Assembly (NCBI GenBank): GCA_016390365.1
Contig: GCA_016390365.1_3043.1
Length of the DNA: 64,000 bases
Source of the DNA: a phage
Strand: one strand, 5' to 3'
Part shown: piece by piece, positions 1 through 64,000 of the stretch
How positions within the stretch are numbered: position 1 is the stretch's first letter
Layout of the letters: every line of letters starts with the position of its first letter
Notes under the pieces: generated by a model
The model's database searches: none
Told to the model about the DNA's origin: nothing
The model's input: only the letters and a program-made list of their open reading frames with translations
Program-made: the position numbers and the translations under genes

Positions 1-34
1 GTTAACGAACGCTGAATGGTTTACGGATAAGAAT

Positions 35-295
35 ATGCTTCTGTGGTATATCATTAGTCTTCCTGCGTCATCATTCGTATTTTACTTCTTTGGAAAAAAT
101 CCAATGGACAGAATAGGAGATTGGGCTCTTTGTACTATATTTGTTAATATTTTTACTGCAGCAATATTATCCGGAATATGGTGTGTGTTCATTGAAATGC
201 CATGGCGGTTACGCAGACAACAAAAGATTTTTGATGAAAAGAAATATGCTCAAAATTTAAATAACTTTATCACTGAATGCAGGAAATTAAAATGA
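35..295 (+). CDS. hypothetical small membrane protein upstream of nudE
   Basis: 86-codon ORF with hydrophobic segments; overlaps nudE start; function unknown. Confidence 0.4.
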   Translation: MLLWYIISLPASSFVFYFFGKNPMDRIGDWALCTIFVNIFTAAILSGIWCVFIEMPWRLRRQQKIFDEKKYAQNLNNFITECRKLK

Positions 296-732
296 AAACA
301 TTATCAGCTGGTATTATCTTTATGACAGAAGATAAAGATTTATTTATGGGTCGGGTTACTGGTTCTCGTAAGCCTGGAATGATGGCACATCGTTGGGATA
401 TTCCAAAGGGCCGCGTAGAAAATTCTGATTTAAGCGCACTAGATGCAGCACGAAGAGAATGCTTAGAAGAGACTGGTTTTAGCAATTATAATCCAGACCT
501 TCTAGAAGACCTAGGTGTATTTAAATATTCTAGTAATAAAGACTTACAGTTATTTTATTATACGATTCCAGTAGAGCATGAGATGTTCAGAAATTGCTAT
601 TGTGAGTCTTATTTTGAAAATAAAGATGGCGTTATGATTCCAGAGATGGATGCTTTTGCTCTTATTCCTCGTACTCAGTGGCAATATGTGATGGGTCCTT
701 CACTTTACCGAATAATGAACAACCTCTTTTAA
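292..732 (+). CDS. nudE: Nudix hydrolase NudE (e.1)
   Basis: Nudix box GRVENSDLSALDAARRECLEETG; start moved to ATG 292 with SD aggaaa; N-terminus MKTLSAGIIFMTEDKD matches recalled T4 NudE. Confidence 0.85.
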   Translation: MKTLSAGIIFMTEDKDLFMGRVTGSRKPGMMAHRWDIPKGRVENSDLSALDAARRECLEETGFSNYNPDLLEDLGVFKYSSNKDLQLFYYTIPVEHEMFRNCYCESYFENKDGVMIPEMDAFALIPRTQWQYVMGPSLYRIMNNLF

Positions 733-1263
<531 letters not shown>

Positions 1264-1264
1264 A

Positions 1265-1300
1265 GTTGTTTACTTTCTCCTAGAATTGTGATAGTATATT
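1265..1300 (+). promoter_or_regulatory. early promoter (GTTTAC -35, 17-bp spacer, TGn-extended -10) for denV
   Basis: gtttac at 1268-1273; tgtgatagtat -10 region; SD ggaggg before ATG 1323. Confidence 0.5.
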
Positions 1301-1322
1301 CACAGTTAATTGGAGGGATAAA

Positions 1323-1739
1323 ATGACTCGTATTAATTTGACTTTAGTATCTGAACTTGCTGATCAACATTTAATCGCAGAATACCGTGAATTGCCACGT
1401 GTTTTTGGTATAGTTCGTAAACACGTGGCAAATGGTAAACGGGTTAAAGATTTTAAAATATCTTCCGAGTTTATTTTAGGTTCTGGTCATGTCACGTTCT
1501 TTTACGATAAGTTAGAATTTTTGCGAAAGCGTCAATCAGACATTATAACGGAATGCTTAAAACGTGGGTTTAGTATAAAAGATACTGAAGTTCCTGACAT
1601 CAGCGATATTCCAGCAGAATGGAAAAATGATTATAACCCATGCAAATCGGCTATTAAATTGAGTCAACAACGACTCGATGAAAAAATTTTAATGAAGCCA
1701 CACTGGTATAAATACTACGGCAAAAATATTTACATTTAA
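1323..1739 (+). CDS. denV: endonuclease V, pyrimidine-dimer DNA glycosylase
   Basis: 138 aa [17 protein letters not shown]..., matches recalled T4 DenV. Confidence 0.95.
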
Positions 1740-1748
1740 AGGAAACAC

Positions 1749-2222
1749 ATGAAAACATATCAAGAATTTATCACTGAAGCAGCTATTAATTCTCAAATTA
1801 TTGCTGAATCTTTTACTGATCTTTTGAAATTTAAAAAAGGTCAAAAAATCACTGCTGTATTAGATGATGGTACAGAAGTTGAGATGGATGTACAGGGATA
1901 TAATTATGCAGTAGATGGAAAACTGTATAATAAATCTCATGCTAAATTTGATTCATTTGACGATTTTGTTAATACAGTTGAAGATGAAAAAACTCGTAGA
2001 TCCATTGCAACTGGCGACGCTAAGGTTCTTATGGCACACGGTCATGAACGTATCCGCGCCAAACAGAATAAAATGGGCGAAGATAATTTTGCATTAGTTG
2101 GTTATCAATCTGGTAAACAAACTTATGGTTATCAGCGTACTGCTACCATGTATAATAAAAATGGTAAAATCGCTTTCGTGAATAGCAAAGGCTCTATTCA
2201 GTACGTCAAATCATTCAAATAA
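1749..2222 (+). CDS. internal head protein, IPII/IPIII-like, with capsid targeting sequence
   Basis: N-terminus MKTYQEFITEA matches the T4 internal-protein CTS (MKTYQEFIAE, cleaved after E by prohead protease); body differs from T4 IPs. Confidence 0.7.
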   Translation: MKTYQEFITEAAINSQIIAESFTDLLKFKKGQKITAVLDDGTEVEMDVQGYNYAVDGKLYNKSHAKFDSFDDFVNTVEDEKTRRSIATGDAKVLMAHGHERIRAKQNKMGEDNFALVGYQSGKQTYGYQRTATMYNKNGKIAFVNSKGSIQYVKSFK

Positions 2223-2375
2223 GCAAATAAGAAATATGGGAACAACCTGGACCTCATGATTCTATGAGGGATTCCCGCCAACCTGTAATAAGGTCGAGCC
2301 CAAGTGCGGTAATGGGTAAATACAGAAATGGACAATTCATGCGCCACGGAATGGCCCAAATTTAGAGAGAATAAA

Positions 2376-2915
2376 ATGAGAACATTTTTAACTGGCCCGT
2401 ATCTATCCCTGATGAATGCTTTTACACACCATTCTGATGCTAGAGTAGAAGAAATTTGTAAAAACGAATATATCCCGCCATTTGAAGAATTACTTAAACA
2501 GTACTGTACACTTCGACTAGATGGTGGACGTCAATCTGGTAAATCAACTGCGGTAACTAATTTTGCCGCTAATTGGTTGTATGATGGCGGAACAGTTATT
2601 GTTCTTTCTAATACTTCAGCTTACGCTAAAATTTCTGCAGGCCACATTAAAAAAGAATTTTCTCGTTATTCTAGTAATGATATTCGATTCCGCTTATTTA
2701 CTGATTCTGTCCGTAGTTTTATCGGTAATAAAGGAAGCAAGTTCAGAGGTTTATCTCTTTCGCGAATTTTGTATATAATCGATGAGCCTGTTAAATCTCC
2801 TGATATGGATAAAATTTACGATATTCATATTGAAACTGTGCAACACTGCTGTAATAGTAAATGTTGCATTGGTGGTATTACTCGTCCGCAGTTTTTCGTA
2901 ATCGGAATGCAATGA
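2376..2915 (+). CDS. hypothetical protein with P-loop-like motif
   Basis: Walker A-like GGRQSGKST and hhhhDE (ILYIIDE); start placed at ATG 2376 after SD gagaga. Confidence 0.5.
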   Translation: MRTFLTGPYLSLMNAFTHHSDARVEEICKNEYIPPFEELLKQYCTLRLDGGRQSGKSTAVTNFAANWLYDGGTVIVLSNTSAYAKISAGHIKKEFSRYSSNDIRFRLFTDSVRSFIGNKGSKFRGLSLSRILYIIDEPVKSPDMDKIYDIHIETVQHCCNSKCCIGGITRPQFFVIGMQ

Positions 2916-3241
2916 TGACAGACACACAGCTTTTCGAATATCTTTATTTTTCGCCAAAAACTATTAAAAATAAATTGGTGAATCATTTTGAAATTTTGGC
3001 AAATAACAACGTCTTGAGCGAATTTTATCCTAAGCAATACAAATTACAAAAAGGTGTATTCAAAGGATGCAGAGTTTTGTGTACTGCTCCTAATGCAAGA
3101 TTAATGAATAAAATTCCATATTTTACCATGGAATTTATTGATGGACCTTTTAAAGGACTAATCACCCAAAGTTTAATGGCATATGATTCTGAGCCATTTT
3201 TAATTAAAGAACAATCTTGGATAAATTTATTTTCTAATTGA
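2912..3241 (+). CDS. hypothetical protein
   Basis: ORF starting MMTDTQLFEY; ATGATG overlaps upstream stop codon. Confidence 0.45.
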   Translation: MMTDTQLFEYLYFSPKTIKNKLVNHFEILANNNVLSEFYPKQYKLQKGVFKGCRVLCTAPNARLMNKIPYFTMEFIDGPFKGLITQSLMAYDSEPFLIKEQSWINLFSN

Positions 3242-3247
3242 GGTTAT

Positions 3248-3610
3248 ATGAAAGCATATCAAATTCTTGAAGGCACACATAAAGGTACTATTTATTTTGA
3301 AGATGGTATTCAAGCACGAATTATTGTTTCTAAAACCTTTAAAGAGGACTCTTTTGTAGACCCAGAAATTTTCTACGGTTTGCATGCCCGTGAAATTGAA
3401 ATTGAGCCACAGCCTACAGTTAAAATTGAAGGTGGTCAACACCTGAACGTTAACGTTCTGCGTCGTGAAACTTTGGAAGATGCAGTTAAGCATCCGGAAA
3501 AATATCCGCAGCTGACCATCCGTGTATCAGGTTATGCAGTTCGTTTTAACTCTCTGACTCCGGAACAGCAGCGCGACGTTATCGCTCGTACCTTTACTGA
3601 GAGTCTGTAA
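3248..3610 (+). CDS. autonomous glycyl radical cofactor, GrcA/YfiD-like
   Basis: C-terminal [29 protein letters not shown] glycyl-radical motif; 3' half GC-rich with E. coli-like codons. Confidence 0.8.
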
Positions 3611-3831
3611 TGGCAAAGATAATTATTGAAGGTTCTAAAGATGTGCTAAATGCTTTCGCAGAATGGTTTAGTAATTCAGGCGAACAGCAATTTAATGAAG
3701 CGTGGAATATGGGTGATATTAGTGGAATTTATCCTACGACAGAAATTTCTGTTCAGGGATATGGCATTCATGAACCTATTCGTTTAGTTGAATATGATTT
3801 GGGAACGGGCGAGGAAGTCAAATATGATTGA
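3610..3831 (+). CDS. hypothetical protein
   Basis: 73-codon ORF, TAATG coupling to upstream gene. Confidence 0.5.
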   Translation: MAKIIIEGSKDVLNAFAEWFSNSGEQQFNEAWNMGDISGIYPTTEISVQGYGIHEPIRLVEYDLGTGEEVKYD

Positions 3832-4090
3832 AGATATTAAAGGTTATAAGCCTCACACTGAAGAGAAAATCGATAAAGTGAATGCTATCAAAGACGCTGA
3901 AGTTCGTTTAGGACTTATCTTTGACGCTTTATATGATGAATTCTGGGAAGCACTAGATAATTGTGAAGACTACGAATTCGCAAAGAATTATGCTGAAAGC
4001 CTAGATCAGTTAACTATTGCTAAAACGAAACTCAAAGAAGCTAGTATGTGGGCTTGTCGTGCTGTGTTCCAACCAGAGGAAAAATATTAA
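3824..4090 (+). CDS. hypothetical small helical protein at the T4 vs.4 position (candidate Acb2-like)
   Basis: start ATG 3824 after SD gaggaag; syntenic position two ORFs upstream of regB; identity to Acb2 not verifiable from memory. Confidence 0.5.
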
Positions 4091-4368
4091 TGGCTCAATT
4101 AAGCGCAGGGTTTGGTTATGAGTATTATACTGCCCCTCGTCGTGTATCTATTGCTTCTAAGAAAATTCAAAGTCTTGATGATTTCCAGGAAGTAGTCCGT
4201 AAAGCTTTCCAGGACTATGCACGTTATCTTAAAGAAGATTCACAGGACTGTCTCGAAGAAGATGAAATTGCTTACTATGAGCAGCGTCTTGAACAGCTTA
4301 AAAACTTACATGAGGTTCGTGCAGAAGTTTCAAAGTCTATGAATAAATTGATTAGATTTAAAGAATAA
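4090..4368 (+). CDS. hypothetical protein (vs.3 position)
   Basis: 92-codon ORF starting [18 protein letters not shown] coupling. Confidence 0.5.
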
Positions 4369-4375
4369 CTGTTTA

Positions 4376-4412
4376 CTTTTCCTCTTGACTGTGGTATAAT
4401 TTTTCTATCAGT
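4376..4412 (+). promoter_or_regulatory. early promoter for regB
   Basis: gtttac 4381-4386, 17-bp spacer, tgtggtataat. Confidence 0.6.
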
Positions 4413-4427
4413 TAAGAGGAGAATAAC

Positions 4428-4889
4428 ATGACTATCAATACAGAAGTTTTTATCCGTCGAAATAAGCTTCGTCGTCACTTTGAGTCGGAGTTTCGTCAAA
4501 TTAACAATGAGATTCGTGAGGCATCAAAAGCAGCAGGAGTCTCATCGTTTCATCTAAAATATTCTCAGCATCTTCTTGATCGTGCAATTCAACGGGAGAT
4601 TGATGAGACATATGTTTTTGAATTATTCCATAAAATAAAAGACCATGTTTTAGAAGTTAATGAATTCCTGAGTATGCCTCCGCGTCCTGACATTGACGAG
4701 GATTTTATTGATGGGGTTGAATATCGTCCTGGACGTTTAGAAATCACAGATGGAAATCTTTGGCTTGGATTTACAGTTTGTAAGCCTAATGAGAAGTTCA
4801 AAAACCCGTCACTTCAATGCAGGATGGCAATTATCAACAGTCGTCGTTTACCAGGAAAGGCTTCTAAAGCAGTAATTAAAACTCAATGA
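4428..4889 (+). CDS. regB: RegB sequence-specific endoribonuclease
   Basis: 153 aa MTINTEVFIRRNKLRRHFESEFRQINNEIRE, matches recalled T4 RegB. Confidence 0.95.
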   Translation: MTINTEVFIRRNKLRRHFESEFRQINNEIREASKAAGVSSFHLKYSQHLLDRAIQREIDETYVFELFHKIKDHVLEVNEFLSMPPRPDIDEDFIDGVEYRPGRLEITDGNLWLGFTVCKPNEKFKNPSLQCRMAIINSRRLPGKASKAVIKTQ

Positions 4890-4896
4890 GGTAAAC

Positions 4897-5442
4897 ATGA
4901 GAAAAGCACTACTCGCTGGTCTATTGGCCATTTCAATGATGGCACATAGCTCCGAGCATACTTTCAGTAATGTCCAACTCGATAACATGCGTTACGCGTA
5001 TCAATTCGGGGAACAATTTTCTAAGGATGGAAAATATAAAACACACAAAAATATCCACAAGAGCGGATTAGGTCATATAATGGCTGCCATTTTATGGCAA
5101 GAAAGCTCTGGCGGAGTTAATTTAAAATCTAAACCAAAGCATCACGCCTACGGAATGTTCCAAAATTATTTGCCTACTATGCGAGCAAGAGTTAAGGAAC
5201 TTGGTTATAATATGACCGATGCTGAAATAAAAAGAATGTTGAATAAACGGTCCAATTCAGCTTCCTGGGCGTACATTGAACTTTCTTATTGGTTAAATAT
5301 ACATAAGGGCGATATAAGAAAAGCAATATCCTCTTATAATTCGGGATGGAATGTTAAAGCAGGTTCTAAATATGCTTCTGAAGTCCTAGAAAAGGCTAAT
5401 TACCTTAAAAATAATAAACTTTTGGAAATAGTAAATGACTAA
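4897..5442 (+). CDS. secreted lytic-transglycosylase-domain protein (vs.1 position)
   Basis: signal peptide MRKALLAGLLAISMMAHS; SLT-like motifs WQESSGG, YGMFQ, SYNSG. Confidence 0.6.
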   Translation: MRKALLAGLLAISMMAHSSEHTFSNVQLDNMRYAYQFGEQFSKDGKYKTHKNIHKSGLGHIMAAILWQESSGGVNLKSKPKHHAYGMFQNYLPTMRARVKELGYNMTDAEIKRMLNKRSNSASWAYIELSYWLNIHKGDIRKAISSYNSGWNVKAGSKYASEVLEKANYLKNNKLLEIVND

Positions 5443-5776
5443 AATTTTGGTTTTATGTATAGGATTAATTTCATTTTCTGCGTTAGCAGATACATCATAT
5501 ACTGAAATTAGAGAGTATGTAAACCGTACTGCAGCGGATTATTGCGGGAAAAATAAAGCATGCCAAGCTGAATTTGCACAGAAATTAATATATGCATATA
5601 AAGACGGAGAAAGAGATAAATCAAGCAGATACAAAAATGATACATTGTTAAAACGATATGCTAAAAAGTGGAATACCTTAGAATGTTCAGTTGCGGAGGA
5701 AAAAGATAAAGCCGCTTGTCATTCAATGGTTGACCGTTTGGTAGATTCTTATAATCGAGGATTGAGTACTAGATGA
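5435..5776 (+). CDS. secreted small protein (vs position)
   Basis: N-terminal signal-like MTKILVLCIGLISFSALA; synteny with T4 vs. Confidence 0.45.
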   Translation: MTKILVLCIGLISFSALADTSYTEIREYVNRTAADYCGKNKACQAEFAQKLIYAYKDGERDKSSRYKNDTLLKRYAKKWNTLECSVAEEKDKAACHSMVDRLVDSYNRGLSTR

Positions 5777-6252
5777 TTGTAAAATATATCAAGGGCGATA
5801 TTGTCGCCCTATTTCTTCAAGGTAATATTATTGCGCACGGGTGCAATTGTTTTCATACTATGGGTTCAGGTGTAGCGGGTCAATTAGCCAGAGCCTATCC
5901 CAAAATTTTAGAAATAGATAAAACCACTACTGAGTACGGTTCTCGCGATAAATTAGGCGATATGTCTATTGTTTTTAAACATAAACCTAATGGTTTTGGC
6001 ATATGTTATAACTTGTATACGCAATACGAACCAGGTCCTAATCTTGATTATGGTGCTTTAGTAAACTGCATGATAGAATTAAATCTACAGGCAGAAACCC
6101 TTTTGTTTAAACCAGTAATTTACATTCCACGCATAGGTTGTGGTATTGCTGGCGGCGATTGGGATAAGGTTTCTAAATTAATCGACATGTTTACTCCTGA
6201 TATTGATTTAATAGTGGTGGATTATGAAAGTACATTACCCACATCCGTTTGA
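5773..6252 (+). CDS. macro-domain protein (TARG1/Poa1p-like ADP-ribose processing fold)
   Basis: motif HGCNCFHTMGSGVAGQL resembles the HCISxDCxMGAGIA signature of TARG1-type macro domains. Confidence 0.6.
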   Translation: MIVKYIKGDIVALFLQGNIIAHGCNCFHTMGSGVAGQLARAYPKILEIDKTTTEYGSRDKLGDMSIVFKHKPNGFGICYNLYTQYEPGPNLDYGALVNCMIELNLQAETLLFKPVIYIPRIGCGIAGGDWDKVSKLIDMFTPDIDLIVVDYESTLPTSV

Positions 6253-6436
6253 TCCTAAAAACAAAGTGGAAATTATTCGTCAATGGGAACGCATTTGCCG
6301 TACTAAATGTCCAATTAATAGTCCACATGATGTAGATAAAGACTACATTGGAACATTCGTTGAATATACCTTTATTGATAAGAAAGGTCGTAAACAACAT
6401 GTAGAAGAATATTGCTTAAAGGTTACATGGTTATGA
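6224..6436 (+). CDS. hypothetical protein
   Basis: 70-codon ORF; start uncertain (overlap with upstream gene). Confidence 0.4.
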   Translation: MKVHYPHPFDPKNKVEIIRQWERICRTKCPINSPHDVDKDYIGTFVEYTFIDKKGRKQHVEEYCLKVTWL

Positions 6437-6639
6437 GCCAAACTAGTATTCTTAAAAATGCCCACTGTGAAAAGTGTAAGTGGCCTGTTGTTTTTGCTTT
6501 ATGTAATGATGAAATGGCTTGTGATTTCGATTATTGGTGCTATTGTTCTAATAAAGGATGCATCAATCATAAAGGTGAAGGATTTTATTCAGGATTTTAT
6601 CCTTATCCTGATTTCGTTAAAGAAGGTAAACCGAAATGA
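6412..6639 (+). CDS. hypothetical Cys-rich small protein
   Basis: CEKCKW...CNDEMACDFDYWCYCSNKGC, likely metal-binding. Confidence 0.4.
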   Translation: MLKGYMVMSQTSILKNAHCEKCKWPVVFALCNDEMACDFDYWCYCSNKGCINHKGEGFYSGFYPYPDFVKEGKPK

Positions 6640-6809
6640 ATAGTTTTGAGTTACAATATGAAGTGTTACGTGAGCTTGATAATTTAATTGAACTCGCTGT
6701 CAATAAAGGTTTTGCCATTGGAATCGGTCAAAAAGATACTGGTCATTTAACTATGGAAATATTTAAGCAAAAGCGAATTATTTTAAAACTCCTGGAAATT
6801 AATATATGA
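6636..6809 (+). CDS. hypothetical small protein
   Basis: 57-aa ORF MNSFELQYEV..., not in ORF track; ATGA coupling to next gene. Confidence 0.35.
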   Translation: MNSFELQYEVLRELDNLIELAVNKGFAIGIGQKDTGHLTMEIFKQKRIILKLLEINI

Positions 6810-6991
6810 GTCTGAGTAAAGAACAAAAAGATAAATTGTTTGAGCTTATCCATGAACTTCTAGATGAGCATACAGAAGCAAACACCTTTTATGATGAATA
6901 CGGCCCGCTATCTCCCGATCAGCAAGAAGAATTTGCTGATCGGTTTGATAAGAAAGAAAACGAATTAATAGCTTATGTGAATATGCTTTAA
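6806..6991 (+). CDS. hypothetical acidic small protein
   Basis: 61-codon ORF immediately upstream of tk. Confidence 0.4.
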   Translation: MSLSKEQKDKLFELIHELLDEHTEANTFYDEYGPLSPDQQEEFADRFDKKENELIAYVNML

Positions 6992-7000
6992 GAAGGTGAT

Positions 7001-7582
7001 ATGGCGAGTTTAATTTTTACTTACGCAGCAATGAATGCTGGAAAATCTGCTTCTCTTTTGACTGCTGCACATAATTATAAAGAACGCGGAATGGGTGTAT
7101 TAGTTCTTAAGCCTGCTATTGATACTCGTGATTCTGTCTGTGAAGTCGTTTCTCGCATTGGAATTAAGCAGGAAGCGAATATTATTACGGATGATATGGA
7201 TATTTTTGAGTTCTATAAATGGGCTGAAGCACAAAAAGATATTCATTGTGTATTTGTAGATGAAGCTCAGTTTTTAAAAACTGAACAGGTGCATCAATTA
7301 AGTCGAATTGTTGATACATATAATGTTCCTGTTATGGCTTATGGGCTAAGGACTGATTTCGCTGGAAAATTATTTGAAGGTTCTAAAGAACTTTTGGCGA
7401 TTGCAGATAAACTTATTGAACTAAAGGCAGTTTGTCATTGTGGTAAAAAGGCTATTATGACAGCTCGATTAATGGAAGATGGAACACCGGTTAAAGAAGG
7501 TAATCAAATCTGTATTGGTGATGAAATTTATGTTTCTTTGTGTAGAAAACATTGGAATGAATTAACTAAAAAGCTCGGTTAG
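7001..7582 (+). CDS. tk: thymidine kinase
   Basis: 193 aa; P-loop AAMNAGKSASLL; zinc ribbon CHCGKK...C...C; matches recalled T4 Tk. Confidence 0.95.
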   Translation: MASLIFTYAAMNAGKSASLLTAAHNYKERGMGVLVLKPAIDTRDSVCEVVSRIGIKQEANIITDDMDIFEFYKWAEAQKDIHCVFVDEAQFLKTEQVHQLSRIVDTYNVPVMAYGLRTDFAGKLFEGSKELLAIADKLIELKAVCHCGKKAIMTARLMEDGTPVKEGNQICIGDEIYVSLCRKHWNELTKKLG

Positions 7583-7591
7583 TGCAAAAGT

Positions 7592-7599
7592 TATAAATA
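7592..7599 (+). promoter_or_regulatory. late-promoter box TATAAATA
   Basis: exact TATAAATA about 25 nt upstream of ATG 7625. Confidence 0.4.
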
Positions 7600-7624
7600 G
7601 GTTTATCTAACTAAAGGGGTATAT

Positions 7625-7837
7625 ATGCTACAATTAACTGAAAAGCAACTTCGCAATCTTACTGTTCTTCAATTAGATGAAATTCGTAGGGAAGTTGGAA
7701 ATATCATTTCAGCTTTGCGTCGGGAAGTATCACTCAACCAATCTCCGGCAGACTATACTAGATTGCGAAATTTTGAAAAATACCTTGATAAAGTTAAGGC
7801 CGTGCATCGGCATAAAGTAAATACAGGACAAAAATGA
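7625..7837 (+). CDS. hypothetical protein (rI.1 position)
   Basis: 70-codon ORF upstream of rI. Confidence 0.5.
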
Positions 7838-7849
7838 TAGGAGGCCTTT

Positions 7850-8143
7850 ATGGCCTTAAAAGCAACGGCACTATTTGCCATGCTAGGATTAGCGTTTGCT
7901 TTATCTCCACCAATTGAAGCGAATGTCGATCCTCATTTTGATAAATTTATGGAATCTGGTATTAGACACGTTTATATGCTTTTTGAAAATAAAAGCGTAG
8001 AATCATCTGAACAGTTCTATAGTTTTATGCGAACGACTTATAAAAATGACCCGTGCTCTTCCGATTTTGAATGTATAGAGCGAGGCGCGGAGATGGCACA
8101 ATCATACGCTAGAATTATGAACATTAAATTGGAGACTGAATGA
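7850..8143 (+). CDS. rI: lysis inhibition regulator RI (antiholin)
   Basis: 97 aa MALKATALFAMLGLAFALSPPIEANVDPHFDKF, matches recalled T4 RI. Confidence 0.9.
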   Translation: MALKATALFAMLGLAFALSPPIEANVDPHFDKFMESGIRHVYMLFENKSVESSEQFYSFMRTTYKNDPCSSDFECIERGAEMAQSYARIMNIKLETE

Positions 8144-8526
8144 AATTCAGCGACTTTTCACAAAGTGGAAAACCTTCAAAGGCAGATGAATACTTAGGTT
8201 TATTAATGGCTGCACAAGCTTATTTTCATTCTGCGCATTTTGAAACTAAAAGTTATGCTAGACACAAAGCATACGATTTTATTTTCTCTGAGTTGCCAGA
8301 TTTGATTGATAAATTTGGTGAGCAATATTTGGGGTATTCTGGTAGAAAATACACGCCTTCTATTCCAGATGCCAGTAAACTTCCTACCGACACAATTAGA
8401 ATGATTGATCACATACTAGACCAATCTAACAGCATTTATAAAGAAATGCCTCCAGCCATTCAAAGCACGATAGATGATATTACTGGGATGTTTTACCAGA
8501 GCAAATATCTTCTTTCCCTCGAATAA
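8140..8526 (+). CDS. hypothetical protein (rI.-1 position)
   Basis: 128-codon ORF, ATGA overlap with rI stop. Confidence 0.6.
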
Positions 8527-8530
8527 CATT

Positions 8531-8554
8531 AGTCTCCTTCGGGAGACTTTTTTC
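8531..8554 (+). terminator. rho-independent terminator, UUCG tetraloop
   Basis: agtctcc-ttcg-ggagact followed by T6. Confidence 0.75.
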
Positions 8555-8559
8555 ATTTT

Positions 8560-8595
8560 ACCAGTTTACTTTCAATTTGAGCTGTGATACTATAC
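8560..8595 (+). promoter_or_regulatory. early promoter
   Basis: gtttac 8564-8569, 17-bp spacer, tgtgatactat. Confidence 0.5.
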
Positions 8596-8621
8596 AACCA
8601 TCGGATAAAGAGGAGAACATC

Positions 8622-8810
8622 ATGAAAATTGAAGCACTCAATCAAGAAGGAAATATCTACGTCATCATTAATGGTGATTTTTTCGTCGACATGGATGAAG
8701 TTACTAGTGAAGAACTTGTAGAACTTCTTAAGAAACGTTATGATATGTGTGATGAAGCTGCAACTCATATGGCGTGTGCAATATTCTCTCTTTCATATGT
8801 GGTGGAATAA
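8622..8810 (+). CDS. hypothetical acidic small protein
   Basis: ATG 8622 after SD gaggaga. Confidence 0.45.
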
Positions 8811-9013
8811 TGATTAGAATTGAACAAGCAGATAAAATTAAAGAATTGGTAGCTTTAATTCGCAAAGCAGATGAGGAACTTAGTGACTTTGCTTGGTTTT
8901 CGGCAGGCATTGCAAATAAAGGTATTGAAAAATTTGAAGCTAAAGTTGATAATGCTGTAGAAGCTTTAGATATGTTTCTTGATGAAATTATCGATCATAA
9001 TACGAGAGTTTAA
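8810..9013 (+). CDS. hypothetical protein
   Basis: [21 protein letters not shown] coupling. Confidence 0.45.
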   Translation: MIRIEQADKIKELVALIRKADEELSDFAWFSAGIANKGIEKFEAKVDNAVEALDMFLDEIIDHNTRV

Positions 9014-9015
9014 GT

Positions 9016-9210
9016 ATGCTAACACGTGAACAGTTTGAAAAAATTATTAAATTAGCACGTGATGTTGAAATAGATTCATATCAATTAGCAGTTGAGCATT
9101 GTGAAGGATACTCATACGATGGTATAGAAGCAGCTAAAAAGGATTTGGATAAATCCAAAGCTAAGTTAGTTCAATATCTTGAAATGATTAGGTGGAATAA
9201 TGAAAACTGA
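9016..9210 (+). CDS. hypothetical protein
   Basis: 64-codon ORF. Confidence 0.45.
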   Translation: MLTREQFEKIIKLARDVEIDSYQLAVEHCEGYSYDGIEAAKKDLDKSKAKLVQYLEMIRWNNEN

Positions 9211-9373
9211 AAAGCAGATGTTTTTAATGAAGCTAATTGAAGAATATGCTAATGCAGTTTCTGACTATGAGTATTCTGCTCGAGAAAGAGGTACAGCTTT
9301 CGCAAAGGAAGAAATGAAAATCATGGTTGATGCTCACACAAAGCTTCAGAATTTTATTGAAAACGTCATTTAA
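9200..9373 (+). CDS. hypothetical small protein
   Basis: 57-aa ORF MKTEKQMFLMKLIEEY, not in track; overlaps upstream stop. Confidence 0.35.
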   Translation: MKTEKQMFLMKLIEEYANAVSDYEYSARERGTAFAKEEMKIMVDAHTKLQNFIENVI

Positions 9374-9406
9374 TGGTTTACAAGTTGGCAAGGTTATGAT
9401 ATAGTA
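9372..9406 (+). promoter_or_regulatory. early promoter
   Basis: gtttac 9376-9381, 17-bp spacer, tatgatatagt. Confidence 0.45.
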
Positions 9407-9534
9407 ATCTTGTCAACTGCCAAGGAGAAGAGAATGAAAGTTTTGTTTGTTGTGTATGTGATGATTCAATATAATTATCCTTTGTTTACCTATAATCTGG
9501 TGAATAACATTATTGATATGATTCAGAGGAGTAT

Positions 9535-9723
9535 GTGATGACAAGTGAGCAGGCTTTTAAATTAAGAGAATTAATTGAAACATATAGCAAAGCTGTTCAT
9601 ACAGCAACAGTTATTGATGAATCAGCTTTCTCCGGACATGCTAACAAGATTAAATACAAAACTCTTATGGAAGAAGCTAAAGTAAATCTTGATTCTTATA
9701 TTGAAACTTTAATTGGTAAATAA
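9535..9723 (+). CDS. hypothetical protein
   Basis: 62-codon ORF. Confidence 0.4.
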   Translation: MMTSEQAFKLRELIETYSKAVHTATVIDESAFSGHANKIKYKTLMEEAKVNLDSYIETLIGK

Positions 9724-9724
9724 T

Positions 9725-10267
9725 ATGAAAGCTGTAATTGAAACAACTGATTTGTTCGGTGACCTGGTTATCGAAAAACGTGGTAATGTATACGTTCTGA
9801 CGCAGGAAGACGATAGTATTACTATTCTTCCTATGGAACTGGCTGCGATTTTATCTTATGCTCCCTCAGGAGTTACCGGTGTAACTAATATTACAGACGA
9901 CCTCCAAGTTCGTTTTTATCGTGGCCTTTACGGCGGTAATATTGAAACTGAATTTATGTGTCTTTCTATCAGCAATTGGGCAACATTCGTTGTCAAGGTG
10001 AAAGAATTCTTAGAATCTGAAACAGTCGAAACACCCGAAAAGACTAAACTTCAATGGGCTAAAGATCGCGGTGCTAACATTATTAATCCAGTAGCTGCAA
10101 ATTATACTACGACTTTGGATGTCAAGACTTCTTATGAAGATGGTGATGTCTTAACTATTCGTCAAATTGATGATTTTCGATCGTATATTGTCACATTTAC
10201 CAAAGACGAAGCTATTGCGCTAAAGACTTATCTCGATTCTGTCATTCCAACTATGATTTCAAAGTGA
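9725..10267 (+). CDS. hypothetical protein, paralog of the next ORF
   Basis: start ATG 9725; C-terminus TFTKDEAIALKTYLDSVIPTM resembles SLSKSEAEAMIKYLTTVTPSM of 10274..10795. Confidence 0.55.
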   Translation: MKAVIETTDLFGDLVIEKRGNVYVLTQEDDSITILPMELAAILSYAPSGVTGVTNITDDLQVRFYRGLYGGNIETEFMCLSISNWATFVVKVKEFLESETVETPEKTKLQWAKDRGANIINPVAANYTTTLDVKTSYEDGDVLTIRQIDDFRSYIVTFTKDEAIALKTYLDSVIPTMISK

Positions 10268-10273
10268 GGAAAT

Positions 10274-10795
10274 ATGTTTATTTCAAGTGGAAGTGGTTTA
10301 ATTCGTGTTGAATTTAAAAATGACATCTTCCTTATTCAAGGAGATGATATTATTAAAATGAGTTATGATGAAATTAAGAAAATTTGTAATGCTCTTGAAA
10401 GTCATGGAAAAGTGAACGCTGTTATTGATATTGGTGATTTATGGGTGACACTTTATGAAGTATCCGAAGGATTTAATATTGAAGATGAAAACAACATCTT
10501 AGCTATTGATAAAAGAAGCGATTTGTTTGATGTGTTAAAAGTTTATGAACAGTCAAACGGTGGAAGAAAAGCTGTATTGATTTATCAAAAACCACATTCA
10601 TGTGGAACTGCTTCAATCATTTCAGATATTGAAGATGAAACTGATACTTATATGTGTGTTTTAAAAGCTGGTGGTGACCGTCATCCGGATTTTATTTCTA
10701 TTCGTCAAAACAATGGAGAAATTTCATTATCAAAATCAGAAGCTGAAGCTATGATTAAGTATTTAACAACTGTTACACCTTCAATGAAAGGATAA
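10274..10795 (+). CDS. hypothetical protein, paralog of the previous ORF
   Basis: 173-codon ORF with shared C-terminal motif. Confidence 0.55.
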   Translation: MFISSGSGLIRVEFKNDIFLIQGDDIIKMSYDEIKKICNALESHGKVNAVIDIGDLWVTLYEVSEGFNIEDENNILAIDKRSDLFDVLKVYEQSNGGRKAVLIYQKPHSCGTASIISDIEDETDTYMCVLKAGGDRHPDFISIRQNNGEISLSKSEAEAMIKYLTTVTPSMKG

Positions 10796-10797
10796 TT

Positions 10798-10998
10798 ATG
10801 ATTATTAATGAAAACTCTTGGCACTATAAATTATTCAAACTGTTTAACGACGAATGGAAACGACCTAAGACACTGTGTGCATACTTTTGGTCTATTGTTA
10901 TCCCTACATTTTTCGTTTCTTTTTTCGGATGTACTATACTCGCAGGTCTAACTATTATCTGTGCAGAAATCATACAGAAATGGCTTATTTTTTGGTAG
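10798..10998 (+). CDS. hypothetical membrane protein (N-terminal part, possible frameshifted gene)
   Basis: hydrophobic TM segment; ORF ends at a T6 run where the next frame continues. Confidence 0.4.
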   Translation: MIINENSWHYKLFKLFNDEWKRPKTLCAYFWSIVIPTFFVSFFGCTILAGLTIICAEIIQKWLIFW

Positions 10999-11260
10999 TT
11001 TATGGACTCTTATTCCATCAGCATTTATACTTGCCATTTTGCTTATTTTACTTATTATTGGTTCATTTGTTATTCCTGCACAACTGCATGAAAAATATAA
11101 AGATTATAAATGGAAAAAGGATTATGCTTTACATGTAGAAAATATTGATAGGGCGTATAAAGGTTTACCTCCTATTCAACCCAAGAAATCTATTATCGTC
11201 GAATTTTTAAAAGCGCGTAAAGCTAAAGTATGTCCTGTTATTGAATATAAGGCTGAATGA
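10961..11260 (+). CDS. hypothetical membrane protein (C-terminal part, possible frameshifted gene)
   Basis: no ATG (track start is GTG); strongly hydrophobic LIPSAFILAILLILLIIGSFVIP. Confidence 0.4.
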   Translation: MQKSYRNGLFFGSLWTLIPSAFILAILLILLIIGSFVIPAQLHEKYKDYKWKKDYALHVENIDRAYKGLPPIQPKKSIIVEFLKARKAKVCPVIEYKAE

Positions 11261-12270
11261 TGAAAACAGTAATGAAAAGCTATTTTGGTAGTCATCTTTA
11301 TGGAACTTCTACCCCAGAATCTGATGTAGATTTTAAAGAAATCTTTGTTCCTCCTGCTCGCGATATTCTTATCGGAAATGTCAAAGAGCACATGAGTAAA
11401 AACACTAACAACACATCATCTAAAAACACTAAAGATGATATTGACCATGAACTATACAGTCTTAAGTATTTCTTTAAATTAGCGGCAGATGGTGAAACTG
11501 TAGCGTTGGATATGCTTCACACTCCACCTGAACTAGTGGTTAAATCTGATTTGCCTGATGTGTGGAAGTTTATTCAAGACAACCGTTCTCGTTTTTATAC
11601 GACTAACATGAAATCATATTTAGGATATGTCCGCAAGCAAGCTTCTAAATACGGTGTCAAGGGTTCTCGTTTGGCTGCATTACGTGATGTATTGAAAGTA
11701 GTTAATCAAATCCCTGAGCAATGGGTTGATTACCAAGAAGATGGTTCTATTAAGCAGCGTCGTACTAAAGTTGAAGATATTAAGCATCGTCTTCCAGAAA
11801 ACGAATTCTGTGAATGGGTGTTCCATAATCATGAGAAAACAGGCCCACAAACGTTCTACACTGTGTTGGGTCGTAAATATCAGACAACTCTTTCTCTTAT
11901 TGAGCTTAAGCAGTCACTGAACAAATTAGATGCTGAATACGGTGAACGTGCTCGTAAGGCCGAAGCCAACGAAGGCATTGACTGGAAAGCTCTGAGCCAT
12001 GCTTGTCGTGGTGGACTTCAACTATTGGAAATTTACAAAACTGGTGACTTGGTTTATCCACTCCAAGATGCTCCATTTATTCTCGACGTGAAGTTGGGTA
12101 AGCATCCATTTAAAACAGTTCAAGAGTTTTTGGAAGATGTGGTCGATCAAGTAGAAGCAGCATCTACTGAAGCTTCTAAGAACGGTATGCAGCAAAAAGT
12201 AGACATGGGTTTCTGGGATGACTTCCTTGAGAAGGTTTATCTTGAAAACCACCGAAGTTATTATAAATGA
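11257..12270 (+). CDS. predicted nucleotidyltransferase (Pol-beta-like NTase fold)
   Basis: signature GS-x10-DVD in YFGSHLYGTSTPESDVDF. Confidence 0.6.
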   Translation: MMKTVMKSYFGSHLYGTSTPESDVDFKEIFVPPARDILIGNVKEHMSKNTNNTSSKNTKDDIDHELYSLKYFFKLAADGETVALDMLHTPPELVVKSDLPDVWKFIQDNRSRFYTTNMKSYLGYVRKQASKYGVKGSRLAALRDVLKVVNQIPEQWVDYQEDGSIKQRRTKVEDIKHRLPENEFCEWVFHNHEKTGPQTFYTVLGRKYQTTLSLIELKQSLNKLDAEYGERARKAEANEGIDWKALSHACRGGLQLLEIYKTGDLVYPLQDAPFILDVKLGKHPFKTVQEFLEDVVDQVEAASTEASKNGMQQKVDMGFWDDFLEKVYLENHRSYYK

Positions 12271-12272
12271 TA

Positions 12273-12298
12273 GGGAGCCTTCGGGCTCCCTTTTTTTT
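12273..12298 (+). terminator. rho-independent terminator, UUCG tetraloop
   Basis: gggagcc-ttcg-ggctccc followed by T8. Confidence 0.8.
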
Positions 12299-12319
12299 AT
12301 TTCAAAAATTTTTTCACAA

Positions 12320-12387
12320 AATTGTTTACAAGCATAAAGCTTTATGGTACTATACAACTATCAACTGATACGGATTTGGAGAATAAA
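12320..12387 (+). promoter_or_regulatory. early promoter plus conserved leader (PeSL-like cassette)
   Basis: gtttac 12324-12329; TGGTACTATACAACTATCAACT core; leader GATTTGGAGAATAAAATG shared with 38697..38745. Confidence 0.55.
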
Positions 12388-13356
12388 ATGAAAACTGTAA
12401 CTATCAATAAGGGTATTTACTTCGGTAAAGAAATCTCTGGAACTTTTGAGCTCTTAGGCGAATGGTTCCCAGATAATGCTCCAGTAGATGCACAAGGAGA
12501 TGGTAAAGTTTTTGTTGAAATTGACGGTAAACGTCGCGGTGTTTGGGTTTACAAATCAGACATTTCATATGATGGTGTAAAAGTTGAAGAAGTTAAAGAA
12601 TCGTATGAAGATATGAAAACCCGCATTAATAAAAGATTTAATGTTATGGGAATGATGACGAATGGTATTATTAACGGAAACATTCGTTCATTAATTATCT
12701 CTGGTGCGGCAGGCATTGGTAAAACGTATTCTTTAGATAAAGCTTTAAATAAAGCAAATGATATTGGATACATTGAATATAAAAGCATTAATGGTAAAAT
12801 CTCTGGTATTGGTCTTTATGAACAGCTTTGGAATAATCGTGAAGAGAATTCTGTCCTTTTGATTGATGATGTGGATGTTTTCTCTGATATGGACATTCTT
12901 AATCTTCTGAAAGCTGCTCTGGACACCGGAGAGACCCGTAAAGTCTGCTGGAGCACTGCGTCTTCTTACTTAGAAGAAAAAGGCATTGAGCGTGAGTTTG
13001 AATTTAAAGGAACGATTGTTTTTATCACAAACGTTGACATTGACCGCGAATTAGACCGTGGTACTAAACTTGCTCCACATTTACAAGCATTAGTGTCCCG
13101 CTCAGTTTATTTGGATTTGGGTGTTCACACTAATGAAGAAATTATGGTCAGGGTTGAAGATGTTATTCTTTCAACTGACATGATGCAAAAGCGCGGTCTT
13201 TCTGATGAAGAAACTTATAAAGCATTATCATGGATGAAAGTTAATGTTAATCGTTTACGCAATGTTTCACTGCGTACTGCTCTTTATCTTGCTGACTTTA
13301 TTATGACCGACAAAAACGGTTGGGAAGAAATTGCTGAGGTTACTCTTCTGAAATAA
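12388..13356 (+). CDS. AAA+/P-loop ATPase
   Basis: Walker A ISGAAGIGKT, Walker B VLLIDDVD, sensor-like FITN; start ATG 12388. Confidence 0.6.
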   Translation: MKTVTINKGIYFGKEISGTFELLGEWFPDNAPVDAQGDGKVFVEIDGKRRGVWVYKSDISYDGVKVEEVKESYEDMKTRINKRFNVMGMMTNGIINGNIRSLIISGAAGIGKTYSLDKALNKANDIGYIEYKSINGKISGIGLYEQLWNNREENSVLLIDDVDVFSDMDILNLLKAALDTGETRKVCWSTASSYLEEKGIEREFEFKGTIVFITNVDIDRELDRGTKLAPHLQALVSRSVYLDLGVHTNEEIMVRVEDVILSTDMMQKRGLSDEETYKALSWMKVNVNRLRNVSLRTALYLADFIMTDKNGWEEIAEVTLLK

Positions 13357-13454
13357 TTCATAAGAGGACTTCTATGACAAAAAGGCAGTTCAGAAATAGA
13401 TTATATGGACTGCCATTAAAAAGATGACTAGAATTAAACTGGTGAATGGAGGTA

Positions 13455-13760
13455 ATGATGTTATACTCAAAGGCTCGTGAAATTTACGAAACTAAAATTA
13501 AAGAAGCAGTATTTAAGTTCGCAACGACAATGCGATGGACAAATGACTGGGAGTATTCAAAAAATCATAAGAAGCCCATGGTGACAAGAAAGGCTCATAT
13601 GTTAGTGTTAATAGACCGTGAGCAGATTAAAGCCCGAGAAGCCCTCCAGAATCATAAAAAGGCTGCCTTTGAATGGTTTATGGATAACACTGCTCCTGAG
13701 ACTAAGAAAGCGGTAAGCGCATGGTTCAGTGGAAAAAATTGTGAAAGAAGTTTCTTTTAG
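13455..13760 (+). CDS. hypothetical protein
   Basis: start chosen at ATG 13455 after SD ggagg. Confidence 0.45.
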   Translation: MMLYSKAREIYETKIKEAVFKFATTMRWTNDWEYSKNHKKPMVTRKAHMLVLIDREQIKAREALQNHKKAAFEWFMDNTAPETKKAVSAWFSGKNCERSFF

Positions 13761-13805
13761 TGGTTTACAAGACTGTTCCTCTGTGGTACTATACAACTAT
13801 CAACT
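13760..13805 (+). promoter_or_regulatory. early promoter plus conserved core (PeSL-like cassette)
   Basis: gtttac 13764-13769; TGGTACTATACAACTATCAACT core 13784-13805. Confidence 0.5.
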
Positions 13806-13820
13806 ACGGAGGAACACAAA

Positions 13821-14348
13821 ATGAACGCTAAAGATATTTTCAACCTGGTAAATTACAACGATGGTAAATTTAAATCTGAAGCACAAAGCAAGTTCTTTAA
13901 TGACATCTCAATCGGAGGTGAAATCACGGTTGATGGAGGACAAATTTACAAATCTCGTTGGAATTGGATCGTTATTATCGATGAGATTGGTATTGTAGAA
14001 ATTTACAAGAATACGAATAAAAATCGTACATTACACTGGTCTCGTGATACTAACGAACAGTACAAAAAGGATAAAGCATCTAAATTATCTCGTGTAACTC
14101 AAGAAGATATTGAGTTCATCAAGAAAGATATTTTGATGTATGATAACTTAATTGCTGAAGAGCAAGCTGTTATTGATAAATTTGACGAGATTAAAGCTTC
14201 TCGTGAAATTCCTGATTTTATGAAAGAATCAGTAAATGAACGATACACTCTCATTTCAGAGCGTATTGAAACTTACAAAAAGCAAAGAGCTGAACGCCAG
14301 AATACTCTTCGGAAGTTTGAAGAACGGTTAAAGACGGTACTCGCATAA
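13821..14348 (+). CDS. hypothetical protein
   Basis: 175-codon ORF after SD ggagg. Confidence 0.5.
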   Translation: MNAKDIFNLVNYNDGKFKSEAQSKFFNDISIGGEITVDGGQIYKSRWNWIVIIDEIGIVEIYKNTNKNRTLHWSRDTNEQYKKDKASKLSRVTQEDIEFIKKDILMYDNLIAEEQAVIDKFDEIKASREIPDFMKESVNERYTLISERIETYKKQRAERQNTLRKFEERLKTVLA

Positions 14349-14403
14349 CCGCTTTATACCAAGGATGGTATAATGGTTCTAAGCCCTTTTAATTGAGATT
14401 ATT

Positions 14404-14811
14404 ATGAAACAGTTGATAATTAAAAGATTGAATTTATTGATATGTTGTTTATGTATAGTAATTGCATATGGTTATTACGCAATTAATGATTATATGCATT
14501 ATAAAGATTATGATGTTACTGTAGTTAATACCTTTACAGGAACTCAAGGAAAGGGGTCTAGTTTATCGTTTATTGCCGTATATGAACTAAATGACGGTTA
14601 TAGATTTAGCGAATATATTTCACCGGAGATGTATTCTTCAATAGAAAAAGGTGATAATATTACTGTAAGTTTACGTCCTTTCGACGTAAAACAGACATTG
14701 TTTGATAATATTGTTTGGTTCTTTGGAATGGTATTAGTTCAATCTGTGTGTGGTGCTTATATAGTCTGTTCCATCTTATTCTGTATATTTAGTAAAATTG
14801 AAATTGAGTGA
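14404..14811 (+). CDS. hypothetical membrane protein
   Basis: N-terminal and C-terminal hydrophobic segments. Confidence 0.45.
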   Translation: MKQLIIKRLNLLICCLCIVIAYGYYAINDYMHYKDYDVTVVNTFTGTQGKGSSLSFIAVYELNDGYRFSEYISPEMYSSIEKGDNITVSLRPFDVKQTLFDNIVWFFGMVLVQSVCGAYIVCSILFCIFSKIEIE

Positions 14812-14818
14812 GGAAAAT

Positions 14819-15706
14819 ATGTCAGTAGTAATTAATAATGTCAATGCAGTAATTAAATCTTTAGTTAATAAAAAATTGAATGAATGGACTGTACTTCGTC
14901 GTGGAGAGCCAGATAAATTTTTTCATAGATTTAACCCAACTTTGGATTTGAATGTTATTGACAGAGATGTTCATGCTGAAATATTAGATAAGTTTAAAGT
15001 TGATATTGGGTTTGGATTAGATAAACATTTACAACGAACAAACGGGTCTGGAATGGGTTTATCTAATCGCATCATGAAAGCCCTTAATAAAATTGGAGCG
15101 TTGTCTCGTATTAATGCGAGTGAAATCCTTCGCAATTATAATAAAGGATATGACCTTTATGGTCGACTAATGCCGAAATTATCATTCGATCAAATGATTG
15201 CGGATTTGTGGGAAAATCAACGACGATTATTAGCATTAGGCGCTCGATTAGCTAAAGGTCTAGATAAACAAATGATTTTTAAGACCAATAATACAGAAGA
15301 CCTTAAATGCTTTAAATTTAGTATTCGTGGCGATGATTATTATATCAGAGCTCACTCTACAGATTATGTTAATATGGGGCATCATCTCTGTTTAGCTTTT
15401 GAAGTTTTAAAAGAAGCCGGAACATTAGAATATTCATCTGGTGCAAAATGCCCTATTGGTTCAAGTTGTATTTTAATTTATCGCCCGGATGAATCCAGTT
15501 CAACTAAATTGCCTACAAAACCTGTACCAGTTCGTAGTAATGAAAAACATTCTGAGCAAATTGATTATTTTAATAAGCAAATTGAAGAGCTGAATATTTC
15601 TATTCAACAATATGATGATGAAATTTTCAGACTATCTGGACTGAGTAGTAAAGCTAAATCTGAGCGTGAAAAGTTAATTAAAATTATCGATTTACTTAAA
15701 TCTTAA
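14819..15706 (+). CDS. hypothetical protein with C-terminal coiled coil
   Basis: start ATG 14819 after SD gaggaaa; C-terminal heptad-like region. Confidence 0.5.
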   Translation: MSVVINNVNAVIKSLVNKKLNEWTVLRRGEPDKFFHRFNPTLDLNVIDRDVHAEILDKFKVDIGFGLDKHLQRTNGSGMGLSNRIMKALNKIGALSRINASEILRNYNKGYDLYGRLMPKLSFDQMIADLWENQRRLLALGARLAKGLDKQMIFKTNNTEDLKCFKFSIRGDDYYIRAHSTDYVNMGHHLCLAFEVLKEAGTLEYSSGAKCPIGSSCILIYRPDESSSTKLPTKPVPVRSNEKHSEQIDYFNKQIEELNISIQQYDDEIFRLSGLSSKAKSEREKLIKIIDLLKS

Positions 15707-15714
15707 GGAACACC

Positions 15715-16737
15715 ATGAAAACTCGTTCTCAAATTGAAGATATGGTTCGTAATGCCAGCTATACTCGTGATGCTATGACATTTTTGTGCGAAAATAATTT
15801 AGACCTTGGTAAAGTTAATTGTTCCATTCACGCCTTTAAACATCTGAACAGCAGTGAATGGGTGCGTAATTTTAATGAAGCTGGGTATATTACTCAAATG
15901 ACTGCTCGTGAACAGCTCACCGATTTCTGTAAAACTATTGATTATAAAAATCCTCTATTTGTTCAAGGTGTTGGTCAGAGTAAGGTCGATTTATCATCTG
16001 GATTTTTTAATCCAAATCATTATCGTCTTGAATGGAGATTTATTGCTCTATTCCGTAAACAATTAAAGCAAATTTTGTCGACGGCTAGTCGATTAAAAGG
16101 CTCTGATATTAACTTAAAGAATCTGAAATTTGATGGTTATACTCTTCAGATGGAAGTAAGACCGTTAAAAGAAAATAATAGAACTGCACGAATTAGCTTT
16201 AAGCCTAATACTAAAAATTCTCTTTCAATTTGTGAATGCCTTAAATCACAGTTGACAGAAGCATTTAAGTATATGGATGTAGTTGCCGTGGTTCAGTCTA
16301 AGATTTTACCTCATTTTGAGCGAAATTGGGAACATACAACAACGTATGAACTTGATATGATCGTTTCATTTAAATACGATTTTTTGAGAAAGGACGAAGT
16401 CCCGCAAGAGAAAAAGCAGGAAGTGCAAGATATCTTAAATTTATCCAATTACTCATCAAATGATCCTAAATTTTGGATGTATAGTTCAGGTAATAAAGAT
16501 ACATGGAAATTCAATAAAGTGAATTTTCTTCCTATTGAAAATCCGAGTCTTAAACCTGTTGAAAAATGGCACGCGGATGCGATTGAGAAGTCCCTTAAGG
16601 CAGTAGATGATGAACTCGTTAAAGCGACCAATGAAGTGTTAGAAGCTGAAAAGATGCTAGAAAAAGCACAAGAAAAAGTCAAAAATCTCACGAAGCAACG
16701 TTCTAAACTGAACAATGCATTAAATGCACTGAACTAG
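15715..16737 (+). CDS. hypothetical protein, member of tandem paralog family with C-terminal coiled coil
   Basis: MKTR N-terminus; internal motif RLEWRFIALFRKQLKQILSTASRL shared with 16795..17796. Confidence 0.55.
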   Translation: MKTRSQIEDMVRNASYTRDAMTFLCENNLDLGKVNCSIHAFKHLNSSEWVRNFNEAGYITQMTAREQLTDFCKTIDYKNPLFVQGVGQSKVDLSSGFFNPNHYRLEWRFIALFRKQLKQILSTASRLKGSDINLKNLKFDGYTLQMEVRPLKENNRTARISFKPNTKNSLSICECLKSQLTEAFKYMDVVAVVQSKILPHFERNWEHTTTYELDMIVSFKYDFLRKDEVPQEKKQEVQDILNLSNYSSNDPKFWMYSSGNKDTWKFNKVNFLPIENPSLKPVEKWHADAIEKSLKAVDDELVKATNEVLEAEKMLEKAQEKVKNLTKQRSKLNNALNALN

Positions 16738-16768
16738 TTTACTTTACCACAAGGATGTGGTATAATGT
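16735..16768 (+). promoter_or_regulatory. early promoter (30 nt identical to the copy at 61416)
   Basis: gtttac 16737-16742, 17-bp spacer, tgtggtataat. Confidence 0.6.
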
Positions 16769-16794
16769 TCTTACTTTCTACTGAGGAGATTATT

Positions 16795-17796
16795 ATGACT
16801 CGTAACGAATATATCAAATCATTCAATAGCGTTATTGATGATAAAGCTATACCGATGTTTGGTCAAAATATCGTTCTTTCTATTATCAATCAATGGCTCA
16901 ATAGTGTTGATGCAAGTATTGTTTCTTCTACTAAATTTATTCATGAAATTCGTAAAATTTCTAGCCGTGTAGATAAAGATGTTATCAAGAAAACCTTTAA
17001 AGAGTCTCGTCTTCTTTCATATTTGGTTAATCGGGATATTCTTGGTAATTTTGGGAAAGAAATTAAACGAACTAAAGATGTAGTAGGATATAATTGGTTC
17101 GGTGATGTTAATTCTTATCATCTCAATAATAAAGAAGACCCTGAGAATATTTTTACTCGTCGTTGGATTAGTAATTTCAGACTTTTCAAGAAGCAAATTC
17201 TAAAATCAGCTTCTAAATTATGTTATGGCGATTATCGTCAAATTCATCCTTTGGCTTCTGATATGATTATCATAAAAGAATATGAACTTGATAAAAATAA
17301 AGTAGCTATTTTTGTGAATTATGGATTTTTTACACCAGAAACTAACCAAAAGAACATTAATAAATTTTTCTCAATTGCTAGCACTATAACTCGTCAATTA
17401 GAGACCGCATTACTTTGTATGGAAACAGTAGAAAATATTCATACATATCCTTTTAAGAATATATGCGGTTGGGAAGGATATAAAATTGTAGTTAGTCTTC
17501 GTGAAGTGAAATGTACTTATTCACCTACTAGTAAAGAAATTTACCAACAAAAATGTGATGAAATTGTGAATACTCCTAAAGAAGAAACTACCCTTGAGGA
17601 ACTAATGGAATGTCTTGATGATTCACCTGAACCGGTAGAAATTCGTCCAGAAGTTATTGCACTAGAAAAAGCTTATAAAGAAGTTCTAGAAATTTCTAAT
17701 AAAGCGCAGAAAGAATATGAGCAGGCTAAAAGGATTTGGGAAGAATCTGTTAATCGCCTGGATCGTCTTGAACAAGCTTTACAGTTAATTAAGTAA
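16795..17796 (+). CDS. hypothetical protein, member of tandem paralog family with C-terminal coiled coil
   Basis: start ATG 16795 after SD gaggag (track ATG 16765 lies inside the promoter -10); motif FTRRWISNFRLFKKQILKSASKL. Confidence 0.55.
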   Translation: MTRNEYIKSFNSVIDDKAIPMFGQNIVLSIINQWLNSVDASIVSSTKFIHEIRKISSRVDKDVIKKTFKESRLLSYLVNRDILGNFGKEIKRTKDVVGYNWFGDVNSYHLNNKEDPENIFTRRWISNFRLFKKQILKSASKLCYGDYRQIHPLASDMIIIKEYELDKNKVAIFVNYGFFTPETNQKNINKFFSIASTITRQLETALLCMETVENIHTYPFKNICGWEGYKIVVSLREVKCTYSPTSKEIYQQKCDEIVNTPKEETTLEELMECLDDSPEPVEIRPEVIALEKAYKEVLEISNKAQKEYEQAKRIWEESVNRLDRLEQALQLIK

Positions 17797-17848
17797 TTTA
17801 AAGCCAAGGATGGCTCGGAGTATAAATCATTAACCAAGTGAGAAGAAC

Positions 17849-18778
17849 ATGAAAACTCGTAAACATTATATTGATTATTTTGACAGTCTTATTACTAAAC
17901 ATCGTAATTATCAGATAGGGCACAGAGCAGTAATCAATAATATTCTTCGTGATTTCCTTCAATATGTTGGCCAGGAAAATCATATCTGTAAAGATACTCA
18001 AAACGCTTATTCTCATTCGTTAGGCAATTTGCTTGAATGGTTTAAACGTTCTCGTATGTTATCTTCTACTGTAGCTCGCGATAACATTAAAAACTTTATG
18101 AAGCCGAGCTTCATTAAATCTGAGACATCTATAACCGATTTGGTTGAATTTACTATTGTTAACGATGTTAAAAAGACTCATTTGGCTGATTGGTTATCTA
18201 CCATTCCCGAAACTAAATTTGCTGATAAATTCGCTTGTCAATTCAATGACCAAGTGAATATGCTTTTTAAGCATGCTCGTAAACTATTTACCGCGGGCGA
18301 TGACCGTACAAATACAGTTCATGTTAAGGATTGGGTTATTGCTGATGAAGTAACACACAAGCCAGGTGGTTCATCAGTATTAATTAATATCCAGGTTCCT
18401 TATTATTACTCACGTAATCTCGGCACCATGACAGCTAGAGAAATTAATAAGCACAACAAAATTATTCGTTCGTTGTCTTATAAACTCTGCACGATGGTGG
18501 AGATGATGGACGTAGTGGAAATGTATGACGAAACCGAAGATAATGGTTCAATGCTGTACAGTTCACGCATTCTAATTAAACTGAAGAACCCTAATACATA
18601 TAAGCAAGTTGTAAAAGAACCTAAAGCAGAAAAGGCTGATAATCTGAGTGAAGAACGCGAATATCTCAATGCTCGTTTGATTGAAGTTGAAGCCCAAATT
18701 GCAGAACACACCAAATTGTTAAAAGCTCTTAATGCAAAAGCAAATGGTTTACGTAATGCTATTGAGGTATTGAAATGA
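17849..18778 (+). CDS. hypothetical protein, member of tandem paralog family with C-terminal coiled coil
   Basis: MKTRKHYIDYF N-terminus; C-terminal coiled coil EEREYLNARLIEVEAQIAEHTKLLKAL. Confidence 0.55.
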   Translation: MKTRKHYIDYFDSLITKHRNYQIGHRAVINNILRDFLQYVGQENHICKDTQNAYSHSLGNLLEWFKRSRMLSSTVARDNIKNFMKPSFIKSETSITDLVEFTIVNDVKKTHLADWLSTIPETKFADKFACQFNDQVNMLFKHARKLFTAGDDRTNTVHVKDWVIADEVTHKPGGSSVLINIQVPYYYSRNLGTMTAREINKHNKIIRSLSYKLCTMVEMMDVVEMYDETEDNGSMLYSSRILIKLKNPNTYKQVVKEPKAEKADNLSEEREYLNARLIEVEAQIAEHTKLLKALNAKANGLRNAIEVLK

Positions 18779-19089
18779 AAAAGCGTCTATTAGAAGACAT
18801 TGCAGCTTCAAGTAATTCCAGTTTAATTAAAATTATTATGGCCGGTGAAGAAGACGATTTGGAAATGCGTGGAAAGATTCATGGTTGTGATGATTATAGC
18901 AGCCCTATTAATTGGGATTCTGTAATGGTCATGGTTGAACGCCGCGAACGTGCTTCTAAAAACGTTCCTAATTGCCCTGAATGTGGAACTGAACAGGTGC
19001 AATTGGTCCATTGGCAGACTAGTAATCTTCGTTATAAATGTCGCCATTGTAAACACCGATTTGACCGAGAAGAAAATGACAAAGCGTAA
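18775..19089 (+). CDS. hypothetical zinc-ribbon protein
   Basis: CPECG...CRHCKH C-terminal CxxC pair. Confidence 0.5.
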
Positions 19090-19318
19090 AGAATATATGG
19101 AGGCTGCTGAAAAGGCAGTCCGTGAATTAGCAATAGCTTATTATAATGAACACGGTAAATTTCCTGATAGATACAGCGTGCTTAAATCTGCTTTAACTCG
19201 TTCATATAAAAATATGCTATCAGAAGTAAGTGATATTATATACAAACATAAAGAACAAACAGGCCAAAGTCTTGATTACGACGAGACTTTTAAACAAGTA
19301 TTAGGAATTAAGGAATAA
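19076..19318 (+). CDS. hypothetical protein
   Basis: start ATG 19076 (MTKRKEY), overlaps upstream stop. Confidence 0.45.
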
Positions 19319-19319
19319 T

Positions 19320-19583
19320 ATGTTTAAAGTATATGGTTATGATAGCAACATCCACAAATGCGTGTATTGCGATAATGCAAAACGTCTTTTGACCGTGAAG
19401 AAACAGCCGTTTGAATTTATCAACATTATGCCGGAAAAAGGTGTTTTTGATGATGAGAAAATCGCTGAGCTTCTGACTAAACTAGGTCGTGATACTCAAA
19501 TCGGCTTAACAGTGCCTCAGGTATTTGCTCCTGATGGAAGTCATATTGGTGGATTTGACCAATTGCGGGAATACTTTAAATGA
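19320..19583 (+). CDS. nrdC: thioredoxin/glutaredoxin NrdC
   Basis: 87 aa MFKVYGYDSNIHKCVYCDNAKRLL with CVYC active site, matches recalled T4 NrdC. Confidence 0.95.
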   Translation: MFKVYGYDSNIHKCVYCDNAKRLLTVKKQPFEFINIMPEKGVFDDEKIAELLTKLGRDTQIGLTVPQVFAPDGSHIGGFDQLREYFK

Positions 19584-19795
19584 TGCTCGAAGGAACTGAT
19601 TATATCCATGATTACCGCGGAAGCGCGGTATATGTAGGTGATGAAGTTGCAGTTTACTATGGGTATGGAACTTTAATGACAGCCAAGGTTATTCAAATTA
19701 AAAATAACCGTGCTAAACTCGAAGTTTATTATTCTAATGGCGAAAAGTCTATTTCTAAGTGGAAATACGGCGATTGCATGGTCAAACTGGGGTAA
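19580..19795 (+). CDS. hypothetical protein
   Basis: 71-codon ORF, ATGA coupling. Confidence 0.45.
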   Translation: MMLEGTDYIHDYRGSAVYVGDEVAVYYGYGTLMTAKVIQIKNNRAKLEVYYSNGEKSISKWKYGDCMVKLG

Positions 19796-19797
19796 AT

Positions 19798-19968
19798 ATG
19801 ATTTACGATATTAGTGTATCAAGAACTCCATCAATGGTTACTATTCCAGCTGAAGAACTAGATCGTCTTCAGAAAATTGAAGAGCTTCTTTGGGAAATTG
19901 AATCTGATTTGCCATCAGGACTAGAATCCTGGATTGATTATGAAGAACTTAATAAGCTTCGGGGTTAA
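19798..19968 (+). CDS. hypothetical small protein
   Basis: start ATG 19798 after SD ggggtaaat. Confidence 0.4.
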   Translation: MIYDISVSRTPSMVTIPAEELDRLQKIEELLWEIESDLPSGLESWIDYEELNKLRG

Positions 19969-20072
19969 ACCCTGGTGGGCGGCTAGATGGGAAACTGTAG
20001 AGCCAGAGCCGGAAGAACCGGTTTACACTGATGAAGAAACAGTATATAATGAACCAACGATAAATGACTTAA

Positions 20073-20576
20073 TTGATATGGAGATGGGACATGATTACAG
20101 TAGATAAGTGGTTTAGAATTAATCGTGTTGATACAGGGCTATGTAATTACTGGCCGGAACTTAGTGCAGGTACTGTCTTTAAAGTTCGTGAACTTACAAA
20201 AGAATGTGAAGATGATATAGAGCCTGATACTGGAATTATTGAAATTGAACTTTCCGACGGAAAGATTATTAACATCTATGATAAGCCAATTACGTATTGG
20301 TGCTTGTGGAATACTGAATCCGTTGAAAATGGCGAAATTGAAGAAGTTGTAGAGAGAACTAGCCAAGATGTTCAGAAGCCTAAAGCCGCTTTTCAAGGTG
20401 AACGTATTTCATATGCATTAGCTAAAGTGGCATTGAAAAAAGATATTGATGATTATGAAGGTAACCTGATGCAAGCTGCGGCAGAATATATTGAATGGCT
20501 TGAAACACAAAATTCTTTTTCTGACCAAAAGATTCGGCAATATAAGCGATTGAATCAAATGTTTTACAATACTTGA
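20073..20576 (+). CDS. hypothetical protein at the pin position (possible protease inhibitor Pin)
   Basis: 167 aa; synteny nrdC-x-x-pin-x-49 as recalled for T4; sequence identity to Pin not verifiable. Confidence 0.5.
   Translation: MIWRWDMITVDKWFRINRVDTGLCNYWPELSAGTVFKVRELTKECEDDIEPDTGIIEIELSDGKIINIYDKPITYWCLWNTESVENGEIEEVVERTSQDVQKPKAAFQGERISYALAKVALKKDIDDYEGNLMQAAAEYIEWLETQNSFSDQKIRQYKRLNQMFYNT
20529..20576 (+). repeat. direct repeat copy 1 (3' coding module ...IRQYKRLNQMFYNT)
   Basis: about 80 percent identical to 20742..20789; flanked by aaaattctttttctgac copies at 20509 and 20584. Confidence 0.6.
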
Positions 20577-20612
20577 AAAAACTCAAAATTCTTTTTCTGA
20601 CAAGGCATTTTA

Positions 20613-20789
20613 ATGAAAACCGAATTGGTTTATACTGAAAAGTTAAATGGCGGTAAGGTTTGGAAACTTTTTATTAAAGGACATTCTACGGACCCTCATA
20701 TGACCACTTGCGTAGGAACCTATTCTCGTCCTACTAAAAAGATGATTCGACAGTATAAACGATTGCATCGAATGTTTTACAATACTTAA
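20613..20789 (+). CDS. hypothetical small protein sharing C-terminal module with upstream gene
   Basis: 58 aa ending MIRQYKRLHRMFYNT; not in ORF track. Confidence 0.35.
   Translation: MKTELVYTEKLNGGKVWKLFIKGHSTDPHMTTCVGTYSRPTKKMIRQYKRLHRMFYNT
20742..20789 (+). repeat. direct repeat copy 2 (3' coding module)
   Basis: matches 20529..20576. Confidence 0.6.
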
Positions 20790-20790
20790 A

Positions 20791-20822
20791 AATAATAAAT
20801 ACCCTTATCTATTTAAGGTAAG
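20791..20822 (+). terminator. putative hairpin terminator
   Basis: accctta...taagggt stem followed by ttttatt. Confidence 0.45.
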
Positions 20823-20831
20823 GGTTTTATT

Positions 20832-21305
20832 ATGTTATTGACTGGCAAATTATATAAAGAAGAAAAACAGAAATTTTATGATGCACAAAACGGTAAATGT
20901 TTAATTTGCCAACGAGAACTAAATCCTGATGTTCAAGCTAATCATCTTGATCATGACCATGAATTAAATGGACCAAAAGCAGGAAAGGTACGTGGATTGC
21001 TTTGTAATCTCTGCAATGCTGCAGAAGGTCAAATGAAGCATAAATTTAATCGTTCTGGATTAAAGGGACAAGGTGTTGATTATCTTGAATGGTTAGAAAA
21101 TTTACTTACTTATTTAAAATCCGATTACACCCAAAATAATATTCACCCTAACTTTGTTGGAGATAAATCAAAGGAATTTTCTCGTTTAGGAAAAGAGGAA
21201 ATGATGGCCGAGATGCTTCAAAGAGGATTTGAATATAATGAATCTGACACCAAAACACAGTTAATAGCTTCATTTAAGAAGCAGCTTAGAAAGAGTTTAA
21301 AATGA
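20832..21305 (+). CDS. 49: endonuclease VII (Holliday junction resolvase)
   Basis: 157 aa MLLTGKLYKEEKQKFYDAQNGKCLICQ, matches recalled T4 gp49. Confidence 0.95.
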   Translation: MLLTGKLYKEEKQKFYDAQNGKCLICQRELNPDVQANHLDHDHELNGPKAGKVRGLLCNLCNAAEGQMKHKFNRSGLKGQGVDYLEWLENLLTYLKSDYTQNNIHPNFVGDKSKEFSRLGKEEMMAEMLQRGFEYNESDTKTQLIASFKKQLRKSLK

Positions 21306-23119
21306 CAATTGAAAAAGAAATTGAAGGATTGATTCATAAAACTAATAAAGACCTTTTAAACGAGAATGCTAATAAAGATTCTCGTGTTTTTCCAACTCAA
21401 CGGGACCTTATGGCTGGTATTGTGTCTAAACACATTGCCAAAAATATGGTCCCGTCTTTTATTATGAAAGCGCATGAAAGCGGAATTATTCATTTCCATG
21501 ATATTGATTATTCCCCTGCTCTCCCATTTACTAATTGCTGTTTAGTAGATTTAAAAGGAATGCTTGAAAACGGATTTAAGCTAGGTAATGCGCAGATTGA
21601 AACTCCTAAATCAATTGGCGTTGCTACTGCAATTATGGCGCAAATTACTGCGCAAGTTGCTTCCCATCAATACGGCGGAACGACTTTTGCGAATGTAGAT
21701 AAAGTACTTTCTCCTTATGTTAAACGCACCTATGCAAAACATATTGAGGATGCAGAAAAATGGCAAATCGCTGATGCGTTGAATTATGCTCAATCTAAAA
21801 CAGAAAAAGACGTATACGATGCATTTCAAGCTTATGAATATGAAGTAAACACTCTCTTTAGTTCAAACGGACAAACGCCTTTTGTAACAATTACATTTGG
21901 TACGGGAACTGACTGGACTGAACGAATGATTCAGAAAGCAATTCTGAAAAATCGTATTAAAGGTCTTGGTCGTGATGGGATAACTCCTATTTTCCCTAAG
22001 CTTGTTATGTTTGTTGAAGAAGGTGTTAATCTTTATAAAGACGATCCGAACTATGATATTAAGCAGCTTGCTCTAGAGTGCGCAAGCAAAAGAATGTATC
22101 CTGATATTATTTCAGCTAAGAACAATAAAGCTATCACCGGTTCATCTATTCCTGTTTCTCCGATGGGTTGCCGTAGTTTCTTGAGCGTATGGAAAGATTC
22201 GACTGGTAATGAAATTCTTGATGGACGTAATAATCTTGGTGTTGTAACACTGAATCTTCCTCGTATCGCATTAGATTCTTATATTGGAACACAGTTCAAT
22301 GAACAGAAATTTATCGAATTGTTCAATGAGCGAATGGATTTATGTTTTGAAGCTTTGATGTGTAGAATTAGTTCATTAAAAGGAGTTAAAGCGACTGTTG
22401 CTCCTATTCTTTACCAAGAAGGTGCATTCGGGGTTCGTCTTAAACCTGATGACGACATAATTGAGTTATTTAAAAACGGTAGAAGTTCAGTGTCCCTAGG
22501 ATACATTGGTATTCACGAATTGAATATTCTTGTCGGTCGTGATATTGGACAGGAAATTTTAACTAAAATGAATGCTCGTCTTAAACAGTGGACTGAAAGA
22601 ACCGGTTTTGCTTTTAGCTTGTATTCTACTCCCGCTGAAAACCTTTGTTATCGCTTCTGTAAACTTGATACTGAAAAATATGGAAGTGTAAAAGATGTTA
22701 CTGATAAAGGCTGGTACACTAATAGTTTCCATGTTTCAGTAGAAGAAAATATTACTCCGTTTGAAAAGATTTCTCGCGAAGCCCCATATCATTTCATTGC
22801 GACAGGTGGTCACATTTCTTATGTTGAACTTCCTGATATGAAAAATAACCTAAAAGGTCTTGAGGCTGTCTGGGATTATGCTGCACAACATTTAGATTAT
22901 TTTGGTGTTAATATGCCAGTAGATAAATGTTTTACATGTGGAAGTACCCATGAAATGACTCCTACTGAAAACGGATTTGTTTGTTCTATTTGTGGAGAAA
23001 CTGATCCTAAAAAGATGAACACAATAAGAAGAACATGTGGTTATTTGGGAAATCCGAACGAACGCGGATTTAATCTCGGCAAAAATAAAGAAATCATGCA
23101 TAGGGTTAAGCATCAATGA
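21302..23119 (+). CDS. nrdD: anaerobic ribonucleoside-triphosphate reductase NrdD
   Basis: 605 aa continuous ORF; C-terminal zinc site CFTCGSTHE...CSICG and glycyl-radical region RRTCGYLG. Confidence 0.95.
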   Translation: MTIEKEIEGLIHKTNKDLLNENANKDSRVFPTQRDLMAGIVSKHIAKNMVPSFIMKAHESGIIHFHDIDYSPALPFTNCCLVDLKGMLENGFKLGNAQIETPKSIGVATAIMAQITAQVASHQYGGTTFANVDKVLSPYVKRTYAKHIEDAEKWQIADALNYAQSKTEKDVYDAFQAYEYEVNTLFSSNGQTPFVTITFGTGTDWTERMIQKAILKNRIKGLGRDGITPIFPKLVMFVEEGVNLYKDDPNYDIKQLALECASKRMYPDIISAKNNKAITGSSIPVSPMGCRSFLSVWKDSTGNEILDGRNNLGVVTLNLPRIALDSYIGTQFNEQKFIELFNERMDLCFEALMCRISSLKGVKATVAPILYQEGAFGVRLKPDDDIIELFKNGRSSVSLGYIGIHELNILVGRDIGQEILTKMNARLKQWTERTGFAFSLYSTPAENLCYRFCKLDTEKYGSVKDVTDKGWYTNSFHVSVEENITPFEKISREAPYHFIATGGHISYVELPDMKNNLKGLEAVWDYAAQHLDYFGVNMPVDKCFTCGSTHEMTPTENGFVCSICGETDPKKMNTIRRTCGYLGNPNERGFNLGKNKEIMHRVKHQ

Positions 23120-23586
23120 ATTATGACAGAATATACCCGTGCTGCTTCGTGAATGGCCCTGGATGCAGGACCGTTCTTTTCGTTACAGGTTGTTTGCATA
23201 AATGCGAAGGGTGTTATAATAAATCAACATGGAATGCTAGAAATGGTATTCCATTTACTGGTGAAACACTAGAACAATTAATTGAATGTTTGAATAATGA
23301 TTATATAGAAGGATTAACTATAACTGGAGGAGACCCTCTTTATCCTGATAACAGAGACGTGATTCATTGCATTGTTCAAACAGTAAAAAATCTTTATCCC
23401 AATAAAAGCATTTGGTTGTGGACAGGATATAAATTTGAAGATATTAAACAACTAGAAATGCTTAAATATGTTGATGTTATTATTGATGGGAAGTATGAGA
23501 AAAATCTTCCGACTAAAAAGCTGTGGCGAGGATCAGATAATCAGCGGCTTTGGTCAAATACCGATGGGGTGTGGAAACATGATTAA
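23116..23586 (+). CDS. nrdG: anaerobic RNR activating enzyme NrdG (radical SAM)
   Basis: 156 aa with Cys cluster CRTVLFVTGCLHKCEGC. Confidence 0.9.
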   Translation: MNYDRIYPCCFVNGPGCRTVLFVTGCLHKCEGCYNKSTWNARNGIPFTGETLEQLIECLNNDYIEGLTITGGDPLYPDNRDVIHCIVQTVKNLYPNKSIWLWTGYKFEDIKQLEMLKYVDVIIDGKYEKNLPTKKLWRGSDNQRLWSNTDGVWKHD

Positions 23587-23701
23587 ATTGAATTATATTA
23601 TGGATACTATAAATGATATGATTTTTCATTTTGGTCCAGAATTTTATTCGCAATATAGTTTAGTGCTTATCAATGCTTGGTTAATTAATTAAGGGTAAAA
23701 T

Positions 23702-23917
23702 ATGTATAAATTTCGTAAAGGTTTAGCTGATTTTCTTACAACTGTAACATTCTTTCTGTTTATGGCAGTTGGAGCTATTTTCCTTATTCCTTTTATTGTT
23801 ATATTTTTCGTGATCAGTTTAATTTCTCCAGAAAAGGGCTTATCTTCTAGCGAGTTCAATGAGCGTCTGGATAAAATTACTAACAAACTGAATGCTGTTC
23901 TTGATAAAAAGGCCTAA
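23702..23917 (+). CDS. hypothetical small membrane protein
   Basis: TM segment VTFFLFMAVGAIFLIPFIVIFFVISLI. Confidence 0.45.
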   Translation: MYKFRKGLADFLTTVTFFLFMAVGAIFLIPFIVIFFVISLISPEKGLSSSEFNERLDKITNKLNAVLDKKA

Positions 23918-23919
23918 TT

Positions 23920-24231
23920 ATGATTAGTTTTGAGCGATATGTGGTAGAGAGTTGGAAGGGTTTTGATATGTTCGGTAATGACTATTATTTCTATGAATGT
24001 AGTCTAAATCCTAGTTTTTGGGCTGGACGTGAACGAGATCTCGAAGAAATTAATGCTCGTGTCGAATTGTTAGGTGAACTGCCTACGGTTTATTTTACCT
24101 TTGATGCATCTGGATTTGTTATCCAGGTTTATTTTCCTGAAGAAAACTCTGGTGAGGATTCTGTTAATCCTCCTTATTGGGCTTACCAAGGAATTATTTC
24201 TCGTGGAACAAAACTCGAACTTAAAGAATAA
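23920..24231 (+). CDS. hypothetical protein
   Basis: 103-codon ORF directly upstream of nrdH-like frame. Confidence 0.45.
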   Translation: MISFERYVVESWKGFDMFGNDYYFYECSLNPSFWAGRERDLEEINARVELLGELPTVYFTFDASGFVIQVYFPEENSGEDSVNPPYWAYQGIISRGTKLELKE

Positions 24232-24526
24232 GATTGAAGTCTATGGAATTCCAGATGAAGTAGGTCGTTGTCCTGGATGTCAATCAGTTACAAAACTTCT
24301 AAAGGAGCTCAATGCTCCTTTTACTTTCTATAAAGTTCTTACAAATAATGGTAAGATTGAGTATGATCGTCCACTGATTGTATCTCTTGCTAAACGCGCT
24401 GGATTCACATCTCTTAACATTCGTTATCCAGTCATTTTCATCAATGATTCTAGACAAAAGAACATTAAACACTTCAAAGAAACTCTCATTTCACTTGGAT
24501 ATGATAGAGATATCATAGAAGACTAA
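24203..24526 (+). CDS. nrdH: glutaredoxin-like protein NrdH (start codon uncertain)
   Basis: KIEVYGIPDEVGRCPGCQ with CPGC active site; no nearby in-frame ATG, GTG 24203 used provisionally. Confidence 0.6.
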   Translation: MEQNSNLKNKIEVYGIPDEVGRCPGCQSVTKLLKELNAPFTFYKVLTNNGKIEYDRPLIVSLAKRAGFTSLNIRYPVIFINDSRQKNIKHFKETLISLGYDRDIIED

Positions 24527-24553
24527 GGCGGGCCCTCTGGGCCTTTCTTTCTT
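24527..24553 (+). terminator. putative rho-independent terminator
   Basis: gggccc-tct-gggcc hairpin followed by T-rich tract. Confidence 0.5.
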
Positions 24554-24621
24554 ACATTCTGTATATTACCATTCTAAGCTATCGTTCCCTTCTTGTCATT
24601 CCCTAAAATATTTTTCACAAA

Positions 24622-24656
24622 GTTGTTTACAACAAGTTCAAACCGTGGTATTATTA
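24622..24656 (+). promoter_or_regulatory. early promoter
   Basis: gtttac 24625-24630, 17-bp spacer, cgtggtattat. Confidence 0.5.
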
Positions 24657-24684
24657 ACATATGAATTACCTTTGAGGAATTGAT

Positions 24685-24867
24685 ATGGTTGTGGTTGATA
24701 AAGAAATTAAAAAGGGACAATATTATTTTATTAATGGTAATGTTGTTCGTGTTACTTACGTAAATGGTTATGATGTTTATTATCTTATACTTAAGTTACA
24801 TAAACACATGATTTGTGATCGTGCTGTATTTAGTTCAGTTGCTAAGGAAATTAAACTCCATGGGTAA
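24685..24867 (+). CDS. hypothetical protein
   Basis: 60-codon ORF after SD gaggaa. Confidence 0.4.
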   Translation: MVVVDKEIKKGQYYFINGNVVRVTYVNGYDVYYLILKLHKHMICDRAVFSSVAKEIKLHG

Positions 24868-25153
24868 AACGTATCGTCGTAAAGACTTGAAAGTTCGTGA
24901 TTATGACTATTTCGGAAAGCGTAAAGCTCCTGATGGGGTAAGTCATAAAGATATGGTTGAAAACATTTTTCGTTCAGATAAATGGCGACGTATGCGAGGT
25001 GTTGATTCAGAGGTTAAGAATGAATTGAATCGTCAACTGCGTGGTGAAGTAAGAAAGTTGAAAAAATCAGTTTACATTGACGATGATTTTGATTATAATA
25101 CATCTCAACGAGTTGCTAAGCGCAAATCAAACGAGTGTTATCGTTACAGCTGA
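24860..25153 (+). CDS. hypothetical basic protein
   Basis: start ATG 24860; Arg/Lys-rich. Confidence 0.45.
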   Translation: MGKTYRRKDLKVRDYDYFGKRKAPDGVSHKDMVENIFRSDKWRRMRGVDSEVKNELNRQLRGEVRKLKKSVYIDDDFDYNTSQRVAKRKSNECYRYS

Positions 25154-25160
25154 GGAAAAT

Positions 25161-25292
25161 ATGAATATCAAACGAATGCTTTTTAAGCAGGGGTTATACA
25201 CTTTAAATGTTACTCCAAAAGGCGATACAACTAAGTGGTCAGTAAATGACTGGATTAAATTCATTGATGAAAATGGTAATTGGGAAATTTAA
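25161..25292 (+). CDS. hypothetical small protein
   Basis: 43-aa ORF after SD gaggaaa. Confidence 0.3.
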   Translation: MNIKRMLFKQGLYTLNVTPKGDTTKWSVNDWIKFIDENGNWEI

Positions 25293-25493
25293 ATGAATCC
25301 TGAATCTAAATTATCGCAGCGAATTGCTGAAGAACGCGCCAAATTTTTCCAGAACATGAAACACAATGGTATTGAGGATGAAGTTTTTCTAAATTGGTTC
25401 TGGAATAATAAGTATGCAGCATGCGAAGGAGCTTTGTCATTGTCAGTCGCAATGATGTATGAAGGCTGGAAGGGTGCCAAAAAGTTTAGCTAA
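25293..25493 (+). CDS. hypothetical protein
   Basis: 66-codon ORF followed by terminator. Confidence 0.4.
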   Translation: MNPESKLSQRIAEERAKFFQNMKHNGIEDEVFLNWFWNNKYAACEGALSLSVAMMYEGWKGAKKFS

Positions 25494-25512
25494 GGGCTTC
25501 GGCCCCTTTTTT
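25493..25512 (+). terminator. rho-independent terminator, UUCG tetraloop
   Basis: gggc-ttcg-gccc followed by T7. Confidence 0.6.
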
Positions 25513-25547
25513 GGATAATAAAATTTTAACGTAATTGAGGATAATGT

Positions 25548-25874
25548 ATGACTATTCAAATTAAAAACGCCATTAATTCTTACGCATATGATAAAGTAGT
25601 TTCTTTGCTAGAAAAAGGCGATATTGTAACTCCTCAAATTTTGGATAAATGGGAAAAAGAGCTTCATCAGACGATGAAACAGAATGATCAGAAGATTGGA
25701 CGCAATACTGTCCGTGAATTGTTAGTTCAATATATCTTGTCAGAATTTGATGTTAAAGCTTTTGGCGTAGAATCTAAAGCTTATCAAAAACATGAAATTT
25801 CCGATAAAACTATTCGTCGCATGAAAAATCAACGCAAGAAAAAATTTGCAGACCTGAAAATTACTAAGGTATGA
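25548..25874 (+). CDS. hypothetical protein
   Basis: 108-codon ORF after SD gagga. Confidence 0.45.
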   Translation: MTIQIKNAINSYAYDKVVSLLEKGDIVTPQILDKWEKELHQTMKQNDQKIGRNTVRELLVQYILSEFDVKAFGVESKAYQKHEISDKTIRRMKNQRKKKFADLKITKV

Positions 25875-26092
25875 ATATGAACGAAGCTCTTATTAACGAT
25901 TTACGTCTTGCCGGATATGAAGTAAATACAAACGGCAATGGTTTAACTCAAATTGAAGGAAATGGATTCATCATTGAGTATGAATTTAGCCAATGGTGGT
26001 TATATGCCAATTACGGCGAATTGATTGAATATGTTGACCAATTTGATTCACTAGATGCAGCTCTTGGAGCGGCTAAGTTGATGAATGTATGA
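25871..26092 (+). CDS. hypothetical protein
   Basis: 73-codon ORF, ATGA coupling. Confidence 0.45.
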   Translation: MNMNEALINDLRLAGYEVNTNGNGLTQIEGNGFIIEYEFSQWWLYANYGELIEYVDQFDSLDAALGAAKLMNV

Positions 26093-26358
26093 AATTTATT
26101 AATATTTCTATTACTATTGAAAATTATGGCATTTTCTATGTTGACCAATACATGAAAATTTCATTTTTCCCAAATAAGACTGGTGTTGGATATTGGGAAA
26201 GTCATGTTTCTGAATTAAATGAAAGTGAATATGTTAGCACACATGAAAAGTTTTTAGACTTTTTATATCATGCTGATTTAACTAGTCATTATATAGATAT
26301 TCATGAATTTAAAAAGATGATGGAGAAAGTGTTCCAAGCATACTGTTTACTTAGATAA
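26089..26358 (+). CDS. hypothetical protein
   Basis: 89-codon ORF, ATGA coupling. Confidence 0.4.
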   Translation: MKFINISITIENYGIFYVDQYMKISFFPNKTGVGYWESHVSELNESEYVSTHEKFLDFLYHADLTSHYIDIHEFKKMMEKVFQAYCLLR

Positions 26359-26371
26359 CCGATATCCTCTG

Positions 26372-26400
26372 TGCTTTAAGATAGATCTTCAAATATTATG
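26372..26400 (+). promoter_or_regulatory. candidate MotA-box middle promoter upstream of gene 55
   Basis: TGCTTTA at 26372-26378 followed by AT-rich -10 candidates; spacing not ideal. Confidence 0.4.
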
Positions 26401-26436
26401 ATATAATAGATCTATGAATTGAGCTAAGAGGTGAAA

Positions 26437-26994
26437 ATGTCAGAAACTAAGCCTAAATATAATTACGTAAACAATAAAGAGCTTTTACAAGCTATTATTG
26501 ATTGGAAAACAGAATTAGCAAATAATAAAGACCCAAATAAAGTAGTTCGTCAGAATGATACTATCGGATTAGCCATTATGCTTATTGCAGAAGGCTTATC
26601 TAAGCGTTTCAACTTTTCAGGATACACCCAGTCTTGGAAACAAGAAATGATTGCAGATGGTATAGAAGCTTCTATTAAGGGGCTTCACAATTTTGATGAA
26701 ACGAAATATAAAAACCCACATGCATATATAACTCAAGCTTGTTTTAATGCATTCGTCCAACGTATTAAAAAAGAACGTAAGGAAGTTGCAAAGAAATATA
26801 GTTACTTCGTTCACAATGTCTATGACAGTCGTGACGACGATATGGTTGCGTTAGTAGATGAAACTTTTATTCAAGACATCTACGATAAAATGACGCATTA
26901 CGAAGAATCAACCTATAGAACACCGGGGGCTGAAAAGAAAAGTGTTGTAGACGATTCTCCTAGTTTGGATTTTTTATATGAGGCTAACGATTAA
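26437..26994 (+). CDS. 55: late sigma factor gp55
   Basis: 185 aa [24 protein letters not shown] matches recalled T4 gp55; track start 26431 is GTG. Confidence 0.95.
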
Positions 26995-27196
26995 CCTCTC
27001 CGGATTCTTGGAAGAAATACCTGAAGTTGAAGCTATTCCCTATTTACTTAAAATGTATCTCAGGGAAGTTTTAGCTCTTGACATTGATATTGATCCAGAA
27101 AATCCGTACGATACCGCTTTTAAATCTAATGGTGTAGAATTAAATTACAGGTATCATTTAACAGATGATGATTTTTATTTTATATTAGAGAAATAA
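26978..27196 (+). CDS. hypothetical protein
   Basis: 72-codon ORF overlapping 55 stop. Confidence 0.4.
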
Positions 27197-27197
27197 T

Positions 27198-27515
27198 ATG
27201 ACTGATAAACCCGAAATTAATGATGAAGTGGAAAAGCTTATTTCTTCTATTGAAGAAAAGAACCGTCTTGAAGCAGAAAGAAAAGCAAATAAGTTATTGT
27301 CTAAAAACAAACGCGAACTGAATCGTCTTTATAAGCACGCTCAGATCGCAGCTGAAAATAATAATTTTGCTCAATACGAATATGCTATCAAGAAAAGTCG
27401 GGATATTCTAAAACAGCCATATAACGATGAACTTATCAGTATTCTTTGGAAGACTACTAGATCGCAAATTGAGGATATGATTGATGCTTACACACGTAAA
27501 ATTCAAGCGTCTTAA
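27198..27515 (+). CDS. hypothetical protein
   Basis: 105-codon ORF. Confidence 0.45.
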   Translation: MTDKPEINDEVEKLISSIEEKNRLEAERKANKLLSKNKRELNRLYKHAQIAAENNNFAQYEYAIKKSRDILKQPYNDELISILWKTTRSQIEDMIDAYTRKIQAS

Positions 27516-27687
27516 AATTAATGCAGGATTTACTGAATCTTTGAATGGTCATCTTTGTGTGAAAATTTCTGAAAAAGAATACCATGATAGTTCAATTAAA
27601 GAAGTTAATCCTCCTATTGTAAGAGCAGACCCTAATATGAAAGTGTGGGTTGATTCTTATCAAGTTAAAAAATGGTGGCAGTTATGA
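27481..27687 (+). CDS. hypothetical protein
   Basis: 68-codon ORF; start uncertain. Confidence 0.35.
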   Translation: MMLTHVKFKRLKINAGFTESLNGHLCVKISEKEYHDSSIKEVNPPIVRADPNMKVWVDSYQVKKWWQL

Positions 27688-27692
27688 AAGAT

Positions 27693-27866
27693 GAACATCC
27701 AGACTTCTGAAATAGATTATAATAAAATTCGTTCCTCTAAAGAGGAAATGATGAGACGCTTTAAAGAGTCTCATGATAAAGCTAAAGCAGAAGGAACTAT
27801 AACATATAAGCGCATAAAATTTAAAAGTTCTAATGAGCCTCTGTATGGCGTATTATGTGGATAGGA
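27693..27866 (+). CDS. hypothetical small protein
   Basis: 57-aa ORF MNIQTSEIDYNKIRSSKEE, not in track. Confidence 0.3.
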
Positions 27867-27888
27867 GCTTCGGCTCCTATATTGCTTT
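27862..27888 (+). terminator. hairpin terminator, UUCG tetraloop
   Basis: taggagc-ttcg-gctccta. Confidence 0.55.
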
Positions 27889-27906
27889 ATAAATTTTTGG
27901 TAAAAT
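27883..27906 (+). promoter_or_regulatory. candidate MotA-box middle promoter for a-gt
   Basis: TGCTTTA 27883-27889, 11-nt gap, TAAAAT. Confidence 0.4.
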
Positions 27907-27930
27907 AAACCAAAACAAAGAGGATATTAA

Positions 27931-29133
27931 ATGAAAGTATGTATTTTTATGGCTCGAGGTCTTGAAGGTTGTGGTGTAACAAAATTCTCACTCGAGCAAC
28001 GTGATTGGTTTATTAAAAATGGTCATGAAGTGACTTTGGTTTATGCTAAAGATAAATCATTTACTCGTAATTGCGCGCATGATTATAAATCATTTTCAAT
28101 TCCGGTTTTATTGGCAAAAGAATATGATAAAACACTTAAGCTGGTAAATGATTGTGATATTCTAATTATCAATTCAGTTCCTGCTACTTCGGTTGAAGAA
28201 GACACGATTAATAACTATAAAAAAATTATTGATAACATTAAACCTTCTGTTCGTGTTGTAGTTTATCAACATGACCATTCTTCTCTTTCTTTGCGTCGAA
28301 ATTTGGGATTAGAAGAAACTGTTCGTCGAGCTGATGTTATTTTTAGCCATTCTGATAATGGTGATTTTAATAAAGTTCTGATGAAAGAATGGTATCCTGA
28401 AACAGTTTCTCTGTTTGATGATATTGAAGAAGCACCGACAGTATATAACTTTCAGCCTCCTATGGATATTGCGAAGGTTCGGTCAACCTACTGGAAAGAT
28501 GTTTCTGAAATTAACATGAATATCAACCGTTGGATTGGTCGTACGACCACATGGAAAGGTTTTTATCAGATGTTTGATTTTCATGAAAAACATCTTAAAC
28601 CTGCAGGACTAAGTACTATTATGGAAGGTCTGGAACGTTCTCCAGCGTTCATTCCTATTAAAGAAAAAGGAATTCCATACGAGTATTATCGTCTTCATCA
28701 AGTAGACCAAATTAAAATTGCTCCTAATTTGCCAACGCAAATTCTTGACCGTTATGTAAATAGCGAAATGCTTGAACGTATGAGTAAATCCGGTTTTGGT
28801 TATCAGTTGAGTAAGTTGGATAAAAAATATCTACAACGTTCTTTAGAATATACTCATCTCGAGCTTGGTGCATGTGGAACAATTCCGGTATTTTGGAAAT
28901 CTACTGGCGAAAATTTAAAATTCCGTGTTGATAATACTCCTTTGACCTCGCATGATAGCGGTATCATTTGGTTTGATGAAAATGACATGGAATCAACATT
29001 TGAACGTATTAAAGAACTGTCATCTGACCGAACTCTTTATGACCGCGAACGCGAAAAAGCTTATGAATTTTTGTATCAGCATCAAGATTCAAGCTTCTGC
29101 TTTAAAGAACAGTTTGACATTATTACAAAATAA
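27931..29133 (+). CDS. agt: DNA alpha-glucosyltransferase
   Basis: 400 aa; N-terminus ICIFMARGLEGCGVTKFSLEQRDWFIKNGHEV matches recalled T4 alpha-gt. Confidence 0.9.
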   Translation: MKVCIFMARGLEGCGVTKFSLEQRDWFIKNGHEVTLVYAKDKSFTRNCAHDYKSFSIPVLLAKEYDKTLKLVNDCDILIINSVPATSVEEDTINNYKKIIDNIKPSVRVVVYQHDHSSLSLRRNLGLEETVRRADVIFSHSDNGDFNKVLMKEWYPETVSLFDDIEEAPTVYNFQPPMDIAKVRSTYWKDVSEINMNINRWIGRTTTWKGFYQMFDFHEKHLKPAGLSTIMEGLERSPAFIPIKEKGIPYEYYRLHQVDQIKIAPNLPTQILDRYVNSEMLERMSKSGFGYQLSKLDKKYLQRSLEYTHLELGACGTIPVFWKSTGENLKFRVDNTPLTSHDSGIIWFDENDMESTFERIKELSSDRTLYDREREKAYEFLYQHQDSSFCFKEQFDIITK

Positions 29134-29156
29134 AGGGCTTCGGCCCTTTAGCTTTA
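29133..29156 (+). terminator. hairpin terminator, UUCG tetraloop
   Basis: agggc-ttcg-gccct followed by ttagcttt. Confidence 0.6.
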
Positions 29157-29172
29157 TGCGGAGTTTGATATA

Positions 29173-29313
29173 ATGATATTTCTTGGATATGTGATACTTT
29201 TTCTCGCGTTTTATCTTTTCACTAGAGCGTGTTGGATTGGATTCTTTAGCACTCCAGATGGATTTATTTCAATAATTTTATTTTGCATTTCAATGACGGT
29301 TCTTGATATATGA
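29173..29313 (+). CDS. hypothetical small membrane protein
   Basis: 46-aa hydrophobic ORF MIFLGYVILFLAFYLF..., ATGA coupling to gene 47. Confidence 0.35.
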   Translation: MIFLGYVILFLAFYLFTRACWIGFFSTPDGFISIILFCISMTVLDI

Positions 29314-30329
29314 AAATTTTAAATTTAGGTGATTGGCATTTAGGCGTTAAAGCCGATGATGAGTGGGTTCAATCCATTCAGTTGGATGGAATTAAACAAG
29401 CAATAGAATATTCTAAGAAAAATGGAATTACTACATGGATTCAATACGGCGATATTTTTGATGTGCGAAAAGCAATCACGCATAAAACTATGGAGTTCGC
29501 TCGTGAAATAGTTCAAATGCTTGATGATGCTGGTATTACCCTACATACTGTTGTAGGAAACCATGATATGCACTTTAAAAATACTTTAACTCCAAATGCC
29601 TCTACTGAGCTTTTGGCTAAATATCCTAATGTTAAAGTATATGATAAGCCTACTACAGTAGATTTTGACGGATGTTTAATTGATTTAATTCCTTGGATGT
29701 GTGAAGAAAATACTGGTGAAATTCTTGAACACATCAAAACTTCATCTGCTTCTTTTTGCGTTGGTCACTGGGAACTGAACGGATTTTATTTTTATAAAGG
29801 AATGAAATCTCACGGTCTTGAACCTGATTTCCTTAAGACTTATAAGGAAGTGTGGTCTGGTCACTTCCATACTATCTCTGAGGCTGCTAACGTCAGATAT
29901 ATTGGGACACCATGGACACTAACTGCAGGTGACGAGAATGACCCTCGTGGGTTCTGGATGTTTGATACAGAAACAGAACGAATGGAATTTATTCCAAACA
30001 ATACTACCTGGCATCGTAGAATTCATTATCCATTTAAAGGAAAAATTGACTATAAAGATTTTACAAATCTATCAGTACGTGTTATAGTAACTGAGGTAGA
30101 CAAAAATCTGACGAAGTTCGAATCTGAACTAGAGAAAGTTGTGCATTCGTTACGAGTTGTGTCAAAGATTGATAACTCTGTCGAGTCAGATGACAGCGAA
30201 GAGGTTGAAGTTCAATCTCTTCAGACGTTGATGGAAGAATACATTAATGCAATTCCAGACATCACTGATTCTGACCGTGAAGCATTTATTCAATATGCAA
30301 ATCAGTTATATGTAGAGGCAACACAATGA
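29310..30329 (+). CDS. 47: recombination nuclease subunit gp47 (Mre11-like)
   Basis: 339 aa; phosphoesterase motifs GDWHLG, GNHD, GHWE, GHFH. Confidence 0.95.
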   Translation: MKILNLGDWHLGVKADDEWVQSIQLDGIKQAIEYSKKNGITTWIQYGDIFDVRKAITHKTMEFAREIVQMLDDAGITLHTVVGNHDMHFKNTLTPNASTELLAKYPNVKVYDKPTTVDFDGCLIDLIPWMCEENTGEILEHIKTSSASFCVGHWELNGFYFYKGMKSHGLEPDFLKTYKEVWSGHFHTISEAANVRYIGTPWTLTAGDENDPRGFWMFDTETERMEFIPNNTTWHRRIHYPFKGKIDYKDFTNLSVRVIVTEVDKNLTKFESELEKVVHSLRVVSKIDNSVESDDSEEVEVQSLQTLMEEYINAIPDITDSDREAFIQYANQLYVEATQ

Positions 30330-30589
30330 CTTTTGATGAATTTAAAAATGTTATGATGAGTCAGCATTTTGAATGCGAAGTAAAAGATGATATTGGGCAT
30401 AAAGAAATTATTGAATATTGGTTTGAACCGCTAGAGGTTGAAGATAATTGTATTAAAAAGGTTACGGTCTGCACTGACTGGGCTGTATCTTTTAACTTCA
30501 ACATTTTAGATAATGACACACCTAAATCATTGCGAGATATGGCCGTATCTTGTATTAAGGATGCATACTGTGAAGTTTTCGACATTTGA
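30326..30589 (+). CDS. hypothetical protein
   Basis: 87-codon ORF, ATGA coupling. Confidence 0.45.
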   Translation: MTFDEFKNVMMSQHFECEVKDDIGHKEIIEYWFEPLEVEDNCIKKVTVCTDWAVSFNFNILDNDTPKSLRDMAVSCIKDAYCEVFDI

Positions 30590-30776
30590 CATTAATGATG
30601 AATTCATAGCAAACATTGATTATACCGAAGAAGATTCTAGATATGTTGGAATAATTTATATTACATCAAAAACAGCACAAGGCGTTGTTTGCATGGCTGA
30701 ATTTGATGAATACTTTTTAGATTATAATGATATGATAGAATGGTCTAAAAGATACATTAAAAGGAATCTTTTGTGA
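30561..30776 (+). CDS. hypothetical protein
   Basis: start uncertain (ATG 30561 or GTG 30570). Confidence 0.4.
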   Translation: MHTVKFSTFDINDEFIANIDYTEEDSRYVGIIYITSKTAQGVVCMAEFDEYFLDYNDMIEWSKRYIKRNLL

Positions 30777-32455
30777 AGAATTTTAAACTAAACCGAGTTA
30801 GGTATCAAAATATAATGTCAGTAGGTGGAAATCCTATTGACATTCAATTAGATAAGGTTCAAAAAACTCTTATTACTGGCCGAAATGGCGGTGGTAAGTC
30901 TACTATGTTAGAAGCCATCACATTTGGGCTTTTTGGCAAGCCATTTCGTGATGTAAAGAAAGGTCAATTAATAAACAGCACAAATAAGAAAGAACTTTTA
31001 GTTGAATTGTGGATGGAATATGATGAGAAAAAGTACTATATCAAAAGAGGACAAAAACCAAACGTTTTCGAAATCACCGTTAACGGTACACGTCTTAATG
31101 AATCTGCCAGCAGTAAAGATTTCCAAGCAGAATTTGAACAGCTTATCGGAATGTCATATGCCAGTTTCAAGCAGATTGTTGTTCTTGGTACAGCAGGGTA
31201 TACCCCTTTCATGGGTTTGTCGACCCCTGCGCGAAGAAAGCTTGTGGAAGACCTGCTTGAGGTAGGAACATTAGCTGAAATGGATAAGCTTAATAAAGCA
31301 CTAATACGTGAATTAAATTCACAAAACCAAGTGCTTGATGTTAAAAAAGATAGTATTATCCAACAAATTAAAATATATAATGATAACGTTGAACGCCAGA
31401 AAAAATTAACGGGTGACAACCTTACTCGTCTTCAAAATATGTATGATGATTTGGCAAAAGAAGCTAGAACGCTAAAATCGGAAATAGAAGAAGCTAATGA
31501 AAGATTAGTTAATATTGTTTTAGATGAAGACCCGACTGATGCATTTAATAAAATCGGTCAAGAAGCATTTTTAATTAAATCAAAAATTGACTCGTATAAT
31601 AAAGTCATTAATATGTATCACGAAGGTGGATTATGTCCAACCTGTTTGTCACAATTAAGTTCCGGTGATAAAGTTGTTTCTAAAATTAAAGATAAAGTTT
31701 CTGAATGCACGCATTCGTTTGAACAGCTTTCAACACATCGTGATAATTTAAAAGTTCTTGTTGATGAATACCGAGATAATATTAAAACCCAGCAGTCGTT
31801 GGCAAATGATATTCGCAATAAAAAGCAATCTCTAATCACGACGGTAGATAAAGCTAAAAAAGTTAAAGCAGCTATAGAAAAAGCATCTTCTGAGTTTATT
31901 GACCATGCTGATGAAATAGCATTGCTTCAAGAAGAACTTGATAAAATTGTTGAGACAAAAACTAATTTAGTAATGGAAAAATACCACCGAGGAATTTTGA
32001 CTGATATGCTCAAAGATTCTGGTATTAAAGGTGCTATTATTAAAAAGTACATTCCATTATTTAATAAGCAGATTAACCATTATCTTAAAATAATGGAAGC
32101 GGATTATGTGTTTACATTAGATGAAGAATTTAATGAGACAATTAAATCTCGTGGTCGTGAAGATTTTAGTTATGCTTCATTTAGTGAAGGTGAAAAGGCA
32201 AGAATTGATATTGCTCTTTTATTTACTTGGCGTGATATTGCTTCTATTGTATCTGGTGTTAGTATTAGTACATTAATACTCGATGAAGTGTTTGATGGGT
32301 CATTTGACGCCGAAGGTATTAAAGGTGTAGCTAATATTATAAATTCAATGAAAAACACTAATGTTTTTATAATTTCGCATAAAGACCATGACCCGCAAGA
32401 ATATGGTCAGCATCTTCAAATGAAGAAAGTTGGTCGATTTACTGTAATGGTTTAA
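30773..32455 (+). CDS. 46: recombination nuclease subunit gp46 (Rad50/SbcC-like ATPase)
   Basis: 560 aa; Walker A GRNGGGKST, zinc hook CPTC, signature motif SFSEGEKARI, D-loop LILDEVFD; GTG start. Confidence 0.95.
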   Translation: MKNFKLNRVRYQNIMSVGGNPIDIQLDKVQKTLITGRNGGGKSTMLEAITFGLFGKPFRDVKKGQLINSTNKKELLVELWMEYDEKKYYIKRGQKPNVFEITVNGTRLNESASSKDFQAEFEQLIGMSYASFKQIVVLGTAGYTPFMGLSTPARRKLVEDLLEVGTLAEMDKLNKALIRELNSQNQVLDVKKDSIIQQIKIYNDNVERQKKLTGDNLTRLQNMYDDLAKEARTLKSEIEEANERLVNIVLDEDPTDAFNKIGQEAFLIKSKIDSYNKVINMYHEGGLCPTCLSQLSSGDKVVSKIKDKVSECTHSFEQLSTHRDNLKVLVDEYRDNIKTQQSLANDIRNKKQSLITTVDKAKKVKAAIEKASSEFIDHADEIALLQEELDKIVETKTNLVMEKYHRGILTDMLKDSGIKGAIIKKYIPLFNKQINHYLKIMEADYVFTLDEEFNETIKSRGREDFSYASFSEGEKARIDIALLFTWRDIASIVSGVSISTLILDEVFDGSFDAEGIKGVANIINSMKNTNVFIISHKDHDPQEYGQHLQMKKVGRFTVMV

Positions 32456-32510
32456 TTTATAAGAGATTATGCTTTAATTTATTAGAGTATAATCTCTATG
32501 GAGGAAAAAC

Positions 32511-32699
32511 ATGGAATATTCAACTGGACAGCATTTATTAACTTTTCCTGAAATAAAACGATATATTCTGAGAAATAATTTTTCTAATGAAGAGCATATA
32601 GTTACTGAATCTATGCTTAGGAATGCATTTAAAGCAGAATATACAAAAATAATGTCCAATAGAAATGAAGCTTGGACTGTTACTGATTATTATGACTAA
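32511..32699 (+). CDS. hypothetical protein
   Basis: 62-codon ORF after SD ggaggaaa. Confidence 0.45.
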   Translation: MEYSTGQHLLTFPEIKRYILRNNFSNEEHIVTESMLRNAFKAEYTKIMSNRNEAWTVTDYYD

Positions 32700-32708
32700 A
32701 GGTGTATT

Positions 32709-33098
32709 ATGACTAAAATTACTGTGAATTATACTGTTGATGTAAAAGATATTCAGCCAAAACACGTGCGTTCTGAATCAAATCCACAAAACCAAAATAA
32801 AATTCGTCGCGCATGGGTTTTGTCTCTTTCTGATAACGCAATGGAAGTTATTCAGAACAAAATTAAATCTGCACCTGCTCGTCATGCGTATTATGAAGCT
32901 ATCGATCGTGAAGTAAGTAATAAATGGATTGAACTAATGCGCAAACATACTACAGAATCCCTAAACGCCGGTGCTAAATTTATTATGACTTCATGCGGTG
33001 AACGTCTTGAAGATGATTATTGCGGTAATGCAGATGAACGTCTAATTGTTGCTGCTCAAATTGTTGCGGAAACAATTGCGGCTGATTTTAATCGTTAA
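32709..33098 (+). CDS. rpbA: RNA polymerase-binding protein RpbA
   Basis: 129 aa; position between 46 and 45; matches recalled T4 RpbA. Confidence 0.8.
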
Positions 33099-33099
33099 T

Positions 33100-33124
33100 T
33101 GCTTTATTAAATTAGTTATAAAAT
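33100..33124 (+). promoter_or_regulatory. candidate MotA-box middle promoter for gene 45
   Basis: TGCTTTA 33100-33106, 12-nt gap, TAAAAT. Confidence 0.4.
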
Positions 33125-33153
33125 TAAATCTCATTTGAATTGAAGGAAATTAC

Positions 33154-33840
33154 ATGAAACTGTCTAAAGATACTACTGCTCTGCTTAAAAATTTCGCTAC
33201 TATTAACTCTGGCATTATGCTTAAATCTGGTCAATTTATTATGACTCGCGCAGTTAATGGTACAACTTATGCGGAAGCAAATATTTCCGACACCATTGAT
33301 TTTGATGTAGCAATTTACGATTTGAACGGTTTTCTCGGTATTCTGTCCCTAGTTAATGACGATGCAGAAATTTCCCAGTCAGAAGATGGAAATATTAAAA
33401 TTGCTGATGCTCGTTCAACAATTTTTTGGCCAGCAGCCGATCCGAGTACAGTAGTTGCTCCTAATAAACCAATTCCATTCCCGGTAGCATCTGTTGTTAC
33501 TGAAATTAAAGCTGAAGACCTTCAACAGCTGTTGCGTGTATCTCGTGGTCTGCAGATTGATACAATTGCTATCACAGTAAAAGAAGGTAAAATCGTAATT
33601 AACGGTTTTAATAAAGTAGAAGATTCTGCTCTTACCCGTGTTAAATATTCTTTGACTCTTGGTGATTATGATGGTGAAAATACATTTAATTTCATTATCA
33701 ATATGGCAAATATGAAAATGCAACCAGGAAATTATAAACTTCTGCTCTGGGCAAAAGGTAAACAAGGTGCTGCTAAATTTGAAGGTGAACACGCGAATTA
33801 TGTAGTAGCTCTTGAAGCTGATTCTACCCACGATTTTTAA
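33154..33840 (+). CDS. 45: sliding clamp gp45
   Basis: 228 aa MKLSKDTTALLKNFATINSGIMLKSGQFIMTRAVNGTTYAEANI. Confidence 0.95.
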   Translation: MKLSKDTTALLKNFATINSGIMLKSGQFIMTRAVNGTTYAEANISDTIDFDVAIYDLNGFLGILSLVNDDAEISQSEDGNIKIADARSTIFWPAADPSTVVAPNKPIPFPVASVVTEIKAEDLQQLLRVSRGLQIDTIAITVKEGKIVINGFNKVEDSALTRVKYSLTLGDYDGENTFNFIINMANMKMQPGNYKLLLWAKGKQGAAKFEGEHANYVVALEADSTHDF

Positions 33841-33842
33841 TA

Positions 33843-33864
33843 GAGGGCTTCGGCCCTTAAATTT
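33843..33864 (+). terminator. hairpin terminator, UUCG tetraloop
   Basis: agggc-ttcg-gccct; weak T-tract. Confidence 0.5.
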
Positions 33865-33889
33865 ACACTAAAACTTGAATGAGGAAATT

Positions 33890-34849
33890 ATGATTACCGT
33901 AAATGAAAAAGAACACATTCTTGAACAGAAATATCGTCCATCTACTATCGATGAATGTATTCTTCCTGCCTTTGATAAAGAAACCTTTAAATCTATTACA
34001 AGTAAAGGTAAGATTCCACATATTATTCTTCATTCTCCTTCTCCAGGAACAGGTAAAACAACTGTAGCAAAAGCATTGTGTCATGATGTAAATGCTGATA
34101 TGATGTTTGTGAATGGTTCAGATTGTAAAATTGATTTCGTTCGTGGTCCTTTGACTAATTTTGCCAGCGCCGCTTCATTTGATGGTCGTCAAAAAGTAAT
34201 CGTTATTGATGAATTTGACCGTTCAGGTTTAGCAGAATCTCAGCGACATCTTCGTTCCTTTATGGAAGCTTATAGTTCAAACTGTAGTATTATTATTACT
34301 GCTAACAATATTGATGGTATTATTAAACCACTTCAGTCACGCTGCCGAGTTATTACGTTCGGTCAACCGACCGATGAAGATAAAATTGAAATGATGAAGC
34401 AGATGATTCGTCGATTGACTGAAATCTGTAAACATGAAGGTATTGCTATAGCTGATATGAAAGTTGTAGCAGCTTTGGTTAAAAAGAATTTTCCTGATTT
34501 TCGTAAAACTATTGGCGAGCTCGATAGTTATTCATCTAAAGGTGTTTTGGATGCTGGTATTTTATCACTGGTTACTAACGATCGTGGTGTTATTGATGAT
34601 GTTCTTGAGTCTCTCAAAAATAAAGATGTTAAACAACTCAGAGCTTTAGCACCAAAATATGCAGCCGATTATTCTTGGTTTGTTGGTAAACTTGCCGAAG
34701 AAATCTATTCACGTGTAACTCCACAGAGCATTATTCGTATGTACGAAATTGTCGGCGAAAATAATCAGTATCATGGTATTGCAGCTAATACTGAATTGCA
34801 TCTAGCTTATCTTTTCATTCAATTAGCATGCGAAATGCAGTGGAAGTGA
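33890..34849 (+). CDS. 44: clamp loader large subunit gp44
   Basis: 319 aa from ATG 33890 ([17 protein letters not shown]); Walker [11 protein letters not shown]. Confidence 0.95.
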
Positions 34850-34850
34850 T

Positions 34851-35414
34851 ATGAGCTTATTTGAAGATGATATTCAATTAAACAAGCATCAAGTTGCTTG
34901 GTATTCAAAAGATTGGACAGCTGTCCAATCCGCTGCTGATTCTTTTAAAGAAAAAGCTGAAAATGAATTTTTTGAAATAATTGGAGCTATTAATAATAAA
35001 ACTAAATGCTCTATTGCTCAAAAAGATTATTCAAAATTCATGGTTGAAAATGCATTATCACAATTTCCAGAGTGCATGCCAGCTGTATATGCTATGAATT
35101 TAATCGGTTCTGGATTAAGTGATGAAGCTCATTTTAATTATCTAATGGCTGCAGTTCCTCGGGGTAAAAGATATGGTAAATGGGCAAAACTAGTTGAAGA
35201 TTCCACCGAAGTATTGATTATTAAGTTACTTGCTAAGCGGTATCAAGTTAATACAAATGATGCAATTAACTATAAATCAATTATTACTAAAAATGGAAAA
35301 CTACCTTTAGTATTAAAAGAACTTAAAGGATTAGTCACGGATGATTTTTTGAAAGAAGTGACTAAGAACGTAAAAGAACAGAAACAGCTCAAAAAACTAG
35401 CATTGGAATGGTAA
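34851..35414 (+). CDS. 62: clamp loader small subunit gp62
   Basis: 187 aa [22 protein letters not shown]. Confidence 0.95.
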
Positions 35415-35415
35415 A

Positions 35416-35784
35416 ATGATTGAAATTACTCTTAAAAAACCTGAAGATTTTCTGAAAGTAAAAGAAACTTTGACTCGTATGGGAATTGCTAATAATAAAG
35501 ATAAAGTTCTGTATCAGTCCTGTCATATTCTTCAGAAAAAAGGACTATACTATATCGTTCATTTTAAAGAAATGCTTCGTATGGATGGTCGCCAGGTTGA
35601 AATGACAGAAGAAGATGAAGTTCGTCGTGATTCGATTGCATGGCTGTTAGAAGATTGGGGACTGATTGAAATCGTTCCTGGTCAAAGAACTTTTATGAAA
35701 GATTTAACTAATAATTTCCGAGTTATTTCTTTTAAACAAAAACATGAATGGAAACTCGTTCCTAAATATACGATTGGTAATTAA
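35416..35784 (+). CDS. regA: translational repressor RegA
   Basis: 122 aa MIEITLKKPEDFLKVKETLTRMGIANN. Confidence 0.95.
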   Translation: MIEITLKKPEDFLKVKETLTRMGIANNKDKVLYQSCHILQKKGLYYIVHFKEMLRMDGRQVEMTEEDEVRRDSIAWLLEDWGLIEIVPGQRTFMKDLTNNFRVISFKQKHEWKLVPKYTIGN

Positions 35785-35786
35785 GC

Positions 35787-35806
35787 AAGGGGCTTCGGCC
35801 CCTTAA
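35787..35806 (+). terminator. hairpin, UUCG tetraloop (weak T-tract)
   Basis: aagggg-c-ttcg-g-cccctt. Confidence 0.45.
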
Positions 35807-35819
35807 TTGGAGTATAATA

Positions 35820-35862
35820 TATCAAGAGCCTAATAACTCGGGCTATAAACTAAGGAATATCT
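35820..35862 (+). promoter_or_regulatory. gene 43 translational operator region (hairpin plus SD)
   Basis: gagcc-taataactc-gggct hairpin just upstream of SD aaggaa and ATG 35863, as described for gp43 autoregulation. Confidence 0.5.
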
Positions 35863-38559
35863 ATGAAAGAATTTTATATCTCTATTGAAACAGTCGGAAA
35901 TAACATTGTTGAACGTTATATTGATGAAAACGGAAAGGAACGTACTCGTGAAGTAGAATATCTTCCGACTATGTTTAGGCATTGTAAGGAAGAGTCAAAA
36001 TACAAAGACATCTATGGTAAAAATTGTGCTCCTCAAAAATTTCCATCAATGAAAGATGCACGAGACTGGATGAAACGAATGGAAGACATTGGTCTCGAAG
36101 CTCTCGGTATGAACGATTTTAAACTCGCTTATATCAGTGATACATATGGTTCAGAAATTGTTTATGACCGAAAATTTGTTCGTGTAGCTAACTGTGACAT
36201 TGAGGTTACTGGTGATAAATTTCCTGACCCAATGAAAGCAGAATATGAAATTGATGCTATCACTCATTATGATTCAATTGACGATCGTTTTTACGTCTTT
36301 GATTTGTTGAATTCAATGTACGGTTCAGTATCAAAATGGGATGCAAAGTTAGCTGCTAAGCTTGACTGTGAAGGTGGTGATGAAGTTCCTCAAGAAATTC
36401 TTGACCGAGTAATTTATATGCCATTCGATAATGAGCGTGATATGCTCATGGAATATATCAATCTTTGGGAACAGAAACGACCTGCTATTTTTACCGGTTG
36501 GAATATTGAGGGATTTGACGTTCCGTATATCATGAATCGCGTTAAAATGGTTCTCGGTGAACGCAGTATGAAACGTTTCTCTCCAATCGGTCGAGTAAAA
36601 TCTAAACTAATTCAAAATATGTACGGTAGCAAAGAAATTTATTCTATTGATGGCGTATCTATTCTTGATTATTTAGATTTGTACAAGAAATTCGCTTTTA
36701 CTAATTTGCCGTCATTCTCTTTGGAATCAGTTGCTCAACATGAAACCAAAAAAGGTAAATTACCATACGACGGTCCTATTAATAAACTTCGTGAGACTAA
36801 TCATCAACGATACATTAGTTATAACATCATTGACGTAGAATCAGTTCAAGCAATTGATAAAATTCGCGGGTTTATCGATCTAGTTTTAAGTATGTCTTAT
36901 TACGCTAAAATGCCTTTTTCTGGTGTAATGAGTCCTATTAAAACCTGGGATGCTATTATTTTTAACTCATTGAAAGGTGAACATAAGGTTATTCCTCAAC
37001 AAGGTTCGCACGTTAAACAGAGTTTTCCGGGTGCATTTGTGTTTGAACCTAAACCAATTGCTCGTCGATATATTATGAGTTTTGACTTGACGTCTCTATA
37101 TCCTAGCATTATTCGTCAGGTTAACATTAGTCCTGAAACTATTCGTGGACAATTTAAAGTTCATCCAATTCATGAATATATCGCAGGAACAGCTCCTAAA
37201 CCGAGTGATGAATATTCTTGTTCTCCGAATGGATGGATGTATGATAAGCATCAAGAAGGTATCATTCCAAAGGAAATCGCTAAAGTATTTTTCCAGCGTA
37301 AAGACTGGAAAAAGAAAATGTTCGCTGAAGAAATGAATGCCGAAGCTATTAAAAAGATTATTATGAAAGGCGCAGGGTCTTGTTCAACTAAACCAGAAGT
37401 TGAACGATATGTTAAGTTCAGTGATGATTTCTTAAATGAACTATCGAATTATACTGAATCTGTTCTCAATAGTCTGATTGAGGAATGTGAAAAAGCAGCT
37501 ACACTTGCTAATACAAATCAGCTGAACCGTAAAATTCTTATTAACAGTCTTTATGGTGCTCTTGGTAATATTCATTTCCGTTACTATGATTTGCGAAATG
37601 CTACTGCTATCACAATTTTCGGCCAAGTTGGTATTCAGTGGATTGCTCGTAAAATTAATGAATATCTGAATAAAGTATGCGGAACCAATGGCGAAGATTT
37701 CATCGCAGCAGGTGATACTGATTCGGTATATGTTTGTGTAGATAAAGTTATTGAAAAAGTTGGTCTTGACCGATTCAAAGAGCAGAACGATTTAGTTGAA
37801 TTCATGAATCAGTTCGGTAAGAAAAAGATGGAACCTATGATTGATGTTGCATATCGTGAGTTATGTGATTATATGAATAACCGCGAGCATCTGATGCATA
37901 TGGACCGTGAAGCTATTTCTTGCCCTCCACTTGGTTCAAAGGGCGTTGGTGGATTTTGGAAAGCGAAAAAGCGTTATGCTCTGAACGTTTATGATATGGA
38001 AGATAAGCGATTTGCTGAACCGCATCTAAAAATCATGGGTATGGAAACTCAGCAGAGTTCAACGCCCAAAGCGGTCCAAGAAGCTCTCGAAGAAAGTATT
38101 CGTCGTATTCTTCAGGAAGGTGAAGAGTCTGTCCAAGAATATTACAAGAACTTCGAGAAAGAATATCGTCAACTCGACTATAAAGTTATTGCTGAAGTAA
38201 AAACTGCGAACGATATAGCGAAATATGATGATAAAGGTTGGCCAGGATTTAAATGTCCGTTCCATATTCGTGGTGTGCTAACTTATCGTCGAGCTGTTAG
38301 CGGTTTAGGTGTAGCTCCAATTTTGGATGGAAATAAAGTAATGGTTCTTCCATTGCGTGAAGGAAATCCATTTGGTGACAAATGCATTGCTTGGCCGTCG
38401 GGTACAGAACTTCCAAAAGAAATTCGTTCTGACGTACTGTCTTGGATTGACTACTCAACTTTGTTCCAAAAATCGTTTGTTAAACCGCTTGCGGGCATGT
38501 GTGAATCGGCTGGTATGGACTATGAAGAAAAAGCTTCGTTAGACTTCCTGTTTGGCTGA
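35863..38559 (+). CDS. 43: DNA polymerase gp43 (family B)
   Basis: 898 aa; exo motifs and polymerase motifs SLYPS, YGDTDS. Confidence 0.97.
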   Translation: MKEFYISIETVGNNIVERYIDENGKERTREVEYLPTMFRHCKEESKYKDIYGKNCAPQKFPSMKDARDWMKRMEDIGLEALGMNDFKLAYISDTYGSEIVYDRKFVRVANCDIEVTGDKFPDPMKAEYEIDAITHYDSIDDRFYVFDLLNSMYGSVSKWDAKLAAKLDCEGGDEVPQEILDRVIYMPFDNERDMLMEYINLWEQKRPAIFTGWNIEGFDVPYIMNRVKMVLGERSMKRFSPIGRVKSKLIQNMYGSKEIYSIDGVSILDYLDLYKKFAFTNLPSFSLESVAQHETKKGKLPYDGPINKLRETNHQRYISYNIIDVESVQAIDKIRGFIDLVLSMSYYAKMPFSGVMSPIKTWDAIIFNSLKGEHKVIPQQGSHVKQSFPGAFVFEPKPIARRYIMSFDLTSLYPSIIRQVNISPETIRGQFKVHPIHEYIAGTAPKPSDEYSCSPNGWMYDKHQEGIIPKEIAKVFFQRKDWKKKMFAEEMNAEAIKKIIMKGAGSCSTKPEVERYVKFSDDFLNELSNYTESVLNSLIEECEKAATLANTNQLNRKILINSLYGALGNIHFRYYDLRNATAITIFGQVGIQWIARKINEYLNKVCGTNGEDFIAAGDTDSVYVCVDKVIEKVGLDRFKEQNDLVEFMNQFGKKKMEPMIDVAYRELCDYMNNREHLMHMDREAISCPPLGSKGVGGFWKAKKRYALNVYDMEDKRFAEPHLKIMGMETQQSSTPKAVQEALEESIRRILQEGEESVQEYYKNFEKEYRQLDYKVIAEVKTANDIAKYDDKGWPGFKCPFHIRGVLTYRRAVSGLGVAPILDGNKVMVLPLREGNPFGDKCIAWPSGTELPKEIRSDVLSWIDYSTLFQKSFVKPLAGMCESAGMDYEEKASLDFLFG

Positions 38560-38571
38560 TAGAATAAATCT

Positions 38572-38593
38572 AGGGACCTCCGGGTCCCTTTTT
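38572..38593 (+). terminator. rho-independent terminator
   Basis: gggacc-tccg-ggtccc followed by T5. Confidence 0.8.
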
Positions 38594-38671
38594 CATACAA
38601 GTAATATAAATCTATACTTAGGAAAAATAGATGATTCTGGACCCTTTGGATTCATTAAAATTTTTTCACAA

Positions 38672-38742
38672 AACTGTTTACATCCCTGTTCTTCCATGGT
38701 ACTATACAACTATCAACTACTGATACAGATTTGGAGAATAAA
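38672..38742 (+). promoter_or_regulatory. early promoter plus conserved leader (PeSL-like cassette)
   Basis: gtttac 38676-38681; core TGGTACTATACAACTATCAACT and leader GATTTGGAGAATAAAATGAAAA shared with 12345..12392. Confidence 0.55.
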
Positions 38743-38979
38743 ATGAAAATTGTTATGGGATGCTTAGCAGTTTGTTTAGTTGCATTAGCAGCAGTTCCAT
38801 TTGTTAGTGTTGAAAATGATACTCAACCTGTGATTGAATCTAGCACTGTTATTCACACTAATGGTAAAATATCAGTTAAAATTGATGATAATCTTCATGC
38901 GAATACAAATGGATCTTTAGGTGTGCAAATGGGTAATACCTGCATAAGCACTACTGGAGTAATTACTACTTGCATTTGA
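38743..38979 (+). CDS. hypothetical secreted small protein
   Basis: start ATG 38743; signal peptide MKIVMGCLAVCLVALAAVPFVSV. Confidence 0.5.
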   Translation: MKIVMGCLAVCLVALAAVPFVSVENDTQPVIESSTVIHTNGKISVKIDDNLHANTNGSLGVQMGNTCISTTGVITTCI

Positions 38980-38989
38980 GGAAATTATT

Positions 38990-39370
38990 ATGAAAATCGC
39001 TATTTTGGTTATTGCATTAGGTCTTACTGGTTGTGTAGCTCAAGGACCGGTAGTAAATCAGTCTGATGTAGGAAAAATTGTAAACTGTTCAAGCAAGTTT
39101 TATAATCCTAATGTCAAGTGTTATAAAGAAGCTCCAAAACAGACAGTAGAACAAATGCAGGCGAATTTTGACGAAGCTATTCGTCCAGATGAATCTGCTC
39201 AAGCATATCGTAATTCTGATGTAATTACACGCGAAGAAAAAATTGAAAACTACTGCGCCGAAATTTGGGCTAATTGGGCTAATAATTACCAATGGCGTAC
39301 TGGTAAAAATGCTCCGATGGAGTATGTAGTGAATTCTTATAATTCATGTGTAAAAAATTTGACTAAGTGA
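38990..39370 (+). CDS. hypothetical lipoprotein
   Basis: signal peptide with lipobox LTGC (MKIAILVIALGLTGC). Confidence 0.55.
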   Translation: MKIAILVIALGLTGCVAQGPVVNQSDVGKIVNCSSKFYNPNVKCYKEAPKQTVEQMQANFDEAIRPDESAQAYRNSDVITREEKIENYCAEIWANWANNYQWRTGKNAPMEYVVNSYNSCVKNLTK

Positions 39371-39377
39371 GGAAAAC

Positions 39378-39629
39378 ATGGAAACTTTAGTAGCAGGTTC
39401 AATTTTTATGGTTTTAGTTTCAGGTGTGTTGGCTATTATTATATACATGCTTCCATGGTTCATCGCCTTGATGCGTGGGTCAAAATCAACAGTAGGAATC
39501 TTTTTCACGTCTTTACTGTTTAACTGGTCAATTATTGGTTGGTTTATTACATTTATTTGGTCAATTGCGGGTGAAACTAAAAAGTCTGCACAACCAAATC
39601 AGGTAATTATCATCAGAGAGAAGGAATGA
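39378..39629 (+). CDS. imm: superinfection immunity membrane protein Imm
   Basis: 83 aa, two hydrophobic TM segments; position between 43 and 42. Confidence 0.7.
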   Translation: METLVAGSIFMVLVSGVLAIIIYMLPWFIALMRGSKSTVGIFFTSLLFNWSIIGWFITFIWSIAGETKKSAQPNQVIIIREKE

Positions 39630-39775
39630 AAAGCAAAATTATAACAGTGTTGCTTTTAATCTTGATGATTATAATAAGTATATACTATAGTGTAACGGTT
39701 CCTCTTATGATTCCAACTATTATTTTAGGTTGGAGCTTATTACTGTTACAAGTTAAATATGAATGTATCAATTGA
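39626..39775 (+). CDS. hypothetical small membrane protein
   Basis: 49-aa hydrophobic ORF, ATGA coupling to imm; not in track. Confidence 0.35.
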   Translation: MKSKIITVLLLILMIIISIYYSVTVPLMIPTIILGWSLLLLQVKYECIN

Positions 39776-39782
39776 GGTTTAA

Positions 39783-40523
39783 ATGATTAGTGACTCTATG
39801 ACAGTTGAAGAAATCCGTCTTCATTTGGGGCTTGCATTAAAAGAAAAAGATTTCGTAGTTGATAAAACCGGTGTTAAAACTATTGAAATTATTGGCGCAT
39901 CATTTGTAGCAGATGAACCGTTTATTTTTGGCGCTCTTAATGATGAATACATTCAGCGCGAACTTGAATGGTATAAATCTAAGAGCTTGTTTGTTAAAGA
40001 TATTCCAGGTGAAACACCAAAGATTTGGCAGCAGGTAGCATCTTCTAAAGGCGAAATTAACTCGAATTATGGTTGGGCTATTTGGTCAGAAGATAACTAT
40101 GCCCAGTATGATATGTGTTTAGCTGAACTTGGTCAAAATCCTGATTCTCGGCGTGGTATCATGATTTATACTCGTCCATCCATGCAATTTGACTACAATA
40201 AAGATGGTATGTCAGATTTCATGTGTACTAATACAGTACAGTACCTGATTCGTGATAAGAAAGTCAATGCAGTAGTAAGCATGCGCTCAAATGACGTGGT
40301 CTTCGGATTCCGTAATGATTATGCATGGCAAAAATATGTATTAGATAAATTAGTATCTGATTTGAATGCAGGCGATTCAACTCGTCAGTATAAAGCAGGT
40401 TCTATTATATGGAATGTTGGAAGTCTTCATGTATATTCTCGTCATTTTTACTTGGTTGATCATTGGTGGAATACTGGCGAAACTCATATTGTGAAAAAAG
40501 ATTATAACGGTGAGTGGAAATGA
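39783..40523 (+). CDS. 42: dCMP hydroxymethylase gp42
   Basis: 246 aa; thymidylate-synthase-like fold; matches recalled T4 gp42. Confidence 0.95.
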   Translation: MISDSMTVEEIRLHLGLALKEKDFVVDKTGVKTIEIIGASFVADEPFIFGALNDEYIQRELEWYKSKSLFVKDIPGETPKIWQQVASSKGEINSNYGWAIWSEDNYAQYDMCLAELGQNPDSRRGIMIYTRPSMQFDYNKDGMSDFMCTNTVQYLIRDKKVNAVVSMRSNDVVFGFRNDYAWQKYVLDKLVSDLNAGDSTRQYKAGSIIWNVGSLHVYSRHFYLVDHWWNTGETHIVKKDYNGEWK

Positions 40524-41362
40524 TTCAATTCGTAATTCCAAGCTATCAACGTGTAGGGGCAGTTTCTGCCCTTGATATGTTTCCGACTGATTATGAACCT
40601 CATATCGTAGTACGTGAACATGAAGAAAAAGCTTATTATGATGCCTATGGGTCTAGAGCTAAAATTATAACTATTCCTGATGATGTAAACGGAATTGCCG
40701 GTACTCGTAAAGCAATTACTGATATGTATGCAGGTCAACGAATCTGGATGATTGACGATGATACTACTATTCGTATGAGTTTAATGCGAAAAAGAGATGA
40801 CCGTCGTTGTGTAGATAAAGTCAATCAATTGACTCGTGAACAGTTCTATGAATTGATTCAATATGTTGAGGATGCCATGGATTGCGGGTATTATCATGGC
40901 CATGCTCGTCTACCAATTTTTAAAATTACTTCATCTTGGGGTAATTATCGTGAAAATTCATATGGATTTACGAATACATGGTATGACCTCGGAAAACTTA
41001 CGACAGAACAAATTGGGTATGGAAAAATTGATTTATGCGAAGATATGTATGCATTTCTCAATTTAATTAATCAAGGTTATCCGCATTTGGCCTTGTTCAA
41101 ATATCTGGTTGTATCTGGAAAAGCACAAGCTCCTGGCGGGTGTAGTTCAATTCGTAGTAATTCTAAACATAATAGAGCGCTTGAGCAAATCAATAGAGAG
41201 TTTCCAGAGCAAGCTCGTTGGAAAACTTCTAATATCGAAAAACGAAAATCGTTGGGTGAAGAAGACGAGCCATTAAAGGTTCTTCGCATGTGTGTTTCGC
41301 GCAAAGAAAAATCAGAAGCATTTCATAAGTTTAATGCTATTCATCCGATAGCAGTTGATTAA
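40520..41362 (+). CDS. DNA glucosyltransferase, GT-A-like with DxD motif (beta-alpha-gt type rather than T4 beta-gt)
   Basis: 280 aa with IWMIDDDTTI DxD motif; occupies the bgt slot between 42 and uvsX but does not resemble T4 beta-gt. Confidence 0.6.
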   Translation: MIQFVIPSYQRVGAVSALDMFPTDYEPHIVVREHEEKAYYDAYGSRAKIITIPDDVNGIAGTRKAITDMYAGQRIWMIDDDTTIRMSLMRKRDDRRCVDKVNQLTREQFYELIQYVEDAMDCGYYHGHARLPIFKITSSWGNYRENSYGFTNTWYDLGKLTTEQIGYGKIDLCEDMYAFLNLINQGYPHLALFKYLVVSGKAQAPGGCSSIRSNSKHNRALEQINREFPEQARWKTSNIEKRKSLGEEDEPLKVLRMCVSRKEKSEAFHKFNAIHPIAVD

Positions 41363-41439
41363 TGCCTAAATTTATTGTGTTATAATTACTCTATCTTTAA
41401 CCAGTGAGGAAAATATAATGATGCCTATGGAAAAAATGA

Positions 41440-42621
41440 ATGTCTATTGCAGATTTAAAATCCCGTTTGATTAAAGCTTCCACTTCTAAAATGACTGCTG
41501 AACTGACTACATCTAAATTCTTTAATGAAAAGGATGTAATTCGTACAAAAATTCCAATGCTTAATATTGCTATTTCTGGTGCGATTGATGGCGGCATGCA
41601 GTCTGGTTTAACTATTTTCGCAGGGCCTTCTAAACACTTTAAATCAAATATGTCTTTGACTATGGTTGCGGCGTATTTGAACAAATATCCTGACGCGGTT
41701 TGTCTATTCTATGATAGTGAATTTGGTATTACTCCAGCTTATTTGCGATCCATGGGAGTTGACCCGGAACGAGTAATTCATACGCCAATCCAGTCAGTTG
41801 AACAGCTGAAAATTGATATGGTGAATCAGCTTGAAGCTATTGAGCGCGGTGAAAAAGTTATTGTATTCATCGACTCAATTGGTAATATGGCTTCTAAGAA
41901 AGAAACGGAAGATGCCTTGAATGAAAAATCTGTGGCAGATATGACTCGTGCTAAATCACTGAAGTCATTATTCCGTATTGTTACTCCTTACTTTAGCATT
42001 AAAAATATTCCATGTGTTGCGGTTAACCATACAATTGAAACAATTGAAATGTTTAGTAAAACCGTGATGACAGGTGGTACAGGCGTAATGTATTCGGCTG
42101 ATACCGTATTCATTATCGGTAAGCGTCAGATTAAAGATGGTTCTGATCTTCAGGGGTATCAATTTGTTCTAAATGTAGAAAAATCTCGTACCGTTAAAGA
42201 AAAAAGTAAATTCTTTATTGATGTTAAATTTGACGGTGGTATCGATCCTTATTCTGGATTGTTAGATATGGCTCTAGAATTAGGATTTGTAGTAAAACCT
42301 AAAAATGGCTGGTATGCTCGTGAATTTCTTGACGAAGAAACCGGCGAGATGATTCGCGAAGAAAAATCTTGGCGTGCAAAAGATACTAACTGCACTACAT
42401 TCTGGGGTCCTTTATTTAAGCATCAACCATTCCGAGATGCTATTAAACGTGCTTATCAGTTAGGTGCTATTGATAGTAATGAAATTGTTGAAGCTGAAGT
42501 CGATGAATTGATTAACTCAAAGGTTGAAAAATTTAAATCTCCAGAAAGTAAAAGTAAATCAGCTGCTGATTTAGAAACTGACCTCGAGCAGTTAAGTGAT
42601 ATGGAAGAATTTAATGAATAA
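41440..42621 (+). CDS. uvsX: RecA-like recombinase UvsX
   Basis: 393 aa; Walker A GPSKHFKS; closely matches recalled T4 UvsX. Confidence 0.95.
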   Translation: MSIADLKSRLIKASTSKMTAELTTSKFFNEKDVIRTKIPMLNIAISGAIDGGMQSGLTIFAGPSKHFKSNMSLTMVAAYLNKYPDAVCLFYDSEFGITPAYLRSMGVDPERVIHTPIQSVEQLKIDMVNQLEAIERGEKVIVFIDSIGNMASKKETEDALNEKSVADMTRAKSLKSLFRIVTPYFSIKNIPCVAVNHTIETIEMFSKTVMTGGTGVMYSADTVFIIGKRQIKDGSDLQGYQFVLNVEKSRTVKEKSKFFIDVKFDGGIDPYSGLLDMALELGFVVKPKNGWYAREFLDEETGEMIREEKSWRAKDTNCTTFWGPLFKHQPFRDAIKRAYQLGAIDSNEIVEAEVDELINSKVEKFKSPESKSKSAADLETDLEQLSDMEEFNE

Positions 42622-42958
42622 AGATGATTTAGATTTAGATCTAGAAATTATCGATGAATCCCCCTCTTCGGAGGGGGAAGAAGAAAGAAAAGAACGTCTT
42701 TTTAATGAATCTCTTAAGATAATTAAATCCGCTATGGAAAATGTTATCCAGGAGATTGTCATTAAACTAGAAGATGGTTCTACACATATAGTGTATGTAA
42801 CTAAACTGGATTGGGTTGATGGAAAGGTTGTAATGGACTTTGCTGTTCTTGACCAAGAAAGAAAAGCTGAGTTAGCTCCTCATGTAGAAAAATGTATTAC
42901 AATGCAACTACAAGATGCATTTAATAAAAGGTCAAAGAAAAAGTTTAAATTCTTTTAA
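42614..42958 (+). CDS. 40: head vertex assembly chaperone gp40
   Basis: start ATG 42614 overlapping uvsX stop; acidic N-terminus. Confidence 0.75.
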   Translation: MNKDDLDLDLEIIDESPSSEGEEERKERLFNESLKIIKSAMENVIQEIVIKLEDGSTHIVYVTKLDWVDGKVVMDFAVLDQERKAELAPHVEKCITMQLQDAFNKRSKKKFKFF

Positions 42959-42967
42959 GGAGTAAGT

Positions 42968-44395
42968 GTGGTAGAAATTATTCTTTCTCATCTTATATTT
43001 GATCAAGCTTATTTTTCAAAAGTTTGGCCATATATGGATTCAGAATATTTTGAAAGTGGTCCAGCTAAAAATACATTCAAATTAATTAAATCTCATGTTA
43101 ATGAGTACCATAGCGTTCCATCTATTAATGCGTTAAATGTTGCATTAGAAAATAGTTCATTTACTGAAACAGAATATTCTGGTGTAAAAACACTTATTTC
43201 GAAACTAGCCGATTCTCCAGAAGACCATAGCTGGTTAGTAAAAGAAACAGAAAAATATGTTCAGCAAAGGGCGATGTTTAATGCTACGTCTAAAATAATT
43301 GAAATTCAAACTAATGCTGAGCTTCCTCCGGAAAAACGAAATAAGAAAATGCCAGATGTAGGTGCTATTCCTGACATCATGCGCCAAGCATTATCAATTT
43401 CATTTGATAGTTACGTTGGTCATGATTGGATGGATGACTACGAAGCACGTTGGCTATCTTATATGAATAAAGCTCGTAAGGTTCCATTTAGACTCAAAAT
43501 TCTAAATAAAATTACTAAAGGTGGAGCTGAAACTGGAACACTGAACGTTTTAATGGCTGGTGTTAACGTCGGTAAGTCATTAGGTCTGTGTTCATTGGCA
43601 GCAGATTATTTGCAGCTCGGACATAATGTTCTTTACATTTCCATGGAAATGGCAGAAGAAGTCTGTGCTAAGCGTATTGATGCTAATATGCTTGATGTTT
43701 CTCTTGATGACATTGATGACGGGCATATTTCTTACGCTGAGTATAAAGGAAAAATGGAAAAATGGCGCGAGAAATCTACTCTCGGTCGTTTAATAGTTAA
43801 ACAGTATCCTACTGGTGGAGCAGATGCTAATACATTTCGATCGCTTTTAAACGAATTAAAGCTCAAGAAGAATTTTGTTCCAACAATCATTATTGTCGAC
43901 TATCTGGGTATTTGTAAATCTTGCCGCATTAGAGTTTACTCAGAAAATAGTTACACAACTGTTAAAGCCATTGCAGAGGAATTACGTGCTCTTGCTGTTG
44001 AAACCGAAACTGTTCTTTGGACTGCAGCACAGGTTGGTAAACAAGCTTGGGATTCTTCTGATGTTAACATGAGCGATATTGCAGAATCTGCCGGTCTTCC
44101 AGCAACAGCTGATTTTATGCTTGCGGTCATTGAAACCGAGGAGTTAGCAGCTGCTGAACAACAACTTATTAAGCAAATCAAATCACGATATGGTGATAAG
44201 AATAAATGGAATAAGTTTTTGATGGGTGTTCAAAAAGGAAATCAGAAATGGGTAGAAATTGAACAAGATTCTACTCCAACTGAAGTGATTGAGGTAGCAG
44301 GTTCACAACAGATACAAGCTGAACAGAATCGCTATCAAAGAAATGAATCGACTCGAGCTCAGTTAGATGCTTTGGCAAATGAATTAAAATTTTAG
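42968..44395 (+). CDS. 41: replicative DNA helicase gp41 (DnaB-like)
   Basis: 475 aa, GTG start; Walker A GVNVGKS. Confidence 0.95.
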   Translation: MVEIILSHLIFDQAYFSKVWPYMDSEYFESGPAKNTFKLIKSHVNEYHSVPSINALNVALENSSFTETEYSGVKTLISKLADSPEDHSWLVKETEKYVQQRAMFNATSKIIEIQTNAELPPEKRNKKMPDVGAIPDIMRQALSISFDSYVGHDWMDDYEARWLSYMNKARKVPFRLKILNKITKGGAETGTLNVLMAGVNVGKSLGLCSLAADYLQLGHNVLYISMEMAEEVCAKRIDANMLDVSLDDIDDGHISYAEYKGKMEKWREKSTLGRLIVKQYPTGGADANTFRSLLNELKLKKNFVPTIIIVDYLGICKSCRIRVYSENSYTTVKAIAEELRALAVETETVLWTAAQVGKQAWDSSDVNMSDIAESAGLPATADFMLAVIETEELAAAEQQLIKQIKSRYGDKNKWNKFLMGVQKGNQKWVEIEQDSTPTEVIEVAGSQQIQAEQNRYQRNESTRAQLDALANELKF

Positions 44396-44426
44396 TTTAC
44401 AAGCTGACAAGACTATGGTATAGTAG
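44392..44426 (+). promoter_or_regulatory. early promoter with stem-loop around -10
   Basis: gtttac 44395-44400; inverted repeat acaagact/agtcttgt flanks atggtatagt. Confidence 0.55.
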
Positions 44427-44453
44427 TCTTGTTGGTTAAATGAGGAGATTGTT

Positions 44454-44636
44454 ATGGAATTGGTAAAGGTAGTTTTTATGGGGTGGTTTAAGAATGAAAG
44501 CATGTTTACTAAAGAAACCACAATGATGAAAGATGACGTTCAATGGGCTACTACTCAATATGCTGAAGTTAATAAAGCATTAGTTAAAGCTTTCATTGAT
44601 GACAAGAAAGTATGTGAAGTTGATTGCCGAGGATAA
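44454..44636 (+). CDS. dmd: Dmd, antitoxin against RnlA/LsoA
   Basis: 60 aa MELVKVVFMGWFKNESMFTKE... matches recalled T4 Dmd. Confidence 0.9.
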   Translation: MELVKVVFMGWFKNESMFTKETTMMKDDVQWATTQYAEVNKALVKAFIDDKKVCEVDCRG

Positions 44637-44637
44637 T

Positions 44638-44895
44638 ATGCATATTGTTTTATTTAAACCTACACCGTATAACATCAGGAAAAATACTCAATTCAAAGCA
44701 CTTATTGCAGATACGTGGGAATTGGTGTTAGATATTCCACCAGAAGAAAGTCCTCCATCTGGTCGAGTGGAATTTATTAAGTTTGCTGTACGTCCTACGA
44801 AGCGACAGATTCGCCAATGCAAAAGATACTTTCGTAAAATCGTCAAGCTAGAGAAACAGTTTGTAACATGTGATTACGCAGAAGTTTTAAAATAA
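44638..44895 (+). CDS. 61.4-like small protein (possibly TifA-like anti-ToxIN factor)
   Basis: start ATG 44638 after SD gagga; synteny dmd-61.4-sp; TifA identity from memory only. Confidence 0.5.
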   Translation: MHIVLFKPTPYNIRKNTQFKALIADTWELVLDIPPEESPPSGRVEFIKFAVRPTKRQIRQCKRYFRKIVKLEKQFVTCDYAEVLK

Positions 44896-44955
44896 CTATT
44901 TACTTTTGTTGGAAATTGAGATATTATATAAACATAAACTACCGAGGAGATTATC

Positions 44956-45249
44956 ATGAAAAAATTTATCTTTGCTGCAATTTTTGCTTTAGCTTCTTGC
45001 GCTGCTCAACCTGCCATGGCAGGCTATGATAAAGATTTGTGCGAATGGTCTATGACTGCGGATCAGACTGAGGTTGAAACTCAAATTGAAGCAGATATTA
45101 TGAATATCGTTGAGCGCGATCGCCCCGAAATGAAAGCTGAAGTGCAAAAACAGCTTAAGTCTGGTGGTGTAATGCAGTATAATTATGTTCTGTATTGCGA
45201 TAAAAACTTTAATAATAAAAATATCGTAACCGAAATCACAGGCGAATAA
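44956..45249 (+). CDS. sp: Spackle periplasmic protein Sp
   Basis: 97 aa MKKFIFAAIFALASCAAQPAMAGYDKDLCEW matches recalled T4 Sp. Confidence 0.9.
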   Translation: MKKFIFAAIFALASCAAQPAMAGYDKDLCEWSMTADQTEVETQIEADIMNIVERDRPEMKAEVQKQLKSGGVMQYNYVLYCDKNFNNKNIVTEITGE

Positions 45250-45250
45250 T

Positions 45251-45883
45251 ATGATTTATTATATGCACAAAAATCCACCGTTTAAATACGGTAAATTTCC
45301 TGATGCACAATGTTATAATATAACGCCTGATGAAAATAACCGTGGATATCTTATTGGCACAATTTTTGTAATTGTTAAAGATAACGAAATCGTTGCCTGG
45401 GCAGATTTTAAAGGTACAACATATGATGTTAATCCGGTGCCTTTCACATATTACAATTTAATGGATTTGGCATACGATTATAATTGGTTTAATCATGATA
45501 CTTTGGCTCATATTGAAGGTGTAGGATTTGATATTTCATATTCGGAATACACTTTAAGCCCTATGAGTCGAGCCCATAAAGAACCTGAATATTTTTCATT
45601 TAGGAAACGTGTAAACTTTAAACGCAGCACAGAGTATGTCGGTGGAATTTTTGTTAAAGATAATCGAATTATTCGTATTAATTATCCTTTGAGCGTTAGT
45701 CAAAAAGATATTGATGTTGATTTAGATTTCACTGAAAATAATATTAATAATATTGCTTCTGTGTATTTTGGTATCGATCACAAAATTGTAATATGTGGAT
45801 ATGAATTACCGTTTGAAGAACAGCCTAAAGTAAAAGTTTCTATTGACGATCAAATTTTTAATGCTTTTATGAATAAAGGTTAA
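45251..45883 (+). CDS. 61.2-like protein with internal repeats
   Basis: 210 aa; repeated VKDN-containing motifs; C-terminus IDDQIFNAFMNKG. Confidence 0.6.
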   Translation: MIYYMHKNPPFKYGKFPDAQCYNITPDENNRGYLIGTIFVIVKDNEIVAWADFKGTTYDVNPVPFTYYNLMDLAYDYNWFNHDTLAHIEGVGFDISYSEYTLSPMSRAHKEPEYFSFRKRVNFKRSTEYVGGIFVKDNRIIRINYPLSVSQKDIDVDLDFTENNINNIASVYFGIDHKIVICGYELPFEEQPKVKVSIDDQIFNAFMNKG

Positions 45884-45887
45884 TATG
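45839..45887 (+). repeat. direct repeat copy 1 (gene 3' end)
   Basis: 49 nt, about 4 mismatches to 46197..46245. Confidence 0.7.
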
Positions 45888-46241
45888 TATAGTTCTGAAT
45901 TTTCATATTTAAAAATGGAAAAAATTTCATACGATTTTATAGATGAAAAGGTTTATTACAGTTTCCATGAACCGCGTTTTAATAGTGAGGTTGGGTTTAT
46001 TGTAGTAAAAGACAATTTCATTTTAAAGATATATTCGGCATTAAAGGATTTTCACTACGAAAATATTAACCTAAAATTTGATAAAGAAAACGTTCGTAAT
46101 TGTGCAGTAACAATTACAGGAAATAAAGGTGCATGTGTTATGCTATCTGATGAAATTAATGATTTGCTAAATGATGCAGAAAATATTACTGCGCCATCTA
46201 TTGATGACCAAATTTTTAATGCTTTTATGAATAGAGGTTAA
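45885..46241 (+). CDS. hypothetical protein sharing C-terminal module with 61.2-like gene
   Basis: 118 aa ending IDDQIFNAFMNRG. Confidence 0.5.
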   Translation: MYSSEFSYLKMEKISYDFIDEKVYYSFHEPRFNSEVGFIVVKDNFILKIYSALKDFHYENINLKFDKENVRNCAVTITGNKGACVMLSDEINDLLNDAENITAPSIDDQIFNAFMNRG

Positions 46242-46245
46242 TATG
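46197..46245 (+). repeat. direct repeat copy 2 (gene 3' end)
   Basis: matches 45839..45887. Confidence 0.7.
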
Positions 46246-46407
46246 AAAACATATAAAGAATTTATCAAAGAAGATATGGTTGCTGGAGATTCAGGTGGTA
46301 ATCCTGAAAATATCTCTACTGGAACAGCGTCAGGCGCTGTAGTAAATAAAGGCCCTGAACAGATTTCTAAAAAGAAAAAAGAGGAATCTAAAGAAAAAGA
46401 AGAGTAA
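46243..46407 (+). CDS. hypothetical small protein with capsid-targeting-like N-terminus
   Basis: 54 aa MKTYKEFIKEDMVAGDSGG...; N-terminus resembles internal-protein CTS; Lys/Glu-rich tail; not in track. Confidence 0.4.
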   Translation: MKTYKEFIKEDMVAGDSGGNPENISTGTASGAVVNKGPEQISKKKKEESKEKEE

Positions 46408-46409
46408 AA

Positions 46410-47438
46410 ATGTCATCAATACCTTGGATTGATAATGAGTTTGCGTATCGTGCATTAGCTCATTTACCTAAATTCACACAAGTAAATAATAGTTCAACTT
46501 TTAAATTACGGTTTAGATGCCCAGTGTGTGGAGATTCAAAAACCGACCAGAATAAAGCCCGTGGATGGTATTATGGTGATAATAATGAAGGAAATATTCA
46601 TTGTTATAACTGTAACTATCATGCACCAATCGGAATATATTTAAAGGAGTTTGAACCCGATTTATATCGTGAGTATATCTTTGAAATAAGAAAAGAAAAA
46701 GGTAAAAGTCGTCCAGTAGAAAAACCTAAAGAACTTCCTAAACAACCTGAGAAGAAAATAATTAAATCTCTTCCGTCATGTGTTAGATTAGATAAACTGG
46801 CGGAAGACCATCCAATTATAAAATATGTAAAAGCTCGTTGTATTCCAAAGGATAAATGGAAATATCTTTGGTTTACAACTGAATGGCCTAAATTAGTTAA
46901 TAGTATAGCTCCAGGAACATATAAAAAGGAAACACCTGAGCCTCGTCTTGTTATTCCAATTTATAATGCTAACGGAAAAGCTGAGTCTTTTCAAGGACGT
47001 GCATTAAAGAAAGATGCTCCTCAAAAATATATCACCATCAAAGCTTATCCTGAGGCAACAAAAATCTATGGAGTCGAACGAGTCAAAGATGGTGATGTAT
47101 ATGTTCTAGAAGGACCTATAGATTCGCTTTTTATTGAAAATGGTATAGCTATTACAGGTGGTCAATTAGACCTAGAAGTTGTTCCATTTAAAGATAGACG
47201 TGTGTGGGTTTTAGATAATGAACCTCGTCATCCTGACACTATTAAGCGAATGACTAAATTAGTTGATGCAGGAGAAAGGGTTATGTTTTGGGATAAATCT
47301 CCCTGGAAATCAAAAGATGTTAATGATATGATTAGAAAGGAAGGTGCAACCACTGAACAAATTATGGAATATATGAAAAATAATATTGCTCAGGGGTTGA
47401 TGGCTAAAATGCGGTTATCTAAATATGCTAAGATTTAA
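46410..47438 (+). CDS. 61: DNA primase gp61
   Basis: 342 aa; zinc ribbon CPVCGDSK...CYNC; Toprim region. Confidence 0.95.
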   Translation: MSSIPWIDNEFAYRALAHLPKFTQVNNSSTFKLRFRCPVCGDSKTDQNKARGWYYGDNNEGNIHCYNCNYHAPIGIYLKEFEPDLYREYIFEIRKEKGKSRPVEKPKELPKQPEKKIIKSLPSCVRLDKLAEDHPIIKYVKARCIPKDKWKYLWFTTEWPKLVNSIAPGTYKKETPEPRLVIPIYNANGKAESFQGRALKKDAPQKYITIKAYPEATKIYGVERVKDGDVYVLEGPIDSLFIENGIAITGGQLDLEVVPFKDRRVWVLDNEPRHPDTIKRMTKLVDAGERVMFWDKSPWKSKDVNDMIRKEGATTEQIMEYMKNNIAQGLMAKMRLSKYAKI

Positions 47439-47647
47439 ATTAACCCAACTAAAGCGAATGCTAAATCTACGAATGTATCAAGAGTAACTACTGGAATATT
47501 AATACCATGTGCAATTGCAACAGGTGATAAAATAAAGTTCCAGAGTAAAATTCCTACCATAGCAGAAATAGTAAAAGCTATACGCTTTTTATTACCTTTA
47601 TGGCATTAACAAGTGCCATTAATTTTTGTACCATGTGTCCTCCTTAT

Positions 47648-47671
47648 TGCTTTATATATTTATTGTATAAT
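47648..47671 (+). promoter_or_regulatory. MotA-box middle promoter for gene 56
   Basis: TGCTTTA 47648-47654, 11-nt gap, TATAAT 47666-47671. Confidence 0.5.
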
Positions 47672-47705
47672 TAATCTACTAACCCATGAATTGAAAGGAA
47701 AAATA

Positions 47706-48224
47706 ATGGCATACTTTAATGAATGTTCACAACTGATTGAAGGCGCTGATAAAGCTCAAAATGAATACTGGGATATTCTCGGTGATGAAAAAGACCCGTT
47801 GCAAGTTATGCTTGATATGCAGAAATCTCTGCAGGTTCGTTTAGCTAAAGATAAACCTGAATATAACCGTCATCCTGATGATTTGGCTACTGCGGGTGAA
47901 GTTGTTGATTGGCTGCGTAATCAGAAAGATTATATTGATGATGAATTCCGCGAACTATTGACTTCTCTTGGTGGTATGAGCAATGGTGAAAAAGATGCAT
48001 CTGCTGTATGGAAGCCTTGGAAAGCTCAACATGGTGAACGACGTGAAACTCTGATTACTGATTTGTCTCCACAAGACCAGTTGGAAATTAAATTCGAAAT
48101 GATTGATATTCTTCATTTCGTTCTGAACATGTTCCAAGGCCTCGGTCTTACGGCTGAAGAAATCTTTAAACTTTATTATCTGAAAAATGCTGAAAACTTC
48201 GCTCGTCAAGACCGAGGTTATTAA
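47706..48224 (+). CDS. 56: dCTPase/dUTPase gp56
   Basis: 172 aa from ATG 47706 (MAYFNECSQLIEGADKAQNEYWDILGDEKDP), matches recalled T4 gp56. Confidence 0.9.
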   Translation: MAYFNECSQLIEGADKAQNEYWDILGDEKDPLQVMLDMQKSLQVRLAKDKPEYNRHPDDLATAGEVVDWLRNQKDYIDDEFRELLTSLGGMSNGEKDASAVWKPWKAQHGERRETLITDLSPQDQLEIKFEMIDILHFVLNMFQGLGLTAEEIFKLYYLKNAENFARQDRGY

Positions 48225-48424
48225 TGGCTCGTTTAAATAAACGCCAGCTTAAGAAAGCCCACAAGAAACGTATTGACCAGCTATTTAAAAATTATGACAA
48301 GGAGCTCACATACGAGCTCTTATCTAATCAGCTTCGTGTAGTTGATTGGGGTGTAGAAGAAGGTCTTGATGAAATTTTTGTCAGTAAAGAAGCCTTAAAA
48401 TTAATTATAGAGCATTCAAAATGA
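48224..48424 (+). CDS. hypothetical basic small protein
   Basis: 66-codon ORF, TAATG coupling to 56. Confidence 0.45.
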   Translation: MARLNKRQLKKAHKKRIDQLFKNYDKELTYELLSNQLRVVDWGVEEGLDEIFVSKEALKLIIEHSK

Positions 48425-48594
48425 AAATATCCAAAGAAGAATTTATTAGACGACAAAAAGCTTTAATTAATTTATACGAGTGGTATGCCTATCAACTTAA
48501 AGTAGATAGCTCTAATATAAATGCTGTAATGGCTTTATATAAACAAATTCAAGATGAACACGAATTCCTGGCACAAGTTTTCATTGAAGACTGA
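48421..48594 (+). CDS. hypothetical small protein
   Basis: 57-aa ORF MKISKEEFIRRQKAL; not in track. Confidence 0.4.
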   Translation: MKISKEEFIRRQKALINLYEWYAYQLKVDSSNINAVMALYKQIQDEHEFLAQVFIED

Positions 48595-48602
48595 TATAAA
48601 TA
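48595..48602 (+). promoter_or_regulatory. late-promoter box TATAAATA upstream of soc
   Basis: exact TATAAATA about 30 nt upstream of ATG 48634. Confidence 0.5.
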
Positions 48603-48633
48603 CACCTGTAATTAAACAATAAAGGAGTTTATT

Positions 48634-48870
48634 ATGGGTGGTTTCGTTAACATCAAGACCTTTACTCATCCAGCAGGTGAAGGCAAAGAAGTTAAAGGTA
48701 TGGAAGTTTCTGTAGCATTTGATGTATATTCAAATGAACACCGTATTGCAGATTCTCATTATCAAATCTTTCCGTCAGAAAAAGCAGCTTATTCTGATGT
48801 AGTTTCCGATGCAACAACTTGGAAAACTAAGAATGCTGCAATGTTTACGCCTACAGAAATAGGTGGTTAA
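48634..48870 (+). CDS. soc: small outer capsid protein Soc
   Basis: 78 aa GFVNIKTF...EVSVAFDVYS...HYQIFPSEKAAYS resembles recalled T4 Soc; late promoter upstream. Confidence 0.8.
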   Translation: MGGFVNIKTFTHPAGEGKEVKGMEVSVAFDVYSNEHRIADSHYQIFPSEKAAYSDVVSDATTWKTKNAAMFTPTEIGG

Positions 48871-48878
48871 TAATTCAA

Positions 48879-48903
48879 GGACTCCTTCGGGAGTCCTTTT
48901 TTC
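48879..48903 (+). terminator. rho-independent terminator, UUCG tetraloop
   Basis: ggactcc-ttcg-ggagtcc followed by T6. Confidence 0.8.
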
Positions 48904-48909
48904 ATTTTA

Positions 48910-48944
48910 CCGGTTTACTTTCCAAAATGAGTATGGTATAATAG
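48910..48944 (+). promoter_or_regulatory. early promoter
   Basis: gtttac 48913-48918, 17-bp spacer, tatggtataat. Confidence 0.55.
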
Positions 48945-48968
48945 AATTATCTTATAGAGGAGAGCACT

Positions 48969-49175
48969 ATGTTAAATCGCTGGATTAAACCAAATGAAGA
49001 TTTAGATATTATCATTTCACGGCATGTAATGAAGAAATATGAACTACAGCCATGGTCTACAGAAGTTGTTGTGCATTCATTTATGATGTACGCAGATGGT
49101 TCTGTTGAATTTAATGCAGAGATTCGATATGATTATGGCGAGAAGCAAGTTGAATTCAAAAGAGGCTTTTTGTAA
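48969..49175 (+). CDS. hypothetical protein
   Basis: 68-codon ORF after SD gaggagag. Confidence 0.45.
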   Translation: MLNRWIKPNEDLDIIISRHVMKKYELQPWSTEVVVHSFMMYADGSVEFNAEIRYDYGEKQVEFKRGFL

Positions 49176-49513
49176 TGTTTATCTTTAATTGGTTTAAAAG
49201 TTTCTTTACGGATTTTTTCTCTACAACTCCCGGAGAAGGTGTAGTTCCTATTTCAAATGACTACCTTCCTTTAACTGTAGTTGAATATGTTTATATGGGA
49301 GATGGAACAGTAGAAGCGGTTACTATGACTTATGAAGAAGCCCAGGAATATTATAAAAATCCTTGGCGTTGGTCAACACCTACATCATCTAATACGCAGA
49401 ATACACAGCCTAGTTCTGATTCATATGACACTAATGTTCCTGTTCATGTATGGACGGGCGATTCATGTGGAAGTTCTTGTGATTCTAGTTGTTCATCTAC
49501 ATCTTGTGATTGA
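49175..49513 (+). CDS. hypothetical protein with Ser/Cys-rich C-terminal tail
   Basis: C-terminus [17 protein letters not shown]. Confidence 0.45.
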
Positions 49514-49521
49514 GGAAAATT

Positions 49522-50007
49522 ATGGAAGCGATTTTGTTTGAAATGTATATTAGCAGTAATAGTATGTCGTTTGCTAAAGACGTTCCAATTACCGTAGCAG
49601 TAATGATTGATAAGGGTTATTGTGACCCAATGTATCTCGTAGAAAATTTCGTTTCAATGCCAGTTCCAGAAGATGCTGAAATAAAACTTAAAAAGATTGG
49701 TATTATTGAAACTGTACCAAATATTCCATTTAGAGCAATTGAAGCATTTACTAAATCCGAATACATTAATGTTAGCGCAGAACAATATAATGATAAGCCT
49801 TTATCTTTTTATTCGTACGATTCACTATATAGTTGGAAAATAGATAAAGGAAATAAATTTATAATTGCAAGTGAAGATGCGTTATCATACTTTATTTCTT
49901 CTGTATGGAATAGTTTACATCCAAATTTGCTAAAAATTCATGAATTTGATGATGCTCCTACTGTTGTTTTAGGTAAAACAAATGAAAGCTCTGAAGAAGA
50001 TGCTTGA
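49522..50007 (+). CDS. hypothetical protein (mrh position)
   Basis: start ATG 49522 after SD gaggaaa; 161 aa, same length as recalled Mrh; identity unverified. Confidence 0.45.
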
Positions 50008-50185
50008 ATGGTTCAATAGACCAAACTCAATGTATATTGATGATGGTTGGGTTGAACAAGCAAATAAAGAAATACAGAACGAGTCAGAAGAATGGATGAA
50101 ATCAATGATTAGTGCTGAGAAAGAAAAGAAATTAGAACGCTCAGCGCTTAAATTGATGAGAGACATCTATGGTGATAAATCATGA
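49982..50185 (+). CDS. hypothetical protein
   Basis: 67-codon ORF. Confidence 0.4.
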
Positions 50186-50345
50186 CCAAAGATATGACGT
50201 TAGAAGAGGCAAAGGCTAAAGCAAATGAAGCAATGGATTTGCTTCTTAAAATTGGCAGTAAAATGATGGAAGAAAATGAGAAATATATCCAGGAAAATAA
50301 AATTCCTGACGGTCCATTAGTAGGCAAGAGGAAATCGCATGATTG
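50181..50345 (+). CDS. hypothetical small protein
   Basis: 54-aa [19 protein letters not shown]; not in track. Confidence 0.35.
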
Positions 50346-50644
50346 AAGTAGCAAAACATTATTCAATAGAATTTATGTCTAAAGAAGGTAAATCAGTAAA
50401 TACACTTGATAAAAAATGCTCATTAATTATTCCTTTAGCAGAAAATCCGGATCTTTTAATTAAAGATATAAAAGAAAGAAAATATCCAGAAAATGTTATT
50501 CTAATTATAAAGCATACTGAAGATATTTTACAGAATACTGATTCACCGTTTTCTTCTTCTGAAGCTTTAACTATTAAAGGCTATAAAAGAGCTCATGAAT
50601 ATGGGGTCTTTTTGCCCTGTTTGAAGACGATAAAGTTAAATTAG
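50339..50644 (+). CDS. hypothetical protein (possibly 5' part of a frameshifted gene)
   Basis: 101-codon ORF; downstream frame stays open to 50823. Confidence 0.45.
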
Positions 50645-50831
50645 CACTTAATTTAGCAGGTCAACCTTCTAAAAGTAAAACATTCATTATTGAAGATATT
50701 AAAGATATAAATGCATTTGTTAAGATGGTCTGGGCTCATTTTGATGTTGGACTACGCTGGAGAATATCTGAAGAAGAAAGAAAGATTATTGAAGCTAATC
50801 GTTATTTTGGTTTTTATCGCTAGGAATTAAT

Positions 50832-51014
50832 ATGGATTTATTTGAGATGTTAGAAGATAATCATTCTACGAATATCCAGAATGATTCTAGTGATTATAAG
50901 AAAGAGTACCGTATAGTATTACAGAATTATGGAATTGAAGCCCCAGATGCTCTTCTAGAAGAACTAGCTTCATACCATCTTGACCCTCCGCCTTGGGCTC
51001 CCTGGGCAAAATAA
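50832..51014 (+). CDS. hypothetical protein
   Basis: 60-codon ORF. Confidence 0.4.
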   Translation: MDLFEMLEDNHSTNIQNDSSDYKKEYRIVLQNYGIEAPDALLEELASYHLDPPPWAPWAK

Positions 51015-51021
51015 TTCAAAA

Positions 51022-51057
51022 AGTTGTTTACTTTCCTTTCTAACGATGATATGATAG
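51022..51057 (+). promoter_or_regulatory. early promoter
   Basis: gtttac 51026-51031, 17-bp spacer, gatatgatag. Confidence 0.5.
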
Positions 51058-51082
51058 CTTCTGAAAGTATACGGAGGCTATC

Positions 51083-51694
51083 ATGATTATTAATCTTGCA
51101 GATGTTGAACAGTTATCTATAAAAGCTGAAAGCGTTGATTTTCAATATGATATGTATAAAAAAGTCTGTGAAAAATTTACTGACTTTGAGCAATCTGTTC
51201 TTTGGCAATGTATGGAAGCTAAAAAGAATGAAGCTCTTCATAGGCAGTTGAATAAAATCATTAAAAAGCATTTAACTAAATCACCTTATCAGCTATATCG
51301 TGGTATATCAAAATCAACAGAAGAACTTATTAAAGATTTACAAGTCGGAGAAGTGTTTTCAACGAACAGGGTAGATTCATTTACTACTAGTTTGCACATA
51401 GCATGTGGTTTTTCTTATGTGTATTTCACTGAAATAATATTTCGCTTAAAAACTAATAAAGCTTTTAATTATTCTGACCATATCAGCGATATTATACTTT
51501 CTTCTCCTAATACTGAGTTTAAGTACACGTATGAAGATACTGATGGATTAGATTCAGAGCGTACTGATAACTTAATGATGATTGTGCGTGAACAAGAATG
51601 GATGATTCCAATTGGAAAGTATAGAATAACTTCATTTCAAAAGAAAAATTACACGATTCATTTGGAACATTTAAAGTTTATGATATTGAGGTAG
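51083..51694 (+). CDS. modB: ADP-ribosyltransferase ModB
   Basis: 203 aa; R-S-ExE pattern: R73 (LYRG), TTS, EQE 170-172. Confidence 0.75.
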   Translation: MIINLADVEQLSIKAESVDFQYDMYKKVCEKFTDFEQSVLWQCMEAKKNEALHRQLNKIIKKHLTKSPYQLYRGISKSTEELIKDLQVGEVFSTNRVDSFTTSLHIACGFSYVYFTEIIFRLKTNKAFNYSDHISDIILSSPNTEFKYTYEDTDGLDSERTDNLMMIVREQEWMIPIGKYRITSFQKKNYTIHLEHLKFMILR

Positions 51695-51698
51695 TTGA

Positions 51699-52301
51699 AT
51701 GAAATACTCAGTAATGCAACTAAAAGATTTTAAAATAAAATCAATGGATGCATCGGTGCGTGCTTCTATTCGTGAAGAATTACTTTCTGAAGGATTTAAT
51801 TTATCTGAAATTGAACTTTTAATTCATTGTATTACCAACAAACCAGATGACCATACTTGGTTAAATGAAATAATCAAATCTCGTTTGGAACCAAACGATA
51901 AACCTCTTTGGAGAGGTGTTCCAGCTGAGACTAAGCAAGTATTAAATCAAGGAATTGATATTATTACATTTGATAAAGTAGTATCAGCTTCATATGATAA
52001 AAATATAGCTCTGCATTTTGCTTCTGGTTTAGAGTATAACACACAAGTTATTTTTGAATTCAAAGCTCCTATGGTATTCAATTTCCAGGAGTATGCTATA
52101 AAAGCTCTACGCTGTAAAGAATACAATCCAAACTTTAAGTTTCCAGATAGCCATCGTTATCGTAATATGGAATTAGTTTCAGATGAACAAGAAGTAATGA
52201 TACCAGCTGGAAGTGTATTTAGAATTGCAGATAGATATGAGTACAAAAAGTATTCAACATACACTATCTATACTCTTGATTTTGAAGGATTTAATCTATA
52301 A
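51699..52301 (+). CDS. modA: ADP-ribosyltransferase ModA
   Basis: 200 aa; R72 (WRG), SAS, EQE 163-165, matching recalled ModA catalytic residues R72/E165. Confidence 0.75.
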   Translation: MKYSVMQLKDFKIKSMDASVRASIREELLSEGFNLSEIELLIHCITNKPDDHTWLNEIIKSRLEPNDKPLWRGVPAETKQVLNQGIDIITFDKVVSASYDKNIALHFASGLEYNTQVIFEFKAPMVFNFQEYAIKALRCKEYNPNFKFPDSHRYRNMELVSDEQEVMIPAGSVFRIADRYEYKKYSTYTIYTLDFEGFNL

Positions 52302-52355
52302 TGGAAGGACTTAGATTCATTATACCATGAAAGTTTTAAAGCATTTTTACATAAA

Positions 52356-52390
52356 GTTGTTTACAAGTTAAGGTAAAAATGTTATAGTAT
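52356..52390 (+). promoter_or_regulatory. early promoter
   Basis: gtttac 52359-52364, 17-bp spacer, atgttatagtat. Confidence 0.5.
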
Positions 52391-52424
52391 AAGTAGTTAA
52401 CCGTCCGTAAGATGTGAGAAAAAT

Positions 52425-53171
52425 ATGAAGCTGTCTAATAATCAAATTCGTAAAATTAAACGTCGTTTAGAGCATACTCAGGCATCTGCTAAAAGACGTT
52501 CTAAAGATTTTAACTTAGACTTCAATTACATTAAGAACATTTTAGACCAAAAAGTTTGTGCTTACTCGGGAGAACCTTTTGATAATCGTATTGAAGGAGA
52601 GAAATTATCATTAGAACGTTTTGATAATAACGTTGGATACATTAAAGGGAATGTTATTGCAGTAAAGAAAAAGTATAATACATTTCGTTCTGATTATACT
52701 TTAGAAGAGCTGATTGAAAAGCGTGATTTATTTGCTTTGCGAATTGGTCGTTCATCTGCGAAAAAAGTTCATAAACTAAATTTAGATGAAAAGAAATGGG
52801 CTAAAATCAAAAAGACTTATAATCAAATTAAAGCTATACAGAAAAAACGTGAAAACCGAATTGAACACATTTCTCGGCTTTCTAAATCAAAACAAACCTC
52901 TGACGTTAAGCTAACGATTGTAGCACTCAAAGCTCGTATTGATGGTTCTCGTATAGCAGAAGGCGCTGAAGTTGTTAAATTGAACGTTCTTCTTAAAGGC
53001 TCTGATTGGAAAACTGTGAAAAAGTTGTCAGAAGCAGAAATGCAATATGATATGTGTGATAAAATTATTCAAGGTGTAGAGCGGTATCAAAACTTGTCTT
53101 TTATTGATAAACTTAAACTGAAAAGAGGATACCCGTTAAATTGTTCAATTTTTAAACTTATCCGAGGATAA
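52425..53171 (+). CDS. hypothetical basic protein at the srd position
   Basis: 248 aa, Lys/Arg-rich; synteny modA-srd-dda.1-dda; identity to Srd unverified. Confidence 0.5.
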   Translation: MKLSNNQIRKIKRRLEHTQASAKRRSKDFNLDFNYIKNILDQKVCAYSGEPFDNRIEGEKLSLERFDNNVGYIKGNVIAVKKKYNTFRSDYTLEELIEKRDLFALRIGRSSAKKVHKLNLDEKKWAKIKKTYNQIKAIQKKRENRIEHISRLSKSKQTSDVKLTIVALKARIDGSRIAEGAEVVKLNVLLKGSDWKTVKKLSEAEMQYDMCDKIIQGVERYQNLSFIDKLKLKRGYPLNCSIFKLIRG

Positions 53172-53172
53172 T

Positions 53173-53484
53173 ATGTTTTATGTATATGCGATAGTGTATA
53201 GAGATAAAGATGGATTTACGGCGCCAGTTCCACTTGATGAACATCGTCCTGCTGTATTTTTTGAAAGGGAGATTGCTGATAAAGTATTTACCACTCTTAA
53301 AGAGCAGTATCGACTAGCTTTAGGTATGGGAATTCCGAGATTAGTTGAGACTCCACGCAAGTTTTGGTTTAATAAAATAGAAGTTAAACATGTTAAGCCT
53401 GATGTAGACACACAAAGATTATATCGGCGAATTTTAGATACTGGGCGTATTGTTAGTATACCAATTGCAGGGAATTTACGATGA
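53173..53484 (+). CDS. hypothetical protein (dda.1 position)
   Basis: 103-codon ORF overlapping dda start. Confidence 0.5.
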   Translation: MFYVYAIVYRDKDGFTAPVPLDEHRPAVFFEREIADKVFTTLKEQYRLALGMGIPRLVETPRKFWFNKIEVKHVKPDVDTQRLYRRILDTGRIVSIPIAGNLR

Positions 53485-54800
53485 CATTTGATGATTTGAC
53501 TGAAGGCCAGAAAAATGCCTTTAACATCGTTATGAGGGCTATTAAAGAAAAGAAACATCATGTAACTATTAATGGACCTGCTGGTACTGGTAAGACTACT
53601 CTTACTAAGTTCATCATTGAAGCTTTAATATCTACGGGTGAAACTGGTATCATTTTGGCAGCTCCTACACATGCAGCTAAAAAGATTCTTTCAAAACTGT
53701 CGGGGAAAGAAGCAAGTACTATTCACAGTATTCTTAAAATTAACCCAGTTACGTATGAAGAAAACGTTCTTTTTGAACAGAAGGAAGTACCAGATTTAGC
53801 TAAATGCAGGGTATTAATCTGCGACGAAGTGTCAATGTATGATAGAAAGCTATTTAAAATTCTGCTTTCAACTATCCCGCCGTGGTGTACTATAATTGGA
53901 ATAGGGGATAATAAGCAGATTAGACCTGTTGATCCAGGAGAAAACACCGCTTATATCAGTCCGTTCTTTACACATAAAGATTTTTATCAGTGTGAACTCA
54001 CTGAAGTTAAACGCAGTAATGCTCCTATTATTGATGTAGCTACTGATGTTCGTAACGGTAAGTGGATTTATGATAAAGTTGTTGACGGGCATGGAGTACG
54101 TGGATTTACTGGTGATACCGCTTTACGCGATTTTATGGTAAATTATTTTTCAATCGTAAAATCATTAGATGATTTGTTTGAAAATCGCGTAATGGCATTT
54201 ACGAATAAATCTGTTGACAAGTTAAATAGCATTATTCGTAAAAAGATTTTTGAAACTGATAAAGATTTTATTGTCGGTGAAATTATTGTAATGCAGGAAC
54301 CATTAATTAAAACATATAAAATTGATGGAAAGCCTGTGTCAGAAATTATTTTTAATAATGGACAATTAGTTCGTATTATAGAAGCAGAGTATACATCGAC
54401 GTTTGTTAAAGCTCGTGGTGTTCCTGGAGAATACTTAATTCGTCATTGGGATTTAACAGTAGAAACTTACGGCGATGATGAATATTATCGTGAAAAGATT
54501 AAAATAATTTCATCTGATGAAGAGCTGTATAAGTTTAACTTATTTTTAGGTAAAACGGCAGAAACATATAAAAATTGGAATAAAGGCGGAAAAGCTCCAT
54601 GGAGTGATTTTTGGGATGCTAAATCACAGTTCAGTAAAGTGAAAGCACTTCCCGCATCAACATTCCACAAAGCTCAGGGCATGTCTGTAGACCGTGCTTT
54701 CATTTATACGCCTTGTATTCATTATGCAGACGCTGAACTAGCTCAGCAGCTTCTTTATGTTGGTGTTACTCGTGGTCGTTATGATGTGTTTTATGTGTGA
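53481..54800 (+). CDS. dda: Dda 5'-3' DNA helicase (SF1B)
   Basis: 439 aa; Walker A GPAGTGKTT; matches recalled T4 Dda. Confidence 0.95.
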   Translation: MTFDDLTEGQKNAFNIVMRAIKEKKHHVTINGPAGTGKTTLTKFIIEALISTGETGIILAAPTHAAKKILSKLSGKEASTIHSILKINPVTYEENVLFEQKEVPDLAKCRVLICDEVSMYDRKLFKILLSTIPPWCTIIGIGDNKQIRPVDPGENTAYISPFFTHKDFYQCELTEVKRSNAPIIDVATDVRNGKWIYDKVVDGHGVRGFTGDTALRDFMVNYFSIVKSLDDLFENRVMAFTNKSVDKLNSIIRKKIFETDKDFIVGEIIVMQEPLIKTYKIDGKPVSEIIFNNGQLVRIIEAEYTSTFVKARGVPGEYLIRHWDLTVETYGDDEYYREKIKIISSDEELYKFNLFLGKTAETYKNWNKGGKAPWSDFWDAKSQFSKVKALPASTFHKAQGMSVDRAFIYTPCIHYADAELAQQLLYVGVTRGRYDVFYV

Positions 54801-54806
54801 GGATAT

Positions 54807-54998
54807 ATGATTAACATCAATTCAAAATATTTAAATCGTCTAATAGATGGTATAAAGAAGCATACTGATAAGCAAGATAACCTCAGTGTTATGGTAACAG
54901 GAGCTGAGCTCCTTTATAAACTTAATCTTATAAGTGATACTATACTAGCAATTAAACGAATTGAAAACAATCATATCATAGTAATACAGACACGGTAA
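54807..54998 (+). CDS. hypothetical protein
   Basis: 63-codon ORF after SD gagga. Confidence 0.45.
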   Translation: MININSKYLNRLIDGIKKHTDKQDNLSVMVTGAELLYKLNLISDTILAIKRIENNHIIVIQTR

Positions 54999-55052
54999 TT
55001 ACATTAGATGAAAGTGTCTGTAAGCTGCTGATTAAATTTGAGGAAGCTATTC

Positions 55053-55298
55053 GTGGAAATAACTAAAGACCAGTTTTATCTGCTTCAAGATAAAGTGAGC
55101 GAAATTTATGAAATAGCTTATAGTAAAAATCGCAAAAACGTGAAAATTGAATCAGGCAAGTTAATGCTTCAATTGGAAGAAATTGAACGAGATTTGATTG
55201 CGTTAGAATTCTTTTGCGGTGAAGTGAAAACTGTTACAATCAATGATTATATTTTAGGCGAAATTAGCTATCTTTATAAGGCGATTATTAATGATTGA
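55053..55298 (+). CDS. hypothetical protein, paralog of next ORF
   Basis: GTG 55053 after SD gaggaag; motifs EIERDLIALE and VTINDYILGEI parallel the next ORF. Confidence 0.45.
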   Translation: MEITKDQFYLLQDKVSEIYEIAYSKNRKNVKIESGKLMLQLEEIERDLIALEFFCGEVKTVTINDYILGEISYLYKAIIND

Positions 55299-55533
55299 AT
55301 TAAGTTGGTGTCAGTTTAAATCTCTTATGACAAATGTTAAAGCTGTCATTGAGAAAAATTCTGGTCCTGAAAATATTACTATTCGCGAAAAAGCTTTAAA
55401 GATAATATACAGTCTTGAAGAGATGCAAAAAGATATTGAATCTATGGCAAAATTTATTGATGAGCCCATTAATAAAGTTTATATCCAAGATTATACTGTA
55501 GGTCAAATTCGCGATTTAGCGAGGAAAGTTTAA
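55291..55533 (+). CDS. hypothetical protein, paralog of previous ORF
   Basis: motifs EMQKDIESMA and VYIQDYTVGQI. Confidence 0.45.
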   Translation: MIELSWCQFKSLMTNVKAVIEKNSGPENITIREKALKIIYSLEEMQKDIESMAKFIDEPINKVYIQDYTVGQIRDLARKV

Positions 55534-56216
55534 TGTTTGATTTTATTATAGATTTTGAAACGATGGGAAGCGGTGAAAAAGCAGCTGTTATTGATTTGGC
55601 TGTAATTGCTTTTGACCCTAACCCGGAAGTTGTTGAAACATTCGATGAACTAGTTTCACGTGGCATTAAAATCAAATTTGATTTAAAAAGCCAAAAAGGA
55701 CATCGTCTTTTTACTAAAAGCACTATCGAATGGTGGAAAAATCAGTCTCCTGAAGCTCGAAAAAATATTGCACCATCTGATGAAGATGTAAGCACTATCG
55801 ATGGTATTGCAAAATTTAATGATTACATCAATGCGCATAATATCGATCCTTGGAAATCTCAAGGCTGGTGCCGTGGAATGTCGTTTGATTTTCCAATTTT
55901 AGTCGATCTCATTCGTGATATTCAACGTCTTAATGGTGTTTCTGAGAATGAGCTTGACACATTTAAGTTAGAACCGTGTAAATTCTGGAATCAGCGTGAT
56001 ATTCGTACCAGAATTGAAGCACTTCTGCTTGTTCGTGATATGACCACATGTCCTCTTCCAAAGGGAACTTTAGATGGATTCGTTGCACATGATTCTATTC
56101 ATGACTGTGCAAAAGACATCCTGATGATGAAGTATGCTTTGCGCTATGCTATGGGTCTTGAAGACGCTCCATCAGAGGAAGAGTGCGATCCTCTATCTCT
56201 TCCAACAAAACGATAA
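55533..56216 (+). CDS. dexA: exonuclease A DexA (DnaQ-like 3'-5' exonuclease)
   Basis: 227 aa; DFET exo motif (MFDFIIDFETMG); matches recalled T4 DexA. Confidence 0.95.
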   Translation: MFDFIIDFETMGSGEKAAVIDLAVIAFDPNPEVVETFDELVSRGIKIKFDLKSQKGHRLFTKSTIEWWKNQSPEARKNIAPSDEDVSTIDGIAKFNDYINAHNIDPWKSQGWCRGMSFDFPILVDLIRDIQRLNGVSENELDTFKLEPCKFWNQRDIRTRIEALLLVRDMTTCPLPKGTLDGFVAHDSIHDCAKDILMMKYALRYAMGLEDAPSEEECDPLSLPTKR

Positions 56217-56218
56217 AA

Positions 56219-56254
56219 AGTTGTTTACTTCCTCGGTTAGTTGTGGTATTATAA
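56219..56254 (+). promoter_or_regulatory. early promoter
   Basis: gtttac 56223-56228, 17-bp spacer, tgtggtattat. Confidence 0.5.
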
Positions 56255-56279
56255 CACCATAGCTACTGAGGATAATAAA

Positions 56280-56633
56280 ATGAAAATTTATCGTGTTGAA
56301 TCATCGTTTAGCGCATTAAATGATGATAGTGGTATAATGAAAATTAGGAAAGAGTTATGCGTCCAATCGACTCCTTATCGTGGATTTGATTCTATGAAAA
56401 CTCGAACTTGGTTAAAATTTTGTGGTATTAATTCATCATCATTTCATCATCATAGCGATAATTATGAAAGTCATGAAAGTATTCCTATTCCACACGATGA
56501 TAAGTTATTAGTTGAAAATGCTAATGATGCTATTAAAACTAAATGGAATAAAGATTATTTACGAATTGAAAATTATATTCCATTGTGGTTTATTGCATTA
56601 TATCTTTTGCTTTCGCTACTGAATATGATATGA
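56280..56633 (+). CDS. hypothetical protein with C-terminal hydrophobic segment
   Basis: start ATG 56280; His-rich SSSFHHHSDNYESHES; C-terminal TM-like tail. Confidence 0.45.
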   Translation: MKIYRVESSFSALNDDSGIMKIRKELCVQSTPYRGFDSMKTRTWLKFCGINSSSFHHHSDNYESHESIPIPHDDKLLVENANDAIKTKWNKDYLRIENYIPLWFIALYLLLSLLNMI

Positions 56634-56791
56634 TGAGATGGTTCACCCGAGAAGAGCGTGAAGACTTAAAAGATCGTGGAATGTACACTGCGATTTATGA
56701 AGTGCCAGATGACCAAGTTATCATTGGTGGGCATCAAGTAATGTTCCGTAAATCCCATGCTGAACTTGTAGATTTTATTGAAATGAGATAA
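56630..56791 (+). CDS. hypothetical small protein
   Basis: start ATGATG 56630 overlapping upstream stop. Confidence 0.4.
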   Translation: MMRWFTREEREDLKDRGMYTAIYEVPDDQVIIGGHQVMFRKSHAELVDFIEMR

Positions 56792-56793
56792 TT

Positions 56794-57336
56794 ATGAAAT
56801 TTAATTATAATCCTGAATACACACCGAATCCTGTAGATAAACCGTTTGATATGGATATAGCAAGCATGTACGGCACTCTTGTTAAACCATTAGAAATTAA
56901 GGAAACATTTATGACTGCTCGGACCATCGAAACTGGCAAAACCTACAAACTGGTTGAAACTGAAATTAAAACTACTGAACTAGATTTGGGTTATAAAGCA
57001 TTGACTAGTGTTTTTGGTGAAGGCGAGTTTGTGGTTAAAAGTTTTTCAAAAAGTAATTGGCATGATAAGAATAAAGCTTATGTGATTCGAGCACATCGCT
57101 TAGATAATGATGAAGTAATTAAAACTATAGTCTTTGAAGCAGAGCTTATCCTCTTCCAAGAAGTTGATCCTACTGACCTTTTGACTCGTGCAGTTGCTAT
57201 CAAGACTCCATTCATTTGCGTCTGCGGTTGGGTAACAGACCAATGGATTGAAGATGGTGTTGAACTCCTGAACGTTGTTCATGCAGGTGATTTTAGCGTA
57301 GTACCTCGTAGTGCAGTGGTAGCTATTTTGAATTAA
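56794..57336 (+). CDS. MotB-like paralog
   Basis: C-terminal motif ICVCGWVTDQWIEDGVELLNVVHAGDFSVVPRS parallels MCAYITDQWVEDGVKLYNAVFLGTYKVIPES of motB. Confidence 0.5.
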   Translation: MKFNYNPEYTPNPVDKPFDMDIASMYGTLVKPLEIKETFMTARTIETGKTYKLVETEIKTTELDLGYKALTSVFGEGEFVVKSFSKSNWHDKNKAYVIRAHRLDNDEVIKTIVFEAELILFQEVDPTDLLTRAVAIKTPFICVCGWVTDQWIEDGVELLNVVHAGDFSVVPRSAVVAILN

Positions 57337-57374
57337 TAGTTTACAAACTCTTGGGACCAGAGTATAATGGTCCT
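57337..57374 (+). promoter_or_regulatory. early promoter with stem-loop around -10
   Basis: gtttac 57339-57344; inverted repeat ggacca/tggtcc flanks agtataat. Confidence 0.55.
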
Positions 57375-57412
57375 GTGGAGTATAAAATCTTTTTAACAAG
57401 TGAGAGATAATT

Positions 57413-57904
57413 ATGAATATTAATATCGGTGAAATTGCTCGTGTATCTGATAAATCCCGTTCTAAAGCAGCAGGAAAATTGGTCGAAGTTGTAAGCATTC
57501 AGCTTAAACACGGTGTTAAAGATGAAGATTCTGAAGTAAAAGTACGTATCATTGCTAAAGATGGAATGTCTAAGCCCCAGTTTGGTTATGTTCGATGGAA
57601 ATTTCTTGAGCCTGCGTTTTTGAAAGCTGTTCCTGCTAAAGGAATTGAAACGATTGATACTTCGCATGTAGGTGTAGACTTTAAGTGGAAACTTGGTCAA
57701 GCTATCAAGTTCATTGCTCCTTATGAGTTTGAATTTACCGAAGGTGGACAACCACTTCCTCGGCGTACTCGCGCTATGTGTGCATACATTACTGATCAAT
57801 GGGTAGAAGATGGCGTTAAGTTATACAACGCGGTATTTTTAGGAACATACAAAGTCATTCCTGAAAGTTGGATTAAACACTATAGCAAAGCTCGCTATGC
57901 ATAA
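57413..57904 (+). CDS. motB: MotB (modifier of transcription B)
   Basis: 163 aa; position dexA-x-x-motB-cef-goF as recalled; sequence consistent with recalled T4 MotB. Confidence 0.7.
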   Translation: MNINIGEIARVSDKSRSKAAGKLVEVVSIQLKHGVKDEDSEVKVRIIAKDGMSKPQFGYVRWKFLEPAFLKAVPAKGIETIDTSHVGVDFKWKLGQAIKFIAPYEFEFTEGGQPLPRRTRAMCAYITDQWVEDGVKLYNAVFLGTYKVIPESWIKHYSKARYA

Positions 57905-57934
57905 AGTTTAAAATTTTTTCATAAAACTATATAC

Positions 57935-58004
57935 ATCAGTAGTTGATTATGGTACTATATCAATATCAACTACTGATATAGAAAATAATTTGGAGAATAA
58001 AATG
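57935..58004 (+). repeat. PeSL-like cassette with 13-bp perfect inverted repeat and orphan start
   Basis: atcagtagttgat ... atcaactactgat flank tatggtactatat; leader TTTGGAGAATAAAATG followed by only an 11-codon ORF. Confidence 0.55.
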
Positions 58005-58076
58005 GAAAATTTGCCAAAGGTGCTGCTACTCTTCTGAAACGCATCGCTCCAATGTTCAATTAACGAGGAAATTGTA

Positions 58077-58292
58077 ATGAAACGTAAAATTGTTCAGAAC
58101 TGCACTAATGACGAATTTGAAGATGTGTTATTCGATCCAGATTTGGTAGTAGTTCAAAAGGAACACACTGCTAAGTTTACTCACTTGACTTCGGTTTATG
58201 TGTATGAAAAGGTTGGGGATAAACAACCAATTTACGGTGTATTTCGTGAAATCACTGAAGATGGTACAACTTACTGGAAGGAAATTTATTAA
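58077..58292 (+). CDS. hypothetical protein (cef position)
   Basis: 71 aa; synteny suggests cef, unverified. Confidence 0.45.
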
Positions 58293-58711
58293 TGGCTATT
58301 AAATTTGAAGTTAATAAATGGTATCAATTTAAAAATAAACAAGCTCAAGAAAATTTTATTAAAGACCATACTGATAACGGAATCTATGCGCGGCGTTTAG
58401 GTATGGAACCTTTTAAAGTTATAGATATTGACCATCTTGGTCGTCCTACTAAAATTGTGACATCTACTGGAAGATTGGCGTTATCCTCCGGTAAAGATAT
58501 TTTGGATGAAGATTTTATTTGGCTTTCAACGAGCGAAGCTGAGTTCTTTAATGAAGTGGAAAATCCATATCAGGCAGCTGAAGAACAAGAGCAGGAAGAG
58601 CAAGAACAAATAGAAGATTTCACAGAATTCCCGATCATGAAAGTTACTATTGAAAATAATGAACAAGCATGGTCCTTGTATCAGATGTTGAAAGCACACT
58701 TTAAGGAATAA
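58292..58711 (+). CDS. hypothetical acidic protein (goF position)
   Basis: 139 aa with [10 protein letters not shown] tract; synteny suggests goF, unverified. Confidence 0.45.
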
Positions 58712-58713
58712 TT

Positions 58714-58890
58714 ATGCCAATGTATGATTATAAATGCCAATCCGAAGATTGCGGGCATGAATATGAAAAAATTAAAAAGATTTCTGAACGAGAAAATGAT
58801 GTTTGCCCTAAATGTCATCGTCTGTCTACTCGTCGGCCTTCTGCTCCTAAGCATGTGAATGGTGGATTTTACGACTTACTTAAAGGGTAA
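58714..58890 (+). CDS. FmdB-family zinc-ribbon small protein
   Basis: MPMYDYKCQSEDCGHEYE...CPKCH matches the MPxYxYxCxxCG zinc-ribbon pattern; not in track. Confidence 0.45.
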   Translation: MPMYDYKCQSEDCGHEYEKIKKISERENDVCPKCHRLSTRRPSAPKHVNGGFYDLLKG

Positions 58891-58892
58891 TT

Positions 58893-59264
58893 ATGTTTAA
58901 AATCGGTAAGAAATATCGCATTCGTGAAGGTGAAGAACAGAAATATCTACTTTCTGCTAGTAATAGGAATAGTTCTATTAATGCTGTAATATTGACTAGT
59001 GAATTTATCGTTGAAGATATGAAAGGTCATAATGTTACAATGATTAGTACAGCATCTGGAAATGATGGAAAAATTCTTCATAGTTGTCAGAGTAATGTTC
59101 TAATTTATGATGAAGAATTTGACTTCTTCAAAGAAGTTTCCGAAGATTTTGATTTTGAATGTACTATTACTATGAAATCTGGTGACCCTCTTTCTTTTAC
59201 AGTTAAAGATGAAAGAAGTCGTTTGAGAGTTATTAGTCTCCTTCAAGCCATTAAATTTGAGTGA
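58893..59264 (+). CDS. hypothetical protein
   Basis: 123-codon ORF. Confidence 0.45.
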   Translation: MFKIGKKYRIREGEEQKYLLSASNRNSSINAVILTSEFIVEDMKGHNVTMISTASGNDGKILHSCQSNVLIYDEEFDFFKEVSEDFDFECTITMKSGDPLSFTVKDERSRLRVISLLQAIKFE

Positions 59265-59268
59265 AATT

Positions 59269-59529
59269 ATGAAATATATTAATCGTTCTATCGCAGCATT
59301 AGTATTAGCAGTGTCTTTAGCAGGATGTACTGATACTGATAATGCAACCAAAATTTTATCATCAAGCGGTTTTACTAATATTGAAATCACTGGATATAAT
59401 TGGTTTGGTTGCTCTGAAAATGATTTCCAACACACTGGATTTCGTGCTATTGGACCTACCGGGCAGAAAGTAGAAGGAACAGTATGTTCTGGTCTATTCT
59501 TCAAAGATTCGACTATCCGTTTTAAATAA
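59269..59529 (+). CDS. hypothetical lipoprotein
   Basis: start ATG 59269; signal peptide with lipobox LAGC. Confidence 0.45.
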   Translation: MKYINRSIAALVLAVSLAGCTDTDNATKILSSSGFTNIEITGYNWFGCSENDFQHTGFRAIGPTGQKVEGTVCSGLFFKDSTIRFK

Positions 59530-59552
59530 AAGGCCTTCGGGCCTTTAGCTTT
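59530..59552 (+). terminator. hairpin terminator, UUCG tetraloop
   Basis: aggcc-ttcg-ggcct followed by ttagcttt. Confidence 0.6.
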
Positions 59553-59598
59553 ATGATTACCGGAGTATAATATTCCCGAAACCAAACGAGGATAAGTG

Positions 59599-61416
59599 AT
59601 GATTAAGAATGAAATTAAAATTCTGAGCGATATTGAACATATCAAAAAGCGTAGCGGCATGTATATTGGCTCTTCTGCTAATGAAATGCATGAGCGCTTT
59701 CTGTTTGGTAAATGGGAAAGTGTTCAGTATGTACCTGGTCTTGTTAAGCTTATTGATGAAATTATCGATAACTCAGTAGATGAAGGTATTCGTACTAAGT
59801 TTAAATTCGCAAATAAAATTAATGTTACTATTAAAAACAATCAAGTAACAGTTGAAGATAACGGTCGCGGTATTCCACAAGCGATGGTTAAAACACCTAC
59901 CGGTGAAGAAATTCCTGGTCCTGTTGCTGCATGGACTATTCCAAAAGCAGGTGGTAACTTTGGTGATGATAAAGAACGCGTCACTGGCGGTATGAATGGT
60001 GTTGGTTCTAGTTTGACAAACATTTTTTCTGTGATGTTTGTCGGTGAAACTGGTGATGGTCAAAATAATATTGTAGTTCGTTGTTCAAATGGCATGGAAA
60101 ATAAATCATGGGAAGATATTCCTGGAAAATGGAAAGGAACTCGTGTTACTTTCATTCCTGATTTTATGTCATTTGAAACTAATGAGCTGTCCCAAGTTTA
60201 TCTTGACATTACACTAGATCGTCTCCAGACACTTGCAGTAGTTTATCCTGATATTCAATTTACCTTTAATGGTAAAAAGGTTCAGGGCAATTTTAAGAAA
60301 TATGCACGCCAATATGATGAGCATGCTATTGTTCAAGAACAAGAAAATTGCTCTATTGCGGTTGGTCGTTCACCGGATGGTTTTCGTCAATTAACTTATG
60401 TGAATAACATTCACACTAAGAATGGTGGCCATCACATTGACTGTGTTATGGATGATATTTGTGAAGACCTTATTCCACAAATCAAACGTAAGTTCAAAAT
60501 TGATGTGACTAAAGCACGCGTTAAAGAATGTTTGACTATCGTTATGTTTGTCCGTGATATGAAAAACATGCGATTTGATTCTCAAACTAAAGAGCGTTTG
60601 ACTTCTCCATTTGGCGAAATTCGTAGTCATATTCAACTCGACGCTAAAAAGATTTCACGCGCTATTCTAAATAATGAAGCAATTCTGATGCCGATTATTG
60701 AAGCTGCACTAGCTCGTAAATTGGCGGCGGAAAAGGCAGCAGAAACTAAAGCAGCTAAAAAGGCTTCTAAAGCTAAGGTTCATAAACATATTAAAGCGAA
60801 TCTTTGTGGTAAAGATGCTGACACTACTCTTTTCTTGACTGAGGGTGATTCGGCTATCGGATATCTTATTGATGTTCGTGATAAAGAACTTCACGGTGGT
60901 TATCCATTACGTGGTAAAGTTCTCAACAGTTGGGGTATGTCTTATGCAGATATGCTTAAAAACAAAGAACTATTTGATATTTGCGCAATCACTGGATTAG
61001 TTCTCGGTGAAAAAGCTGAAAACTTGAATTATCATAATATCGCTATTATGACTGATGCTGACCATGATGGCCTAGGAAGCATTTATCCTTCTCTGCTTGG
61101 ATTTTTTAGTAATTGGCCAGAACTGTTTGAGCAAGGACGAATTCGCTTTGTCAAAACTCCTGTAATCATCGCACAGATTGGTAAAAAACAAGAATGGTTT
61201 TATACAGTCGCTGAATATGAGAGTGCTAAAGATGCTCTACCTAAACATAGCATCCGTTATATTAAAGGACTTGGCTCTTTGGAAAAATCTGAATATCGTG
61301 AGATGATTCAAAATCCAGTATATGATGTTGTTAAACTTCCTGAGAATTGGAAAGAGCTTTTTGAAATGCTCATGGGAGATAATGCTGACCTTCGTAAAGA
61401 ATGGATGAGCCAGTAG
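59599..61416 (+). CDS. 39: DNA topoisomerase II large subunit gp39 (GyrB-like ATPase), unsplit form
   Basis: 605 aa continuous; GHKL ATPase and Toprim motifs (EGDSA); no separate gene 60. Confidence 0.95.
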   Translation: MIKNEIKILSDIEHIKKRSGMYIGSSANEMHERFLFGKWESVQYVPGLVKLIDEIIDNSVDEGIRTKFKFANKINVTIKNNQVTVEDNGRGIPQAMVKTPTGEEIPGPVAAWTIPKAGGNFGDDKERVTGGMNGVGSSLTNIFSVMFVGETGDGQNNIVVRCSNGMENKSWEDIPGKWKGTRVTFIPDFMSFETNELSQVYLDITLDRLQTLAVVYPDIQFTFNGKKVQGNFKKYARQYDEHAIVQEQENCSIAVGRSPDGFRQLTYVNNIHTKNGGHHIDCVMDDICEDLIPQIKRKFKIDVTKARVKECLTIVMFVRDMKNMRFDSQTKERLTSPFGEIRSHIQLDAKKISRAILNNEAILMPIIEAALARKLAAEKAAETKAAKKASKAKVHKHIKANLCGKDADTTLFLTEGDSAIGYLIDVRDKELHGGYPLRGKVLNSWGMSYADMLKNKELFDICAITGLVLGEKAENLNYHNIAIMTDADHDGLGSIYPSLLGFFSNWPELFEQGRIRFVKTPVIIAQIGKKQEWFYTVAEYESAKDALPKHSIRYIKGLGSLEKSEYREMIQNPVYDVVKLPENWKELFEMLMGDNADLRKEWMSQ

Positions 61417-61447
61417 TTTACTTTACCACAAGGATGTGGTATAATTA
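61413..61447 (+). promoter_or_regulatory. early promoter (30 nt identical to copy at 16737)
   Basis: gtttactttaccacaaggatgtggtataat. Confidence 0.6.
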
Positions 61448-61470
61448 ATTGGGCAAATGAGGATATTGAA

Positions 61471-61674
61471 ATGAAATCATATAAAGTAAATTTAGAGCTT
61501 TTTGATAAAGCAGTTCATCGAGAATATAGAATAATTCAACGCTTTTTCGATATGGGAGAAGCCGAAGAATTTAAAAACCGCTTTAAGGATATTAGAGATA
61601 AAATTCAATCCGACACCGCAACTAAAGATGAACTACTAGAAGTTGCTGAAGTTATTAAACGCAATATGAATTAA
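61471..61674 (+). CDS. rIIA.1: rIIA.1 small protein
   Basis: 67 aa [22 protein letters not shown], position between 39 and rIIA. Confidence 0.8.
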
Positions 61675-61684
61675 TGAGGAAATT

Positions 61685-63862
61685 ATGATTATCACCACTG
61701 AAAAAGAAACAATTCTTGGTAATGGTTCTAAATCAAAAGCATTTAGCATCACAGCATCTCCTAAAGTATTTAAAATTCTATCATCTGATTTGTATACAAA
61801 CAAGATTCGCGCAGTAGTCCGTGAATTGATTACTAACATGATTGATGCCCATGCTCTCAATGGAAATCCTGAAAAATTTATCATACAAGTTCCAGGACGT
61901 TTAGACCCACGATTTGTTTGTCGAGATTTTGGTCCGGGTATGAGTGATTTTGATATTCAAGGTGATGATAATTCTCCTGGTCTGTATAATTCATACTTCA
62001 GTTCATCTAAGGCTGAATCTAACGATTTCATTGGCGGATTTGGTTTAGGTTCTAAATCTCCGTTTAGTTATACTGATACGTTTAGTATTACTTCGTATCA
62101 TAAAGGTGAAATTCGTGGTTATGTAGCTTACATGGATGGTGATGGTCCACAGATTAAACCTACATTCGTAAAAGAAATGGGTCCAAATGATAAAACTGGT
62201 ATTGAAATCGTAGTTCCAGTTGAAGAAAAAGACTTTAGAAACTTTGCTTATGAAGTTTCTTATATCATGCGACCATTCAAAGATTTGGCTATCATTAATG
62301 GTCTTGACCGCGAAATTGATTATTTTCCTGATTTTGATGACTATTACGGTGTAAATCCAGAAAGATACTGGCCAGATCGTGGTGGATTATATGCTATCTA
62401 TGGCGGTATTGTTTATCCTATCGATGGTGTTATTAGAGACCGTAACTGGCTAAGCATCCGCAATGAAGTGAATTACATTAAGTTTCCAATGGGTTCACTT
62501 GATATTGCTCCATCTCGCGAGGCTCTTTCACTGGATGATCGTACTCGTAAAAATATTATTGAACGAGTTAAAGAACTCAGTGAGAAAGCATTTAATGAAG
62601 ATGTAAAACGATTTAAAGAATCTACATCTCCTCGTCACACATATCGTGAATTGATGAAGATGGGGTATTCTGCTCGAGATTATATGATTAGTAATTCAGT
62701 CAAATTTACGACTAAAAATCTGTCATATAAGAAGATGCAAAGCATGTTTGAACCTGATAGTAAGTTATGCAACGCGGGGGTTGTGTATGAAGTAAATCTT
62801 GACCCTCGACTGAAACGAATTAAACAAAGCCATGAAACTTCGGCCGTTGCATCAAGTTATCGTCTGTTTGGTATTAATGCAACAAAAATTAATATCGTTA
62901 TTGATAATATTAAAAATCGTGTTAATATTGTCCGTGGATTAGCACGTGCGTTAGATGATAGTGAATTTAATAACACTTTGAATATTCATCACAACGAACG
63001 CCTTCTGTTTATTAATCCAGAAGTAGAATCGCAGATTGATTTGCTTCCTGATATTATGGCGATGTTTGAAAGTGATGAAGTTAACATTCATTATTTGTCA
63101 GAAATTGAAGCTTTAGTTAAAAGCTATATTCCAAAGGTAGTTAAAAGTAAAGCTCCTCGTCCTAAAGCTGCTACAGCATTTAAGTTTGAAATTAAAGACG
63201 GACGCTGGGAAAAAGAGGAATTATTTACGCTCACATCAGAAGCAGATGAAATTACTGGGTATGTAGCGTATATGCATCGTTCTGATATTTTCTCTATGGA
63301 TGGTACTACATCTCTTTGTCATCCATCTATGAATATTTTGATTCGTATGGCTAATCTTATTGGCATTAATGAATTTTATGTTATTCGTCCGCTTTTACAG
63401 AAAAAGGTAAAAGAACTCGGTCAGTGCCAATGTATTTTTGAAGCTTTGCGTGATTTATATGTAGATGCTTTTGATGATGTAGATTATGATAAGTATGTAG
63501 GTTATTCAAGTTCAGCTAAACGATATATTGATAAAATTATCAAGTATCCTGAGTTAGATTTTATGATGAAGTACTTCAGTGTAGATGAAGTTTCTGAAGA
63601 ATATACACGACTCGCTAATATGGTTAGTTCATTACAGGGTGTATATTTCAACGGTGGAAAAGATACCATCGGTCATGATATCTGGACAGTAACTAATCTT
63701 TTTGATGTATTATCAAATAATGCTTCAAAAAACAGTGATAAAATGGTTGCTGAGTTTACCAAGAAATTCCGTATTGTTTCCGACTTCATCGGATATCGCA
63801 ACTCTTTAAGTGATGATGAAGTTTCTCAAATCGCTAAAACTATGAAGGCCCTTGCGGCCTAA
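61685..63862 (+). CDS. rIIA: rIIA protein
   Basis: 725 aa [32 protein letters not shown], near-identical to recalled T4 rIIA. Confidence 0.97.
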
Positions 63863-63873
63863 TAAGGAAAATT

Positions 63874-64000
63874 ATGTACAATATTAAATGCCTGACCAAA
63901 AACGAACAAGCTGAAATTGTTAAACTGTATTCAAGCGGTAATTACACCCAGCAGGAATTGGCTGATTGGCAAGGTGTATCGGTTGACACAATCCGTCGTG
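63874..64000 (+). CDS. rIIB: rIIB protein (5' partial, runs off window)
   Basis: MYNIKCLTKNEQAEIVKLYSSGNYTQQELADWQGVSVDTIRR matches recalled T4 rIIB N-terminus. Confidence 0.9.
   Translation, partial: MYNIKCLTKNEQAEIVKLYSSGNYTQQELADWQGVSVDTIRR

Follow-up and report, generated by a model that had tools for sequence, protein, structure and literature searches.

The spacer between motB and cef in the 64-kb stretch of phage DNA analysed here (the window) in all likelihood holds a T4-type early cassette of the PeSL kind which once expressed an 89-amino-acid (aa) gene. A 208-bp deletion between direct repeats has reduced this gene to a pseudo-ORF, with the hairpin-promoter in front of it being kept and the remaining mini-ORF probably having no function. 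PeSLs are the promoter-early stem-loop cassettes of T4-like phages (Arbiol et al. 2010, PMC2839356; Comeau et al. 2014, PMC4122927). The phage belongs to Tequatrovirus (T4-like), and positions 57400-58720 are 99.9% identical to Escherichia phage VEc20. The same region is matched by 647 phage records, most of which are 90-95% identical across the surrounding 1.3 kb. In the window the spacer measures 172 bp, and it is bordered and filled by the following genes and gene remains:

57413-57904, plus strand: motB, the upstream gene, 163 aa, from the ORF list (Pfam PF17613, E 6e-94).
58002-58037, plus strand: mini-ORF of 11 codons, MENLPKVLLLF, and its stop; the start of the lost gene joined out of frame to its 3' end.
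58007-58063, plus strand: 3' remnant of the 89-aa gene, 18 codons (KFAKGAATLLKRIAPMFN) and a stop, which can be read only in frame +2, counted from the ATG.
58065-58292 with its Shine-Dalgarno (ORF 58077-58292), plus strand: cef, the first intact gene now downstream of the promoter (Pfam PF24050, E 3e-35).

An earlier note on this DNA had proposed comparing the motB-cef region with that of relatives in search of an inserted gene. A nucleotide search with the intact region found an 89-aa ORF (hereafter ORF89) intact at the same ATG in 261 of 507 related records, which is the opposite of relatives sharing the same spacer without any insert. In JK1, Sf24 and L009 (an IMG/VR contig) the same promoter, hairpin, leader and ATG are present, the latter opening an ORF that runs from MENLIIIEQSF to KFAKGAATLLKRIAPLFN and a stop. 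Relative to these three, exactly 208 bp are absent from the window, the missing segment being bounded by the direct repeats ATGGAAAATTT and ATGTAAAATTT (11 bp, 10 of 11 positions identical in Sf24, with starts 208 bp apart in intact alleles), and the junction falls within 58002-58012 (ATGGAAAATTT). Codons 4-72 were removed and the frame was shifted, while the first three codons are still in frame. Since three does not divide 208, the start became fused out of frame to the tail, giving the 11-codon ORF that the note had correctly described after the leader (ATG at 58002, TGA at 58035-58037, with cef and a Shine-Dalgarno of its own beyond). In the +2 frame the remnant reads GKFAKGAATLLKRIAPMFN up to its stop. 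The remaining records, including reference T4, PST, RB32 and the closest relatives of the window, carry the same deletion, and in all eight deleted alleles that were read the junction is common to within one base of an A-run. In reference T4 the same stump is found at NC_000866 6483-6652, with the hairpin arms at 6582-6594 and 6612-6624. Of the two histories that the note had offered, a cassette whose cargo gene was lost is the one borne out, 208 bp of a gene present in the relatives being gone from the window. A gene not yet acquired is excluded by the last 18 codons and stop that survive out of frame at 58007-58063.

This also bears on the reading in which the promoter cassette never had a gene and the relatives inserted the 89-aa ORF later. 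In other T4-like genera, whose cef is 53-68% identical, an early promoter lies directly before cef with no gene between, so that the empty promoter-cef arrangement is probably ancestral at a deeper level. Within this spacer, the same reading has to account for 57 bp of the ORF C-terminus kept with a stop in one frame and the first three codons kept in another, and for a missing segment that is not a multiple of three and is bounded in intact alleles by 11-bp direct repeats. An insertion would need to build one continuous ORF from pre-existing ends, and we consider an empty acceptor site to be barely credible.

The mini-ORF differs between the deleted alleles, which read MENLPKVLLLF, MENSLKVLILF, MENLPKVLLLFF, MDNSLKVR and MEIR (the latter followed directly by a stop in Lutter and L008). 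Its length is 11, 12, 8 or 4 codons, and a peptide that ranges over 4-12 codons is not a conserved one. Indels of +3 and +2 bp are present in the remnant among the same alleles, and in PST the Shine-Dalgarno of the mini-ORF is mutated from GGAG to GAAG. As judged from these alleles, a regulatory element that is conserved is followed by a pseudogene in decay, and the mini-ORF appears functionless. The earlier note had also raised a leader peptide, which these variable sequences, lengths and the PST mutation do not support. A functional leader peptide or uORF regulating cef by its own translation could draw on the strong Shine-Dalgarno and ATG (GGAGAATAAAATG) placed within the cef leader, and on RegB sites at the putative Shine-Dalgarnos of very small T4 ORFs, which the legend of Figure 3 in PMC1702504 mentions. 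Besides the variation in length and sequence, the remnant indels and the lost PST Shine-Dalgarno, such a role has against it that 40 nt separate the stop from the cef ATG, which leaves no translational coupling, and that half of the relatives use this start codon for an 89-aa protein. It is therefore regarded as highly improbable. Short hypothetical proteins are annotated over the promoter and remnant in two records: one of 37 aa on the plus strand of Lutter (L024, 752-865) and one of 48 aa on the minus strand of Pinarejo (L025, 710-856). Both are almost certainly gene-calling artefacts, and the short ORFs called in this spacer should be read as artefacts of annotation.

The lost gene itself matches phrog_3720 (function unknown; E 2e-46), and ORF89 had no sequence match in Pfam, NCBIfam or PDB. 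With 95% identity as the lower bound, a protein search returned the same 261 intact copies, those of T2, RB51, RB18 and RB3 among them, and a full-length homologue of about 42% identity is found in some 140 Klebsiella/Raoultella T4-like phages, which shows ORF89 to be a real, long-lived protein gene. Its presence/absence polymorphism marks a dispensable accessory gene. In Klebsiella phage KPV15 (L032, 706-1779) the homologue lies downstream of a tRNA cluster, in a context unlike that of Tequatrovirus. It is preceded there by a promoter starting with GTTTACATCAGTAGT, which has the spacer segment TCAGTAGT and the leader GGAGAATAAAATG in common with the window element. Given these common segments, promoter and gene seem to move as a unit, in line with the PeSL-plus-ORFan idea; folding of the KPV15 promoter gave no hairpin (z 0.2). 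The homologue adjoins a tRNA cluster in Jiaodavirus, and in Tequatrovirus the gene adjoins cef, a modifier of phage tRNA processing. A tRNA-related function is possible, to the extent that such a neighbourhood gives a hint.

The part of the spacer upstream of the remnant is occupied by the regulatory element, the features of which are:

57905-57929, plus strand: AT-rich, UP-element-like region AGTTTAAAATTTTTTCATAAAACTA; 88% A+T in the 25 nt before the -35; aligns with the copies at 12.3 kb and 38.7 kb.
57930-57935, plus strand: -35 hexamer TATACA; 5/6 matches to the T4/PST PeSL consensus TTTACW; aligns with GTTTACA of the sister promoters.
57935-57947, plus strand: left arm of the inverted repeat, ATCAGTAGTTGAT; within the -35/-10 spacer and untranscribed from the predicted promoter.
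57950-57958, plus strand: extended -10 in the loop of the hairpin, reading TGgTACTAT; separated from the -35 by 17 bp.
57965-57977, plus strand: right arm, ATCAACTACTGAT; first 13 nt of the predicted transcript, the start being inferred from its spacing to the -10.
57992-58002, plus strand: GGAGAATAAAA, Shine-Dalgarno of the lost gene and putative RegB/S1 site; exact match to the 11-nt consensus GGAGAAUAAAA.

From this arrangement we infer a T4-type early promoter with a predicted start at about 57965, where the right arm begins; in T4 this corresponds to about position 6594 of NC_000866, complement strand. The T4/PST PeSL consensus is TTTACW-N17-TAYWAT (Comeau et al. 2014, PMC4122927), and T4 early promoters consist of an UP region, a -35 GTTTAC, TGn and a -10 (Hinton 2010, PMC2988021; Nolan 2006, PMC1524935). 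The sequence TGGTACTAT is found identically at the sister promoters at 12325, 13764 and 38677. Two of these, at 12325 and 38677, are built as AAAATTTTTTCACAAAA-GTTTACA-N17-TGGTACTAT-...ATCAACT(ACT)GATAC.GA-TTTGGAGAATAAAATG, and both precede real ORFs. The element aligns with them column for column over the UP region, -35, 17-bp spacer, TGn and -10. Common to it and these copies at 12.3 kb and 38.7 kb are the UP region, the -10 and a leader of about 40 nt which includes an identical 16-mer. A generic sigma70 scan did not call the site (8/12 hexamer matches), and among public records no promoter is marked here in T4 GenBank/RefSeq, which annotate none, or in the promoter-annotated Lutter record. 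The note's description as a PeSL-like cassette holds for every sequence-level feature of the class. The promoter reads TATACA-N17-TACTAT with TGn, its -10 fitting TAYWAT and its -35 matching at 5/6 positions; the 25 nt upstream are 88% A+T; a perfect 13-bp stem straddles the -10 (-21.1 kcal/mol, z -5.7); and a GGAG...ATG opens ORF89 in 261 relatives. The element is intergenic, in a region with indels and an alternative upstream module (in Sf24), and similar copies stand at 12.3 kb and 38.7 kb. Excision between two flanking PeSLs, which would place the end points in these PeSLs and leave a single chimeric one with no stump of the gene, is not how the cargo was lost: the end points found here are 11-bp direct repeats inside the ORF, and both gene ends remain. 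A scan of IMG/VR for the element returned five contigs only, all of which were already in the comparison set. Sf24 (L022, 1078-1500) carries an extra MotB-like paralogue of 139 aa between motB and the cassette, and homology to the window restarts exactly at the stop codon/AT-rich edge of the cassette, behind a different upstream gene. This break looks like a module breakpoint at the PeSL border, as the sequence of a module boundary would give.

The inverted repeat reported in the earlier note between motB and cef is confirmed as a perfect one of 13 bp, ATCAACTACTGAT being the exact reverse complement of ATCAGTAGTTGAT. The 13-nt spacer given there was too short: the arms are separated by 17 nt (TATGGTACTATATCAAT), of which only the first 13 nt had been quoted. 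At the 38.7 kb copy, too, the -10 is followed by the right-arm 13-mer. Counting perfect inverted repeats with arms of 13 bp or longer and a loop of 3-30 nt gives two in the window, against a mean of 0.07 in 30 dinucleotide shuffles, and chance can therefore be set aside as the source of the repeat. The only other one, at 1392-1431 (TTGCCACGTGTTT / AAACACGTGGCAA), has the same layout, with an extended -10-like TGGTATAGT in its loop. As RNA, the hairpin folds at -21.1 kcal/mol (z = -5.7), and 0/200 shuffles fold as well. Because the predicted transcript starts only with the right arm, the left arm being part of the -35/-10 spacer, the hairpin can fold only in RNA that reads through from motB; the predicted primary transcript is unstructured (z -0.06). 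Such read-through transcripts from motB, whose own early promoter (TTTACA-17-TATAAT) starts at 57340, would include the entire hairpin. Most likely, by analogy with what has been claimed for PeSL stem-loops, it would serve as a 3'-end barrier or attenuator for motB transcripts. A search of Rfam 15 gave a match at chance level only (21 bits, the gathering score being 65; E 0.44). A replication origin was considered for the site and rejected, as oriA of T4 is near soc and not at the motB-cef locus.

The arm-loop-arm segment of 43 bp is 100% identical in 480 of 492 records, a count obtained with a 45-nt query that is blind to a flip of the loop, since an arm, a reverse-complemented loop and an arm together equal the normal element on the other strand. 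Over the 1.3 kb around this segment most records reach no more than 90-95% identity. With the deleted alleles aligned, 2 of 48 columns vary in the core from -35 to right arm, versus 12 of 64 in the remnant, and both variable core columns stem from the record of a mutant T4 clone. The promoter-hairpin part thus appears to have been kept by selection, and the near-invariance of the 43 bp could in part reflect gene conversion from the sister promoter copies rather than selection at this site. The clone in question (583L, MZ375356; L002, 830-860) has two 2-bp deletions relative to reference T4, one before the -35 and one in the hairpin loop, which may be genuine changes in the clone or else errors made in sequencing through TA repeats. 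A loop shorter by 2 nt in "T4" was rejected as a variant, as it comes from this clone, and the loop of reference T4 has 17 nt like that of the window.

The hairpin could instead be mainly a terminator or 3' stabiliser of motB, with no active promoter and cef served by read-through or by other promoters. It begins 31 nt after the motB stop codon, PeSL stem-loops have terminated transcription in a reporter (PMC2839356), the -35 is imperfect, and generic scans and annotations miss the promoter. The GC-rich stem and U-tract of an intrinsic terminator were not found, and no terminator was called at the site: 4 of the 13 pairs are G-C, and the tail is AUAUAGAAAAUAAUUU. The AT-rich stem and the missing U-tract argue against termination as the main role, and so do the UP region, -35, 17-bp spacer, TGn and -10 that align base for base with sister promoters preceding genes, the invariance of the -10 in the loop over about 490 genomes, and a single natural inversion of the loop that regenerates an extended -10 at the same position. 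On balance, we find a promoterless terminator unlikely.

The inversion just mentioned is that of Pinarejo (PP925831), where 737-779 corresponds to 57935-57977 of the window and the 17-nt loop is flipped to ATTGATATAGTACCATA, the reverse complement of TATGGTACTATATCAAT. The flipped loop gives the extended -10 TGaTATAGT at the same position, and with a longer query against 507 records the flip was found in Pinarejo only; a rare inversion by template switching or an error of assembly would explain it. This case, together with a repeat that is perfect and near-invariant, could speak for a 43-bp palindrome acting as DNA, be it by binding a dimeric protein as its operator, by promoting transcription symmetrically in both directions or by being a hotspot of recombination or inversion. 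The bottom strand also reads the extended -10 TGaTATAGT, from which transcription would start about 18 bp away from the top-strand start. Its -35 is poor (TCTATA), and the flip, found in 1 of 507 records, may be no more than the rare mutation or assembly error named above. Arm sequences differ at the same place in other genera, which fits a structure better than a fixed protein site, and at two of their loci (L017 and L013) some stem positions pair only as G-U, favoring RNA over DNA pairing. Taken together, these points make a palindrome acting as DNA very unlikely. A related reading, to which we give only a small chance, takes the arm-loop-arm as an orientation-independent and possibly bidirectional promoter module, or one with a DNA-level function, its invariance reflecting selection for symmetry or for cruciform formation or recombination and not for an RNA hairpin. 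If a bidirectional module were true, both transcripts would begin with the same 13 nt.

The comparison with other genera was based on separate folds of nine cef loci. Strict column-wise covariation of the stem was inapplicable; the stems there are centred 2-3 nt differently relative to the -10, which makes them positional analogues and not one alignable helix. Seven of the nine gave a stem of unlike sequence that spans the -10 (z from -3 to -6), examples being GGTGTAGG/CCTACACC, GGTAGGAGC/GCTCCTACC and AGGGCTAT/ATAGCCCT. The stem of L010 (GGTCTAT/ATAGACC) is weak (z -1.3), and L021 has no stem straddling the -10. At this most distant cef locus (IMGVR_UViG_2706795719_000001, about 1395-1440) there is a hairpin, AAAAAGAGGT...ACCTCTTTT, that overlaps the -35; with a T-run after it, this is a stem of the terminator type. 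Within the window itself, about 12 early promoters have the same layout, with an inverted repeat straddling the -10. Their -35 starts include 4372, 13764 and 56224, and also 1269, 9377, 44396, 51027 and 57340. In at least three of them (4372, 13764, 56224) the 3' arm includes the Shine-Dalgarno of the downstream gene. By analogy with e, soc and 49, read-through RNA would hide the ribosome-binding site (RBS) of such genes and promoter-proximal RNA would expose it. In promoters of a second class, at 8565, 12325, 24338, 38590 and 48914, the -35 is closely preceded by a GC-rich terminator of the canonical kind, complete with its T-run.

The conserved leader TTTGGAGAATAAAATG, which the earlier note had placed 3' of the repeat, is present at 57989-58004, and the exact 16-mer occurs three times in the window. 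Durand et al. (2006, PMC1702504) give GGAGAAUAAAA as the optimal RegB/S1 cleavage sequence in T4, stated there as required for efficient cleavage, with GGAGRAYARAA as its general form, in a study covering all intergenic GGAG sites of T4. A Shine-Dalgarno that doubles as a RegB site, as in early mRNAs, accounts for the conservation of the leader. The window holds three matches to GGAGRAYARAA against 0.39 expected, and an 11-nt site in single-stranded RNA, as RegB/S1 cleavage calls for, is found here both in the sequence and in the predicted lack of structure (z -0.06). Three perfect consensus sites (GGAGAATAAAA) are present in the 64 kb, at 12378-12388, 38733-38743 and 57992-58002, all in one early promoter-leader subfamily sharing about 90 nt. 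Their sequence suggests exchange or gene conversion among the copies.

According to the proposed history, the PeSL would originally have expressed an early accessory gene of 89 aa (phrog_3720) between motB and cef, and the deletion between ATGGAAAATTT and ATGTAAAATTT gutted this gene in the window phage, T4, PST, RB32 and about half of the sequenced Tequatrovirus. The leftover, an 11-codon pseudo-ORF and 18 out-of-frame C-terminal codons, is now decaying. Host sigma70 RNA polymerase is predicted to start at about 57965 from the AT-rich region, TATACA, 17 bp and TGgTACTAT. The product would be a proximal early transcript for cef-goF-39.2, with an unstructured leader carrying the perfect RegB/S1 site GGAGAAUAAAA. 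The phage endonuclease RegB would presumably cut this leader, thereby inactivating or destabilising the transcript. RNA reading through from motB, which alone has both arms, would fold the -21 kcal/mol hairpin and, in the role assigned to PeSL stem-loops, could form a 3'-end barrier or attenuator insulating the upstream unit. Translation of cef has its own Shine-Dalgarno, GAGGAA at 58065-58070, before the ATG at 58077.

For the annotation of these genomes, this means that the "empty" motB-cef spacer of 170 bp in T4, which is also present in about half of its close relatives, is a predicted promoter cassette together with the stump of a gene kept by T2, RB51 and many others. It is a clean natural example of a PeSL cargo lost by an ordinary short-repeat deletion while the regulatory cassette was kept, presumably because it now feeds cef-goF. 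The element is of a known kind, the published PeSL class, and the understanding of T4 gene regulation is unchanged by it.

When compared with known systems, the predicted promoter is like T4 early promoters in its AT-rich UP region, 17-bp spacer, TGn extended -10 and place before an early gene cluster, and differs from them in its -35 (ATATACA here, GTTTACA there). With the RegB/S1 targets in T4 early mRNAs, as presented in PMC1702504, the leader shares an 11/11 match to the consensus and the overlap with a Shine-Dalgarno that most known sites show. The difference is that the ORF to which this Shine-Dalgarno belongs is dead; cleavage would hit the leader of cef instead of inactivating the RBS of a gene. 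The T4 genes e, soc, 49 and I-TevI (reviewed in PMC3014915) also have a promoter inside a hairpin, which is folded by the long upstream RNA, the RNA from the proximal promoter lacking the 5' arm. Those genes have a late inner promoter and a helix that holds the Shine-Dalgarno or AUG sequestered, whereas the strong helix of the window ends at 57977, 14 nt before the GGAG that begins at 57992. Sequestration of the RBS was not found here beyond a weak 7-bp pairing of the U-run with GGAGAA, seen in the minimum-energy fold and absent from the centroid.

Short-homology deletions and quasipalindrome template switching are known from T4 rII genetics (Albertini 1982 and Singer 1982 are cited in the PeSL literature). 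The 208-bp deletion, lying exactly between direct repeats identical at 10 of 11 positions, is of the former type with nothing unusual about it, and the Pinarejo loop inversion between perfect arms resembles the latter. The closest likeness in overall make-up is to the PeSLs, composites of about 100 bp which consist of an AT-rich region, a sigma70-like early promoter with a 17-bp spacer, a stem-loop, a Shine-Dalgarno and an ATG. They occupy intergenic, variable regions before accessory ORFs of unknown function and have highly similar copies elsewhere in the genome; a stem overlapping the -10 is one of their five published sub-classes (PMC2839356). The published PST/T4 stems lie just upstream of the promoter, while the one described here straddles the -10, and it is AT-rich without a U-tract, not of the G(n)...C(n) type. 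Unlike a cargo removed by PeSL-PeSL recombination, the one at motB-cef was lost via an internal microhomology deletion, and the cassette survives with the stump of its gene.
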